The position numbers and the translations under genes were made by a program. 64,000 bases of DNA from Phaeosaccion multiseriatum (lineage: Eukaryota > Protista > Ochrophyta, other classes): positions 3,658,001 through 3,722,000 of the forward strand of contig OZ218953.1 of the NCBI GenBank assembly GCA_965112735.1. The letters run 5' to 3'. Positions within the stretch are counted from its first letter, which is position 1, and each line of letters begins with the position of its first letter. This document shows positions 1-64,000 of the stretch, piece after piece. The notes below the pieces were generated by a model. The model had not been told where the DNA came from, did not search any database, and saw only the letters and a program-made list of their open reading frames with translations.

Positions 1-190
1 CTCCCTCCCTCCCTCCCTCCCTCCCTCCCTCCCTCCCTCTCTCCCTCCCTCCCTCTCTCCCTCCCTCCCTCCCTCCCTCCCTCCCTCCCTCCCTCCCTCC
101 CTCCCTCCCTCCCTCCCTCCCTCCCTCCCTCCCTCCCTCCCCCCCTCTCTCTCTCTCCCTCCCTCCTTCCCCCTCTCCCCCCCTCTCCTT
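1..190. repeat. (CCCT)n intronic microsatellite
   Basis: Directly visible tetranucleotide array ending shortly before the acceptor at 249. Confidence 0.95.
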
Positions 191-249
191 CACCCTCGAC
201 CCTCGACTCTTTGTCTGTCTACGCTGCACCGCACAACACCGCACTGCAG

Positions 250-3056
250 GCGATGAACGCCCTCACGGAGGGGCGCATGGCAACGTATGATCTCCCTCCC
301 GGCCTGCGTAGTGAGTTCACCAAGGCCGAGATCGAGACGCTCATGGTCAACTTCGGCCTCTTTGACGACTCCGGGGACGGCGCCATCGACGAGGGTGAGA
401 GTTGGAGGAAGGAGGGGTAAGGGGAATAGGGCCATGATAGCACAAGCGCGAGGAGGTGGGGTGTTGGGTTGGGCTCGACTTCTGAGGGCTTTCGCCGAGG
501 CGTTTCGTACGCCCGCTTCCGCCACACAGCTACGGCTACAGGGACGCCCGCCCTTCTCTCTTCATGCAAGCGTAACGCCCCCTCCCCTACCTCTCCCTCC
601 CTCCTCCTTCCTCCTCCCTCCTCCTCCCTCCTCCTCCCTCCTCCGCCCTCCTCCTCCCTCCTCCTCCCTCCCCCTCCCTCCTCCGCCGTCCTCCCTCCTC
701 CTCCTCCTCCTCCTCCTCCTCCTCCTCCTCCGCCGTCCTCCTCCTCTTCCTCCTCCTCCTCCTCCTCCTCCTCCTCCTCCTCCTCCTCCTCCTCCTCCTC
801 CTCCTCCTCCTCCTCCTCCTCCTCCTCCTCCTCCTCCTCCTCCTCCTTCTCCTTCTCCTCCTCCTCCTCCTCCTCCTCCTCCTCCTCCTCCTCCTCCTCC
901 TCCTCCTCCTCCTCCTCCTCCTCCCTTCTCCGCCTCCCTCCTCTTCCTCCTCCTCTCCCTCCCTGCAGTGGAGTTGGAGCAGCTTCTGAGGAACTTTGGT
1001 CAGAACCCCACCAAAGAGAAGGTGAGCGAACTTGTGCTAACATGCGAAGGACACCATTTTCTGTATCACCAACGGGTACCCAAGGAGGGGCGAACAGATG
1101 GAGGGCACGCCTGGAGGGCACGCCTGCTGACTAAACGCTTGCTGATTTCACTTCTTCGCTTCTGTAACCGACCGATCAACCGGTCGCGTGTCTACCCTAC
1201 CCCTACCCCTACCCGTGCTGTGTGTGTGTTTGTGCGTTTGCGGATGCGTGCGTGTGTGCGTGCGCATGCCCCGTAGGTACACGAGGTGATGGAGGAGATT
1301 GACTACGACCGAAACGGCACCATCGACTTTAAAGAGTTTGCAGCCCTCATGCTCAAGGTCAGGGACGGGCTTGTTGACTTGGACGACTCCGCTTTCGGCA
1401 GGGCAGTCATGAACAGTGCAACGGCCAGTCTGCTCAGCGGGCAGGTCAGCAGGCTGCAGGAGCCGGAGCATGCGGTGAGTGAGCGAGGAGGAGGAGGGGA
1501 AGGAGAAGGAGGGCTCTTGAACCGAAATCGAACCTCTGCCGCTCATGGAGGAGCTTGTTCTGTCCCCTTGCCCCTCTGCTGACTTGTGACCCTCTGCTGC
1601 CTTCCTCCCCCTGACAGGTGGAATGGTGTGGCCCTTATCGCATCACCGCAGTGCGGCCGGCAACGTGCGATGTGTGCGTGAGGGGCCCGGCGGGGAGTGT
1701 GTACGAGGGGGGCACCTTCCGCCTCGAGATCATCGTCAACGACGGTTTCCCCTACGTGCCCCCCCACGTCAAGTTCCGAAACAGGTACGGGTCGTAGTAG
1801 CACATAGGGTGGGGGGGGGGGGTTGAGGTGTACAGGTCTGTGCCTGCTGACGGTCAGCACATGACGGATGGGTGCCTCTTTCTTTCTTTCACATTCCTCT
1901 CTCCTCGTGTCCTTGATGGCGACCTCTGTATCGCCTCGGAAACCTGTTCATCCCTTCGACTGCCATCGATCGCAGCGCCCCCCTCCCTCCTGAGCACCAT
2001 CCCCATCTCCCTCATCCCCTCTCCTTGGCCATGTGAGTCCGTGGATCGACGACCCACGGGCTCGCTTTATTTTCGCCTTGCCCACCCACCACAACCCCGC
2101 CCTGTGCATGTGCGCGTATGTGTATGTGTACTCTTGCCCCCCCCCTCCTTCTCCTCCTCCTCCTCCTCCTCCTCCTCCTCCTCCTCCTCCTCCTCCTCCT
2201 CCTCCTCCTCCTCCTCCTCCTCCTCCTCCTCCTCCTCCTCCTCAGGATGTTCCACCTCAACTTTAACATGCTCCTGGACGGTAGTACGGGCGTGGCCCAG
2301 CTGCTGGACCTCTGGACGGCTTCCTGGGATCTCGAAATACTGCTCAGGCGCATCGTTGATCTGATGAAGGTGGGCGAGGGAATGGACTAGAGAGAGGGAG
2401 GGAACCAGAAAGGGGGTGGGTGATGGGGGAGTGGGCGAGTATGTGGATGAGTGAGTGGGTGAGTAAGTGAGTGCGTGAGTGACTGGGTGAGGTGTGTGGG
2501 CGAGGGAGTGAGTGAGTGAGTGAATGAGTATTGACTTCTCGTATGTGCGCAATCTCCGTCAACGGTCTTCCACTTGCAAGACCGTCGCGGCGCTGCTCGT
2601 GGCCGCCCCACCGCCACCCGCCGCCCCGTCTGTTGCCATCCCTCTGGCCGCCCCGTCTGTTGCCATCGCTCTGGGGATACACAGAAAAAGAAGAGAACGA
2701 ACCAATGACCAAAAGGCACCACCCAACACCCTCAAACTCAAACCCTTCCTTGCCCCTGGACTCTGTGCTCCGCCCTCCAGGAGCCCGACCCGTCCCTTCT
2801 CCCCTCTGACCTCAGCGCGCTTGCTGCCCCGCCGACCCAAGCACACGGCCCAAGACAGGACCTTCGAGAGAAGAAGCGCTCCGGGCAGCTCGCAGCGCAA
2901 GTGGCCTCAATGTACTTCTCACAGAGGGAGGCGTATGACCAAACGGCACGGAGGTTTGCGGCCCTCTCCATCGCTCCGGGGTCTTTCAAAGCGGAGGAGT
3001 CCGACAAGGCGGAGGGGTACAGCGAGGCGGAGGGGGGAGACGAGGAGAAGCAATGA
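250..3056 (+). CDS. EF-hand pair (calmodulin N-lobe-like) fused to a ubiquitin-conjugating-enzyme-like domain lacking the catalytic Cys (UEV-type); probably 5'-partial
   Basis: GT-AG exons 250-394, 969-1021, 1277-1474, 1618-1784, 2246-2369 and 2781-3056 join in frame (963 nt). EF loops are DDSGDGAIDEVE and DYDRNGTIDFKE. UBC motifs are GPAGSVYEGGTFRLEI..FPYVPPHVKF, FHLN (for HPN), W..SW, EPDP and YDQTARRF. A (CCCT)n tract and an AG acceptor upstream imply earlier exons outside the window. Confidence 0.85.
585..960. repeat. (CCT)n intronic microsatellite; similar arrays at 2150-2243 and 47857-47930
   Basis: Pure CCT arrays lie immediately 5' of AG acceptors and generate the spurious poly-E/P/S/L/R ORFs. 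Confidence 0.95.
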
Positions 3057-4262
3057 GCCCTCCTGAGGAGCAAGCACTGGACAGGGTTGATCAGTCTTGA
3101 CAGGGTTGAACAGTGACCTTAATGGGCCGGACAGGGTTGAACAGTGACCTTAATGGGCCGTGAGCACGGTGATGGAGCAGCGGGCTGAGGCAGTGACGCA
3201 GTGGACGGGCTGTGAGGCACGAGCCTGACTGTAGGCCGGCGCTCGGAGACGCTCGGCAGTCTGTGCTGGACTGGTGGGTCGTGCCCTCCCCTTCCTTCCT
3301 TCCTTCCTTCCTTCCTTCCTTCCTTCCTTCCTTCCTTCCTTCCTTCCTTCCTTCCTTCCTACCTTCCTTCCTTCCCCACATACTGCAGCGAAGTGCGGCG
3401 CGTTGAGTTGAAATTGGGCAGGTCACAGGATTGAGAGAGAGAGAGGAGGACGCTTGTCAAGTCGGTCGGCTCCCTTTGCCCTCCGGGGTCTTTGAGCGAA
3501 GCGCTTACACCCGTGGGCGGTACTCGCCGAGGGCCCTGTACAGGGACAGAGAGGAAGTTTGTGCGATCAATTGATGGCTTGGTCGGTCGGTCGGTCGGTC
3601 GGAGTTGAGTCGTTCCAAAGTTGCCTCTCTCGAGCGATCCATTGGATCGATTGGGGGTACGACGGCTCCAGTTTTGTTCTTCCTTCTCTGCCCTCCACCC
3701 TTTATTGCCTATCCGAGGGCGGCGGACGGTTTCGCTTCCCCGCCATCCCCTTCCCCCACCCCCTCCCGACTAGTGTGGGTCCCGACTAGTGTGAGCCAGG
3801 ATCACGGCCAGGAAGGATCAGAATCAGGGTCAGATAAAGAATCAGGGTTGCGATCAGGATCAGGCTCGAAGCCTGCCAGCAAGCAAGTGGGAGCAAGCGG
3901 GAGCGGGGCATGGAGCACCAGTGACGTTCAGAGCCCACGCCCCCCCCCCCCTCGGTGAGCGCTCGTGAGGTGATCTTTGTGCTCTGCCCGTGAGTAAGTG
4001 GAACGAGCGACGAACTGTTCGGGAAGAGCGCGGAGGCAGCAGGCACATGGAATAGCACGGTCTATTATCACTTCTGCATAGGTCTGAGAGGTAGATAATT
4101 ATCATAAAAGCGTGTACATACATTATGGCTTTGAGAAATACTTGTAGGAAATAGGGTTCGTTTCTATCTGCAACGAACGTTCATCTTCTCAGATGAAAGC
4201 CGCAGCACCAGCGGTGGCCCCTCACTTCCCCCCCCCGCCTGCCCCCATGTAAAAGCCAAGAC

Positions 4263-4650
4263 TCAACACCTAGCGAAGACGAGTTCATAGAGAAGGAGGA
4301 GGTGCACCACCCCCGCGTAGCCGAGGAGCACCGCCCACACCTGCTCCTGAGGCTGCCTCTTGATGGCCGCAGCCGCCGAGGGCCAGTGCTGGGAGAGCAG
4401 CGGCCACAAAGGGTTGCGCACGCAGAGCGTGTTTCCCGGCTTGGCATCGTGCTCTGAATCCTCCGACCGTGGCTCCCCCATTTGGCCCGACTGCCCTAAA
4501 CCGCCCTCCTCGAGGTCGTGGAAGTGTCTACCGCTGCTCCGACTCGCGCGTTGGAAGGCGGCGCTGGGGGAGGGCGTGGGGGGCAAGGCGTCCAAGGGGG
4601 AGGAGAGGGCAACTTTATCGCCCTCCAGCTTCGGCGCCTCTCGCGTTGCG

Positions 4651-4686
<36 letters not shown>

Positions 4687-7600
4687 GACACCAACTGCTG
4701 TTGCTGCTGCTGCGCTTGGGCCAGGCGCTCCTTCAACCGTGACACCTCACTCTCCGCCTCTGTCTGGCCTGCGGCGGCCGCCCTCAGAGCCTCGGTAGCG
4801 CGGCGCAGGGCCGTCTGCGAGGTCGTCGCCATCTGCACTGCCTTGGCCCCGCTCTCCTCCAGCACCGCCAACAGCCTTGCCGCCCCCTCTTGCCCAGAGA
4901 CTGCCTCTGCCTGCTCCTCCTGCAAGCGACACCTCAGCTGCTGCACCTGCTGCACAACACCCGTCGATCCACTGCCCCCCCCTTCCACTTGCTCCACTTG
5001 GCCTTGGCTTTGGCGGTGGTCCTCATCCGCAGGAGCCTCCGTGCTGCGTTCGAGCCCCTCCCCTCCCCCCACCACGGCAGGAGCAGTTGAGTCCGCGGTG
5101 GCGGCGGCGGCGAGTGCACCGGCCACACGCCGCAGCCCCTCGCTCAGACGTTTCCCCGCCGCCTCTCTGCTCCCCGCTGTCTCCCGCAGCAGACCCGACA
5201 GAGCCACGAGCTCGGCGCACACCTCGGTCTTGTCTCTTTGCATGGCCCCGAGCTCCTCCATGAGCCGTGCCCCCTCCGCCACTGCCTGGGCCTGGGCCTG
5301 CTCGAGGGCCGCAGCTACCGCATCTCGCTCTTCGTTCGTCGTCGCCAACAGCGCATGCGCTTCCTTGAGCTGCGTCTCCAGTCCACCAACGCTAGCTTGC
5401 GCGCGCTTCTCCTCAATGGCCCGGGCGAGGGCGGCGTGCTTCTCCTTTCGAGAGTCTTTCACACCTTGCTCAGCCTCGGCCAAACGAGACTCCAATGTGG
5501 TCCTTACCGTCACCATCTCCTCCTCCAAGGCGGTACAACGCGCCTGAGCCTCGAGTAAGGCGGCGTTGCCCTCCTCTCTCTCCCTTCTGCCGGCCTCCAG
5601 TTGCGCGCCATCTGCCTCCATCTGAATCTCGACCTCCTCCACACGCCGAACCAGAGCCTCCTCTCTGTCCCTCACACTCTGTAGCTCGGTGCAGTGCTCC
5701 TGTGCCCTCGCCGCCCACTCTTGCTCCTTTGCGCCCAAGGCCTCAGCCTCTGCTTGTAAGCGTCGCTGCCCTTCTACAGCCTCGTCCCTTTGCTTCCGCA
5801 CCACTTGCACCTCCTCTACAGCCTCTGCCACTTGAGCCTCTAGCTGTGTCCTCAGTGTAACGAGCTCGAGCTGGGCCTGCTCCTCCCTCGCCTCCCGCTC
5901 TGCCGCAGCTTCGCCCAACTCACGCTCGACCTTCTCTAGATGCGTCGCCAGCGCAGCCTCTCGGCCTCTCGCCTCTTCGAGCTCAGCGCCTCGTTCTTCC
6001 ACTGCCTTCTGCAGCGCCTCCACCTCAGCCTTCAACATCAGACTTTGCTTCTCGGCCTCGTCACTCTGCTGCAGAGTCTCTCTCGACTGCTCCAGCTGCT
6101 TCAGCACATCGTCGTGGGTCCTCTGCAGCTCAGTTAGCTCCTCTGTGACCGACGACATGCGCTGGGCTGCCTCCTCCTCCACTTCCTCCAGGCGCGTCGC
6201 CAGCACAGCCTCTCGGCCTCTCGCCTCTTCGAGCTCAGCGCCTCGTTCCTCCACTGCCTTCTGCAGCGCCTCCACCTCAGCCTTCAACATCAGACTTTGC
6301 TTCTCGGCCTCGTCACTCTGCTGCAGAGTCTCTCTCGACTGCTCCAGCTGCTTCAGCACATCGTCGTGGGTCCTCCGTAGCTCAGTTAGCTCCTCTGTGA
6401 CCGATGACATGCGCTGGGCTGCCTCCTCCTCCACCTCCTCCAGGCGCGTCGCCACCGCAGCCTCTCGGCCTCTTGCCTCTTCGAGCTCAGCGCCTCGTTC
6501 CTCCACTGCCTTTTGCAGCGCCTCCACCTCAGCCTTCAACATCAGACTTTGCTTCTCGGCCTCGTCACTCTGCTGCAGAGTCTCTCTCGACTGCTCCAGC
6601 TGCTTCAGCACATCGTCGTGGGTCCTCTGCAGCTCCGTCAGCTCCTCTAAACGTTGGCGTGCCTCGTCTCTCTCTCTTTGCAGTTCCTCCTTCAGCTGTT
6701 CGCTCTCAGCCTCGTACTCCGTGTTACGCGCTTGAGCCTCTGTCAGCGCTTCTTTGATTGTCTTCCACTCTCCAGCCAAGTCATCCAATTGCTCGCGCTG
6801 TATCTCTTCGCTCCTGAGGAGAGCTCTTAAGCGCTCAATTTCACCCTCACCCTCGCTGGTCCGCTGATTTGCCTCTTCCAACCCAGCTCTCAACTCCCCC
6901 ACTTCCGCATTGGCTCTCCCAAGACTCTCCCTCGCCACCACCAAGTCTTGCTCCAGTCCAGACAAGCCGAGCGCCTCTCCCTTCTCCTTCTCCACACCGG
7001 CAGCCTCCGTCTGCTCTTTTGCAGCCAGCACGGAATCCAGCTCTGTTTGCTTGGCCTCCACTTCCTGCTCCTTGTTCCTGAGTTGGCTCTCCAGGCTCGC
7101 CATCTGCGTGCGAAGGTTTCCAAGCTGCTCCGTGGTAGAGGCCATCTCCTCCCGCACAGCCTCTCCAGCCACCCTCCACTCCTCCGCCTTGTCCTTCTCA
7201 CTGTGCAGCTGCTCTTCCACCGCAACCAACAAGCCCCCCTTGGCCTGTGCATCGGCCTCAGCGACCTCCAGTCGCGTCCTAAGCTCGTCCACCTCAACAC
7301 CCCGAGCCTCCATCTCTTGCTCCGCCCCCGCCAGAGCACTCCGGGCCGCCTCGAGGTCCCCAGACACAGCGTCAAGCCGCTCCTGCCCAGCGTCCTGCCC
7401 AGCGATCCGGTCCTCCAGCTCCTTCACTTGGCCGTCAGCACTCTCCGCTCGGAGGGTGACCTCCTTCAGTGCAGACACTGTACTCGACAACTCCGCCTGC
7501 GATGAGATTCGGTGGTTGGGTGGGTGAGATTGTGGTGGAAGTAGCCGTAGTGTATGAAGTAGTGAGCAGCGGAGAGGTGGGGGCAAGGAAGGGCGTGCAA

Positions 7601-8682
7601 GGGTGAGAGGGTGAGGATGAAGGTGGAGGTGAGAGCCGAGCCCAACACGACAAGGAAGGCAAATGATGAGCACTGTGATACGTGAAAAAGGCAGGCAGCA
7701 AAATGGTCTTCTCAGCCCTTGATGGAGGAGGGGAGGACCACAGGCCATCAAGGACTGTGCTGACCCCTGCCTCCCGTCTCCTGTTCCCTTCTCTTGTCTC
7801 CCTCCATATCCTTGATACCTGCATCGTCTCCAGCTCTCCCTGGAGCTGCTCCACGGCGGTGGCTCTTTCTGTGTGCTGCTCTTCCAGAGTGCTGCTGTCT
7901 GCTTGTGCTTGCAAGGCCTGCACCTGAGCATTGAGCTCTTGCACCTGCCTCTCGCTGTCTGCTTGCCCCTCATCCAACCTTGTCTGCAGCTCTAAACACT
8001 CTTGTTTACCCTCCGTGGCGACCCGACTCAGCTCTTCCTGCAGCTGCTGAGCAGTGAGCTGGCCATCCCGTACCGCACTGGCCAGCTCCTCCTCGTGCTG
8101 CCGACGCATCTCCCTCAACTCCTCCTCCAAGGCGGACTCTCGGCTTCGCGCTTCCTCCAAGGCTTCCCCTACTCGCCCGCTCTCCTCCACGCTTGCCCCC
8201 GCCTCCGCCTCTGCCTGGGCGAGCTTGGCGGCGCCGTCCTGCAGCTGTGCCTCAGCCACCTCCAGCCTCTCCGCCAGCGCTTCCTCCTGCTCGATACGCT
8301 CCGCCAGCCGCCCCTCGTACTCGCCCCGCTCGGTCACCGCCTCCTGCAGCCCGGTGGCCATCTCCTCTGCCCGAGTCTGCTGCTCCCGCACCTCGACTTG
8401 CAAGCGCTCCACTTCCGTCTCCAGAAGCTGTCTCTGCACTGCCGCCTCCTCGGCCGCACCCTGCAGTTGCCCCTCCAGCTCTGCCCGGGCTGCTTGCGCC
8501 TGGGCCAGCTGCTGCTCAAGCTCCTCATAGGCCTGCTGCTTCTCACCCACGGGCGGTGTCCGCATGCCCAAAGGCGTCGCTACAGTCTCCTCTCCTTCCT
8601 CGGCCTCCTCTTCGTTGGCGCTGTGCATATCCTCCGATTCGCTGCCCTTGCCAGTGGCGTCCTCTCCCTGCTCCACCACCAA

Positions 8683-8722
<40 letters not shown>

Positions 8723-9903
8723 ATCAACAACTCCTGAAGCTGTTGCTCCTGCTCCTGCTCCATCTCCATCCGCATGGCCGCCAGCTGCTGCGCGAACTGC
8801 GTGGCGGATGCCTCATACAGGGCCTGCGCCTCTTGCCTGCCCGCTGCGGCTCTGGTCAGCCGCTGCTGCAGGTCTTCGGCCTTCCTGCTCGACTGATCCC
8901 TTTCCGCCCGCACGTCGTCGAGCTCGTCCCTCTTCATCTCCAGTTGCAGCTTGAGCTCCTCCATCTCCGCTTCCTGCTGCTGCTGCAGCTGCTCCTCCTG
9001 TTGTTGTTGCTGCTGCTGCTGCTCAGCCCCATCGTCTTGCAGGGTGTCATCTTCCACCTCGTCTCCCGCTGCGTCCGTCTTGTCCTCCTCCTCCCCCTGC
9101 CCCTCTTTGCGACTTTTCCGGCTCTCACTGAGTTGCGTCTGCAGCAGCGACACTGTCTCTGTGAGGCTCTTTTGCCTCGCCTCCGCCAACTCCCGCTCCT
9201 CCGCGAGGGCGAGCTTCCACGCCTCGACTTCCCTCACTCTCCGCTCCTCGCTCTCCTCAAGCTCTGCCCTCTGCCGCGCATTGTCTTCCTCGGCGGCCTC
9301 GAGCCTTTCTCTGAGCGCGGCAAGCTCCTCCTCCTTGTCCTCCAGCTCAAGCTCCCTCCCGCGGATATGGGCAACGAGCTTTTGAATCTGTGGCTCCATC
9401 TTCGCAACTGCAGCCTGGTTCTCCTCCTTCAGTTCCGCCACCCTCCTTTTCAGGAGCGACACCTGTTTCCGCTTGCCTTCCACCACCTTGCCATGCTCGC
9501 GTTGGAGCTTTTGCATCTTCTCTGACAGCTCAGAGGCGGCATCTGCGGGGGGTGCTCGACCTTCCCCCTCCGCCGCCGCCTCCTCCTGCCCTTCCTCCTC
9601 TCCTTTGTCCTCTCTCAAAGAGGCCGAATGCTCATGACCCTCCTCCTCCTCCTCCTCCCCCCCCTCCTTATCATCACCGTCATCATCATAAACACTACTA
9701 CTACCACTACTACCCTCTCCCTCCTCCTCTAGAACCCTGCCATCCTCATCCTCGCTCCCAAATATCTCCTCTCCCTCGCTGTCATAGCTTCGATCCGCAG
9801 CGCCTTCGTCAAGCGCCTCAAGTAGCTGCGAGCCCCGCGTCACCGCCTGGTTGACCGCCTGGTTGACGATGCCACCTGTGGCTTGAGCCAGGCGCCCAAA
9901 CAT
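4263..9903 (-). CDS. Golgin-84/CASP/giantin-type tail-anchored long coiled-coil protein (~1,770 aa)
   Basis: Two exons (9903-7819, 7496-4263) are joined by a phase-0 GT-AG intron. The protein is an E/Q/L/A/R-rich heptad sequence ending in a TM segment WAVLLGYAGVVHLLLLYELVF with the Tyr and His typical of TMD golgins. The N-terminal LLEALDEGAA resembles the golgin-84 N-terminal motif. Confidence 0.75.
5941..6645 (-). repeat. Coding tandem repeat, 252-nt (84-aa) unit, ~2.8 near-identical copies
   Basis: The anchor TCAGCACATCGTCGTGGGTC recurs at 6101, 6353 and 6605. Confidence 0.95.
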
Positions 9904-10694
9904 AAGTCTTTTTTATTGAGGGAGACTGTGCCGAAAAACGGGAGCCAAGCTGGAACTGAAACTGTGGATTCCCTTCGCCAATCCAAAATCATGAAAGAAA
10001 ACCCCACTCCATTCTTCTCAGAGCCTGCCCTCAGGAGTGAAGGATGGGGGGGATGGATTTACCGGGGTAGCGAAGCAGCAGTTCTGCAGCAGTCTGCTTT
10101 TCAGCTAGAAGTTTTTCGGGAGTCTTGAGCCGCAGGCGAGGCTGAGAAATCAAAGGAGTGGTCACCGTGCTCTGGTCGACCCCTCCCTCCTCTACTTGCC
10201 TCTACTCTTCTTGGGACCCTCAATACAGCTCACGAAATGAAGAGGACAAGGGGGTTGTTCGGGTGGGACCGCATCATGGGTCTGCTTCCTTCTCTTCAGG
10301 AAGGAAGAGCATGAAGGTGAAGTGAGCATGAGCGTACCTTCTGCCTCAAAAATGAGCGACTTCGATGATGCCCCGGCCCCTCATCTCTTTCTCTTGCCGC
10401 CCCTCCTTTTCTCCTCGGAGTTATCTCCGACTCACTCCTCCATCCATTGCTGCTCCAATGCGTCCACCCCCCCCAACGCTGCAGGACCACGTACGAACGA
10501 AATGAAGCATCGCCGCTCGACCGTTCGTAGCCAGCCGAGGTCTGCTCTCGGGACGGGAGGCGAAGGCATCCACCTACAGCCAGCCGAGGTCTGCTTCCTC
10601 CTGTACAACTAGGAAGAGTATGCGGGCAGCAAGGACTGAAGTGAGTATTCCCTCTGCCTCCGTTTTGACTTCCCCCTCCGACAGTAAAGAGCCG

Positions 10695-10797
10695 CTTCGA
10701 TGATGACACACATATGGCATAGTTCTTCGCGAAGTTATCTAATAACTCTTGACGACATCTAACATCAGAAATTAGTCTTTCGCTCCTATCTGAGAAC
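10695..10797 (+). ncRNA. Box C/D snoRNA, snR60/U80(SNORD80)/Z15-like double guide for LSU rRNA
   Basis: C box ATGATGA 10700-10706, C' TGACGA 10750-10755, D box CTGA 10790-10793, terminal TTC/GAA pairing. Guide GGCATAGTTC (10716-10725) is antisense to conserved LSU rRNA GAACUAUGCC. Guide ATTAGTCTTTCGCTCCTAT (10771-10789) is antisense to AUAGGGGCGAAAGACUAAU with one G-U pair. It sits in a locally AT-rich island. Confidence 0.8.
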
Positions 10798-11326
10798 CGC
10801 GCTCTGTCTCGTGCCCCCCCCCCCGTCCTGTGCCTTCTCTGCCAAGCTAAGCTCTCTCCGACTAAACCCTCCGTCTGCTGCACTCCAATGCGTCCCAACC
10901 CCTTTGCAAGACGCACCTCTGGCCCCAGGAAGCCAGGCCACTTTCCCCGCTTGTGCATCGTAAAGGAGGAGGAGTAGGAGAGGGGGAAGGCGAACTCATC
11001 CCTCCGAGAGGGCCAAGCAAGCGCTGTGGCAGTACGACAATTCGACCGCTTGACGAGGCCAGTCCTACGCCCAGCACGAAAGCGAGACTCGCTCCTCGAC
11101 CGAGAGCTCGGCAGGACCAGCAACACAAACACTCGTCACCAACCGTATATAGATCGAGCGAGGCCCGGTCGAAAGAGTTCAAAAGAGCCGGGAAGGAGCA
11201 CGTGAACCCATGCGTTACACCGTGGATTGCACATACGCAATCAATCAACCCATGCGTTACATTGTGGATTGCACATATGCAATCATAGCAACCCGAGAAA
11301 TATGCGATTTTATTGTATTGCTACTG

Positions 11327-14300
11327 CTATGAGAGCAAAACGAGGGCGGGGTTTCCCGGAGAGGCGTTCTCCTTCCTCTTGAGGGTGTCTGGGGCGTCCT
11401 CTGCGTCCACGTCGTAGACCTTGACCTCATCCAGGCTCAGCGCCTTGGTAATGTACTCGAGGTTCTGCTTCAGGATGGCCTGTGCAGTGTGTGCAGTGGT
11501 GAGGTGGAGTGAAGGGGAGAGAGAACGGACGGCGCCCGACCGGGGAGAGGACAGAGCGAGAGGGGGAGGAGGAGAAGGGATGGGGGCCGATGGTGGGGTC
11601 AGGGCGATGACGTGGCGACTGAGCCAACAACACAGCAAGGAGAAGCCCTCTGACTGGTGTGGTCCAACCGACCGTGTGTGGGCAGAGTTGACCACAACAA
11701 GGTGCATCACTATAATAACAAAAAAAAAGGTGCTCAGAAAAAAGCTGGTTTTGTCGCCCATCAAGTGAGTAAACACTGTTGACGAAAGACTAATCACTAT
11801 TCATCATTGCATCACTCCCCTCGCCACCCCTTGGAAAAGCAAAAAGGCAAAGCTCGCGCTTCTTGCCTCACCTCCTGATCGATAGGGATGCTCACGTCCA
11901 GTGCATCCGCTCCAATGGCGTCGCACTCAAGCTACGCAAGAGGGAAGAGAGAAGAGAGAAGTGTGGGCAAAGGTCGACAAGGGTGACGGGTGGCTTACTC
12001 ACAGTGAATATGACTGACCAGAGCTCAGGACAGGGCGGATAGGCACATCCGGTGGGGCGGTCTTGTCCCTTGTCCATTCGTCCTTCGCCCAGCCCTCTAC
12101 CCTCTGCCCTGTCTGCCGCTCACACACCCTCACGCACTCACGCACTCACGCACCCACGCCGTCACTCACCTTGGTGAAGGAGGCGAACTGCATCTTCTGT
12201 TGCGCGTCCTTCTTGGCGAACTTTCCCTCCTTGCACCACTCCTTCATGTGCTGAGTGATGTTCGAGGGCAGCTTGCCGTCTGCGCCAAGCAGCCCCTGCA
12301 GGAAGTGCAGCACATCCACCTGTGGACGAGAGGAGGGGGGGAGGGGAGAGGAGAGGAGAGGAGAGGAGGGGAGATGGGAGAGTGTGGCAGCAGAAGGGCA
12401 GGGGGGGCAGAAGAAGTTGGCAGGCAGTTGGTGATACAGGAGCAGCACTCGCTCCGAGCGACGTGACATTACAAATAACCAAAAGCCACCGCATCCCTCA
12501 GTCACGCGCCGTCAAGCCCTCGACGAACTGACAGCCCTGATCCTACGCACACACGCACGCACACACATACCTTCCAAGCCGGGTACTCGGTGGCGATGAA
12601 GAAGTGTGCCTTCTTCTGGTCGGGCTTTCCCTTGCTCTGCACCTTGAAGGCAATTGACAAGGCCCGCTGCAGGAAGTCCGAACTGCGAGTCAGGCGCACG
12701 TCAGGCTCGCCAAGATCCGGCCAAGCCGCCTGGATGGGGTGGATGGGTGGGTGGGTAGGTACACACGAGGGAATGATCAGATGGAGTTAGAATGGAGATC
12801 AGAACGGGAAGAGGGAAGATACAAGAGAGGTGGGTGGGTGTGGGTGTAGGAGTTGGGGGGGGGTGGGAGCATCATCGGAGAAGGGATAAGGGGGGGGGGG
12901 GAGGAAGAAGAACAATACACACGCACGCACACACACAAGATAGGAGGGAGCTAGAGAGTGGACTCGCCTGAAGGACAGAGCCCTCCTTGCCCAGGAGCTT
13001 CCACATGTGTTCCGCGTAGTGCGGACAGATGGGGGAGATGAGCAGGGTCTGTGGGGCAAGAAAGGGGAGGAGGGTGGTTGGTTGCTTGTTAGTTGGAAGA
13101 GGAGGGGGGGGGAGGACCCAACCTGGCTGACCGCGACCGACCGTCCGACCGTCCGACCGTCCGACCGACCTACCGACCTACCTGGACTTCAATGAAGAGC
13201 AGCATGAGGTCCTTGAGGGGCAGCACGTTGGAGCGCGTGCACCAGTCGCGGTAGAAGTCACGCGCGATCTGAGGAGAGAGAGAGAGAGAGCAGCAGCAGC
13301 AGCACGGAGGTGGGGCGGGGCGGGGAGGGTGTCAAGAGAAGGCGACAAGCAGGCAAGACAGGCAGACAGACAGGCAGATCGGTAGACAGGCAGGTGGGCG
13401 GACAGGCCGGAATGTACACCTTCCTCCCTCCTTCCTTCCCCCCACCTGCAGCAGGTTGAAGCCGGTCTGCAGCCCGTCCCTCCACAGCATTCTGCTGAAG
13501 TTGTCCTTCGTCTTGAGTACGAGAACCTTGAGCTGGTTCAAGAAGGCCTGCTCCACAAAGGCGGTGGGAGAGCCCTCACCCAGCTGCGATGGGGAGATGG
13601 ATGGCAGTCAATGGGAGGGGGGATGGCGGTTTGGAGGGAGTTGTGACATGGGCACACACGCACACCGCGGAGGTTGGGGGAAGGGGGGGGAGGATGGAAG
13701 GACAGAGGGGCGAGAGGAGGAGCGTTGTCATCCCCACTCACGCACGCACACACGCCCCCGCACCTTTCCCTCCTTAGCCTCCACGAGCGTGAGGGCCATC
13801 CACTCCTCCTCCTTCCACAGCTTGAGGATGGCGGAATTGGCGACGCTGATGGCGAAGTTCGCGTCCTCCATGGAGTCTCCTGCTCGCAAACACACGCACA
13901 CACGCACACACACAAGTCAGGCGAACAGCACAGGGCGGCGAGGACGGCGTGGCAAGCAGACAAGAGAGGTGGAAGCAGACACCCCCCCCCCCCCAAACCC
14001 GACGCACGCACGCACCCACGCACACACCCACGCACACACCCACGCACGCACCTGCGTCCGCCAAGGCGAACCGTGTAGCATCGGCCCCGAACTTGGCCAC
14101 GCACCCCTCCAGCATCAGGAAGTTGCCCTGTCGTAATGTATATAGAGAGAGAGTGGAGCGGGGCAGTGGTGGGCCACGCAAGCACGCACACGCACAGAAG
14201 AGCAGGCGGAAAGGTGGTGGCGGCAGGGCGTCAGGAGAGGAAGGGGGGCGGGGGGGCGTGATTGGCGCTGTGGGGGGTATCAGGGACCAGCCCAATTCCA

Positions 14301-17300
14301 GTTTGAGCAGCAGCACCTCCCCACCTGTCCTCGAGCAGTGCACATCCATCCACCTACCCATCCACCCATGCACGCACGCACGCACGCACGCACGCACTGC
14401 CTCACCTTGCTCTTGCTCATCTTCTCCGAGTCGACAAGCACGTGCCCGTTGGTCCAGTAGCCCCTCGGCCACAGCTCGGGCCGCTCCTCCCAGATGGCTG
14501 CGTGGCTGTACAGCGCCATGGTGAGGTGGTTGCCGATGAGGTCCTTGGCGCTGCAGCGAAGGTCCATGGGGTACCAGTACTCGAACTCCGTCCTGTGGAG
14601 AACCAACACGCCAACATGCCAATACAAAAACACAAGCCGAAGCGGCAGCAGCAGCAGCGGCGGCGGCAGTATCCAAGCGTGAGGCGAGCGATGCGGCATG
14701 GACGGCACCGAGCGAAACAACAACAAAAACACCCAATAGAAATACTACCAAGTCGCACGCATAACCCCCCTCAGCCAACCCATCCATCGCCGCAGACAGG
14801 CCTCACCCGCCCTTGTCCCTCACTTACCTCATCTTGTCCAGCAGGGGTAAGGCAATGCTGCTGTCCTCTGGTGCGGGCCCCCTGAGAAAGATGTAGTCCC
14901 ACACGGCGTCCGTCATCATATCGGGACTCACGTCCACAGGCCGGGGCTTGGAGCCATCCTAAGGGTAGATAGGTGGGTAGATAGATGGACAGGTAGGTAC
15001 GTAGGTAGGTGGGTAGGTAGGTAGGTAGGTAGAACCGACAAGCGGGCATTGGGGGGGGGGTAGTGGAAGCGGTTACTTCACTTACTCACGGCTGTGCTTG
15101 GGCGCACTCTCAGCATTTTAAGCACTTCAAGCACTCCAAGCACCACATAGGAGAGCACCGCTGCCCAGGATTATCTCGTCCCTCTGTCACAACAATGCCT
15201 CCGTGTCCAGCAGTCACTTGCAAGCACGCACACACTCACCATGTTGTTCTCTCCGTGCAGCAGGTGCGCGATGGTGTAGTAGGCCATGTATATGGTGGAG
15301 TCGGACAGAGACTCGATCACCCACTGCTCGTCCCACGGGAGCTGCGCAAGTCAAAAAGAGCACCACGAGTCAATGAATGGATGGATCAACAAGTCAGTGA
15401 GTGAGTGAGTGAGTGAGTGAGTGAGTGCGTGAGTGAGTGGTGTGAGTGAGTGAGTGAGTGAACGGGTGAGTGGGTGAGTGGGTGAGCAGCGTGCACGTCA
15501 CCCCAATCCCCCCGCCTGCCTCTGCCCGACAGAACCGACCTTAGTTCCTAGACCGAAGAGCCTCGTGCAAGCCCACTCCTTGAGCCAGCCCAGGGTCAGG
15601 TTGAAGGCGTCCAGCGCCGCGGGGTTGTACGTCTCGAAGGAATCCGAGTTGACGTGCTTGACCACGCTCTCCCTCCAGTTGTCCTCTCCGTAGGGGATGT
15701 ACCACTGGTCGGTCAGCGCCACAATGCACTCGTCTCTACTGCGGGAGATGACTTGGCTCTCGGGCTCGTAGTAGCCGAACGCTGTTGTTGGTTGCGGCAC
15801 GTCAGAAGAATCAGAAGAGTCAGCGGTGTCAGGAGTATCGGGGGGAAGAGCCACAGCACGACCGCAGGAGGGGCTCATCGCGGGTGACGAAGGGGACCTT
15901 TTGGTCTACAACCTGGTACAGACAAGTTTCGCCCGTCTCCCTGCCTCCCTGCCGACCTGCCTGTCTATCTGTCTGCCTGCCTGCCTGATCGCATTGACCG
16001 CCTGTTCTGGACAGAGAAGTTTCGCCAGTCTGCCTGCCTGCCTGCCTGTCTGCCTGCCTGATCGCACTGGCCACTTGGCTGACTCGCTCACCTGTTCCTG
16101 CCTTGATCATCTCCGCCCGAATCAGGGGCTTGGCGTCGCACACCTTGAGGCCCTTGTGCTCCCCTACGACCATGACGCCTTCGTAGAAGCCCTTGAGGTA
16201 CACCTGTGTCATGTCAAGCAATGTCAATCAATGCCAAAAGCAAATGCAAAAGGGTGATAACGATGCGGCCGGACAAGGACCAAACAAAAGGAGAGCGAAG
16301 CGCGTCAGGGTTAGTGTCACGCGAGTGGGTGGGGGAAAGGGAAAGGCGTAGGCCAAAAACAGACCAACCCAAGCATGATGACACACACACAGAGAGAGAC
16401 GGAGAGAGAGGGAGAGGGAGAGACAACGGGAGAGAGAGAGAGAGAGAGAGGGAGAGAGGGCAGCGACAAAAAGGAGTCCCACCAGTGCCCATCTCTCACC
16501 TCTTCCTTGGCGGCCTTGAGCTTCTCTGTGTCCTTGCAGCTCTTAATCTTGAGCTTGTCGCACATGAACTGCGCGGAGGCGGTGCCATAGCCCGGTATGT
16601 CAATAATGGGCACGACCTCGAAGGGCATGACCATCTCGTCAGTGAGTCCGAACTTCTCTCTGTACAGAGGCTTCTCCTTGAGCTCCAGCAGCGCGGCGTA
16701 GTCATCGGGCGCGTCGGACGGGACAGACGTCACCACGCCGGTACCCTATGTGTGTGTGTGCGTGTGTGTGTGTGGGTGCGTAAGTGTGGGGAGGGGTTGG
16801 TTAGAGCAGCGAAGAGTGTTGTGCGGGGCGGGAGACTGTGCTGCGGCTGTGTTGTGCGGTGGTGACTGGTTGCTCACAGAGCCACAGAGCGACAGAGAGT
16901 GGACATGTAGAGTACTATCAGAGCAGGAGGAAAGGAATGGAGCATATTTGCGCCTCAACACAGAAAAGAGAGGAGCCTCAGAGCACGACTGACACGGAGC
17001 ACTCAATCATCCGCTCGAGTCTGTCTCGACACGCACGGCACGAACACGCCATGCAACGCACTCACCTTGCCCATGGAGATGGTGAGGAGAGGGAGCGTGT
17101 ACACAACGTCGTACGTGGCGTTCGGGGCCTACGCACGGGACAGGCAGACGGGCAGCAGAGGCATTGGATGGGTAAGAGTGAGGTCCGTCGGAGCGAGGTC
17201 AGAGCGAGGTCAGAGCGAGGTTAGTTAGGCAGGGCGAAAGGGCACCTCATGCCTCACCTTGAGCGGCAGGCCCAGCAGGTCGCTACCCAGGATGCCGTCG

Positions 17301-20300
17301 AGCAGGCAGCAGCTCTCGCCCCACTTCTTCGTCAGGTCTTGGTGGGCCATGCCGCGGGCCGCGCGGGCGGACATGATGAGCACGTCGTCGTCGGCCATCT
17401 GTGAGTGAGTAATCAGTCAGTGAGTGAGTGAGTGAGTGAATGAGTAAGTGAGTGAGTCAATCAGTCAGTCATCTGGCAGTGAGTCGGGAAGGGCACTCCA
17501 GCAGGAGGAGGCCAAGGGCAGGAACGCGGCGCCAGCGCTCACACACAGAGGGCTCCAACATGGCTACAGAGACAAACAACCGTACCGAAGAAACGAAACA
17601 CGCGTGCTGTCGTATCACTAACTGCTACATCATCCCCCCCCTCCCACCCTCCCTCCCTCCGCTGCTGCTCACCTCGTAGGCGCCGTACTTCCCTTCGGGC
17701 AGCACGAAGCAGTTGGTCTGTCCGTACATCGTCTCAGGGCGGAGCGTGGCCGGGGCAAGGAACACATTGCGACCCTCCAGCGCGGCTTTGAGCTTGTCGT
17801 GCTTGTCCAAGGAGGTGACGCGGAGCTTCACAATAGTGTATTCTTGTGGACCCACGCCCTCTCCGCTGGCTCGGTCGTGGTCCAGACAGACCTGTGAGGG
17901 GCCAAGAAATAGGACGATTTTGGTTCGTAGGATTGTGGGGGGAGTGGGAGGGAGAGGGGAAAGTGGTCCGCAAGGGGGAACAGTAACGTACTTAGCCACA
18001 CACTGGGGGTGGAGGGGGTAGAAGACCTTGAGAAGGGGGGAAGGAAGCCCTCAGCTGGGTGAGCGTGAAGGGGCTATCGCTGCCTGCATGACTCGGCACC
18101 AGAAACACTAGTGCGTCTTAGTGCGTCAGACGGTGTGTCCGATACCGCCACCAGGTAATGTCCGTATCCCGCCTGACACCATGTACTGACCTGGCCATCA
18201 ACGGTGGAGTACACGTTGGCCCTCTTGCCGAAGCGGATCTTGTCCCGTTTCTTGAGCGTGTTGAACTGCCAGCGGATGAAACGGTCGTAGAAGGGGTTGG
18301 CCGACGTCGTGATGAAGCTGCTCTCACCGGCAGAGGATGGGATGGGGGGTGAAGGGAGGGAGAAGGAGGAGGAGGAGGAGGAGGAGGACGAGGAGGAAAG
18401 AGTGAAACCACACGGATCAGAAGAGCCCAGAGCCGAGCGCTATGGAGAGGGGGAGGAGACGCGCAAGACCAATGGCCGATGACCTACACCACCATCAGCG
18501 ACTACCCTCAAGTGCTCTCAAGATAGGTGCCCATTCGCAAGTCAAGTTCCTGTCTACGGACCGACCCCGACCGACCTTCTCCGCCAGTCCACGCCGGAGC
18601 CAAACTTCTTCATGTCCTGCTTCCCCAGCGGGGGGAAGAACTCCAGCCACTGCGAGGCAGCAGGCCGCACACACACACACACACACAGAGATGAGACGAT
18701 TACACGCAAAGGCCCCTCGCTCGCGAGGATGGGACGAGAGAGTTGTTGGCCGTGACACACAACACATGACAAGACTGCACTGAAGCAAAGACAAACTGCA
18801 ATGAAGCAAAGACAAAAAGACAAATGTCTTACAAGTTCGCCAATGTATTGTGTGTACGGAGGGGCATGAGGAGCGAGAGCTGTGGAAGGGGGATGGAGCG
18901 TGGGACTAGGGTGGGTTGGGCTTCTCATCTAACCTTCATTGGGTCCTGGAAGGCCGGGATGTCGCTCTCCGGCACCATTTGCTTCATGATGTCCCACTGC
19001 AGAAGTAAGTAAAAGCAGTTAACGTGGATGGGCAGAGCGGAAGGAAAGGGAGGGAGCAAGTACGTCACCCCCGGTCCGTGAGATAGCGTTGGGTGTGTGT
19101 CTCCAGGGAATCACAGCTGGCAGTACCAGGAGGAGTGGACCAACACTTCAGTTTCATGATCCAACGCGACTTTAGACTTTGTACCGCTCCTACCCAACCA
19201 CCCACCGGCTCAACCATCCGCTTACCCACCCATCCACCCACCCATCCACCCATCCACCCATCCACCCATCCATCCATCAAACACACCCACAAACCTGGTA
19301 GCTGGTGCCCGTCTTGGCCACAAGCTTGGCCTTCTTTCCCTTACTCTTGTCGGCCACCTTCACCTCGGAGCCGCTCTGCGCCGCTTTGCTCTTGGCTGCT
19401 GCCTGGGCCTCCGCCTCCTGCTCCTCCTCCGAAGGGAACTTGGGCGGGTTGCCGTACTTGGTCATCTCCGTGCGTAGGCGACCCGCGGCGGCCTGGATGG
19501 GCATGCCTGTGCAGTGGAAGGCGAAGGGGAAGAGCGCGTTCTTGCCCTGGCGCATGTGCATGGAGGAGGAGGTTACGAGGCGTGTGGGGGAGGGGAGGTG
19601 AGGAGAGGAGAGGCGGGGTCGCGGGGGGTGTGAGGAGCGGAGAAGGGAAGTTGTACAGGTCCGCCTTTGAACCTCTGCCGAGGTAATTGCGCCAGATGTG
19701 AGCGAGCAAGTATTCTTCGCAGCCTTCCGCCAGCCTCACTCCCTGCGGCTGTGCTGTGCTCGCCGATGGACTAGGCCTGTTTTCCCTCCCCTTCCCTTCC
19801 CTTCATTCCTCCTTCCTTTCTCCCCTCCCTTCTCTGCCCGCCTGCCGGCCAGCCTGCCAGCAGCGCGCACGCACGCACGCACGCAATCACGTACCTGCAT
19901 CCTCTGGAACTGCACCATGAACTCGGCCTTGGTGAGCGAGTAGGCGTGGCCCAGGTGCAGCTTGCCGTTCATGTAAGGGTAGGGGAAGGTCACCATGAAC
20001 TGCCATCAAATCGAATGGCGTATGGTATGCAGGGCAAGCAGTCCCATACAGAGGGGCCAAGGGGAACAATGGAGGGCGTGAGGGTGAGCGGTGTGGGTGG
20101 ACAAGGGTGGAGCCAGTGAGGGCTACGCGGGAGTGAAGCACGCAGAAGGGATGTGCCTTCCCTTCGAGGCGAGGGAGAGGACTCAAGTCAGGAGCAAAAC
20201 GGCGTGCAGAGTGAGTGGCAAGGCACAGATATGATGCTCCAACCAGTCCAAGCAAAGCAATCACTTCACACTGCATCAGTGAGGAGAGGGGGGGAGGCAT

Positions 20301-20754
20301 GTGCTCTTCCTTGTCTCTCGCTCACCTTTGGCTTTGGTGTGCCGTCCTCCAGGAACTCGGCTTCCGCCTGAAAGACCTTGAGCTGCTCCCAAAGCTCCTG
20401 TGCAGGCGCCTCGAACGACTGCAGATGGTCCCGCCGCGCAGTTCCTCCCCCTCCGCCTGGCACCGCTCGTCCCTCTGGGTCTGCTGCAGACGCTGCTGCA
20501 CCAGCCTTTCCCTTCCCCTTTGCTCCGTCAGAAGCCGCACCTTTCGCTTTGCCTCCTCCCCCCCCTCCTTTTCCGCCCTTCCCCGCCTTTGCAACAGCAG
20601 GAGCAGCAGGAGCAGCAGCAGGAGTGGAAGGAGCCGCAGAGGGAGGAGCTGGGGGGGGGCCCTCTCCATCAATTGCAATCGCACTGAACTTATCTGTGGT
20701 GGATACCATGAACCCCTCCCGTGGGGCCTCCCCCTCCTCTACCCAGTCGTTCAT
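11327..20754 (-). CDS. LARS1: Cytosolic (eukaryote/archaeal-type) leucyl-tRNA synthetase, many exons
   Basis: Motifs [15 protein letters not shown] (HIGH), [38 protein letters not shown], editing-domain [56 protein letters not shown] and terminal ASPGNP occur in the correct order across spliced exons. Likely ATG at 20754. Confidence 0.97.
11729..11813 (-). ncRNA. Intronic box C/D snoRNA candidate in the last LARS intron
   Basis: In sense with the host: C box ATGATGA 11807-11801, 13-nt guide GATTAGTCTTTCG (11795-11783) antisense to LSU rRNA CGAAAGACUAAUC, C'-like TGATGG 11763-11758, D box CTGA 11737-11734, short TGC/GCA closing stem. AT-rich relative to its flanks. Confidence 0.7.
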
Positions 20755-21190
20755 TTTCCCTCTCCGTTCCTTTATCTCTCCCCAAACAACGCAAATGGCC
20801 ACGGATCTTTTTCGATATCAATTTTCAGGAAGCTGAAACGGAAACTGAAAGTATCGATCCCCCACCACGAACGAAGGTCAAAAGACTATACACATGTGTG
20901 AGTTGGTTTAGACAGCTCTGAGAAAGCTTCGCGCATCTCCTCTGCGTTAGAATACGGTGCGGGGAGGGCAGGCCTTCGCCTGCCACGGGTTCGTTCGTCA
21001 TCCAATGACGGCGATCCGCCTCAAAGGGTCCTACCTCGCGAGGGGCCGATGGGGGGTAGATAATCGCTCTTCAACGGAGGGAAGCTGCTGCTGTTGCTGC
21101 TGCTGCTGCTGCCGTAAGGAGAAACGGGCCAAGAGGCGTCTTTGCCGCGCCACTGCTACAGCACCAGCAGTGGGGAGGAGGAGGAGGTGG
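20755..21190. promoter_or_regulatory. Short divergent (bidirectional) promoter region, LARS / TraB
   Basis: Head-to-head start codons ~440 nt apart; inferred from gene geometry only. Confidence 0.5.
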
Positions 21191-23302
21191 ATGAACACAG
21201 AGAATGCTACGGCAGGCTCGGTGCTGTTGACGGGGCTTTTGGTACTGCTTTGTATGGCTCGCCAGGCAGTCGCCTTCGTCACGACGGGAGCGAACGTGCC
21301 GACGTACAGGATCGAGTTGCCGACAAGGGGCAGTAGCAGCAGCAGCATTGGAGAGAGGGGAAGTAGATCCGTCTCTTACCATCAGCATTGGAGCGAAAGT
21401 GGGGAAGCGGGGACTGCTGCAGCGGCAGCAGAAGGCGGCGGCGGTCTAGCTGCTACAGATGGTACAGATAGTGTGGAGCTAGGGAGTTGGGGGAGCAGCA
21501 ATCGACGGCAGCTGCTGCAAAGAGTGGGAGCCGGGATAACAGCGGGGGCGGGAGCGGCGGCTCTGATGCCGGCGGAGTGGCCATGGGGCGGGGAGAGCGG
21601 CGGCAGTGTGGCCTCTGCGGCGGACAATACATTATTGTGTGATGACGCCGTCTCTCACCTAATAGACCCGAACAGCAAGAGGGAAGTGTACATAGGTGAG
21701 TGAGTGAGTGATTGTGGGAGCGTCAGGCCACAGTGTCGGGCGAGCACCCCCGCGGAGAGAAGATGTATGGGCACAAGCAGACATTGGACACCTCGAGCAC
21801 TTATTATATGCCGAGACTGAGTCTTGTGACAGCCTGAGCTCTGCCCTGGCTGCTTTGTGTGAGCGTCAGAGTTGGTCGCTCAGGAACGCTTGCCCCGGAG
21901 GGAAGTTGCTCCCCCCCTGACTTGCTTCGACGGACACATATTTCTGCTGGCTGACGATGCTGCCCCCCCCCCCCCCTCCCCCACACCCCTTGGCAATGCC
22001 CGCCCTCGCCTCTTCTCTCGTGTCCCCAGTGGGCACCGCTCACATCAGCAACATCAGCGCGCTGCTGGTGCAGGACACCATTCGCTTGGTGCGGCCTGAC
22101 ACCGTCATGCTCGAGCTGGACGCCTCCCGAGTGTCTAACAGCACGTCGGTGGGGCCGCCATCAGCCAGCAGCACCCGAGGCAGCAGCAGCAGCAGTAGCG
22201 GTAGCGGGGGAGGGAGAAGTAGCAGAAGCGGGGGCGGTGTGGCGCAGCGGTCGCTCATGATGGACATTCTCGACCCGCGCACCTCCTGGGGGGAGAAGGT
22301 GGTGAACATCCGGGCGGCGGTGGTGGGCAACGCCATCAGCAACCTGTACACATCGCTGGACCGCATGGGCTTCAGCAGCGGGGATGAGTTCGTAGTGGCG
22401 GCTCGGGAGGCGAGGGGCATTGGTGCCGATGTGCTGCTTGGGGACAGGGACTTGCGCGTGACTCTGCGGCGGCTGTCGGAGGCGCTGAGCGGGGGCATGT
22501 CGGTGAACATTAACAACTTGGGGGAGAATTACCTGCGTCTGCCCGAGGCCAAGACCCTGGAGGCCGCTGGCCCGGACATTCAGGAGATCTCGAGGACAGT
22601 GGAGGTGCGCGCACGTGTGTATGTGTGTGTGTGTGTGTGTGCGTGTGTTTGTGTGTGTGTGTTTGTGTGTTGATGATCCATGGAGCCTCGTGAACTCACA
22701 TTGGTTGGGGTGTAGGCAGGATATTGTAGTACGCTGGTTCCGTGCGTAGGTGCTGCTGGAAGGGTGGTTAGTGCCCTCATTCCATCTGATGGGACGGGGC
22801 CGAAGATGTTGATGCCTTCCTTCTGTCTTGACCATCCTCCCTCACCCCCTCCCCCCCCTTCCCACCCTCCCAGATGCTGAAGCAGCGACGGACGGTGCGG
22901 GCGATTATGAGCGAGATTCAGATGGAAGCGCCCGACCTTTACAACGCAATGGTCAAGGAGCGCGACGAGTACATGGCCAACTCGCTACTGCAGAGCAAGG
23001 GCAGGAAGATGGTGGCTGTGGTTGGCATCGCCCATATGGACGGGATTGAGCGCTTCCTCCAGTGGCGCAGAGTGGACTGCGGCATGCGCATGAAGCGGGA
23101 TGGTACGGTCATTTCCACCACGGGGGGCTCCCGGGCAGCAGCGCAGATGCCGGACAGCAGCGACAGCAGCAGCCCGAGTGGCTTCAGCGTCGGCGGGGGC
23201 AGCAGCGGGCGGAGCAGCAGTAGCTTCAGCAGCAGCAGCAGCAGCCGCACCAGGCCGGACAGCAGCGGGCGGAGCAGCAGCAGCTTCAGCAACAGCTACT
23301 GA
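21191..23302 (+). CDS. TraB/PrgY/TIKI-family protein with predicted plastid and thylakoid-lumen targeting (502 aa)
   Basis: Exons 21191-21695, 22030-22604 and 22874-23302 are in frame. Motifs: VYIVGTAHIS, RPDTVMLELD..R, GDEF..A, LLGDRD...TLRR, ERDEYMA, VAVVGIAHMDGI. The N-terminus has a hydrophobic signal ending AVA-FV, a Ser/Arg-rich transit peptide, then NRRQLL + Ala/Gly stretch + ASA. Confidence 0.9.
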
Positions 23303-23509
23303 GGGGTGCAGGGGAGGGCGGCGCCCGCCCCTTGTTTCTACAGACCTCTGACGAGCCGAGAATTTGCTCGAGATGAGTACTTACTTTAGATCACAGCGTT
23401 TACCTTGCTCCTAATTTTATGTATTATCTGGTTCTTTCAAAAATAAATAAATGAAACAGTAAAACAACACGCTTCTTTGTTTCAATAGGGAGGCTATCAC
23501 CACACCAGG

Positions 23510-25547
23510 TCAGTACCCTCCGACCTTGCTGACGGAGTGGAAGCCCACCGGTTTATTGGCCAAGAAGTTCCCGACCTCCGTCGCGAAAGCTTCCGTGGAC
23601 TCATGGGCGAATGTGGCCGTAACGTCAGCGTTGTGGCTGGAGATGAAGCACCGGTCCTTGTCCAAGTTCCACATGCGGTGCTCCTTAGGCAGGGGTTCGG
23701 TGGTGAACACGTCCAGAGCCACGCCTCGGATGGAGCCCTTCTGCTCCGAAGGGGACCCATGACACATACAGACACGAGGAGGGAAGATGAAACAGGGAAA
23801 GGGAGGTGAGTTCGGTCAGTGGGGTGGTGGACACTTTCCAAGGCCAGCACGGCCAATCGTCCAACCAGCCTGCCTGCCTGCCTGCCTGCCAGCCTGTACG
23901 CTGCTTCAAACTGACCTCTACGGCAGACATGAGTGCCTCCTCGTTGATGAGGGCCCCCCTCCCCACGTTGATGAGCACCGCAGAGGGCTTCATCCTGGCG
24001 ATTTGCCTGGCGCCCACCATACCCCTGTCCGCAGAGGAGGGAGGGAGAGAAGGAATGGTGCCATGAGACAGGAGGGGGAGAGGGACTGACTGACAGACTG
24101 AGTTACTAGATGATTGAGTAACTGAGTGGCTGGTTACTGACCTGCTCTCGTTGGTGAGCGCGGCGGCCACGACAATGTAGTCGCTCTCTTCGAAGAGTTT
24201 GTCGATATCCTCTGCGCCGTACACCTTGTCCGCGATCTGCGACGGCATTGCTTTACGCCTGAGGCCCACAACACGCATCCCGAATGCTCTCGCTGTCAGA
24301 GAGGGATGGGGGGGGAGACGCACGTGAGCTTAGATGAGATAGCGAGAGGGCCATTCGTCTGGAGGGCTTCTTTATCCCCGGAGGCCACCAAGACTTCTAT
24401 CATCATTCTTGTCTTCTCCTCTCTTCCTTTCCTTCCTTCCGTCCTCCCACGCACCCAGTTTGCCCGTCGTTTGTCCAATGTCTCCGAAGCCGACCACGCC
24501 CATGGTGGCTCCCCGCAGCTCGCCAACGTTAAACTTCTCCCACTTCTTGTCCTCCTGGTTGCGCTGCCAGCGCCTCACGTCTTTGGCGAAGTACAGGCAC
24601 GCGAAGAGGCAGTACTCGGCAAGTGTACTGCTGTAGTGACCCCTCGCATTAGTAAGCACCGCCGGATGGGCCTGCAGCTCTACGCAGAGGAAGTGATCGA
24701 CTCCTGCCGAGAGAGAGTGCACCCACCGCAGCCTGTTTGGTGATACAGACAAGGTGTCAGGTGGGGAGGGGGAGATAAAAGACGCGTACCAGTGCGTTCG
24801 AGCAATTCAGAGCTCGCATACCTTGGCATATGGGGAAGTACAGCTGCCATGCAAGCGGCGTCGGCTGAGCACGAGAAGAGCACGTTGGCCTGGCTCAGCT
24901 TGCTCGAGACCTCTGGGTCTGCCCAGTCTGTGTCCTCTGGGGGAAAGATAAAGACAGAGCAGTGGGCCTGGCAAGGGACGACGAAAAGAAAAGAGGCAAG
25001 CACAGACATGAAGAAAGGAGGAGGAGGAGGAGGGGGGGGGGGGGTAAGCAGGAAGCAACTCTTCTGTCTCTTTGCGCGCGAGTGCCGGATCACTGACCGG
25101 GAGGTGGCATAGCGCCGAAAGGAAAGCGCTGTCCGTCCGAGCGAGCACGACAATGTTGGCAATTTTTGCAACCGTATCCTTTGACAAGACGGGAGGGATC
25201 TTCGTCTTGTAGTGGTGGTGCACTGGAGACCCACCGGCAAAGGACCCAGACCCCGTCCCCTTCCTCTCCAGCTCCTTGATTCGGGAGGAGTTCCTTTCCG
25301 GGCCAATTCGGTCAGTCACTTCAAAGTCCTCTGTTACATCTGCCGATGTGGCTGCATCAGCATTCCCTGGAGGCACATTCGTCTCAGCCCCAGTCGTATT
25401 TTCCCCAGGAGGGGAATCCGTCTGAGCACCAGTCTGTCCCTCCAGAGAAACATCCGTCAGAGCCACAGCCATCACCCCCTCCGGAGTGGTATTCGTCTGA
25501 GCCACCGCGTCTGTTCCTGCAGGAGCACTCTCTGCTGCAGCTTTCAT
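23510..25547 (-). CDS. D-isomer-specific 2-hydroxyacid dehydrogenase (NAD(P)-binding)
   Basis: Spliced motifs LRWVHSLSAGVD, LTNARG..S..LAEY, GVVGFGDIG, SDYIVVAAALT, LINVGRG, ALDVFTTEPLP and ISSHNA. The 5' end is uncertain (ATG at 25547 or an upstream exon). Confidence 0.9.
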
Positions 25548-25703
25548 TGGTGAAATTCGGGATCTCAAGCCTTGCTCCAGGCTTCTTTTGGTGGTGATAC
25601 ACTTACTGGCTCACAAATGCCGTCCCGTTACAGAAATTTTCTCTTTTCTCGGCTTTCTCGTTAGGGGAACCCACACACCGCAAGCAAGGGCAGGAGCGGG
25701 CCC

Positions 25704-28700
25704 ATGCAAGCACCAAGACCGAAGGTCATGAATGACCATAGCGGAGAGAGCTCCAGGAGTCGGATTCGTCTGCTGTTGCCAGTGGCGCTGCTAATCTCGC
25801 TCTCTGCCCCCGCCGCGGCGTCCACCACGTCCAACAGCTCCCATAGCTCCGGCAGCAGCGGCATGAGCGCCGAGATTCACTTTGGCACCAACAAGACCGA
25901 CACCCTCAGCGGGGGAAGCGACTCCGGCATGGACATTCTCTTTGGGTTAGAGGGGAGTGACAACATCCAAGCAGGAGGCGGGCCCTATAACATGTGAGTG
26001 TCACCACAAGTATGCACCCTGCCTCCCTGCAAGCTCTACGGGCTTCCTCCCACTCATTGACTGATTGAGTGTAAGGCTTGCTTACACTCCCACCTCGTCT
26101 CTCTCAGCGTGTTTGGCGGAGGGGGCGATGATGTGATACAAGGAGGCAATGGCAACGACTACCTCATGGGCAACTCGGGATCTGTAAGTGCCACACGTTG
26201 GCTGATACATGTGCATTCCAACGCGCTGTCCCGTCCGAGGAGAGAAAGTCGAACGTCGCACCCCTCACTTTACATTGCGTCTTCTCTTGCATGTCCATCC
26301 CCTCTTTGTGCTCCTTCACATCTCTGCAGGACTATCTCGCCGGCCACTCCGGCTCTGGTACGTGCTTCTCTCCTCGCTCTTGAGCATACACGCTTGGTGT
26401 TGTGGATTGACCCCGGAGGAGGAATCGCTTGCTTCTTCGATACTCGCCACCACTCCATCGCCACTGTTTCCCCTTCTTTCAACGCCCCTCGTCGATCACA
26501 TACTTACCGCGCTCATGAGCTAAAGCCCTTCTGCCCCCCGCCGCTGGCACTCCTCCGGCTGCTGCGTCTCTTCCTCCTCCATCTTCTCGTGCCCTTCCCC
26601 AGACGTGCTCAATGGAGGAGACGGGACTGACATTCTCAGTGGTCAGGGCGGAGACGGTGAGTGAAGGAAATGTGCTTCTTACGGAGGGCAGAGGAGGGCT
26701 GCTCAGGCATGGCATTAACCACAGCTACCGGGGTCAATGTGCCTCAACCCTGGCTCCATTCGTCGCCACCATGTGCTGCTTCCGCTCCTCCTCTCGCTAT
26801 CTCACACAGACGTACTCGTCGGCGGTGCTGGCTACGACTATCTCCATGGAGGCAGCGGTGACGGTGAGTGAGCACGCGACAGAGCCTCGCTGGGTATAGC
26901 CTTGTTTGGCATGTGTAGGCCCGAGCTACTTCCCTTGGCTTGTGGGCGAGTCGCCTGCTGACCTGCGGCAGTGCGTGCAGCTGCAAAGGACCTGACACCC
27001 TCTACTGCAGTGGAGTGCAAGTCGGCTCATTCTGTATCCCCCTGCGTGTGCGGTCCTCGTGCCTGTTCCTGCGAGCAGATGTTTTGCTGGGCGGTGCCGG
27101 CCATGATCGGCTGTACGGTAGTGAAGGAGCAGGTGAGAGAGGAGCGCTTCCGAGCAGAAGAGGAGGAGGAAGAGCCGCGGTGGACATCAGAGGGTGTAGT
27201 AACGAGCCGTTTGTTCTTGCTCTGTAGGGCATGGTGCTCTCTCTGTCCTAAGCGTCTCTTACTCACACGTCCTCCCTGCTCCTCCGTGCTCCTCCCTGCT
27301 CCAGACATCTTCGTGCTGACGGCGGCCATCATCAACTCCGCCACTACCTTCTCGTCGGTAAGGAGCTTACAGCAGAGAAAGCCCAACACCGCTTGCAGTG
27401 CCCAACCTTGCACGCGCCATGCTCCTCCGGCCTCACTCGGCTCACTCTGCTTACCGCATACCCGGCTTCTGCCTCCTCCCCACGCTCTTTCCTCTCTCGC
27501 TCCGACCGCTCTACGCTGTCTCAGGCGCCGAACTATATTCAAGACTTCGACATGGCGGAAGGAGACTTGCTCTGTCTGCCCGAGGGAAGCACCTTCAACG
27601 ACCTCACAACTACGTTCACCCCGTCCGACTGGGGAATTAATGTACTCGACGCAAACGGCAAGGAGCTGGCCGTCCTGGTGGGCGAGCATCGCTTCCCCTC
27701 CTCTGCGGCCTTCATAAACTGCACCAGCATGCTCCAAGAGCTCCCGCTGGGGGACTACTCGAGCCTGCCCTCCGACTTCGCAGGCTTCGGCGAGAGCAAT
27801 CGCTCCACGACCTATGGCAGCTGGTCCACTTCGTACAACGGAAGCCACTGGAGCAGCACTCACAACTGGACGCCAAGCTACCCCTCCTCGTACAACACGA
27901 CCACGAGCAGCAGTAGTAGCAGCAGCAGCAGCAGCATGAGCGCCGAGATTCACTTTGGCACCAACAAGAGCGACACCCTCAGCGGGGGAAGCGACTCCGG
28001 CATGGACATCCTCTATGGGTTAGAGGGGAATGACAACATCACAGCAGGAGGCGGGCTCTATAACATGTGAGTGTCACCACAAGTATGCACCCTGCCTCCC
28101 TGCAAGCTCTACGGGCTTCCTCCCACTCATTGACTGATTGATTGTATGGCTTGCTTGCACTCCCACCTCGTCTCTCTCAGCGTGTTTGGCGGAGGGGGCA
28201 ATGATATGATACAAGGAGGCGATGGCAACGACTACCTCATGGGCAACTCGGGATTTGTAAGTGCCACACGTTGGCCTTGCACGCGATAGCTGTGCATTCC
28301 TACGCACTGTGCAGTCCGAGAAGAGACACGCGAACGTCGCACCCCTCACTTTACATTGCGTCTTCTCTTGCATGTCCATCCCCTCTTTGTGCTACTTCAC
28401 ATCACTGCAGGACGTTATCTCCGGCCACTCCGGCACTGGTACGTGCTTCTCTCCTCGCTCTTGAGCATGCAGACTTGGTGTTGTGGATTACCCCCGGGGG
28501 AGGAATCTCTTGCTTCTTCGATACTCGCCACCACTCCATCGCCACTGTTTCCCATTCTTTCAACACCACTCGTCAGTCTCCTCGCCGATCACATGCGTAC
28601 CGCTCTTGAGCTGAAGCCCTTCTGCCCCCCGCCGCTGGTACTCCTCCGGCTGCTGCGTCTCTTCCTCCTCCATCTTCTCGTGCCCTTCCCCAGACGTACT

Positions 28701-31700
28701 CAATGGAGGAGACGGGAGTGACTTTCTCAAGGGTCAGGAGGGAGATGGTAAGTGAAGGAAATGTGCTTCTTACGGAGGGCAGAGGAGGGCTGCTCAGGCA
28801 TGGCATCGACCACAGCTACCGGGGTCAATGTGCCTCAACCCTGGCTCCATTCGTCGCCACCATGTGCTGCTTCCGCTCCTCCTCTCGCTATCTCACACAG
28901 ACGTACTCGTCGGCGGTGCTGGCTACGACTATCTCCATGGAGGCAGCGGTGACGGTGAGTGAGCACGCGACAGAGCCTCGCTGGGTATAGCCTTGTTTGG
29001 CATGTGTAGGCCCGAGCTACTTCCCTTGGCTTGTGGGCGAGTCGCCTGCTGACCTGCGGCAGTGCGTGCAGCTGCAAAGGACCTGACACCCTCTACTGCA
29101 GTGGAGTGCAAGTCGGCTCATTCTGTATCCCCCTGCGTGTGCGGTCCTCGTGCCTGTTCCTGCGAGCAGATGTTTTGCTGGGCGGTGCCGGCCATGATCG
29201 GCTGTACGGTAGTGAAGGAGCAGGTGAGAGAGGAGCGCTTCTGAGCAGAAGAGGGGGAGGAAGAGCCGCGGTGGACATCAGAGGGTGTAGTAACGAGCCG
29301 TTTGTTCTTGCTCTGTAGGGCATGGTGCTCTCTCTGTCCTAAGCGTCTCTTACTCACACGTCCTCCCTGCTCCTCCGTGCTCCTCCCTGCTCCAGACATC
29401 TTCGTGCTGACGGCGGCCATCACCAACTCCGCCACTACCTTCTCGTCGGTAAGGAGCTTACAGCAGAGAAAGCCCAACACCGCTTGCAGTGCCCAACCTT
29501 GCACGCGCCATGCTCCTCCGGCCTCACTCGGCTCACTCTGCTTACCGCATACCCGGCTTCTGCCTCCTCCCCACGCTCTTTCCTCTCTCGCTCCGACCGC
29601 TCTACGCTGTCTCAGGCGCCGAACTATATTCAAGACTTCGACATGGCGGAAGGAGACTTGCTCTGTCTGCCCGAGGGAAGCACCTTCAACGACCTCACAA
29701 CTACGTTCACCCCGTCCGACTGGGGAATTAATGTACTCGACGCAAACGGCAAGGAGCTGGCCGTCCTGGTGGGCGAGCATCGCCTCCCCTCCTCTGCGGC
29801 CTTCATAAACTGCACCAGCATGCTCCAAGAGCTCCTGCTGGGGGAATACTCGAGCCTGCCCTCCGACTTCGCAGGCTTCGGCGAGAGCAATCGCTCCACG
29901 ACCTATGGCAGCTGGTCCACTTCGTACAACGGAAGCCACTGGAGCAGCACTTACAACTGGACGCCAAGCTACCCCTCCTCGTACAACACGACCACGAGCA
30001 GCAGTAGTAGTAGCAGCAGCAGCATGACCTCCACCACGAGCACCTACAATGAGTCCTCCACGACGTCCTCCCCGTCCTTCACAGCCCCTTGGACCCCAAC
30101 CATCCCCACCACCTACAACATGACAACATACACCACCAGCACGTACAACAGCACCAGCAGTAGCACCAGCACTCACAACTGGACGCCAAGCTACCCCTCC
30201 ACGTACAGCAGCTCCCATAGCTCCGGCAGCAGCGGCATGAGCGCCGAGATTCACTTTGGCACCAACGAGAGCGACACCCTGAGCGGGGGAAGCGACTCCG
30301 GCATGGACATCCTCTATGGGTTAGAGGGGAGTGACAGCATCAACGCAGGGGACGGGCCCTACAACATGTGAGTGTCACCACAAGTATGCATCCTGCCTCC
30401 CTGCAAGCTCTACGGGCTTCCTCCCACTCATTGACTGATTGTATGGCTTGCTTACACTCCCACCTCGTCTCTCTCAGCGTGTTTGGCGGAGGGGGCAATG
30501 ATGTGATACAAGGAGGCGATGGCAACGACTACCTCATGGGCAACTCGGGATCTGTAAGTGCCACACGTTGGCTGCAGTGCACGTGATACCTGTGCATTCC
30601 AACGCGCTGTCCCGTCCGAGGAGAGAAAGTCAAACGTCGCACCCCTCACTTTATATTGCGTCTTCTCTTGCGTGTCCATCCCCTCTTTGTGCTCCTTCAC
30701 ATCTCTGCAGGACTATCTCGCCGGCCACTCCGGCTCTGGTACGTGCTTCTCTCCTCGCTCATGAGCATACACGCTTGGTGTTGTGGATGGACCCCGGGGG
30801 AGGAATCGCTTGCTTCTTCGATACGGGCCACCACTCCATCGCCACTGTTTCCCCTTCTTTCAACGCCCCTCGTCTCACCCCTCGTCGATCACATACTTAC
30901 CGCTCATGAGCTAAAGCAAAGCTTTTCTGCCCCCCGCCGCTGGCACTCCTCCGGCTGCTGCGTCTCTTCCTCCTCCATCTTCTCGTGCCCATTCCCAGAC
31001 GTGCTCAATGGAGGAGACGGGACTGACACTCTCAGTGGTCAGGGCGGAGACGGTGAGTGAAGACAATGTGCTTCCTACGGAGGGCAGAGGAGGGCTGCTC
31101 AGGCATGGCATTAACCACAGCTACCGGGGTCAATGTGCCTCAACCCTTGCTCCTTCTGTGGCCACCACTTGCTGCTTCCCCTCCTCCTCTCGCTATCTCA
31201 CACAGACGTACTCGTCGGCGGTCCTGGCTCGGATCGTCTCTATGGAGGCAGCGGTGACGGTGAGTGAGCACGCGACAGAGCCTCGCTGGGTTTAGCCTCG
31301 TTTGGTATGTGTAGGCCCGAGCTACTTCCCTTGGCTTGTGGGCGAGTCGCCGGCTGACCTGCGGCAGTACGTGCAGCTGCAAAGGACCTGACACCCTCTA
31401 CTGTAGTGGAGTGCAAGTCGGCTCATTCTGTACCCCTCTGTGTGTGCGGCCCTCGTGCCTCTTCCTACGAGCAGATGTCTTGCTGGGCGGTGCCGGCTAT
31501 GATAGTCTGTACGGCAGTGAAGGAGCAGGTGAGAGAGGGGCGCTTCCGAGCAGAAGAAGGCGAGAAAGAGCCGCGGTGGATATCACAGGGTGTAGTAACG
31601 AGCCTTTTGTTCTTGCTCTGTAGGGCATGGTGCTCTCTCTGTCCTAAGCGTCTCTTACTCACACGTCCTCCCTGCTCCTCCGTGCTCCTCCCTGCTCCAG

Positions 31701-33273
31701 ACATCTTCGTGCTGACGGCGGCCATCACCAACTCCACCTCTACCAGCTCGAGGGTAAGAAGGAGCCCAAAGCAGAGAAAGCCCAACACCGCTTGAAGTGC
31801 CCAACCTTGCACGCGCCATGCTCCTCCGGCCTCACTCGGCTCACTCTGCTTACCGCATACCCGGCTTCTGCCTCCTCCCCACGCTCTTTCCTCTCTCGCT
31901 CCGACCGCTCTACGCTGTCTCAGGCGCCGAACTATATTCAAGACTTCAACATGACGGAAGGAGACTTGCTCTGTCTGCCCGAAGGAAGCACCTTCAACGA
32001 TCTCACAACTGCGACTGCCTTGACCGGGACCAACGATGTGCTCGTACGCGACGCAAACGGCAAGAAGCTGGCTTGGGTGAAGGACCACACTCACCTCACC
32101 TCTGCGGCCTTCATGAACTGCACCAGCATGCTCCAAGAGCTCCTGCTGGGGGAATACTCGAGCCTGCCCTCCGACTTCGCAGGCTTCGGCGAGAGCAATC
32201 GCTCCACGACCTATGGCAGCTGGTCCACTTCGTACAACGGAAGCCACTGGAGCAGCACTCACAACTGGACGCCAAGCTACCCCTCCTCGTACAACACGAC
32301 CACGAGCAGCAGTAGTAGTAGCAGCAGCAGCATGACCTCCACCACGAGCACCTACAATGAGTCCTCCACGACGTCCTCCCCGTCCTTCACAGCCCCTTGG
32401 ACCCCAACCATCCCCACCACCTACAACATGACAACATACACCACCAGCACGTACAACAGCACCAGCAGTAGCACCAGCACCAGCACCAGCACCAGCACCA
32501 GCACCAGCACCAGCAGCAGCACCACCACCACCACCAGCACCAGCACCACTCCAGCACCAACGCCCGCACCTATCCCCGCCACCCCAGCGCCCACCCTTGC
32601 CCCAGTGGCTCCTGCGCCAACGCCTGTCCCGGTCCTTCTTACCCCAGCACCGACGCCTGCTCCCGTCGCAACCACCCCCCCGCCAACGCGCAAAGTCCCC
32701 GTGTGGGTCAAACCAACGCCCGCCCCTACCGCGCCCAAGCCAACCTTCGCACCCACGCCTGCCCCCACCACTGCCCCGACCGCCGCCCCGACTGTGAAAC
32801 GGACGAGGGCTCCCACCATGGCCCCGACTCCCGCGCCGACGAGTGCGGCTCCGACGCCGGCGCCCACAGCAATTCGGAGGTGCATCTGCACGTGCACAGA
32901 GCAGGGTGAGTTCGGCGATAGTGGGGTAAGAGTGGGGTCGTGGGGCGGGAGTGACTTCCCTGCGTGGCTGTGGCTGTGGCTGTGGCTGTGGCTGTGGCTG
33001 TGGCTGTGGCTGTGGCTGTCGCTGGGCTATGCCTGGGCTGTGGCCGGGGCTCACTGTCTGCTATGTATGCCTTTGGGTCGTATCGACTATGAGCTTTCCC
33101 TCCCCTCGGGCCCGCCCCCGGTGTGGCACCGCTTGCTCGGACGCAGAAGTCCGCCGTGCCCTTTCACCATTGATCACCTTCCTCCACCCTCTGACTCAAC
33201 CTGTCCAATCCCCCATTCACCACCCTCCTCCGCCCTCTGACTTAATCTCTGCAATCCCATCGACTTGCTTGCT

Positions 33274-33305
<32 letters not shown>

Positions 33306-33920
33306 TCTCTCTCTCTCTCGCACTCACTCACACACACACACACAGGCGGCTGCTCTTGCCGATGCGGCCCCCCTCCGACACGTCTCCGCCGTCTGGCCCC
33401 TCGCACCCGCCTCTCCAGCCCCCGACACGCGCACGTGACGCTCACGACCCTCGTAGGGGCCGAGTCCATCACCAAAGAGGACTTCACCGAGGAGGCACAG
33501 GAGCACTTCTGCTGCGTCATTGCCAACGTCATTTCGGGGGTGCCGGGCGTGGATGTCGCTCTTCCTGCCCCTGCCCCTGCCCTTGCTCCTTCTAGTGGCA
33601 GGCTCGAGAGAGTCAGCAGTGAGGAGGAGGCCCTTCTAGTAGGGGAGGAGGAGGAGGAGGAAGAGGAGGCGACGATGAGCGTGAAGGTGATCGGGGTGGA
33701 CGAGCTCGAGGCGGACTACGTAACGCCCGAGGGGCAGCTCCTGTCGCAAGGATGGTTGCTCATGGTGAGCTTCGACGTGTTGGATCTGCCTGGAGAGGAC
33801 GACATAGACGAGGCCGTGAGCGACGAAGTGGTGGCGTCGATCCGCTTAGCCGAGGAGGACGGATCGTTGGCCGCAGAGCTCGAGGCGGAGGTTATTCGAG
33901 ACATGAGGACCGCCCTGTGA
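25704..33920 (+). CDS. Secreted RTX/hemolysin-type Ca2+-binding beta-roll protein: three beta-roll+cap modules, S/T-rich linkers, a P/T/A stalk, a Cys cluster and an acidic C-terminal domain (23 exons, ~1,365 aa)
   Basis: Exons 25704-25993; 26108-26183, 26330-26357, 26603-26656, 26810-26863, 27079-27132, 27305-27357; 27525-28066; 28181-28256, 28411-28438, 28694-28747, 28901-28954, 29170-29223, 29396-29448; 29616-30367; 30478-30553, 30711-30738, 30999-31052, 31206-31259, 31475-31528, 31701-31753; 31924-32905; 33346-33920. All are GT-AG and total 4,098 nt in one open frame. There are ~14 GGxGxDxL-type nonapeptides per module and a signal-like LLLPVALLISLSAPAAA. Confidence 0.88.
25863..32480 (+). 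repeat. Tandem triplication of a 2.1-2.3 kb unit, exons and introns included
   Basis: ATGAGCGCCGAGATTCAC recurs at 25863, 27936 and 30237 (periods 2,073 and 2,301 nt). Corresponding introns are highly similar between copies. Confidence 0.97.
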
Positions 33921-34438
33921 GCAGCCTTCGGTGAAGAGCCGAACTGCCCTGGATTGGTTGATTGACTTGGTTGGTGGATTGGTGGATTGGTTGATTGATT
34001 GATTGGTTGGATATCCATTGTGGTTTGGATTGGCCCAGGGAGGGGCACCACCCCAGCGATGACTCGTGTGTATAAATATTTGTGCTATGTGTGTTCCTTG
34101 TCTTTATGTGCTTCATTATTATTGGTGTTTAGTATTAGGGTAGATGTACGCAACCCCCAATTTTGCCTGCTGTGTGAGAAAGAAGAGTGTGTGTGAGTGA
34201 GAAGTGTTGTGTGACCATGTGTATGTGCAGTGCGTGTGTGCTAAAGAGAGAAGTTCCCGTTCGCTGTTGTCGGCCCCAGCCTCCTGCGGGGACATACGAT
34301 ACAATGCCTGACAGAGCCTTCGTAGCAGACGCCTTGGAGAGGCCTCAATTTAGAAATGAAACAAATAAGGTTGATGAACTGATGATGAGTTGTGAGTGTC
34401 ACTGCGTAAGTGTTGTGGTGGGTTTAAGGCACCCTCCC

Positions 34439-34538
34439 CAGGAGGGTCCTGACACCCCGAGTACAGCAGTTTTCAGTTGCAGCTTCGTGGCGCACAGGAG
34501 GCGCTCCTCCTCCCCTCCAAGGTGTCAGGACCCCCCTG
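34439..34538. other. 100-nt element bounded by 18-nt inverted repeats (hairpin or MITE-like remnant)
   Basis: CAGGAGGGTCCTGACACC (34439-34456) pairs with GGTGTCAGGACCCCCCTG (34521-34538) at 17/18 positions. No target-site duplication is seen. Confidence 0.45.
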
Positions 34539-34985
34539 ACAGATGAGCCGAAGTGCCCTCCCCTGCCTCGCCCCCCACCTTGTAAGAGCGGAGAAGTCAG
34601 TTTTCTCCTAGTCTAGTCGTTAGTTTAGTTCGTGTAGCTGTATTGCTACCTCTGCCCTGCCTCCGCTCCTGCCCGCTGTGGCCGGTACCCGCTGGCTGGT
34701 GGTGCAGCTATGGCTGTTGCATTGGGTGTGAGTGCTGCGCTCTCCCTTTGTCGTGCACGTCAGAGGCCCCTGCTTCCCTCTGTTCGCCCTCCGACTTCGC
34801 TCAGGCAGCGCCCTGCCCTTGGTAGCTCCTCTACTCGCACTATCGCATCAATCGCCACAAACAATCTGTAAGTATCCTTGGGGTTAGACAACCACCTCCC
34901 CTTCTCCCCCCAAGAGCCTCCCTCCCACCTCTTATCTCCTCTCCTCTCTCTCCCCTAACCCTCTCCCACCCCCCCTCCAGCAGTC

Positions 34986-37900
34986 TCAAACGTCCCTGCT
35001 GGGCTCCTCGCCCTCCGGATCCTCCATGATTCGTTTATATAGGTTGAAACTGCCGAAACGCACCGCCTGAGCGGAGAGGTAGGGCACGAAGAAGGACCGC
35101 AGCGCGGGGTCAGACCGCTCCGCGTCCAACAACTTTGACCCGGCCACAGACTGCCACCTGCAGGTATACGGGTATATGGACATGTGGGCGGTATATGGTT
35201 AGGGGTAGGGGGGATTCCTGGGCAGCACTCCAACACTACCGCCTCTGCCTGCCTGTCACTGCATCTTCCCTCTGTCCCCTACCCTCCGCCCTCTGCCTTC
35301 CACTCTCTCTCCCTCTCGCTCTCCATCTCTCTCCCTGTCTCCGTCTCCATCTCTTTCTCTCCATCTCTCCCCCCCTCTCTCCCTCTCTCTCTCCCTGTCT
35401 CTCCCCATCTCTCTCTCCATCTGTCTTTCTCCCTCTTTCTCTCCGTCTCTCCCTCTTTCTCCCTCTTTCTCTCCGTCTCTCCCTCTATATCTCCATCTCT
35501 CTCTCTCCATATTTCTCTCTCTCTATCTCTCCCCCCCTCTCTCCATCTCCCTCTCTCTCTCCGCTCACCTCCCCCTGGTGCGGGCGATCTCGTGCATGAC
35601 GTCAGAGGTCCTGACACTTTTGGTGCCATCGCTGTTGGGCCGGTCGGGCAGCACAAGCTCCACCACGTAGTCGCAATCGGACAGGCGGCCGTAGCGACTC
35701 GCTTCCTCCTGCACGCACGCACACACAGGGCAGGGGGATGCAGAGGGACGCAATGTGTGGTCACGAGAAGGGGTGATGCGAGCGAGAGAGAGCCTACAGC
35801 CAGTACTTTTCCTTGCACTCCGCCTCTGCAATATAGGTAACACTCAGCAGACAATCCTACCCATATTCACACGCACAGCGCGCACACACTCGCACACACA
35901 AACTCACTCACTCACTCACTCACACACACACACTCGGCTGTGCCCACGGACCTTGTTCTGATCGTTGAAGGGCTGCAGTGGCTCGGCAGCGGTGCCGTTT
36001 GGGCTGAAGGGCTGGGGTAGCTGTCCATGGAAGCTCGACCGGAGATACGTCAGACGGATCTGGAGCCGGGGGGGGGGGGGGGGGGCAGAAGGGTCGGAGT
36101 CGGAGTCAGACGAGACAGCAGCAAGACAAGCAAGACAAGCGTGGTCAGCGGGGGTGGAAGGGAGAGGTTGGATATGTTGGTCCGTCGAGCTTCTCTTCAG
36201 ATGGCTTCTCAGAGTCTCTATTCAGTCCAGTCAGTCCCACAAGGGGCAGACCCGCCTCGAACAACACCCCCCGTCCCATCGAAGCCTCCACAATCGAACC
36301 GCGGTCCGAACGTGATGAATGGTCTGAACACCGCGAAACGTTGTCGTTTCAAACACTACTCCCCTCCCGCCATCCCTCATTCCTTCCTTCCTTCCTTCCT
36401 TCCTGCCTGCCTGCCTTTCTTCCTTCCTTCCTTCCGTCCTTCCGTCCTTCCGTCCCTCCCTGCCCTCTACCCTACCCAAAGACTCTGTCTGGCGCCGCCT
36501 TTGCTCTACACATGTAGTCTGAGTCCCGGGCCTACCTCACCTTCTCACTGGGTAGAAAGAAGCTCGAGGGGAAGCGGAACCACTCCCCCCCCACGCACAG
36601 GGTCACATCGGACAGCAGCAGCTCCGCCTCGCCAGCCTCTTGGTGCCCCTGTTGGTGCTTCGCGGCGGAGGTGCCCCAGTAGTCACGAAACTCGGTGTAG
36701 AAGGCATGCTGACATGGAAGTATTCAGAATGAAGAAGGGAAAGGAGTAGCATATCAGGAGGGGCAGGGCGGGGTGTCCTAAGGTGGCAGGTGTAACGAAA
36801 GGGTTCATGTGTGTGTGTGCGTGTGTGCAGTGCATGACAGCGTTGCCCTGCGTTAGCATCACCCCATCCCTCCCTCCCTCCCTCCCTCCCTCCCCCCCCC
36901 CTACTCTTATCTGCTCTGCGAGCGCGTCCCAGCAAAGCGTATCACAGCAAAGCAAAGCGTGTCCAAGCCCCCCCCCCCCCCCCGCCACAGCCGCATTGGC
37001 TACCGATAGGCTACCCATAGCTGCTCCTAGGCCGCAAGGCCTGCGCACCTTGTACACATTGCAGGGCGCCCCGTAGAAGCGGACGAGCGCCGAGGAGCGG
37101 CACATGCCCAGGCACGCCGAAAAGAAGGCCGCGTACATGCACAGCAACTGCGGCAGTTGGTGATACAGCAGGCTGCGGGGGCGCTGGGGCGCGTTGAGTG
37201 CGGCGAGGTAGGCCTCAGAGGCGGAAGGAGGAGGCTCGCTCCTATCCCCCTCGGGCGTTGCTTCAGCTTCAGCTCTTCCTTCATTCGCCCCCCCGTAGGA
37301 CTCTTGCTCCTCCTCCTCCTCCTCCTGCTGCTGCTGCTGCTGTGCCTTGTGCAGCATCTGGCGGTACTCCTCCTCCTCCCTCTCGCCGTCGCCATCGGTG
37401 AGTGCCTCCACTTGCGCCTCGTCTGCACTGCCGAGGGCCTCCAGGGCCTGCGCCGTGAAGTCAAGCATCAGCGCCGCACTCACAAAGATGAGAGGATACA
37501 CGGGGTACAGGAAGCGCTCCTGGGTGTGCACAGCGGGGGGAGGGGAGAGGAGGAGAGGGAAGAAGAGGATATGACAACGCGGAATGGATCAGCCCAGAGC
37601 GAAGCGAGTGGGAACAGGCCGTGAGTCAGAGGGAAACGGATAGGCCCAGCACGTGGCCCAGTGAGCAAACAAGGGAAGAAAGGGCTTCCTTCCAATCTCC
37701 CTTGGTTCGTTCCTTCCTTCCCAGTCGGCAAGAAGTAAGAGCCCTGTAGGACGGCACACACACATACCAAAACCTTTTCCTCCCCAGCCGATCGTAACAG
37801 CTCCAGCCCGACCCGAAGCAAGCACCTGACGGAGCTCCCCTCCCTTCCCCTTCCCCTTCCCCTTCCCCTTCTCCTTCGCCTTCCCCTTCCCCGTTCCCTT

Positions 37901-40084
37901 CCCCTTCGCCTTCCCCTTCCCCTTTCCCGTCCCCTTCAGACGGACGAACCTCTTTGTGCGCCTTCGAGAACATGAGCGCCAGCCACAGAAACAGCGGAGA
38001 CGCGAACATGAGCCTTGTGCCGGACGTGCTCCTCTGCGCTTTGAGGAACTTGTCACTGACCCTCTCCCTCTCCTCCCTCTCCTGCTCCTCCCTCTCCCTA
38101 TCCTCCTCATCCTCCTGCTTCTTCTTCTCGACCTTCTGATCCTTCCCGCTGCTGCTGCTACTACTGCTACTGCTGCTACCACTGCTGCTACTACTGCTGC
38201 CAAGCAACAAGGCAGGCATGAACAACAGCGCTCCTCCGCATACGCAGGGCAGCAGCAGCGCGAAGACAATGGAGAAGCTCGTGTTGAGGAAGAGGTTCTT
38301 GGCGTAGTACGTCCACGCCTCCGCCCCGTACAGCTCGTCACCCGACTCTACCACGTTGTATTTGATAATGTTGAGGGTGGGGGAGGTGGTTCTACCGTAG
38401 AAGGCGCTGTCTGTGTGGGTCGTCGCCAGCAGGAGGCCCGCCAGAGACGCCACGGCGAAGACGACGGTTTTGGCCGCCGCCGGAATGCCCCCCTCCTATT
38501 GTATGGTGTATTATGATGTGTTAGGCGGTGGGTGGGCGGAACAAGGTGAAGAAATACGGTACACAGAGAGAGTGGTAGTAAGCACGAAACGAGGCACTGG
38601 GAGTGATTGATGGCAGTGGATGGCCTATGGGGAGGGGCATAATAAGAAACGAAGAGGTAGCGCGGATGGTTAGTCGCTGCAGCAGCTTCCATGGAAGGAG
38701 AAGCCTTCCACCGACCGCAGAAGAAAACAACGCATCACTTTGAGCCTTTGCTATCGCCTTCTCACCTTTTGCATCCTGTTGTGAAGGCAGTCAACCGCCA
38801 GGGGCACGAAGAGGACAGCCACAAAGGGCCACGCCAGCCCGGTCACAGCCACCACTGCATATGTCAAGGCCGTTCATTGCAGAGGGGTGTCCAGGGTACG
38901 GACAGACGGGGACGGGTAAGAGAGCACCGCAGGTTTTCGTTGAGTTAATGCGAAGGGCGAAGGGGCCAGACATGCATGAGGAAGGACCACAAGCAAGCAA
39001 ACAGACAAACAAGACAGTCACCGAACGGGGCCTCCCTCCTGTGTGCCCCACCCCACCCCCACGCACGCACTTACGTCCCAGGAAGATGGCCGAGTGCCAC
39101 TGCCGCTTGAGCCAGGCCGCGTACACAAAGAGCACGAGGATCATTGCGGTGGAGGAGGGCAGCAACGCGCTCGAGGAGGTGAACATGCCTGCCGACATGG
39201 AGGACAGCAGCAGGAACACGCCGCCCACACGCCGGTTGAAGCGGAAGGTCAGGCCCTGGTACAATCGCAGCTCGCCCACGGCACACACCACAGCCCAGAA
39301 CATCTTGACGCCCAGCCACACCTGGGGGCAGGGCAGGGCAGGGCAGGTGCAGGCAGAGGAGGGGCAGGGGAAGGGCAGGGGGAGGGGGAGGAGGAGCTTT
39401 AGCACTGCTTCTCCGAGGTCTGTGCGGATTGTTTGTGTCGCTTCCGATGAGCAAGTGATGTGTTGTGTACATGAGAGGAAGAGTCTGTTCTTGTGCAGCC
39501 CACGCCCCCCCCCCTCCCTTGAGCCGGGCGTCCTCCTGGCGTCCCCTGCAGCCCAACATCACCTGCGTCTTGTCTCCCTCGAAGCCGACAAAAGCGAGAA
39601 CCGCCTGGCAGGCCTTGGCGACGAAGAGCGAGGGCATGAGGTAGGCGTAGCTGCGAAGGGCGTACTCGGGAGCTGAGGGGGAGGGGAGAGGCAGAGGCAT
39701 GGCATGCGCGCGGGTAGGCAGCCCGACGAGGCTGTCAGAGGTCGGGTCGTCTCTCGGCCTGTACGCTCCTCGCTACCCCCCCTGCTTCTCTCACTTCTTC
39801 TCACCATACTCCCAAGTCTGCTGCCCGAAGCCGTAGAGGAGGTAGTGTAGAGGCTCCCAGTAGTTGTACACCTCGTCGCAGTCGTCCACACACGTGCACC
39901 GCGCGGCCAACACGCGCACCACCAGCAGGAAGACGAAGGCGACGAAAGGGGCGGGGGCCCACACCATCAGAGAGGTGCGCTGGGTGGTAACCTGCTGCTC
40001 GTCAGTGTCCTCCTGCTCTTCTCGCGGCGACACTTGCACAGCCACTTTCGGCCGACCTCTCTCCGAAGCCTTTTTCTTCCCCAT
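34986..40084 (-). CDS. ALG9: Alpha-1,2-mannosyltransferase ALG9 (GT22), multi-exon
   Basis: Motifs DCDEVYNYWEPLHYLLYGFGQQTWEY-APEYALRSYAY, GMFTSSSALLPSS, LNIIKYNV...ELYGAE, HKEERFLYPVYP, CVGGEWFRFPSSFFLP, F.GQLPQPF, FNDQNKEE.SRY...CDYVV and RSFFVP occur in order. ATG at 40084. Confidence 0.96.
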
Positions 40085-40434
40085 AGTTGAACGCAGGGAA
40101 GGGAGAGGAGGCCGAGGAGGCGCAAGAAGAGAAATTGGTGATTGGTGCCTAAAGATTGAAAAGATTGGCCTTCCACTGCCATCTACTACCCGACCGCCGT
40201 CGGATTGGATTGGCGTTTTCTGAGAGCGCGGGATGCCCTTTATGTTAACGTTGCTTGGCTCTTGCTCTTGACAAGGGTAGTAGATGTCAACGACAGACAT
40301 TGTGTTTGATAGCATGAGAGAGGATCGAAGCGTGCAAGAGATGCGCTTTCGAGAAGAGGTGGTATTAAGATGAAAGAGGGGGAAAGGGGGAAAGGAAATA
40401 GCTGAGGCACGGAAGGCTTCAATCCTGAAGAAGC
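40085..40434. promoter_or_regulatory. Short divergent promoter region, ALG9 / giant EH-ARM gene
   Basis: Head-to-head ATGs 350 nt apart; inferred from geometry. Confidence 0.5.
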
Positions 40435-43400
40435 ATGGGTTCCTCAGGGAGTACACTGAGCTTCGACCGCCTGCAAACTCTCACTAGCCATGAGCTGGCA
40501 GAAGAGGTGAGTGAATGATGAAGGCTCGATCGAGTCAATCAGACGAAGCGCTCCACAGGGGGATCTCGCCTCCCTCGCTCTCCGCCCACCCCCCCCTTGG
40601 TTCGTTCGCTCACCACCCTGCCCCTTCCAGATGGTGGCCGAGCTCGGGGAGGAGTGGAGAATGTACGAGCCCGTCATCGCCACGGCCTGCATCTCCGGCT
40701 CAGTCATCGCCGAGCTCAGCCCGGGCGACCTGCGAGTGTTCCTCAACAGCGTCGGAGTCACCTTTTTGCCCCACTTAGAGACTCTGGACCGTATCGTGCA
40801 GAAGCTTCGGACGGAGAAAGAGGAGTCACGAGCACACCTGCTAACCACGGGGTCTCCGTTCTCCTTCCGAACCGTGAGGGCCTTGAAGACGCATCATCTG
40901 GCGTACGTGTGTCACCACGAGCGGGAAGGGGAGCAGCGGCAGGGGCACGGGGCGGCAGGAGAGACGCAGCGGAAGCTCAGCTTGACGGCGGCAGCTGTGG
41001 CAGCCGCCGCGGCCCCACCTTCCGTCACGCCTCCCCTCCCCTCTCAGCTGCACTTGCTTGAGCTGGGCGGTGAGGAGCTGCACTTGGCCTCGCCATCCTC
41101 GACAGCCGAAAGCGGCCAAGGAGGAGGAGGGGGAGGGGCAGGAGAGGTTGTGACGGAGGAAGACGGGGGAAAGACCTCCTGGTTCGCCGCCAACTCCTTC
41201 GCTACCAAGCTCCAGCAGCAGAGCTCGAGGGTGTGGCAGGTGCCACGAGACACTCGCCTGAGCGTGTACCTCAGACCGAAGCTAGGAGCGCTCTCCACCC
41301 CCCCTGCCTCTGCTCCTGGTGCCCCGCCTTCTAGTGGTGGCGGAGGCCTTTCGAGGGGGCAGATGGAGCGATTCCTAGTGCAGCTGCGAAGGTCCCTCAA
41401 CGTGTGCGTGTTGGTGGACAGCGGCGCCCCCACCGACCCGCAAGTGCTCATCGAATGCTACGAGGCATGCGCACACGGCATTAATGCCATCCCAGTGCGG
41501 CTCAGGGGGCCAGGGCAGAGGGAGATTCGCGACTGGCTACCCTGGACCCTCGGGGGCGGGGGACTCAATGAGAAGGAGGAGGAGGAGAAGGCGCAGCGGA
41601 GACTGGCCGCGGATGCCCTGGCTGCTTCCCGGGGGGGGCAGCAGCAGCAGCAGCAGCAGGAGGAGGAGGAGGAGGAGGAGGAGAGCGAAGAGGCAGAGCA
41701 GCTGCGCTTCTTTTGGAAGCAGTACGCGCTCACCATCCCGTGCGGCACCCGTATCGTGCTGCACCAGCTTGGCTACCCGGTGAAGGACTGTGTGGCAGCG
41801 GTGCGGCACGTGCTCTCCAAAGCCCCCATGGACTTTGACGTTACGCTGGATGACGACGCCCTCCGTTCACAACTCTCTCTATTACTGCAGGCAGATTATA
41901 AGGTCAATGCTATGGCTGCCAAGGCGGTGGGGGGGGGCGTATCTCTGAAATGGGCTGTGCGTCAGCCTCCCTCCGCGGCTGCGGGAGGGGGCGGGGGCGG
42001 CCGCCAGAGGGGGGGAAGGGGGGGGAGCGGGGAGGGAGCGGTCGGGGCGGCAGGGGCCGGCGCGTTCGAGGACGTGGTGCCCATTCGGACGAGGCAGGAG
42101 GTGCTCGATCTCATCAAGAAGGAACAGGTGGGTGGAGGCACACGGGGAGGACGGGGGAGAGAGGGAGGGAGGAAGGGAGGCATAGCGCTCCTCTGAGAAT
42201 GCCAGGACAGAATCCATCCCACTCCTTTCATTAGCTTCAGACAAAGGCCTCTACCCCCCCCCCCGCCCCTCAACCCCCACACTCTGTCCCCCAACTCTGC
42301 CCCCCTCCCCCCCTTCCCCTCCCCCCCTTCTCCTCCCCCCCTTCCCCTCCCCCCTCCCCCCTCCCTTTCATCAGCTGGACATAACGCGGCTGTCTCGCTC
42401 CATCGTGACTCGCATGCGCCGCGTCGAGGTGTCGTGTGACAGACAGTGGCAGGGGGCAAGGGAGCTTGCACTGCTGGCGGGGAGGGACAGAGAGGCCAGA
42501 GATGCGCTGGGCAGAGAGGGGGCTGTCAAGGCCCTCGTCAGGGCATCCATGAGGTGGGGAGAGGAGGGATGGCAGTGGACGGCAATGGATGGAAGGGAGG
42601 GAGGGAGGGACGGACGGGGAGAGGGAAAGAGTATAGCAATTCCTTTCCCGGGCATGCGTCGCTGTCCGTCCATGGGTGCTTCTGCCTTACTGCCTCTACC
42701 TTTCCCGTACACCTCTGCCTGACTGCCTTTGCCTGTGTGTCTCTGTCTGCAGGTTCCCGGCGGACGAGGACGTCCAGAAATGGACGTGCCAGGTGAGAAG
42801 GTGGGGCGTGAGTGGAGTGCGTGCGCGCGTGCGTGCGTTATAGAGAGAGGGGATGCATCTGTGAGAGACCGTTCGCCTTCCTTCCTTCCTTCCTTCCTTC
42901 CTTCCTTTCTTTCTTCTTTCCTTCTTTCCTTCCTTCCTTCCTTCCTTCCTTCCTTCCTTCCTTCCTTCCTTCCTTCCTTCCTTCCACCCATCGATCCATC
43001 CTTCCTTTCCCTCCTTTCATCCTCCACGGAAGAGAACAAACCGTGTCGTGTTCGCATCCCAGAGAGTGAGCCCGCCCGGTCTTTTTGCTCCCTGACCCCT
43101 CACCGATGGCACCCTGCGGTCCCGACCTACTCCCCCCATACCACCCCACTCACTGACGCAGGCCATCGCGGAGCTTGCCCGTGACCCCGAGTGGCGCCAG
43201 GCGCTGATCGAAGAAGGAGCCGTGGCTGCCGTCATGAACGGCTTCTCCCTGCTGCAGGTCCAGCAGCGACGAGCAAGTATTTTGCTTCTTGGGGGGGGAG
43301 GTAGTGGCAACTTGGCGAGGGGAAGAGGCAGTGCAGGCAGGCAACAGTGCAAGCTGGCAAGACTGCTGTGGAAGGCCATCATCCTGCCGCAGGTTGAGAG

Positions 43401-46400
43401 GTCTAGGGAGAGGGTGGAGGTGATAAAGAGGAGAGAGGAGGCGCTGCTCGAGAAGCTAAGGAGGGAGGAGGAGAGGGAGCAAGCACAGGCCGATAAGGAC
43501 ATTGTTCAGGAGATGGACAAGGAGTTGAAGGGGACGGCGGAGGGGGGGGGGGGGGGAGATGGGAGCGAGAGCGGAGAGGGCAGCGACGGTGATGAAGACG
43601 AGGATGAAGAGGAGGATGGAGAGGAGGAAGAGGAGCGAGAGGAGGGAGCCAAGAGCAAGGGTGGCCACGATGGCCACGATGATGAGCACGGCGAAGACAA
43701 AGAGGTGAGTGGCAGGAGCTCAGCTTCAAGACCTCCTGAGGCCTCCCGAGGCCTCCCTCACAAGAAAACGCGTCTGTCCCTGGCTCTCACCCTCGTCGCC
43801 CCACACCCGCCCCTTGGCAGCAGGAGAGGAAGCACAAGAGTGCAGAGGAGATCGAGCGTGCCCAGCGAGAGAGGGAGGAGAAGGCCCGTGCAGACGCGGA
43901 GGAGAAGAAGAGACGCAAGGCGCAAGAGGAGGCCGACCGTAAAGCACGCGAGGAAGCGGAGCTGGAGGCAGCCAGGAGAGCCATTCTAGAGGACCAGAGG
44001 AGGTAAGTAATGTTACGTGTATTGAGAGGCCGGGGGGGGGGGAGAATGCAAACTACGACCCCACCAGGGGTAGAGGTGAGGGGGGAAAGCTTACGTACTG
44101 GGATGACTCCACTCCAGCCCCCACATCCCCCCCGTTGATCGCCTTGCCTAAACTCCCTCTCTCTCTGTCTGTCTGTCTCTCTGTCTCTCTCTGTCCCTTG
44201 CAGGAACGAGGAGGAAAACGAGCGACAGGCCGAGCTGGAGAGGAAGGAGCTCGAGAGGAAGGATGCAGAGGCCCTGGCTCTGGCGTGGGACATGAACAAC
44301 GCCGACAGGAGCGCTTACGACAAGGCCTTCGCCAAGCTCGACAAGGACAAGAGGCTCAAGCTCAGCAGGTTCGTCTTTCGATCGGTTGCTGAGCCGTCGG
44401 TCGGTCGGCCGGCAGAGAGTGGGAAGATGAGAGAAGAAAAGCATCCGGGGGTTTGTTACAAAGAGGAGGAGTAGGGGCGTCTACTGCCATCCCGACATAC
44501 TGTCATTGACATACAATGCACCCCCAACCCCCACAGGAAAGAGGCTCAGCCGTTCCTGGCCCGTGCGGGAGAAAGCATGTGCGAGGGGGATGTGCTCGCG
44601 GCCTGGGAGCTTGCGGATCTCAGCGGCGATGATGTGAGTGCCAGTTTCAGGGCCAATATCCCTGCCAGTTGCACTTGCCTTTGCCGTTGCCGCTCTGAGC
44701 GGTGCTCTCATGTGCCCTTTGATCGATTCCATATTTCCAATTTCAGCTCTTGGAGCTTGGCTTGTTCGTTGCCCTCGTGGGCATCGTGATAAGTGAGCTG
44801 AGCTTTGCAGAAGGGGTATTGGGGGGGGGCGGGCTGGTACATGGACAGACAGACGCGTTTGAGAACATTCCTTATTCATCGTTTCAAAAGTTCCTTATCA
44901 CTTTTTCTAACTCGACCACCAACATCTGCTGCCATCTCTACCATCTGCTGTCATCTGCCCGCAGGCGTTGGACCCCGACGAGTTCCGTATCTGCTTCCAC
45001 CTTATCCGAAACGTCACCAAGCGGGGTCTGGAGCTGCCCGTAGCGCTGCCGCCCAACCTCTACCCAAGGGGCTGGCACGGCAAGAGAGGGCACAAGAGGC
45101 TTCGTAAGACGGCGGCAGAGCTGGCCAAGGAGGAGGAGGAGGGGGAGGAGGGGGAGGAGGGGGAGAAGGGGGAGAAGGGGGAGAAGGAGGGGGGAAAGAC
45201 GAAGCGTAAGGAGAGGAAGGCCAAGGATAAAGAGGGAAAGAGCAAGGAGGGCAAGAGCAGCGGGCAGGCGGAGGACAAGCACGAGAGAGAAGGAGGAGAG
45301 GCCAAAGAGAAGAAAAAGGCCGAGAAGAACAAGGCTGAAAAGAAGAAGACGGTCGAGAAGACTAGCGTCGAAAAGAAGAAGGTCGACAAGAAGAAGCACA
45401 AGAAGAAAGGTATGTCCGAGGAGGAGTCCAACGCCTACGCCATGAGCTCCAAGGAGAGGCAGGCCTACAAGGCAGTCTTCACCCGCCTTGACAAGGACGG
45501 CAGAGGCGCTCTCTCCAGTCAGGAAGCGGCGGCGGCACTGCTCAAGAGCGGTTTGTCCAAGGACAAGCTCAGGCAGGTGTGGGGCCTCTGCTTAGCCGTA
45601 CCACGGGCTGGGGGAGGAGGGGGGGAACTGGAGGAGGAGGGGTTTTGCGTGGCGTTTCATCTCATCGTGTGCGCCACCAAGAAGGGGCTTGATGTGCCTG
45701 CGGTGCTGCCTCCGAGCTTGGGGGGGGTGGGGGTGGGGAAGGGGAAGGAGGAGGAGGAGGGGGGAGAGGGGGGAGGGGAGGCGGGGGAGGGTGCGAGCAG
45801 CAAGGAGAAGCGAAAGAAGAACAAGAAGAAGCACGACGAAGGCACAGGGAAAGCAGAGGCAGGACCGACCGACAGCAAGGGCCAGCAAGGCAAAAGTAAG
45901 TCCGAGAGCGCGAAGGACAAGGACAAGGGCAAAGATATTGAAGCTCCGGCGGCGGGCACAGGGGAAACCGTCGTCGCAAAGACTGAGAAGAAAGGGTTCT
46001 GGGGAAGGAAGAAGGGCGGCGGCGAAGCAGTTGGTGATACAGCAACAGGGAGCAAGACCGGGAAGGCTGGGAAGAAAAGGAAGCTTCCTTCTGGCAGCAC
46101 TGGGGCCGAAGGGGAAGTGGGAGCAGCAGCGGATGCGGCAGCAGCAGCGGATGCGGCCGAGGGAGACAAGCACGAGCACAAAAAGAAGAAGAAGAATACC
46201 GACAAGGGCAAGGACAAGGGCAAGGGTAAGGGCCCCAGCACAGGCACTGACACTGGCCCCGGCCCTGGCTTGGGTAAGGGCGCAACGCCCAGCGACGAGG
46301 CCTACGCCCTGCGGGACGGAGATAAGGAAAAGTACAGAGAGGTCAGTCAGTGAGGGCAGGGGGGAGGCGCGGGGGGGGTATTCGGTGTGACTAGCTGCCG

Positions 46401-48722
46401 TTCGACTGCCTAACTATCGAGTGGCCAACACCTGTCGAATGTATGACCAACTGCCTCAGATCTTCTCGAAGCTGGACGTCGACAAGAGCGGCACCCTGTC
46501 CGGGACGGAAGTGGCGGGACTCTTACGTAAGAGCGCCATGGGGCAGGCAGATCTCAAGAAGGTCTGGCGACTCGCAGCAAGCAGCGGCACAGCAGGTAGC
46601 ACAGCAGCAGCTATCAAAGCAGTCGGCAACGGGGCTGCGAAGGAAGGAGAGGCGGAAGCGGCTGGGGCAGGGGCAGAGATGCAGGAGGAGCTGACGGAAG
46701 AGCAGTTTTGTACGGCGTTTCATTTGGTGATTTGCGCCACCAAGAAGGGACTGCCCGTGCCGCACCGTCTGCCGCACAGCTTGGGGGGAAAGCGGCACAA
46801 GGAGGGAAAGAAGAAGGAGAAAGGGGAGAGGAAAGAGAAGGGGGAGAAGGAGGACGCGAAGGAGGAGAAGAAGGACAGCGGCGATGGGAAGGGCGGGAAG
46901 GGAGGTCACTCGAGGAAGGAGGAGGAGGGTTTGAGCAAGAGCGGTGCCGCGGTTGGTGGTACAGCAGCAGAGACCTCACAGGCGCTGGTTGTCGCCAACC
47001 CTGCCGAGGGCGACAAGCCCACAGAAGACCCGACGGTAACCGCCATTGGTCTTGGGGTGAAGCAACCCGGCGGAGGTGAAGGGGAAGAAGAGACGGCAAT
47101 GGATGATATGGATGTGGAGGACGTGTTTGCCCTGAGCGACGAGCAGCGCTTCGAGTACGAGCTCAAGTTTGCAGAGGTTGATGCTGACGATAGCGGGCTC
47201 ATCAGCAAGGCCGAGGGGACACCGCTGCTCACACGCACTCTCCTCACACCACCCATCACTCCTGAGGCCGCCGCCGCCGCCGCTGCTGCTGCTGCTGCAA
47301 AGACCAAGGAAGAGGGCAGCAAGGCAAAGGCGAAAGAGGGGGGTACCAAGGTGGGGGGCTGGGTAGCGGGGCGGGCGGGGGGGAAGAACAAGGCCCAGGG
47401 GGACAACAAGGAGGCAGGAGCAACTGCCGCGGCTGCCGCGCCTGCACCCACTGAGGAAGACAGAAAAATGCTCAAACAGATATGGGTCCTCTCGGGTGCG
47501 TGTGCGCGTGTGTATGCGTGTGTGAGTATGTGTATGTACGTATGTGTGTGTGCTCGTGTGTATGAGTGTGTGAGTATGTGTGAGTATATGCGTGTTGTGT
47601 GTGTGTGTAGTGTCATTGCATTACTGAGGACGAGGCGAGGGCATATGGACACATGAACACATGAGCACATATGAATGAAGGGACAAACACAGTATCACTC
47701 ACCCCAGACGACCGATCAGGCGAGAAGAGTAGGCCTTGGACTCGACCCTACCCTTGTACATGTATCCACGCGTATACCTCCCTCCCCCTATCTCCCCCCG
47801 CTCCCCTACCTCCTAGCCTGTAACTCGAGCCCCGAACCTACCTCTCTTACCGTGTCTCCTCCTCCTCCTCCTCCTCCTCCTCCTCCTCCTCCTCCTCCTC
47901 CTCCTCCTCCTCCTCCTCCTCCTCCTCCTCCACAGACCGCGATCGCGATGGACAGCTCTCCCCCCCGGAGTGGGTGGCGGCCATGCACATGTGCCACTGC
48001 ATAAGTCAACAAAGGGCGCAGAAGCACCCCAACAACGCCGTGGTGCCCGAGCGTCTACCCGAGTGCCTGGGAGGCCCACGGGCCAGAGGGGGCAAGCACA
48101 AGAAAGTGGGGGGGGGGCGAAAGAAGAGGAGACCCAAGTCTTCCAACCAGCCGAGAACGAACGCCGAGAAGGCGGCCGCCGCCTCCGAAGCCGCTGCAGA
48201 GGCACGCCGAGCAGCAGGAGCAATGCTTAAGGCCACGCGTGACTACCGATCGGGCAAGCTCGGGGCGGCTCGCTACTACATGGTGCTGGTGGACGCGTTT
48301 GGGGATCGCAAGATCGAGGTCATGAGGACCAAGGTGCTGCGGGGCATCCCTATGGATCGGGCCATGCGTCTCATCAAGGCGGCGGGCTTAGGGCCCGAGC
48401 TCACTCAGGAGCTGAGGCGTGAGAGAGCAGAGATGGAGGAGGACCTCATTGCTGAGCGGGAGGCACGCAGAGCGCAGGTGAGCCTTTTGTGCGTTTGTGC
48501 GTGAGGGATAAAGGGAGGAAGGAAGGGAGGGAGGGAGGGAGGGAGGGAGGGAGGAAGGGAGGGAGGGAGGAAGGGAGGAAGGAAGGGAGGAAGGGAGGGA
48601 GGGAGAGACGGCAAGAAGTGGGCCAGGGCAGGGGCAGGGGGCGGGGCGGGTGGGAGCGTGTTCTTCCCTGGCTTCTTGTCTTACTTACCGTTTCTGTGAC
48701 GTCATAGCTGCCCCCCTCGCAG

Positions 48723-48809
<87 letters not shown>

Positions 48810-49951
48810 GTCTACCCACCAGTCTGCTTGCCTGCCTGTCTACCTGCCTGTCTACCTTCCTGCCTGCCTGCCTGACGATCCCTCCCCCCCTCTTTCCCCT
48901 CCTTCCTCAGGTGACGCAAAAGAGCTCCACCAGCGGCGCCGCCCTCCGTGAGGTGTTGCAGTGGGCTTGCCTTGCCGCGGGCAGAATGGTGTTCAACGCC
49001 GGGGCCGACAACAGCCTAGGCCTCGCCAGCTTTGTCTCCGCGGGGCTCAGCGCGAGCCTCGGGAGCGTTCTTAGAAGCTTCCACGACCGGGACATTGAGC
49101 TTGCCCTGGCCGCTGTGGGTGCGTGCGCGGTGGTACTTCGCAGCCTTAGCGAGTCGCACCCCCAGAGCCTGGACTCGCAATTTGACACGACACATGCCGG
49201 AAGTGTATTGTCCAGCTCCCTCTCGCTGGACCACGGATGGGGCAGTGAGGCATTTGCGCCCTTTGAGGCCCCAGGATTTCTGCGCGCATTGGTGGAGTTT
49301 GCGGACTCCGCTCCGGGGTGTGTGATTGTGCAGAAGCACTGCTTCGGGGTTGTGGCGGACCTCTGCAAGAGGAAGGAGGCAAACAGGTGCGAGGGGAAGA
49401 GAGGGAAAGAAAGAGGCACGACAGAGAGCGTGTATGTATGTATGTATGTATGTATATATATATATATATGTGTGTGTGTGTTTGTGAGTGTGGGCTTGTG
49501 CGTCCGCGTGTGTGCCCGTGTTAGTCAGCGTCAGCATCTCTACTTCGAGCGGGGAGGAGCTGGACAGCCTTTGTGCGTTGCGTCGCCTTACGCCCACCGA
49601 CTCCCTCACTTGCCCCCCGCCTTCCTTCTCTCCACCTGGTGCGCGCACACACACACACGCACACACACACATACACACACACGCACACACACACACGCAC
49701 ACACACACACGCACACACACACGCGCACACACACACGCGCACATACTCACTGGCCTCCTCCCCAGGCACCTGCTCGCTAACTCTGTGGAAGGGCTTGTGC
49801 GCGGCCTCGCCATGGGACACCGTACAGATGACCTCGACCTGCAGGCAAGGGCATATTGGCACATACGCACGCGCTTGCTTTGATTCTCAAACTCTTTTGC
49901 ATTCACCCTCACCCTCACCGTCACCCTCACCCTCACCGTCACCCTCACTCT

Positions 49952-49984
<33 letters not shown>

Positions 49985-49987
49985 CGT

Positions 49988-50078
<91 letters not shown>

Positions 50079-50079
50079 T

Positions 50080-50128
<49 letters not shown>

Positions 50129-50161
50129 CGTCACCCTCACTCTCACCCTCATCCTCACCGT

Positions 50162-50224
<63 letters not shown>

Positions 50225-50271
50225 CCAGACCCTCACCCTCACCCTCACCCAGACCCTCACCCTCATCCTCG

Positions 50272-50334
<63 letters not shown>

Positions 50335-50385
50335 TCACCCAGACCCTCACCCTCACCCTCACCCAGACCCTCACCCTCATCCTCG

Positions 50386-50420
<35 letters not shown>

Positions 50421-53400
50421 CCCCTCATCCTCACCCTCACCCTCGCCCTCACCCTCACCCTGAGCCTGAGCCTGACCCTCACCCTGAGCCTGACCTTCAC
50501 CCTGAGCCTGACTCTGCCCCCCTCCCCTGCCCCCTGCCGCCCCCCCCTCCCCAGTTGGTGTGCTGTCAGTCTCTCTGCAGCTTGGCTGAAGCCCCCGGTA
50601 TTGCGCGTCGTCTGGCCCAAGCCCCATTCCAAGCCACATCAGGAGGAGGAGCTTCATTATCAGATTCAGGCTCAGTCGCCTCGAACACGACCACCCCCAC
50701 CTCGTTGTTGTCTCTGTCAGCGGTGCCCGCCCTGTTCCGCGCCATGCGTTCCCGACCCCGTGAGCACGACATTATTCTGGACTGCCTCACCGCACTGCAC
50801 CTCATCGGCAAAGCCTACCCCACCGTCTGGAGAGAGATGAAAGACAACGAAAACCCCCATCCGCACCCGCAGCCGTACCCGTTCCCGTCGGAGGGATCGA
50901 AAAGACCACACTCGAGGAGCAGCGGAGCGAGCTTGGGGTCGGACGCGGTGACCTTTGGGTCCTCTAGGCAACAGGAGCTGCCCGCCCTCCCTGTGACCGA
51001 GTCGGCGCTGGAGGCTCTGTTGGGGGCACTCAATGTGTTCGGGGCGGATCGGGCAGTCACCGCACTCGCGGCGGAGGTGTTCGCGGGGGTGGTGGAGGGT
51101 TCCGTCCGGGAAGTTGAAGTTGAAGTAGTGGATGGACAGCCGTTACAGCCGCCGCCGCGTTCGTCGCCGTCGGAGTCGGGGGCAGGAGGGGCAGAGGAGG
51201 CAGAGCAGGTGAGAGGGGAAGGGGAAGCAGAAGTTCTCCACGTCCATGGGCCTTCTCTTCCTCCTCCTCCTCCTCCTCCACGCACGGCCTGGGTGACTTG
51301 CCTGGATGTGCTGGACGCGTATGAGTGCGCGCGTTTGGTGGTAAGGGTTTTGAGGGCCAACCCCAACAATGCCCAAGTTCAGCAGGCCGGGTTGGCGGCA
51401 GGGACGGCGCTGCTTGCGGCAGAGGCAGTGATTGAGGATCAGAGAGAGAGAGAGCGGGTGGAGGCGGAGGTGGAAGGGGAGGGGGATCAGTGGAGTGATG
51501 TGGACGAAGAAGAAGAAGAAGAAGAAGAAGATGATGATGAGGAGGAGGGGGAGGAGGAGGGAGGCGCGGGGCAAGCAGAGGGAGGACGAAAAGACGACAA
51601 AAGAAGACGTCCGTCCTCCCGATCAAGCTCCCGACCAGGTTCCAGACACAGCGCCACCTCCAGCGCCACCGGTACCTCGGAGAGAGGCGACGGCACCGCT
51701 CAACAATGGGAAGCGGAACAAGTGGAAGCAGGCTTCGGCTCGGAGCTGACACGCGCAGGCTTCTGCGAGCTCCTGCCGGGCATCTTGCACGCCTTCCCTA
51801 GGCACAGAGAGCTTCGATTGGCCACGGTGCGCTGCATGGGGGCCCTTGCGCATGTTGGGAAGGGCCACGGCTTGGCCAGTGGGGAGGAGGCCTTGCAACG
51901 CATTGTGGACAGCGGAGGGTGTGAGCAGGTGCGTGCGTGTGTGCGTGTGTGCGTGCGTGTGCGTGTGTGTGCGTGTGTGTGTGCGTGTGTGTGTAAAGCT
52001 CATTGAACATGTGTGTGTGTGTGTGTGTGTGTGGCAATCCCGCCCCATCCTCTGCATACCCTTCCCCCCCCCCCTCCCTCCCTGCCACCGACCCACTGCC
52101 ATCCACTGCCATCCATCGCCTCCTCATCGCAGGTGGTGAAAGTGGCAAAGGCCTTCTCTCTGGACTGCGAGGCGGTGATGGTGTGCCTCTCCACCCTCTG
52201 TATCCTCTGCGAGGAGGGCGGGGAGGAGGCAGTGCGACACTTTGGCGCCGCAAAGGGCTGTCAACTTGTCTTCGATGGGCCTTATTACTTTCCTGACAGC
52301 CGAGACATGGCGCTTCAGGCGTGTCGAGCGGTGAGGGCATTGGCCTCGGGTACCGGTGGGCCCTCCCTCCTTAACAGAAGGCAGCTCGTGGACCTGGGCT
52401 GCTGTCAAGAGCTAGTGCTGACGGTGCGGGACTGGGGGGGGGACTTGGAACTGCAAACTTGCGCGCTGAGGGCCGTGAGGGCATTGTTTGAGGCTGGGGC
52501 AGGGCAGCCGAACGTCACGGCTATTGCCAGCACGTCCACAGCCAACACCGCACAGGAAGGGGCGGGGGGTGGGGGAGGCGGGGGAGGGGCCAAGGACCGG
52601 GCGGGGCAGATCATCGTCAAGACCTTGCTGTATTGGATGGATCTGGTGCCAGCGAAGCAGAGAAGGAGTAGGAGGTTGCGACGACGAGTCCACGCATCGG
52701 AGAAGGAGGAGGTGAAGGAGGAGGAAGAGGAAGAAGACTCTTTGGAAGAGCTGCTGCAAGAGGGCTGCCTCTGCCTGAGTCTAATCCTGCAGCACCCGTC
52801 CCCCCTCGTGTGGAAGTTCTGGGGCAATGCGTGGGGTGTGTCGCCCTCCGGGGTGGTGGGCATCAAGGCCGTGTCCGAGTCATTGGTGAGGGCCATGCGG
52901 AGACAAAGGGCCAACGGAGCACTGCAGCTCGCCGCCTGTCGGGCATTGACTTGCATTGCCAGGGACAGCAACAGTCGCCTCGTGGTGGGGCAGAGCGGAG
53001 GCTGCGACGCGGTGTTGCTCGCCTTGGGGGACTTACCGCACTCGGCTGCACTTCAGGAGACGGGGTGGCTGGCGGTGTCTTCGCTGGCGGCGCTGAGCGG
53101 CTTCAATCGCATCGTTCTCGGAGCCTTCCCTCCCGTCCCCTCCTCCTCCCCCTCCTCTTCTTGTGCTTGTCTTGATAGTGCTGTCGAATCTGAGGCGGAC
53201 TCCTCGTCGGACTGCTTCTCTTTGCTTGTGCAAGCGTGGAGGCTCTTCTCCTCCCGCCAGGGCGTTCAACGAAGTTGTTGCATGGCCTGCGCAAACCTCT
53301 GCAGCGATGGAGATCCGTCGGACAACACGCACAAGCTCGTCAAGGCAGGGGTACTTCCTCTGCTGGTGCGCTCTCTGGAACTCTTCCCTAATTGCGAGGA

Positions 53401-54932
53401 CCTGACCTGCGCTGCTTTGACGAGCCTGGCCAAGGTGGCGGTGGGTGGGTATAGGGGAAGGGTGTGGGACACGCCCTGCACGCTCCTTCGGTCGCCTGAC
53501 GGGCACGGGCACCAGCCGAAGAAGAACCAACGGCCACAGCAAGAAAGGCAGGGGCAGGGACAGGGGCAAGGGCCGGGCAGCCAAGGAGGAGGAGGAGGAC
53601 TCGCGGCTACATCCCTCGTATCATTTCGTGGTGCTGCTCCCCCGCACCACGCTCACCGCCACTCCCACTCCCACCATGCCATGGGAGGCAACGGTGACAT
53701 GTCGTGGGCGGTGGTGCGTGTGATGGAGCTGTGGGGTCGGGACCTGGACATACAGCACTGGGCCTGTGCGGTGTTGAGGGAGCTCTCGGCTCGCTCGGAG
53801 AACATTCCCACACTCGAGGACGCGGGGGCCATCACCGCCATAATCGGACTTCTTGCCACACTCACGGGGCAGGAGGAGGGAGGAGGAGATCCCTTTGGCA
53901 GCGGAGGTACAGGCGACACGGGGAGGGGACAGGCTGCTGTTGCTGCTGCTGCTGCTGCTGCAGGTGGTGCTGTTGCTGGTGGTGGTGGTGGTGAGGAGGC
54001 AAGTCGAGAAGGGGGCAGGAAGCGCGCCCTCATGTATCAGGCCGCCGCCTGTCTCCTTAGCGTGAGTCAGGGACTCATTGCGAGGCGGCGCTTGGTGCAG
54101 GAGGGGGCAGGCTTTTCTGTGGTGCTACTCATGGCCACGGATGTGAGTGACGTGGCGCTTCAGCGGCTCGGACTGGCGTGTCTGGCCAGTCTGGGGGCAC
54201 AGAACGAGGACAATCGCATGAGGCTCGCGGAACACGCGGAGGAGACCGCCGAGGTGCTTGTGGCTGCCCTGCGCGCCCACCGGGGGGACCCGAGGGTGGA
54301 GGAGGACGGCGCGCTGGCGGTGAGCAACTTGAGTGCCGTGAGGAAGGAGGCGGTGGCGCTGGTGGAGGTGGGGTGTGTGGCGGTCTTGTTGGACTCGTTA
54401 GGGGCAAGGGCGGCGGCGAGGGAGGCCAGGGACGGGGGCGAGTGTCCCATGCAGCAGTTTCAGATTTTGCAGCAGATACGCAGGCAGCACGTGGACCATC
54501 ATCAGAGACAGCAGCATCGGGGGGGGAACGGCAGTGGACGGCACCACAGCACAAGCAGCGGCGGTGTTGGACACAGTGAGGAAGTGTTGTGCGTGTACGC
54601 GCAGGGGGGCAACAACAACGACGAGGACGTGGTACGCATGAAGCAGCAGCGGACAGACATTGCCACCCTCACCAGTTTACTGTACGGACTCGGAAACCTT
54701 GTGCGTGTCAGCAAGGAGAGCGCCGACGAGGTGGTGCTGAAGGGCGGCTGCGAGGCGATGGTCAAGGCCATCCGAAGCTACCCGCACGACCTCGGTCTAC
54801 AGGAGGCGGGCTGTAGGGCCATAGCAGCTGTCGCCGAGGTGGGTCCGGTGGGATGGCAGTGGATGGGGGGCGAGCGAGATCGCGAAGGAGGGTAGGGTCG
54901 CGTGGGTGCCTGCTGAACGAGACTCCCGCTGT

Positions 54933-54963
<31 letters not shown>

Positions 54964-56062
54964 TTCTTTCACACCGCGATGGCCGGCTTGCCTTGACTTG
55001 AGCTAAGCTAGAGGAACAAGGCAGCTGGGTCTGTCTGACTGGGCTGGAAGGCGCCACTACCCCGGGGCCTTCCGCCACCAACCCTACCCCCCCCCCCTAC
55101 CCACCACTCACGACGCACATCTCCTCCTCCTCCTCCTCCCGCAGAGCTCGGACCGCAACCGCAGAACAGCAGGCTCTGTGGCTGGTGGCTGTGACGTGAC
55201 AATGCGCGCCTTCGGCTTCTTCCGCCGCGATGAAGACGTGCAACAAGCCGCGCTTGCCAGCATTGAGGCCCTCGCGGAGGGAGAGGGGGAGGGGGGAAGG
55301 GCCAACAGGCAGCTCCTCTGGACCATGAACGCACTGCCGCTCTTGCACCATACGGTACGGAGGGAGGAGGAAGGAGAGGGGAGGGAGGAGGGAGGAGGGC
55401 GGCAGCAGTGGGTTGTGTGCAACAGAAAGCTCGGAGGGTGTGCATACGCCTTGTTTGAGGCTCACTCTGGACTGTATTTCCGTCCGTGTCTCTTTCTATC
55501 TTTCTCCCTCTCTTTCTCTCTCTCGCTCTCTCTCTCCCTCTCTGACTGACTCTCTCTCTGGTCGGTGCCTATACATACATTCTCTCTCTCTCTGCTCTCT
55601 CAGCTGGACCTGTTCCGCGATGAGTCATCAGTGGTGGTGAAGGCTCTGTCCGTGCTGCGCTGTCTGCTCGCCGACGAGCACCACTGCCCCTCCCACTCCA
55701 TCACCACCCTCCCCAGCACCAGCAGCAGCAGCAACGACATGAACAACAACACTAACAACAGCAAGAGCAACGCGGGCCTCAGCGGCATCAGTCGGGAGAA
55801 GGCCATGGCCCGGCACATCGGAGCCGTGTTGGTCATCATGGAGAAGAATCAGAGCCGCGAGGTGGTCATGGCCTGCCTCGACACGCTGCACGACCTCCTC
55901 GATGTTCCCCTTGGCAAGGGGGCCCTCCTCCTGCCCGCGCCTCTAGAGAGCCGTAGTAGCAGCAGCAGCAGTGTGTCCCTGCCGTCCCTACCGCAAGTCG
56001 ACTCCCCTCCACCGGCGGCCCGCTCGTCCATGCACCGTGGCTCCTCCACGACGGCAATGAGT

Positions 56063-56096
<34 letters not shown>

Positions 56097-56476
56097 CTAG
56101 CAGTAGTGGTAGCCTAAATGTCCGTAGTGAGAATGGCAAGCCCCCCTCGGAGACGCGAAGGCCGAGCCGGAACGGGCTGCTGACCGGGCTGGCAGGGAGT
56201 CGTAGGGGCAGTCAAGAGCTGCCGCCGCCCCCAGGTGGAGGAGGAGACGCACATGAGAAGCAAGAGCAGGGGCAGGAGGGTCAGGAGGGTCAGGAGGGGC
56301 AGGAGGGGCAGGGAGAAGGGAAGGAGGCGCAGGGCACTATTGTACAGAGAGTGCTGGCGGCCAATGTCTCTTACGCAGTCAGAAGGGTCCTCAAATTCCA
56401 CCCAAAGGACAGGGACATGGCGGTGCTCTGCAAGAGGGTGGATAGGTACGTCAACACGACGCCCGTCTTGGTATGA
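40435..56476 (+). CDS. Giant multidomain protein (~3,800 aa, ~17 exons): N-myristoylation motif, SAM-like, TIR-like, ARM repeats, coiled coil, four EH (Eps15-homology) domains, long ARM-repeat C-terminal region
   Basis: Exon 1 40435-40506 (MGSSGS...) splices to 40631-42127. Later exons start at 42375, 42753, 43162, ~43821, 44204, 44537, 44964, 46460, 47935, 48911, 49766, 50555, 52133, 55145 and 55604, and the frames join. EH signatures Y...F..LD.D..G.LS, L..VW.L and F..AFHL....K.G..VP..LP..L occur four times. ARM signatures such as D..LQ..AC.AL..LA and GGC..V recur. The SAM and TIR calls are pattern-based. Confidence 0.8.
49903..50512. repeat. Intronic (CCCTCA)n / (TGAGGG)n telomere-variant hexamer array, ~100 units
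   Basis: Directly visible, with variants CCGTCA, CTCTCA, CCCAGA and CCCTGA. It lies in the intron 49845-50554. Confidence 0.95.
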
Positions 56477-56649
56477 GCTGAGCTGAGCTGAGCTGAAATG
56501 AACTGAACTGAACTGAACCTCACGCCTGACTTGGAGTCGGGTGTGGGGTTGGTTTGGTGGCAGAGGCGGGAGGGCGGCTGCGAACATCGATAGCATACAC
56601 CCATGTTCATAAACGACTAACGATTAGAATACATGTACTGGCTTACTCC

Positions 56650-57936
56650 TCACGCCACTAACGAAGCTTCCTTCGAGGGCGGGGGGCGGGCAGTGAGGCT
56701 CAGTTCTGCCCCCCTACGACATGGAGCCACCGCCCCCTGCTCCTCGCCACCGTCAGACATCATCAGCAGGTCCTCCTCCAGAGAGCCGGAGAGGAGGTCG
56801 GCTGACTCGGGCTCTCCTCCTGCAGCGTGCTCATCCTCTTCACCGGGCCCGACCGCACCATAGTCCAGCTCTTCACGCCCTCCTCTCCCCCCTCCTTGTA
56901 GACCTCCTCCTCCTCCTCCTCCTCCTCCTCGTCCTCCTCCTGGTTGTCTGCTCCACCTTGTGCGCAAAGTCGGTATCACATGCCCCACTCTCGCAAAGAA
57001 GAACACCACCGCTCCAAGCATGGCACACAGCTGCAGCAAGACCACGCTGGTGTAGAACCATCCATCTTTCCAGACCACCGGACGGTGCCGTCCACTCCCC
57101 CGCCCGCTGCCCCCCGCCCCTCGCCCCGGCGCCTCTGCGGGGAGGGCCTGCCCACTGAAGGCCTCGTTGTAGTTCCTTTTGGATTCCTCGCTCAGCAGTA
57201 TCACCACGTCCCTCTGGGCGAGCAAGGCAATGTCGAGCTCGTCTGCCTCGCCCAGCAGCCCCGCCGCCCCCCCTGGGTATCTGTCCAGCAGAGAGAGGGT
57301 CTCGGAGAGGGAGCGGGGTTTGCCATCGAGGTCGCACAGCGGCGGTGCTGCATTAAAGGCGTCACCGAGTGAACGGTCGCCCGATGCTCCACCGCTGTCG
57401 CTGCCGCCGCCGCTGCCGTTCAGGGCCTTGGCAAAGGAGGAGAAGAGCTGTGGGCTCTTGCTGTTCATGTACATCAATGCGATGACCCCCCCTCCGACTC
57501 TCTGAGCCTTATCATCGGACCCGGGCATACCCAGGCGCAGGAGCAGGGCGAGCGACTGTTCCGAGGCCGCCGTGGACTCCCCTCGGAGTGAGGGGCCTTC
57601 TCCTGCTTCTTTGCGAGCCATTGTCGTGGAGGGAGTAGTGCCGCCGCCACACCTACGAGAGAAAAGAATGGCAAAGCGCGCAACGTCATCCGCATTAGCT
57701 AGCTTTTGCTTCAATCGGCTTAGCGCGCCACCGCGTTTCTAACGTGTCTCACCTCATGACAACGGCTGAGTCAAAGTGGACAGCACCAATGTGGGTTTCG
57801 CACATGGTAACGGAGGGAGTCAATCCCCACGCCAGAGTGCCCCACGAAACTGCGGCGCCCTCCTCATCTCCGTAGCGAGCAAAGCTCAGAGCCAAGGCCA
57901 GATTGACCACCGTGCCACAGTTGTCTGTGTGTGTGT

Positions 57937-58003
<67 letters not shown>

Positions 58004-58359
58004 CATCAAGAAGTAGCGTAAGAGAAAAGAGGAAGGAAGGAAGATTTCACCCGCGCTTGCCTGGCTCTGGCAGGAAGGAGTCCGAGGTGAAAAGCCCCCC
58101 ATCCGGGAGCGAAAACCTCATCAAGGGCCTCCTCCTTAAGTGGCGGCTGCTGCTGCTGCTGCTGCTGCTGCTTCTCCTCCTGCGGGGTGAGAAGGAAACC
58201 GAGGCTGTCGAAGGTCACCCCAGCCGCAGGAGTACCAGCTTGGACTCGCAACAGCGCGAACGTGGACGCATCCGCAACGTCAGAGCGTCTTACTCCCGCA
58301 GTAGCAATCGCGTTTGGCAGTAGCAATGCTTGCCACAAGAGCCGGCCCCACAGCATCAT
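56650..58359 (-). CDS. Hypothetical single-pass membrane protein; 5' structure unresolved
   Basis: The terminal exon (~57652-56650) has a TM segment WFYTSVVLLQLCAMLGAVVFFFA and an acidic tail. An upstream exon ~57924-57753 splices in frame. A signal-like MMLWGRLLWQALLLPNAIA lies near 58359, but I could not join it in frame with a single canonical intron. Confidence 0.55.
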
Positions 58360-58777
58360 GGAGAGGATAGAGTTGTGTGCCGAGCGGGAACAAAAGGACA
58401 TGTTCACACAGTCTTACTTACGCACTTCTTAGGGGTAAAAGACGCCCCCTGGTTCTGTCCACTGTATGTCTAGACCAGGCTGACCACACGCTTGTTGGAC
58501 GCTCACGTCGGTAGTGGCTCAGGTTGTTCGTCTTTAGACGGGGCTTCCCTGGACGGGACGATCAAGGGCTAGTAGCTTACGGAAAAAAATTTACTTGGCT
58601 CTTCAACCCTCCTTCCTCCTCCTACTACTTCATTTTGAACATTTGACTGCTGGTACATGTGTACGAACTGAGCAAGTACGCCACTGGACATGCCGCCCGG
58701 CCCAGCTGATGACCAGCGTACACCCCTCGAAACCACCCGAGCTTGCTTCGCCCGAGCTTGCTTGACCCGAGCTTGCT

Positions 58778-60066
58778 TCACACCGCCGAAGGTGGCGCAG
58801 GCTGCTGAAGAGCCTGCTGCCGGGTGCCCATCACGGGCTGAAGAAGCTCGCTCTCGCGGTCCAGCACCTGGGCCTGGGGAGAGAGAGAGAGAGAGGCGAG
58901 GGGGGGGGAGCGTGGCAGCGTGCGCGCGTGCATGGGTGCGTGAATGAAGCACCACCTCTCACACACACCCTGCTATACCGCTCTCTGCGACTTGCTCCAC
59001 CGCGCACCTTGGGCCCGGCGAGGCTCTCCTGATAGTTGAGCTCCGTATCCATCTGAGCTGTCATACAGCCGGACGTGCAGCAGAACACGATCTGTCCGCA
59101 GCATTCCAGGCAGCGGGACAGGTCCTTCAAGCGTTCGTCGAAGAGCGCGAGGCAGTGGCACACACAGCTGAGCAGCTGCACGAAGTTGTTGAAGCGGATG
59201 ATGCGGTTGTCCCATTTGTCAGGCTGCAGGCGGTATTTGTCCATGCTGAAAAGGAGAGAGAGGGCGAGAGAGAGAGGGATGACGAGCGCACTCACTCACT
59301 CACTCACTCACTCATTCATTCATTCACTCACTCACATGTACATTCTGTTAGCGGAGAGAGCGCAGCTCAGGCAGCAGCAGCTCTCCAGACAGAGGCACAG
59401 CGTTGGGCAGGTCTTCTCGCCCATATGGCCAGGCCTGCAGCACAGACAGCCACCAAAATAGTTTTGGCAGCACTCGTAGCGTGTCATATCCTTCTCGAGC
59501 AGCCTCCTCCTGATAAGACACTGTGAAAGCGGCCCACACAGGCTTCCGAACAGGCACGCTGAAGGAGAAAGAAGAGGAAGAGACGCCAAGCAGAGGTGAG
59601 TCGTGCTCGGAAAAGAACCAAACATGGTTTCTGTGCAGAGCCTTTCCCTCCTTTCTTCACTCTCCTCACACTCCTGTACCACGTACCACACGGGTTTCTG
59701 CAGCATGACTTGTTCATTCCCACCTACGACATGCGGAGCAGAGGGAGAGTATGGAGAGAGGACACGAGGGTCAAGAGCGAGTTATAAAAAAAGGCGCTCC
59801 CATCGCCAGGCGGCGCAGCATCATACGGCGCGCTCCGGCGTGAGAAGAGTACGAAGGCTGCGAGCATCATACGGCGGACTCCGGCGGGTAGAAGAGAAGG
59901 AAGGCTGCGAAGGGAGAGGAGGTTATGGGGGGGGGGGGGGAAGGCTTCTCTTCTGCCCGCTCTCCTCCTCATCGCGAACCTGAAACAAGTCTGGGTTTGT
60001 GTAGTAGACCGAAAGGGGAGAGTCGTCCACAGGGGAGTCCCTAAAGCAAATGAGACAGCACGCCAT
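58778..60066 (-). CDS. PLAC8/DUF614 cysteine-rich protein
   Basis: Exons 60066-59980, 59723-59687, 59558-59336, 59245-59008 and 58873-58778 are in frame. Motifs: RRRLL..DMTRYECCQ.Y, GE..CP.LCLCLES.CC..CA.SANR, LQPD.WDNRII.F and GCMTAQ...EL. Confidence 0.88.
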
Positions 60067-60903
60067 GGTAGAGACGCTGGAAGTGTAGTAGTAGTAGGAG
60101 GAGAAAGGAGGAAAAAGGGTTCGTTTTTGTTGACATAATTACGCGTTCTGCAATCCTCTGTCTGGCCTTGTGAACAAGGCCTCGGTGCCGCTCTTTGGCT
60201 GTGATTCTCTGAAGCTCGCTAACACTGGCATTGGCGGTCCTCCGGGCTCGGCCTGCTCTGTTGAGCAAGAGAAGAGGTGTGCCCAGCCAGAGCACCCGGG
60301 TGCTCGACCTGCTGGAGACTGGTCACGAGCATCAGCGGTAGAGGGTACGATACACCTGCATCCTCAGGTCTCCGTCGTGTCATGTACACCTCCGCTGCTT
60401 GCTTTTGCTCCATTGCGGGTGGTTGGTCACCGCCCCTCTCCCTGCTCTCCCCGGTTGCTGCCGTTGCTGGCTACAACCACCCGCATCTCGCCAAGCTCTA
60501 ATACCCCACCAGTCTGCCGGTGGGAACGCTGCTCCTCTTGCAGGCATTCGCTCTTAACCCCCATCGCCTCTCCTGCGGCTGCTCTGGCTCGGCACCTTGT
60601 CGATCGATGCTCGTGTCATGCTACAGCCTCTGAGGGAGAAAACACATGCGCACATGCGGTGAGCCTCCTCTCCATCTGCTGCCTTCGACGGCAGGCCGGG
60701 AAGAGGCCGGGGAGGCGGGCAAGAGGCAGACAGGATATCTTCCCTCCCTCCCCGACTCGAATTGGGGCTTGCACGGAAGGCGCTGCTCCATCTGAATGAT
60801 GAGCGTTTCAAGTGAAGACACCACTGTGCCGCTGAGCAAGGGGTGGGGTTCATTCACGCCTGAATGCGTGTGTTGGTTCCCGCAGGGGCTTCAATCTCTT
60901 TGC

Positions 60904-61822
60904 TTAGATGTTGTCGTACGACGGCAGCTGGGAGAAGTCGTATCCGGGCCATCTGAGCGTCGTGGGGGCAAAGATTGGAGCAGACCAACAACACACGTCA
61001 CGGAACAACAAGAAGCGGTAGGGAAATGAGTTAAGTCAAGGAGGCAAGTAGCGCCCTCCCTACTTAAGGGAATTGCTTGGATGTGCTCTCACCGCTGATA
61101 GGCTCCATAGAGCTGAACGGACGCATAGGCCCCAGGGCAAAGGACGATGAGACCGAGGATAAGGAAAGGCATAGCGCCGGGCAGCCCCTTGCTCCACAGC
61201 ACCACGCTGCCGATGAGCAGCAGCACGCCCAGCGAAAACAGGCCCTATCGAGTCGAGTCGAATAGAGAGAGGGGGAGGGAGCAAGCGGCGCGACAACAGT
61301 CACTAAGGCCGCCTGAGCACGTAGGCTGGCGCGCGACCCGCCTCGCAGGGCCGCAGCAACCTTCCTCCAACCCCTTCGTCCTGCTGTTCGCGTCCAACTC
61401 TTCACCCTAAAGCCCCTCCCCACTCACCCCTGCGGCCAAGGCCGTCTTTATAGGCAGCGCCCGGTTGGATCCCCTGCCCAACGTTGAAGGCCGCCGCCCA
61501 AGCCGAATGGGCAGCTCATGCATGTCCATGTCCAGGGCATGAACGCTCGCCCCCCCCGGCTGCGGCTGTCTCGCGTGGCTGGGCATTTGAATCTCCAAGT
61601 TTCCCACGCGGAGCTGGTCGCTGGCCGAGCCCGTGAACCTGTGGAGGTCAAGAGAAGAAAAGCAGTGGGAGAGTCAAGGAAGGTAGAGAGGAAGGGTGGG
61701 AGAAAGAGGAAGGCGCAATCATTCGTTGGAGATTAAAACCAGCACAGCAAAACTCACTCGTCTTCATCGCCGCCACCCGGGTGGTGGTAGGGGGGTAGGG
61801 GAGAGCGAGATCTCTGGCTCAT
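60904..61822 (-). CDS. TMEM230/TMEM134-family (DUF872) two-TM protein, 158 aa; not represented in the ORF track
   Basis: GT-AG exons 61822-61758, 61638-61428, 61244-61093 and 60952-60904 total 477 nt. The C-terminal half LPIKTALAAGGLFSLGVLLLIGS...AMPFLILGLIVLCPGAYASVQLYGAYQRWPGYDFSQLPSYDNI matches the family pattern P.K....A..LF..G / PG.Y / GY.F..IP.YD. Confidence 0.85.
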
Positions 61823-62335
61823 CGTGCCGCTTCGTCGCTCTCAATCGCGGCGCAGCCTCTCTATCAAGTCTCCCAACGAAGGGGGGGGGGAGGAAAGGCA
61901 AAGATCCACAGGGAGTGGGACAGGGGGGGCGATCAGCTCCACAAGATATCCACACAGGTAAAGCACGGGAGAGAGAGAGAGAGAGAGCGACGACGTCTAA
62001 GGCTTTGGATATCCTTTGACAATAAACAACAAGCAAGATCACCGCGACAAGAAGGGTCGTCCAAACGAGCTGAAACTGAAACTGAGATTTCCCTTTTTTT
62101 TTTTGCCAAGGTGTGTTTGGTGTTCTTACACCCTTGTGTTTTGCTTTCGCTCTTTGATTACCTCTCTACCCGAGCCGGGAGGCTAGTCTTGTCCGGATGA
62201 TTCTCTTCGGCATGGAATGGGGGCATCGCTCTGGGGGCGACACGTTTTAGCGCCTGTTGCGTGGGCCCTCTTGGTCCTTCACCCTTCTGTTGCCTTCCGC
62301 TGCAGCAGCAGCGAAGTGTGTGACACATAGGGAGC

Positions 62336-64000
62336 ATGGGAGCGTGCTGCTCCGACTGCTTGGGTAACGATGGAAGCGATGACGGCAGCGAAGACGGGGA
62401 GCGCTCGCTCATCCATGGCAGGAGGAAACAGACTCGAGCACGGAACGAGTCAGCAGAAGAGACAGGAGGTGTATCCATCTGGGGAGGCAATCGGGGCAGA
62501 ATCTTCTCGCGCAGCAGCGACGACCTCTTGTCGGGCAGCAATACCCTGCGGAGCGCGAGGGGGGGGGCACAAGCTGGCAATGGCGGCTCTGATTCCGACC
62601 TATTTAGAATAAATATACTGAATGGTAGAATGGAGCGGAATAGAGGTGGGGTTAGCAAAGGGTATGGTGCAGTAGGCGCGGCTTCTGGAGGTGTTAGTAA
62701 ACCTCTCTCGAATGGCACGGCACAGAGGGCAGGAGCCGAGGGAGGGAAGCAGCAGCAGCAGCCGGCAGCAGCGATAATGGGGGGGGCAGCAGGGCAGCAG
62801 CAGCAGCGGTCGGCCTTGCCGCAGAACTCTCAGAGGGGGGGCTGGCCGGCTAGGCAACAGCCGCAGCAGCATGTACAGGTGCGTCCGCTTCTGTTGGTAC
62901 TTGCTGCTGCTTGCTTGAGGGCGTTTCGCTCTGTGTGTGTGTGTGTGTGTGCGTATGAAGGGGCGAGTGAGGCGAAATGTGTATAGTCTGCAAAGAAGCA
63001 AGACTAGTTGCAAGGCTGCCAGCGTTTGATGGCTCGAATGGCGCCTTCCCCTTCCCCTGGAGCATTGAGTCCTGACCCCCCGGCCCGCTCCTTGCCTCTG
63101 TCCCAGCAGCCACCGCCGCTTCAGCTCAACTCGGTGCAGGCACAGATTATGAGGCAGCAGCAGCGGCAGAAAGAGGGGGGTGCAGTAACCATGGGGGATC
63201 GCGGCGGTAGAGGGTATCGCGGCTACAATGCTGCGGCTCAGCAGGTGAGTTTGAGTGTCAGCTTCACTTAAATAGACCTTACGTAATTCACAAAGCGTCG
63301 CTCTGCTGCCTTTTGTCATGACCACAGGGGGTTAGGGGGGGTATGGCGGCAGCAGGAGGAGCGTATGGAAGAGGGGGAGCAACAGGAGCAGGCGCGTGGG
63401 GTGCGGCGGGGGGAAGAGGGAGGGGGGGGAGGGGGGGGGCAGCGGCTTCGGCTGGCGGGATACAAGCGGGGAGGGGGGGCGGCGGGGGGTTCAGGGCACA
63501 ACAACAGCAGCAGCTGGCGATGCAGCAACAACAGGCAGGACGGGTGGCGATGTCAAGACCAGCGGCGCCTGAAGAGCAGGTAAGGTCTGAGAGTGGCTCT
63601 CCTGTATACCCACTCCCCCTCCTCTCACTCTGCTGCGCGCCGATGTTGGTCGGTCGGGCCAGTCGGGCCAGTCAGTCAGTCCCGTCAGTCAATCAGTCAG
63701 CCAGTCAGTCAGTCAGTCAGTCAGTCAGTCAGTCAGTCAGTCAGAAAAAAGCAGACGGCTTGCTTCGCTTCGGCTGTGGTATAATCCCCTTCGCCTTGCT
63801 CTGCTTAGGGCGTAGACCTTGGGGCGGTGTGTGTACGTGTGTGTGTGTGTGTGTCCCTCCTACCTTCCCACACTCACACTCACTCTCTCCCCTCTCATAC
63901 CTTCGTGGCCTGGCGCAGGATGGCGTGTCCCAGAAGTACGAGATTAGAGAAGTGCTCGGGGTGGGAAGCAGCTCCTCGTGCTACCGCTGCATCAAGAGGT
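62336..64000 (+). CDS. Ser/Thr protein kinase (CAMK-group-like) with N-terminal myristoylation/palmitoylation motif; 3'-partial
   Basis: It starts MGACCSDC, followed by G/Q-rich low-complexity exons. The exon from 63919 encodes DGVSQKYEIREVLGVGSSSSCYRCIKR (kinase subdomain I Gly loop). The rest lies beyond the window. Confidence 0.7.

What the first reader, a model, noticed from the sequence alone, without database searches (positions are those of the whole stretch)
26108..31753. RTX beta-roll encoded one coil per exon: symmetric 54-nt micro-exons with introns locked on the Ca2+-binding Asp
Seen: in each module, five consecutive introns fall at the same position of the GGxGxDxL nonapeptide, either just before or inside (G|AY) the conserved Asp codon. 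This yields a 28-nt exon and three 54-nt phase-1/1 exons (e.g. 26603-26656, 26810-26863, 27079-27132), nine 54-nt exons in all. Known: two nonapeptides (18 aa) make one full turn of the parallel beta-roll, and one-repeat-per-exon organisation underlies shuffling of LRR/TPR genes in brown algae. Inference: any 54-nt exon can be skipped, duplicated or swapped without breaking frame or fold, giving a modular system for diversifying a Ca2+-dependent surface protein. I know of no such description for RTX repeats.
Basis: partly seen in the sequence, partly recalled or inferred. Interest (0 to 1): 0.82.

Follow-up and report, generated by a model that had tools for sequence, protein, structure and literature searches.

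The report
RTX calcium-roll gene, one coil per exon
A stramenopile alga has a gene for a secreted, sugar-coated protein whose bacterial-type calcium-binding RTX coils are each encoded by their own 54-base exon; the layout is real and apparently undescribed for RTX, but it looks like a by-product of repeat amplification, as in collagen genes, not a shown diversity machine.

Summary
One gene (25704-33920, + strand) stays open through 23 exons. Each of three 2.1-2.3 kb modules has RTX exons of 76, 28, 54, 54, 54 and 53 nt. Five consecutive GT-AG introns per module sit at the Asp6 codon of GGxGxDxLx: one in phase 0 and four as G|AY. There are nine 54-nt phase 1-1 exons.

No RNA could be reached. 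The four runs found are DNA-like and show no splice joints.

The pattern is family-wide. All six RTX genes of this genome place every RTX-internal intron I could resolve at one of three nucleotide offsets: 15 or 16 (Asp6 codon) or 20 (codon 7). Four paralogs carry introns at 16 and 20 in one repeat, leaving a 4-nt exon. Exon sizes are 27, 54, 81, 108 or 135 nt.

This fits old introns copied along as repeats were amplified, as with collagen's 54-bp exon. The whole module was then triplicated recently.

Between modules, RTX exons diverge faster than introns (dN/dS 1.4-2.2), only at exposed x positions. Exon skipping or shuffling is possible but unshown.

The scan had already noted similar one-repeat-per-exon genes in this genome, including another RTX locus.

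The parts
25704..33920 (+). Whole gene model: 23 exons, about 1365 codons. It encodes a signal peptide, three RTX-plus-cap modules with Ser/Thr-rich linkers, a Thr/Pro-rich stalk, a short Cys-rich stretch and an acidic C-terminal part.
   Evidence: Frame tracking exon by exon; sequence. No RNA evidence.
25704..25993 (+). Exon 1: start codon, hydrophobic signal-peptide-like segment (LLLPVALLISLSAPAAAS) and the first degenerate RTX repeats. It ends in phase 2 in codon 7 of a repeat (AAC AT|).
   Evidence: PF00353 16 bits. The signal peptide is inferred by eye.
26108..26183 (+). Module 1, 76-nt exon (VFGGGGDDVIQGGNGNDYLMGNSGS), phase 2 to 0. The following intron lies just before the Asp codon.
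   Evidence: PF00353 31.4 bits, above the 23-bit cut-off.
26330..26357 (+). Module 1, 28-nt exon (DYLAGHSGS plus G of the split Asp), phase 0 to 1.
26603..26656 (+). Module 1, 54-nt exon a, phase 1-1: two nonapeptides, one beta-roll turn. It starts with AC and ends with G of split Asp codons.
26810..26863 (+). Module 1, 54-nt exon b, phase 1-1.
27079..27132 (+). Module 1, 54-nt exon c, phase 1-1.
27305..27357 (+). Module 1, 53-nt exon ((D)IFVLTAAIINSATTFSS), phase 1 to 0: last RTX strand and start of the cap.
27525..28066 (+). Module 1 large exon: cap with the family motif IxDFxxxxGDxxC, then a Ser/Thr/Asn-rich linker with NxS/T sites, then the first repeats of module 2.
   Evidence: No relatives in the protein, PDB or metagenome searches.
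28181..28256 (+). Module 2, 76-nt exon.
28411..28438 (+). Module 2, 28-nt exon.
28694..28747 (+). Module 2, 54-nt exon a.
28901..28954 (+). Module 2, 54-nt exon b (identical to module 1).
29170..29223 (+). Module 2, 54-nt exon c (identical to module 1).
29396..29448 (+). Module 2, 53-nt exon.
29616..30367 (+). Module 2 large exon: cap, a longer linker, and the start of module 3.
30478..30553 (+). Module 3, 76-nt exon.
30711..30738 (+). Module 3, 28-nt exon.
30999..31052 (+). Module 3, 54-nt exon a.
31206..31259 (+). Module 3, 54-nt exon b.
31475..31528 (+). Module 3, 54-nt exon c.
31701..31753 (+). Module 3, 53-nt exon.
31924..32905 (+). Module 3 large exon: cap (with a divergent patch at 31984-32100), Ser/Thr linker, Thr/Pro-rich stalk and the start of the Cys-rich stretch.
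33346..33920 (+). Probable last exon (Cys-rich stretch and acidic C-terminal part; stop TGA at 33918-33920). The acceptor was chosen by frame only.
   Evidence: open 190-aa translation accepted, with no Pfam family.

Best explanation
This is a real nuclear gene of a stramenopile alga. It encodes an ER-targeted, probably heavily glycosylated surface or matrix protein with three tandem RTX beta-roll modules, each about 14 nonapeptides plus a cap.

The periodic intron placement is inherited, not a device. The ancestor of this alga's six RTX genes already carried introns at two sites 4 nt apart, one inside the Asp6 codon and one 2 nt into codon 7. As the repeat arrays grew by internal duplication, exon-plus-intron units were copied together. 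Every exon therefore holds a whole number of nonapeptides and every intron sits at the same place in the repeat. This is the logic proposed for collagen's 54-bp exons.

In this gene the amplified unit was two nonapeptides, which is one coil. Later the whole 2.1-2.3 kb module was triplicated and is still being homogenised in patches. Exposed x residues of the RTX exons change faster than the introns.

Shown: the exon model, the family-wide positions, the young module copies, and exons diverging faster than introns.
Inferred: amplification by descent, secretion, Ca2+ binding, and the surface role.
For: - Exon model with an open frame and exact 27-nt periodicity across all introns.
- PF00353 above its cut-off on a single exon, and six RTX loci in the genome.
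- In all six loci, every RTX-internal intron I could resolve lies at offset 15/16 or 20 of the 27-nt repeat. Exons are 27, 54, 81, 108 or 135 nt.
- C3, C7, C10 and C11 each have exactly one candidate 4-nt exon of the form AG|AYNN|GTAAG between an offset-16 and an offset-20 intron.
- Exon 1 of this gene and of the C13 paralog ends with the same four bases, AC AT.
- All six loci share the cap motif IxDFxxxxGDxxC. In the three I read through (this gene, C13, C10) a phase-0 intron lies directly before the cap exon.
- Between modules the introns are 88-100% identical, which marks a young module triplication. Contigs in the DNA runs bridge the tandem junction.
- RTX exons against introns: 5.6 vs 3.0%, 6.9 vs 4.1% and 10.7 vs 6.9% differences. 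Nonsynonymous to synonymous codon changes are 13:2, 14:3 and 20:5. In the RTX repeats proper they fall at x positions, and no conserved Gly, Asp6 or hydrophobic position 8 changes. dN/dS is 1.4-2.2.
- Collagen precedent: PMC4450265.
Against: - Introns within a module show no similarity to one another (z below 2.3), and the same holds within the paralogs. Unit duplication therefore has no direct sequence trace and must be old.
- Intron positions counted in repeats from the cap match only partly between this gene and C13.
- No orthologue from another species could be fetched to date the introns.
- No RNA confirms any splice site.
- The excess of exon over intron divergence rests on small counts (Fisher p 0.03-0.05).
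Confidence: 0.6

Rival explanations
1. One reading: the symmetric 54-nt exons are cassettes that the alga actually uses. Through regulated exon skipping, inter-module splicing or frequent exon duplication and swapping, it would vary the length and surface of a Ca2+-dependent surface protein.
For: - Every small exon ends in G and the next starts with AY, so any combination is in frame and restores Asp.
- Paralogs differ in the number and size of such exons.
- Exposed residues change faster than introns.
- Brown-algal LRR/TPR genes with one repeat per exon are reported to shuffle exons and splice alternatively (PMC3341825, PMC11378527).
- Other scan notes describe similar exon arrays in this genome.
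Against: - No RNA data, so no isoform is known.
- All three modules keep the same six small exons.
- There are no near-identical single exons at different positions.
- There are no orphan RTX exons in the genome.
- The divergence seen is by point substitution, not by exon rearrangement.
Confidence: 0.15
2. Recurrent, site-directed intron gain. Introns were inserted independently many times at two preferred spots of the RTX coding motif (around GAY NN) after the RTX domain entered the eukaryote.
For: - Introns at equivalent positions share no sequence similarity.
- Only three of the 27 offsets are used in about 30 introns.
- The repeat index of the introns differs between this gene and C13.
- Both sites occur within one repeat in four paralogs.
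Against: - There is no introner-like family. The introns match nothing else in the genome.
- Exon edges show no common proto-splice sequence.
- The 4-nt exon sits at the same place, after exon 1, in four paralogs. The phase-0 intron before the cap recurs in the three loci I read through. Both are better explained by descent.
Confidence: 0.15
3. There is no functional gene. The model would be an artefact of reading GT-AG pairs into a decayed or mis-assembled RTX repeat region.
For: No transcript evidence. No protein of this gene or a close relative exists in 1.84 billion representatives.
Against: - The 23-exon frame is open in three diverged module copies.
- Every splice site is conserved in all three modules.
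- Changes avoid the Gly and Asp positions.
- Paralogs share the architecture.
- Independent contigs reproduce the sequence and the tandem junction.
Confidence: 0.05

Closest known systems
Bacterial RTX (HemolysinCabind, PF00353) parallel beta-roll, e.g. Pseudomonas alkaline protease (Baumann 1993, via review PMC3034196)
   Same: Tandem GGxGxDxUx nonapeptides. Two nonapeptides make one turn, and Asp6 is the side-chain Ca2+ ligand. A hydrophobic xFVL strand and a DF..GD cap-like motif follow the repeats. Pfam score is above the cut-off.
   Different: This is a eukaryotic nuclear gene with 22 introns and an N-terminal signal peptide instead of a C-terminal type I secretion signal. It also has N-glycosylation sites and mucin-like linkers. 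No toxin or enzyme domain was found. The cap has no detectable bacterial or PDB relative by sequence.
R-modules of Azotobacter AlgE mannuronan C-5 epimerases (PMC4444821)
   Same: One to four tandem modules, each with 4-7 RTX nonapeptides followed by a non-repeat part. They form elongated beta-helices that bind Ca2+ and alginate. This is a plausible functional analogue for an alga related to brown algae.
   Different: No sequence similarity beyond the nonapeptides, and no catalytic A-module here. Alginate binding is pure conjecture.
Fibrillar collagen genes with 54-bp exons (PMC4450265, PMC2852846)
   Same: The repeat domain is built from 54-bp (18-residue) exons, each holding a whole number of structural repeats. 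This is explained by amplification of an exon-plus-intron unit and unequal recombination.
   Different: Collagen exons start with a complete Gly codon (phase 0; my own knowledge, not checked here). Here the exons are phase 1-1 and split the Asp codon. The fold and lineage differ. Here there are only three such exons per module, and whole modules were duplicated.
Ectocarpus and brown-algal LRR-ROCO and NB-ARC-TPR genes with one repeat per exon (PMC3341825, PMC11378527)
   Same: Stramenopile genes in which each solenoid repeat has its own frame-neutral exon of fixed length. This layout permits exon shuffling and alternative splicing.
   Different: Those exons are described as multiples of 3 nt in 'phase 0', with EST support and documented exon indels. 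Here the repeats are extracellular RTX repeats of bacterial type in phase 1-1, and neither shuffling nor alternative splicing is shown.

Membership tests
RTX repeat / HemolysinCabind (PF00353) | Tandem nonapeptides GGxGxDxUx | tested here: met
   At least 10 regular nonapeptides plus about 4 degenerate ones per module, in exact 27-nt register across introns.
RTX repeat / HemolysinCabind (PF00353) | Profile score above Pfam's gathering threshold (23 bits) | tested here: met
   The 76-nt exon alone scores 31.4 bits. The six-frame genome search gives 28-31.6 bits at the three 76-nt exons and 17-24 bits at single 54-nt exons. The joined protein was not searched.
RTX repeat / HemolysinCabind (PF00353) | Ca2+-dependent folding into a parallel beta-roll | not testable with these tools
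   This needs the spliced protein. The joined model was left out by instruction, and there is no experiment.
RTX exoproteins in the strict sense (review PMC3034196) | Export by a type I secretion system through a C-terminal signal, in Gram-negative bacteria | tested here: not met
   This is an intron-rich eukaryotic gene with an N-terminal signal-peptide-like segment. It is an RTX-repeat protein, not an RTX exoprotein or toxin.
Repeat-per-exon genes built by exon amplification (collagen type; brown-algal LRR/TPR type) | Exon length equals a whole number of structural repeats, with symmetric intron phase | tested here: met
   Nine 54-nt phase 1-1 exons here. The paralogs have exons of 27, 54, 81, 108 and 135 nt.
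Repeat-per-exon genes built by exon amplification (collagen type; brown-algal LRR/TPR type) | Traces of exon-level duplication or shuffling: similar flanking introns, exon indels between copies | tested here: inconclusive
   Introns within a module are not alike. The three modules have identical exon sets. Paralogs do differ in exon number and size.
Repeat-per-exon genes built by exon amplification (collagen type; brown-algal LRR/TPR type) | Alternative splicing of the repeat exons | not testable with these tools
   No RNA run holds the locus. The four runs laid are DNA-like and show no joints.
Introner-type intron gain | Introns similar to each other and to many other loci in the genome | tested here: not met
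   A genome-wide DNA search with a whole module hits only the three modules plus simple Ser-codon repeats. Intron pairs score z below 2.3.

The most novel reading that the evidence does not exclude
This alga, and perhaps its relatives, may encode surface solenoid proteins coil by coil as a rule. RTX rolls here, and other beta-helix and Cys-repeat arrays noted elsewhere in the genome, use frame-neutral exons. Exon skipping, duplication or deletion, together with selection on exposed residues, would then tune the length and surface of these proteins. That would be a eukaryotic surface-variation system built partly on a domain of bacterial type. A second, independent novel reading is a site-specific mechanism of intron gain that targets two spots 4 nt apart in the RTX motif.
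Probability: 0.12. Interest if true: 0.75.

Novelty: new variant of a known kind. Interest (0 to 1): 0.5.

Why it matters
RTX beta-rolls are known almost entirely from intron-free bacterial genes. Here a eukaryote holds a six-gene RTX family in which every RTX-internal intron I could resolve sits at one of two spots 4 nt apart in the repeat. Four members even carry a 4-nt exon between those spots.

This gives a clean, countable system for an old question: do periodic introns in repeat genes arise by copying exon-plus-intron units, or by repeated gain? It also shows what a bacterial-type Ca2+-binding fold looks like once it is secreted through the ER and glycosylated.

If the frame-neutral exons turn out to be skipped or reshuffled, this would add a new kind of surface-protein variation in algae. 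As it stands, it is a tidy gene-structure finding without functional proof.

Tried and rejected
- **RNA evidence.** The single run search found four runs of one sample. All cover the introns and show no joints, so no splice site could be confirmed.
- **Word-based protein search** with the 180-aa large exon found nothing.
- **Exhaustive search of 1.84 billion representatives** gave ten hits. The five sequences I read carry Ig-like (Big_2-type) repeats, and the three named ones are Bacteroidales or Muribaculaceae Ig-like proteins. They match only a short 'VDANGK..' stretch. I rejected them as spurious.
- **Two metagenome scans and one bacterial-genome scan** with the cap found no confirmed relative. 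The six-sequence alignment was too divergent for the tool.
- **PDB sequence search** with the cap found nothing.
- **Introner hypothesis:** rejected.
- **Intronisation of former repeats:** I considered that the introns are decayed former repeats. Intron lengths are not multiples of 27, which argues against it. I did not search the introns for RTX remnants.
- **Outside donor for the divergent cap patch of module 3:** none found in the genome.
- **54-nt-exon pattern scan:** the full pattern was too long for the tool. The 31-place acceptor-side pattern gave 65 hits against 51 for the control. The excess is explained by the known RTX loci.
- All searches were made exon by exon, by reference, so folds of isoforms could not be predicted.
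The read-laying run used 2231 letters.
Full report
**What is there.** The window is nuclear DNA of a eukaryote: about 60% GC, GT-AG introns, a 67-Mb genome in 22 contigs. Earlier notes of this scan call it a stramenopile alga related to brown algae. I did not test its identity.

A gene starts at ATG 25704 and ends at TGA 33918-33920 on the + strand. Exon 1 encodes a hydrophobic, signal-peptide-like segment and the first degenerate RTX repeats. Three tandem modules of 2073, 2297 and about 2300 bp follow. After them come a Ser/Thr-rich and then Thr/Pro-rich stalk, a short Cys-rich stretch, one more intron and an acidic C-terminal part.

**Check of the observation.** I tracked the frame exon by exon and never built a joined protein. 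The frame stays open through 23 exons. Each module has exons of 76, 28, 54, 54, 54 and 53 nt plus one large exon of 542, 752 or 982 nt.

- The intron after the 76-nt exon lies in phase 0 directly before GAC.
- The next four introns split the Asp codon as G|AC or G|AT.
- All of these Asp residues are position 6 of GGxGxDxLx.

Further support for the model:
- A scan that required only open frames, plausible donors and a preserved 27-nt register, with no fixed offset, returned these same introns as the only solutions at the junctions it could resolve.
- Retained introns would give stops or frameshifts.
- The 76-nt exon alone scores 31.4 bits on PF00353 against a cut-off of 23.
- The RTX review PMC3034196 confirms that one turn of the beta-roll consists of two consecutive nonapeptides, and that the conserved Asp residues bind the calcium.

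'One coil per exon, intron on the Ca2+ ligand' is therefore a correct description of the model.

**Missing evidence.** Laid on 25650-27880, their contigs run through the introns and show no joints, so they behave as DNA.

The runs do reproduce the sequence. They include a contig that bridges from the end of one module back to a module start, as expected for tandem copies. Word depth in module-shared segments is 2-3 times that of the unique 5' flank, although the tool warns that depth is not copy number. No transcript evidence exists for any splice site.

**The pattern is family-wide.** A six-frame PF00353 search of the genome found six RTX loci: this one on C4, plus C3, C7, C10, C11 and C13. 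I fetched the other five and read them.

All six share one architecture: a short N-terminal hydrophobic leader (read in the sequence for this gene, C7, C10 and C13), RTX repeats, a strand such as xFVL, and a cap with the motif IxDFxxxxGDxxC. In the three I read through (this gene, C13, C10), a phase-0 intron lies just before the cap exon. They form one paralogous family.

Every RTX-internal intron I could resolve, about 30 not counting the module copies, falls at one of three of the 27 possible nucleotide offsets:
- Offset 20 (phase 2, in codon 7) in C7, C11, C3, C10 and C13, and in intron 1 of this gene.
- Offset 16 (G|AY in Asp6) in this gene, C13 and C10, and at the end of exon 1 of C3, C7 and C11.
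- Offset 15 (phase 0, before Asp6) once in this gene and once in C13.

Exon sizes across the family are 27, 54, 81, 108 and 135 nt. For example, C7 has exons of 4, 5, 4, 1 and 3 nonapeptides, and C13 has two 27-nt exons and a 55-nt exon.

In C3, C7, C10 and C11 the frame after exon 1 can be kept only by a 4-nt exon. Each gap holds exactly one candidate, AG|AYNN|GTAAG (ATAC, ACAC, ACAT, ACAT). It is flanked by an offset-16 intron and an offset-20 intron. Exon 1 of this gene and of C13 ends with the same four bases, AC AT.

Both intron sites therefore look ancestral to the family. 'Two nonapeptides per exon' is one value among several, not a family rule.

**How the pattern most likely arose.** The introns match nothing else in the genome, so there is no introner family. 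Within a module they are not similar to one another, and the same holds within the paralogs. Exon edges share no proto-splice sequence.

Positions conserved among paralogs argue for inheritance. The periodicity is most simply explained by old introns being carried along when repeats were amplified as exon-plus-intron units. This is the explanation given for collagen's 54-bp, 18-residue exons (PMC4450265).

I put this at about 0.6. The duplications have left no direct sequence trace, and I could not fetch any orthologue to date the introns. Recurrent gain at two preferred spots remains possible, at about 0.15.

**Young events and selection.** The three modules are recent copies. Introns are 88-100% identical between modules, in a mosaic: modules 1 and 2 are identical over their 3' halves, while modules 1 and 3 are nearly identical in the exons of their 5' halves. 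This fits unequal crossing-over or gene conversion.

The RTX exons differ more than the introns:

| Module pair | Exon differences | Intron differences | Nonsyn : syn codon changes |
|---|---|---|---|
| 1 vs 2 | 5.6% | 3.0% | 13 : 2 |
| 1 vs 3 | 6.9% | 4.1% | 14 : 3 |
| 2 vs 3 | 10.7% | 6.9% | 20 : 5 |

Fisher p is 0.03-0.05 and dN/dS is 1.4-2.2. In the RTX repeats proper the replacements fall at x positions, and no conserved Gly, Asp6 or hydrophobic position 8 changes; most in the 54-nt exons are at positions 3, 5, 7 or 9.

The cap of module 3 carries a 117-nt patch that is only 62-67% identical to the other modules, between flanks that are 95-100% identical. It has high dS as well, and no donor exists elsewhere in the genome.

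The counts are small. The direction agrees with what other agents reported for other repeat-per-exon arrays in this genome. It suggests diversification of exposed residues by substitution.

It is true that every small exon ends in G and the next begins with AY. Any skipping, duplication or swap would therefore stay in frame and restore Asp. Nothing shows that this happens:
- No RNA is available.
- The exon sets of the three modules are identical.
- There are no near-identical single exons at new positions.
- The Pfam and pattern scans found no orphan RTX exons.

I rate the cassette-system reading at about 0.15.

**Relatives and literature.** The large exon (cap plus linker) has no relative in the word search. 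It has only spurious hits to Ig-like repeat proteins, named ones from Bacteroidales or Muribaculaceae, among 1.84 billion representatives. The metagenome scans, the bacterial-genome scan and the PDB sequence search also found none.

Full-text searches found no paper on RTX repeats in an algal gene or on their exon structure.

The closest known cases are:
- the bacterial RTX beta-roll, for the fold;
- the AlgE R-modules, for modular RTX units that bind Ca2+ and alginate (PMC4444821);
- collagen's 54-bp exons;
- the brown-algal LRR/TPR genes with one repeat per exon (PMC3341825, PMC11378527).

**Verdict.** The finding is a new variant of a known kind of gene organisation, and this scan had already noted the same kind of layout on other DNA of this genome, including another RTX locus. 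Interest 0.5.

Noticed in passing
L034:5082-5085 (+); L031:7274-7277 (-); L035:5924-5927 (-); L033:8358-8361 (-): Four RTX paralogs (C10, C7, C3, C11) each need a 4-nt exon (ACAT, ACAC, ATAC, ACAT) to stay in frame after exon 1. In each gap it is the only AG-NNNN-GT candidate, and it lies between an intron in the Asp6 codon and an intron in codon 7. No RNA check was possible.
   Followed up: partly
window 31984-32100, compared with 27585-27701 and 29676-29792: The cap of module 3 holds a patch only 62-67% identical to modules 1 and 2. The flanks, including introns, are 95-100% identical. Both dS and dN are high (about 0.3), and no donor copy exists elsewhere in the genome. It is either an old segment spared by homogenisation or was imported from a lost copy.
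   Followed up: partly
L031 (minus strand), reverse-complement positions 3580-4349 and 5315-6084: Two introns of the C7 RTX gene are both exactly 770 nt long but show no sequence similarity (z = 0.1). They might hide further tiny exons, as the neighbouring 776-nt gap does: it holds a 27-nt exon at reverse-complement positions 4840-4866.
   Followed up: no
G000:C4:554039-554069 (-), C5:1838930-1838960 (-), C12:527223-527253 (+), C6:842370-842400 (-): The acceptor-plus-nonapeptide pattern also hit a few places outside the six RTX loci that read like RTX repeats (for example DIISGGSGTD). They may be chance matches, since the control pattern gave 51 hits against 65, or further short RTX-like exons.
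   Followed up: no
L033 (C11 locus), reverse-complement positions about 2350-4300: The C11 RTX gene region contains very long Ser-codon and Pro-codon runs, hundreds of codons open in frame, between RTX exons. It is unclear whether they are coding linkers or intronic microsatellites.
   Followed up: no
window 32960-33020 and 33270-33345: The last intron of the gene holds a (GGCTGT)n microsatellite and CT/CA dinucleotide runs directly before the acceptor that I chose by frame. The border of the last exon is the least certain part of the model.
   Followed up: no

Follow-up and report, generated by a model that had tools for sequence, protein, structure and literature searches.

Results

Exon structure of the locus

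The window in this study is the whole 64,000-nucleotide stretch of Phaeosaccion multiseriatum DNA that was analysed. Its plus strand carries a series of exons in which a predicted N-myristoylation signal, a SAM domain and a candidate TIR domain precede ARM-like repeats, a coiled coil, EH domains and a long solenoid (Table 1).

Table 1. Positions of exons, domains and inserts in the window
Feature	Position	Strand	Basis
Exon 1 (MGSSGS start, N-myristoylation motif G2/S6, first SAM helix)	40435..40506	+	72 nt, 24 codons from ATG 40435; sequence read and translation
Intron 1 (GT...pyrimidine tract...CAG)	40507..40630	+	GTGAGT donor at 40507, CAG acceptor ending 40630
SAM domain body (exon-2 aa 1-73)	40631..40849	+	Conserved family block and AF2 fold
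Linker GSPFSF..ALKTHH and candidate TIR betaA (HLAYVCHH)	40850..40918	+	Aligns with orthologue GSPYTF..HNAAYITFTK
Low-complexity insert 1 (aa 97-180)	40919..41170	+	Missing from orthologues in alignment; pLDDT below 50
Candidate TIR alphaA and betaB (LSVYL)	41171..41287	+	Aligns with exon B of eight loci (FRGATKFAKSLR...VTVRLRG)
Insert 2, BB-loop position (aa 220-240)	41288..41350	+	Family alignments; pLDDT below 50
Candidate TIR alphaB-betaC-alphaC-betaD core	41351..41545	+	Most conserved block of the family
Glu275 codon (residue 275 of exon 2), TIR catalytic-glutamate position	41453..41455	+	Invariance and hhalign placement
Insert 3 (E/Q-rich)	41546..41689	+	Position long and variable in every family member
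Candidate TIR alphaD to alphaE	41690..41827	+	Conserved block DAFYxQL..LPK..ELHRNRFxVxDVIAAVRxCF; pLDDT 84-91
Family-specific motif at exon 2 end	42074..42127	+	Matches VPWRTxEExxELIxxE in all orthologues; donor GTGGGT at 42128
Exon 3, first ARM-like repeat	42375..42553	+	tblastn to orthologue contigs; phase-matched splice sites
Exons 4-5 including intron: ARM-like repeat, then E/K-rich coiled coil	42753..43706	+	Splice sites read; exon limits by eye
Four EH domains, several exons, K/E/G-rich linkers between	44205..48100	+	Pfam for two, by eye for first and fourth
ARM/HEAT solenoid exons to stop codon 56474-56476	48890..56476	+	Pfam ARM_LRRK2; approximate span

A 72-nt first exon giving MGSSGS had been proposed ahead of the main open reading frame. 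We found this exon with its ATG, donor and acceptor in place, and it joins in frame to exon 2, which is 1497 nt long (40631-42127). The GC content by codon position is flat in intron 1 (0.62/0.66/0.61) but not in the exons. About 350 bp separate the ATG from a neighbouring gene that runs divergently on the minus strand. The N-terminus has the residues expected of an N-myristoylation signal, namely Met-Gly, a small or uncharged residue at position 3 and one of Ser, Thr, Ala, Gly, Cys or Asn at position 6, and lipidation is thus predicted from the sequence. The G2/S6 motif is conserved: an MGxxxS first exon is kept in 4/4 species with a findable first exon, the window included (MGSSGS in the window, MGNSVS in L002, MGATAS in L004/Undaria and MGAATS in L003). 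The MGxxxS exons of L002, L003 and L004 sit upstream of exon A, and the Undaria pinnatifida gene model P0139 is headed by an equivalent exon.

The stretch following MGSSGS had been read by eye as SAM-like. An AF2 model was built with the MAFFT family alignment A4, in which the SAM domain was good and the TIR domain only partly built; single-sequence AF2 gave a pLDDT of 37. In a fold search of the AF2 model, residues 1-77 matched almost exclusively SAM domains, and the modelled region shows the five-helix bundle, of about 65-70 residues, that is expected of a SAM domain. Pfam reported no SAM family (SAM_1/SAM_2) for the window, the exon A pieces of the orthologues or the Undaria model. The predicted fold supports the assignment of the N-terminal stretch as a SAM domain, and the protein contains one copy of it.

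Relatives of the N-terminal head

Exhaustive phmmer searches recovered relatives with E-values of 3e-7 to 1e-5 for aa 1-94, and of 5e-5 and 7e-4 for aa 249-398. The family was also recovered by profile search, and the SAM and TIR motifs listed in the original prediction proved to be its conserved blocks. The layout extends beyond this species, since the same domain order was found in brown algae (Undaria pinnatifida and relatives). The Undaria gene model omits one TIR exon. P0006 was rejected as a relative because its match was confined to low-complexity sequence, and a scan of JGI metagenomes with the family profile gave no confirmed relative. Since its domain is broken up by introns and low-complexity loops, the family escapes standard annotation, and similar genes have probably been overlooked elsewhere too.

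The head and the ARM/EH exons

Past the proposed donor, the frame of exon 2 stays open for 22 codons and ends in a TGA (42194-42196). The downstream exon limits were set by eye, and a search for RNA runs containing the stretch found none. These points would suit two neighbouring syntenic genes, in which the SAM/TIR and ARM/EH exons belong to separate transcripts. However, conservation among the orthologues ends exactly at the GT donor (GTRAG after a G, following ..DDLA; phase 1) in 8/8 loci, with no conserved stop codon there, and the next conserved exon begins at an AG in the matching phase, 2 nt before LL[VIA]K, in 6/6 loci. The two sets of exons are colinear in six loci (L002, L003, L004, L007, L008 and L009), and their order is kept across about 11 kb in L008. 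From 42128 to 44968, no start-codon exon was evident. The JGI Undaria model P0139 independently unites exon 1, SAM, TIR exon C, ARM, the coiled coil and the start of the EH region. The conserved splice sites and gene order therefore support a single gene on the plus strand from 40435 to 56476, as had been predicted, and two separate genes are very improbable.

Relatives of exon 3 lie directly downstream of the TIR exon in seven contigs (L001-L005, L007 and L010, with L004 and L005 representing a single sequence of Undaria type), with tblastn E-values of 3e-7 to 1e-5. Pfam found no ARM match in the exon 3 part. The sequence of exons 4-5 is uninterrupted by an intron in L002 and L008. Four EH domains had been predicted, and two of them exceeded the Pfam EH (PF12763) cut-off of 22 (E 5e-12, 46.1 bits, about 45445-45711; E 1.4e-6, 28.6 bits, from 46457). 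The other two, the first and the fourth, were assigned by eye, and their exon-split pieces gave no Pfam match. Within the long ARM solenoid, Pfam ARM_LRRK2 (PF23744) scored 42 bits against a cut-off of 26.2 (E 5e-11, about 53183-53437). The same model matched the orthologous solenoid of L008 (E 3e-10, 39.3 bits), which tblastn connects to that of the window.

Layout of the candidate TIR domain

TIR-like elements had been predicted to follow the SAM domain in the right order. Every listed motif is present in the exon-2 translation, but betaB had been misassigned to SSRVW, which is the end of alphaA; betaB is LSVYL (aa 210-214). The AF2 model has a helix at 178-202 and a strand at 210-214 in the alphaA/betaB region, and helices at 242-254 and 270-281 with strands at 259-263 and 286-290 in the core. 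The residues of the core that are invariant in alignment A5 are S, L, N, D, P, L, E, A, G, P, R, L, G, G and W. With respect to a flavodoxin-like five-strand fold, the candidate betaA (pLDDT about 42) and betaE are not strands in this partly built model. Greedy hhalign placed HLAYVCHH on YDFFISHA of TcpC, and paired the alphaD-alphaE stretch with the helices at the C-terminal end of that TIR domain.

In homologues, introns occur close to two of the window's low-complexity insert sites. We considered whether the three inserts are unspliced introns, and rejected this: no usable GT...AG pair with a pyrimidine tract was found, and all three would be required to be stop-free and multiples of three. 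No plausible internal intron was found in insert 1.

Evidence for a TIR assignment

Pfam TIR_2 was the only family, among 24736 models, that matched the betaC-alphaC-betaD pieces of the orthologues. Five separate pieces matched (E 0.0022, 0.0044, 0.0046, 0.049 and 0.17) in constant register, at profile positions of about 48-100 of 122. Because TIR had been named beforehand, the best of these corresponds to a per-model P of about 1e-7 (0.0022/24736). The best score was 18.9 bits against a curated cut-off of 28. The domain is interrupted by introns, so these pieces span no more than about 40% of it. Pfam gave no match to the window's own exon 2 or its pieces, and no TIR_2 match to the exon B pieces of the orthologues (alphaA/betaB). 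PADLOC and NCBIfam found nothing for the candidate TIR, PDB sequence searches with a single sequence and two profiles returned low-complexity noise only, and a word-indexed protein search with exon 2 returned nothing. HMMER detected no sequence similarity to solved SARM1 chains. Foldseek of the AF2 model against the PDB gave no match below E 0.5, and neither this comparison nor an Atlas shape search was informative.

We also compared the spliced family profile with bacterial TIR families by hhalign. The references were the TcpC TIR family plus a further 80 TIR loci from bacteria, a narrow set with an Neff of 2.3, against which the result was not significant (P = 0.11-0.15). With the TcpC TIR family, betaC, the Glu and LPIW were in register, and the greedy alignment ran over the full length of the domain (133 columns, 23% identity). 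In the language-model features (Atlas), the window was close to the SARM1 SAM-TIR cluster (0.88), and its ten best family-bearing matches all share TIR. The orthologue P0014 was close to the TIR_2 and SARM1 clusters at 0.80-0.81.

An alternative is that the domain after SAM is a lineage-specific Rossmann-like domain which resembles TIR_2 locally, in which case the gene would encode an endocytic scaffold of the Eps15/Ede1 kind, headed by SAM. All sequence tests for TIR stayed below the curated threshold, detectable similarity is limited to the betaC-betaD third of the domain, and the structural matches to TIR are weak and level with other alpha/beta folds, as this alternative would predict. However, TIR chains are over-represented among those structural rows, TIR_2 was the sole model on the orthologue pieces, and the two language-model searches, which used different family members, arrived at TIR families both times. 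When aligned to a real TIR family, the domain also keeps the order of elements from betaA through alphaE, and the two glutamates coincide. We consider a Rossmann-like domain of this kind unlikely. These sequence comparisons suggest that the alpha/beta domain after SAM is probably a TIR domain.

The glutamate at the catalytic position

The conserved glutamate at the start of alphaC in TIR domains is catalytic in SARM1 and in plant and bacterial TIR NADases. A Glu had been predicted at this position, and we located it as Glu275. It is not lost in homologues, being invariant in 11/11 and 10/10 family sequences in two alignments. In the hhalign comparison, Glu275 pairs with the QYELD glutamate of the TcpC family, and with the AHEID glutamate of another E. 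coli TIR protein.

The TIR may be real and still act as a protein-protein adaptor or regulatory module without NAD+ chemistry, as in animal TLR adaptors, with SAM and TIR merely driving the assembly of an endocytic or trafficking scaffold. Many residues around the Glu that are near-invariant in the family are lost in the window protein (CLMEVC to VLIECY, WLLS to VLVD, LPIW to IRDW). Long inserts occupy the AA, BB and DD loops; in known TIR enzymes, the shape of the active site depends on the BB loop. The bulk of the protein, moreover, is scaffold (EH, coiled coil and ARM). On the other hand, the Asp-Pro...Leu-x-Glu setting of the Glu is invariant in 11/11 sequences despite about 70% sequence divergence, which fits selection on catalysis. 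The SARM1 enzyme likewise has SAM beside TIR, and the nearest neighbours in feature space are SARM1 and TIR_2 rather than TLR-type TIR. A purely adaptor role thus appears rather unlikely, if somewhat less so than the Rossmann-like domain.

Discussion

We favour, with a probability of about 60%, the reading that a single gene encodes a giant scaffold with a myristoyl signal, SAM, a divergent TIR-type domain, ARM-like repeats, a coiled coil, four EH domains and an LRRK2-type solenoid. We read the domain layout as new and its component parts as known. The original prediction had called the architecture undescribed, and the literature search agrees with this: no paper joining TIR to EH domains was found, nor one with TIR domain, EH domain and Eps15 together. 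In the library searched, the proposed link of TIR chemistry to endocytic membranes has likewise not been described.

SARM1, C. elegans TIR-1 and Drosophila Ect4 are animal ARM-SAM-SAM-TIR NADases, in which the tandem SAMs form an octamer ring. The window protein resembles SARM1, its top language-model neighbour, in placing a TIR-type domain, its glutamate retained, immediately after SAM, and in having ARM repeats on the same chain. It differs in having one SAM instead of a tandem pair, in carrying its ARM repeats after TIR whereas the SARM1 ARM precedes SAM, in having a myristoylation signal instead of a mitochondrial targeting peptide, and in about 5 kb of added coding sequence (coiled coil, EH domains and LRRK2-type solenoid). 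The protein is not a SARM1 orthologue, and its domain order differs from that of SARM1. The earlier description as a rearranged SARM1-like set holds as a loose analogy, in that SAM, a TIR-type domain and ARM share one chain, but not for the number of SAMs or the place of ARM.

E. coli TcpC is an NAD+ hydrolase and a bacterial enzyme of the Pfam TIR_2 family (PF13676). The betaC-alphaC-betaD block of the window family matches the TIR_2 profile in register, its Glu is placed on that of QYELD in TcpC, and the family betaA motif AAYITFTKEGD is colinear with YDFFISHAKEDKD. Unlike TIR_2 enzymes, it has sub-cut-off scores and non-significant hhalign values, long loop inserts and a fusion to a eukaryotic scaffold. 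Several EH domains bearing EF-hand-like calcium loops, with coiled coil and low-complexity linkers after or between them, are also found in Eps15, Ede1 and intersectin-type endocytic scaffolds. Those proteins are without SAM, TIR or an ARM solenoid, and the EH array here lies centrally within a far larger protein. The C-terminal solenoid is like the N-terminal ARM of LRRK2, being above the ARM_LRRK2 cut-off in both the window and L008, but the match extends over only about 85 residues, a small part of the solenoid, and the protein has no Roc-COR, kinase or LRR.

TIR enzymes require being brought together to cleave NAD+ or to make nucleotide signals. In the scaffold proposed here, the myristoyl group would tether the head to the membrane, self-association of SAM would gather the TIR domains, and the adjacent ARM repeats may restrain them. 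The EH domains would dock the protein onto endocytic adaptors with NPF motifs. The combined effect would be a TIR signal or NAD+ sink located at endocytic membranes, and NAD-cleaving signalling may take place there.

TIR domains are executioner and signalling enzymes common to bacterial, plant and animal immunity, and in nerve degeneration the SAM-TIR enzyme SARM1 is a drug target. If the proposed architecture is true, a lipid anchor, SAM, a glutamate-bearing TIR, four EH domains and an LRRK2-type solenoid on one chain would tie TIR chemistry to endocytic membranes. A bolder and rather doubtful extension is that brown algae and their relatives have a membrane-anchored SARM1-like enzyme within the endocytic machinery. 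SAM clustering at EH-marked uptake sites would activate a TIR NADase or signal synthase held by an ARM brake, giving a cell-autonomous guard along the route by which viruses or other cargo enter. This would be a TIR immune layout without counterpart in animals, plants or bacteria.

In the haptophyte Gephyrocapsa huxleyi, TIR-domain genes are linked to virus resistance (New Phytol 2025, PMC12489294). These TIRs keep the catalytic glutamate, some are structurally closest to the SARM1 TIR, and the genes are stated to be without additional domains such as NBS or LRR (PMC12489294). The window protein is likewise a microalgal protein with a TIR-type domain and a glutamate at the catalytic position. 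It comes from a relative of brown algae rather than a haptophyte, and it differs in architecture, as that paper reports none of the G. huxleyi TIR genes with SAM, EH or ARM (PMC12489294). For the sensing or stopping of viruses in brown algae and their relatives, the gene would be a concrete candidate.

Relatives and Exon Structure

A Pfam scan of exon 2 matched no family, and a word-indexed protein search with the same exon gave no match. Exhaustive phmmer found six short proteins matching exon-2 residues 1-94 (E 3e-7 to 1e-5) and two matching residues 249-398 (E 5e-5 and 7e-4), and a profile search added nine further relatives. All of these come from prokaryote-style gene calling on eukaryotic contigs that lack annotation. 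One relative falls into a 90% cluster with P0139, a 735-aa gene model from Undaria pinnatifida, and on sequence we assign the family of the SAM-TIR head to the brown algae. The window protein is its most divergent member and shares only ~30% identity with the brown-algal orthologues; its organism is therefore a distant relative. The head is split over four exons (1, A, B and C) in the relatives, and their exons A-C correspond to a single exon in the window.

The window is eukaryotic DNA with a GC content of ~0.6, short GT-AG introns and many microsatellites. All motifs listed in the original prediction were found in the exon-2 translation, and the Glu noted there is encoded at 41453-41455 (exon-2 residue 275). 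On the minus strand, a mannosyltransferase-like gene is found ~350 bp upstream in head-to-head orientation, and 40435 is therefore sensible as the gene start. This distance between the two start codons also suggests a common bidirectional promoter.

Exons of the SAM-TIR head, its neighbour and the corresponding exons of relatives
Feature	Position	Strand	Details
Exon 1, 72 nt	ATG at 40435	+	donor GTGAGT at 40507
Intron 1, 124 nt			pyrimidine tract and CAG at 3' end
Exon 2, 499 codons	in frame from 40631		donor GTGGGT at 42128
ALG9/PIG-Z-type mannosyltransferase-like gene, first coding exon	39791-40456	-	..CDEVYNYWEPLHYLLYGFGQQTWEY..
Relatives' exon 1			MGxxxS..W.DVRDM.P.ELA
Relatives' exon A			SAM body, then GSPYTF..HNAAYITFTK
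Relatives' exon B			EGDTFRGATKFAKSLR...VTVRLRG...GPLL.E.
Relatives' exon C, part 1			VA.SLNV.WLLS.GSL.DP.CLMEVCAAVRQG.PV.P.RL.G.G...LPIW
Relatives' exon C, part 2			long variable loop
Relatives' exon C, part 3			D.FY.QL...LPK...ELHRNRF.V.DVIAAVR.CF ... VPWRT.EE..ELI..E.AE.DDLA

Head and EH/ARM Exons in a Probable Single Gene

Using tblastn, the downstream exons of the window were found in the same order and strand after the TIR exon in five orthologous loci (L002, L003, L004, L007 and L009). The conserved order was ARM-like exon, coiled coil, EH and ARM solenoid. L008, a further locus, spans TIR exon B through the LRRK2-type solenoid within 11 kb. In 8/8 loci exon C was conserved as far as ..DDLA, where G|GT(G/A)AG or a similar sequence follows, and in 6/6 loci the AG before the next conserved exon lies two bases ahead of LL[VIA]K; the junction is therefore phase 1. 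P0139 makes the same join: this truncated model starts with MGATAS, continues with SAM, TIR exon C, ARM and coiled coil, and extends into the first EH domain. P0139 lacks the 50-residue exon B (alphaA/betaB), exon A being joined directly to exon C at residues 118-125. Since the genomic locus retains a conserved exon B (L004, 9548-9697), we read this skip as an annotation error that removes part of the predicted TIR domain. The exon 4/5 junction of the window was borne out by orthologues without that intron. These colinear loci, phase-matched splice sites and the Undaria model support the original prediction that SAM/TIR and ARM/EH belong to one gene.

Two EH domains and an ARM_LRRK2 match were above the Pfam cut-offs in the window. 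Four EH domains had been predicted; the other two are intron-split and were assigned by eye. Positions 45151-45191 lie within a K/E-rich linker between EH domains, and the later searches used the sequence outside this interval. The putative ARM repeats directly after the TIR domain are conserved in orthologues, and no Pfam model matched them.

Myristoylation Signal, SAM and Candidate TIR Domain

Gly2 and Ser6 are common to the window, L002, L003 and L004/Undaria, in agreement with the sequence rule for N-myristoylation, and the N-terminus is a predicted myristoylation signal. AlphaFold was run on a MAFFT alignment with rows chosen so that exon fragments align correctly (mean pLDDT 62), and residues 1-75 were modelled as five helices (pLDDT ~80). 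Pfam SAM models matched neither exon 2 nor the family pieces. A structural second look at the model agreed with the SAM assignment, and language-model features returned SAM clusters for an orthologue (0.85); the three concur with the stretch previously recognized as SAM-like.

TIR_2 was the sole Pfam family reported on the orthologues' isolated betaC-alphaC-betaD pieces (E 0.0022, 0.0044, 0.0046, 0.049 and 0.17), with all matches at profile positions ~48-100 of 122. E is given after correction for 24,736 Pfam models; since TIR was a hypothesis stated beforehand, the per-model P is near 1e-7. Exon B pieces gave no TIR_2 match in Pfam. The Glu was invariant in 11/11 family sequences, within D-P-x-x-L-x-E. 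In the Atlas feature search, a SARM1 SAM-TIR cluster was the first match for the window (0.88), TIR was present in 10/10 of its best family-bearing matches, and the orthologue P0014 returned TIR_2 and SARM1 clusters.

We also compared the spliced family profile by hhalign with true TIR references, namely E. coli TcpC, a second E. coli TIR protein, 120 TcpC relatives and 80 further bacterial TIR loci. The alignment paired betaC with betaC, Glu with Glu and LPIW with LPIWH, but was not significant (P 0.11-0.15). Greedy mode gave a colinear alignment over 133 columns (23% identity), starting at AAYITFTKEGD / YDFFISHAKEDKD and ending with the last helix. Of the 50 rows listed in the structural second look, 11 were TIR entries. 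Nothing was found by sequence searches of PADLOC, NCBIfam and PDB. The predicted TIR domain is favoured by TIR_2, the Glu and SARM1-type features, but every TIR score was below a curated threshold, and the strong divergence of the window protein also counts against it. We put the probability that the domain after SAM is a TIR homologue at about 0.8, and are less confident that it is an active enzyme.

The E. coli CFT073 tcpC locus served as TIR reference only. There (L012, 22764-25301), tcpC is followed by an opposite-strand 169-aa TIR-only gene and a macro-domain gene, a compact NAD/ADP-ribose trio in the serU island.

Comparison with SARM1

The gene had been described as rearranged SARM1-like. 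It shares with SARM1 the SAM-then-TIR order and an ARM neighbour, which makes it a fair hypothesis, by analogy, that the protein may work like SARM1. It is not a SARM1 orthologue, however: it carries one SAM, and its ARM repeats follow TIR rather than precede the SAM. Going by what each domain is known to do, the myristoyl group would anchor the protein at the membrane, SAM clustering would activate TIR, the ARM repeats would act as a brake, and the EH domains would dock it at endocytic sites. TIR genes with the glutamate have been published for one haptophyte, explicitly without partner domains (PMC12489294). No paper combining TIR with EH and Eps15 was found in the literature searched.

Inserts, Introns and Repeats

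Three low-complexity stretches interrupt exon 2 (residues 97-180, 220-240 and 306-353), and its conserved parts have coding-type composition (GC3 0.76-0.82 vs GC2 0.36-0.51). We found no credible intron inside the inserts and rejected unspliced introns as their explanation. Compared with L002-L010, the window lacks the two introns splitting the brown-algal TIR domain (after ..TFTK and after ..GPLL.E), and we interpret them as lost in the window. Coding inserts at 40919-41170 and 41288-41350 lie within a few residues of these positions; old introns may have been converted into coding loops.

Between TIR and the ARM repeats, all exon C pieces carry two strongly conserved motifs, WNWE..P....AG+.R and VPWRT.EE..ELI..E.AE.DDLAG. 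Of these, just the VPWRT.EE.. motif survives in the window, in weaker form, at 42074-42127. L008 and L009, contigs of sister runs, carry gene copies ~85% alike, with fewer and shorter introns than Undaria-type loci. Two long intronic microsatellites in the window, a (TTCC)n repeat inside intron 4 (42860-42990) and ~1 kb of hexamer-type repeats (49560-50560) that translate, according to frame, as (PS)n, (HP)n or (GE)n, produce long spurious ORFs on both strands.
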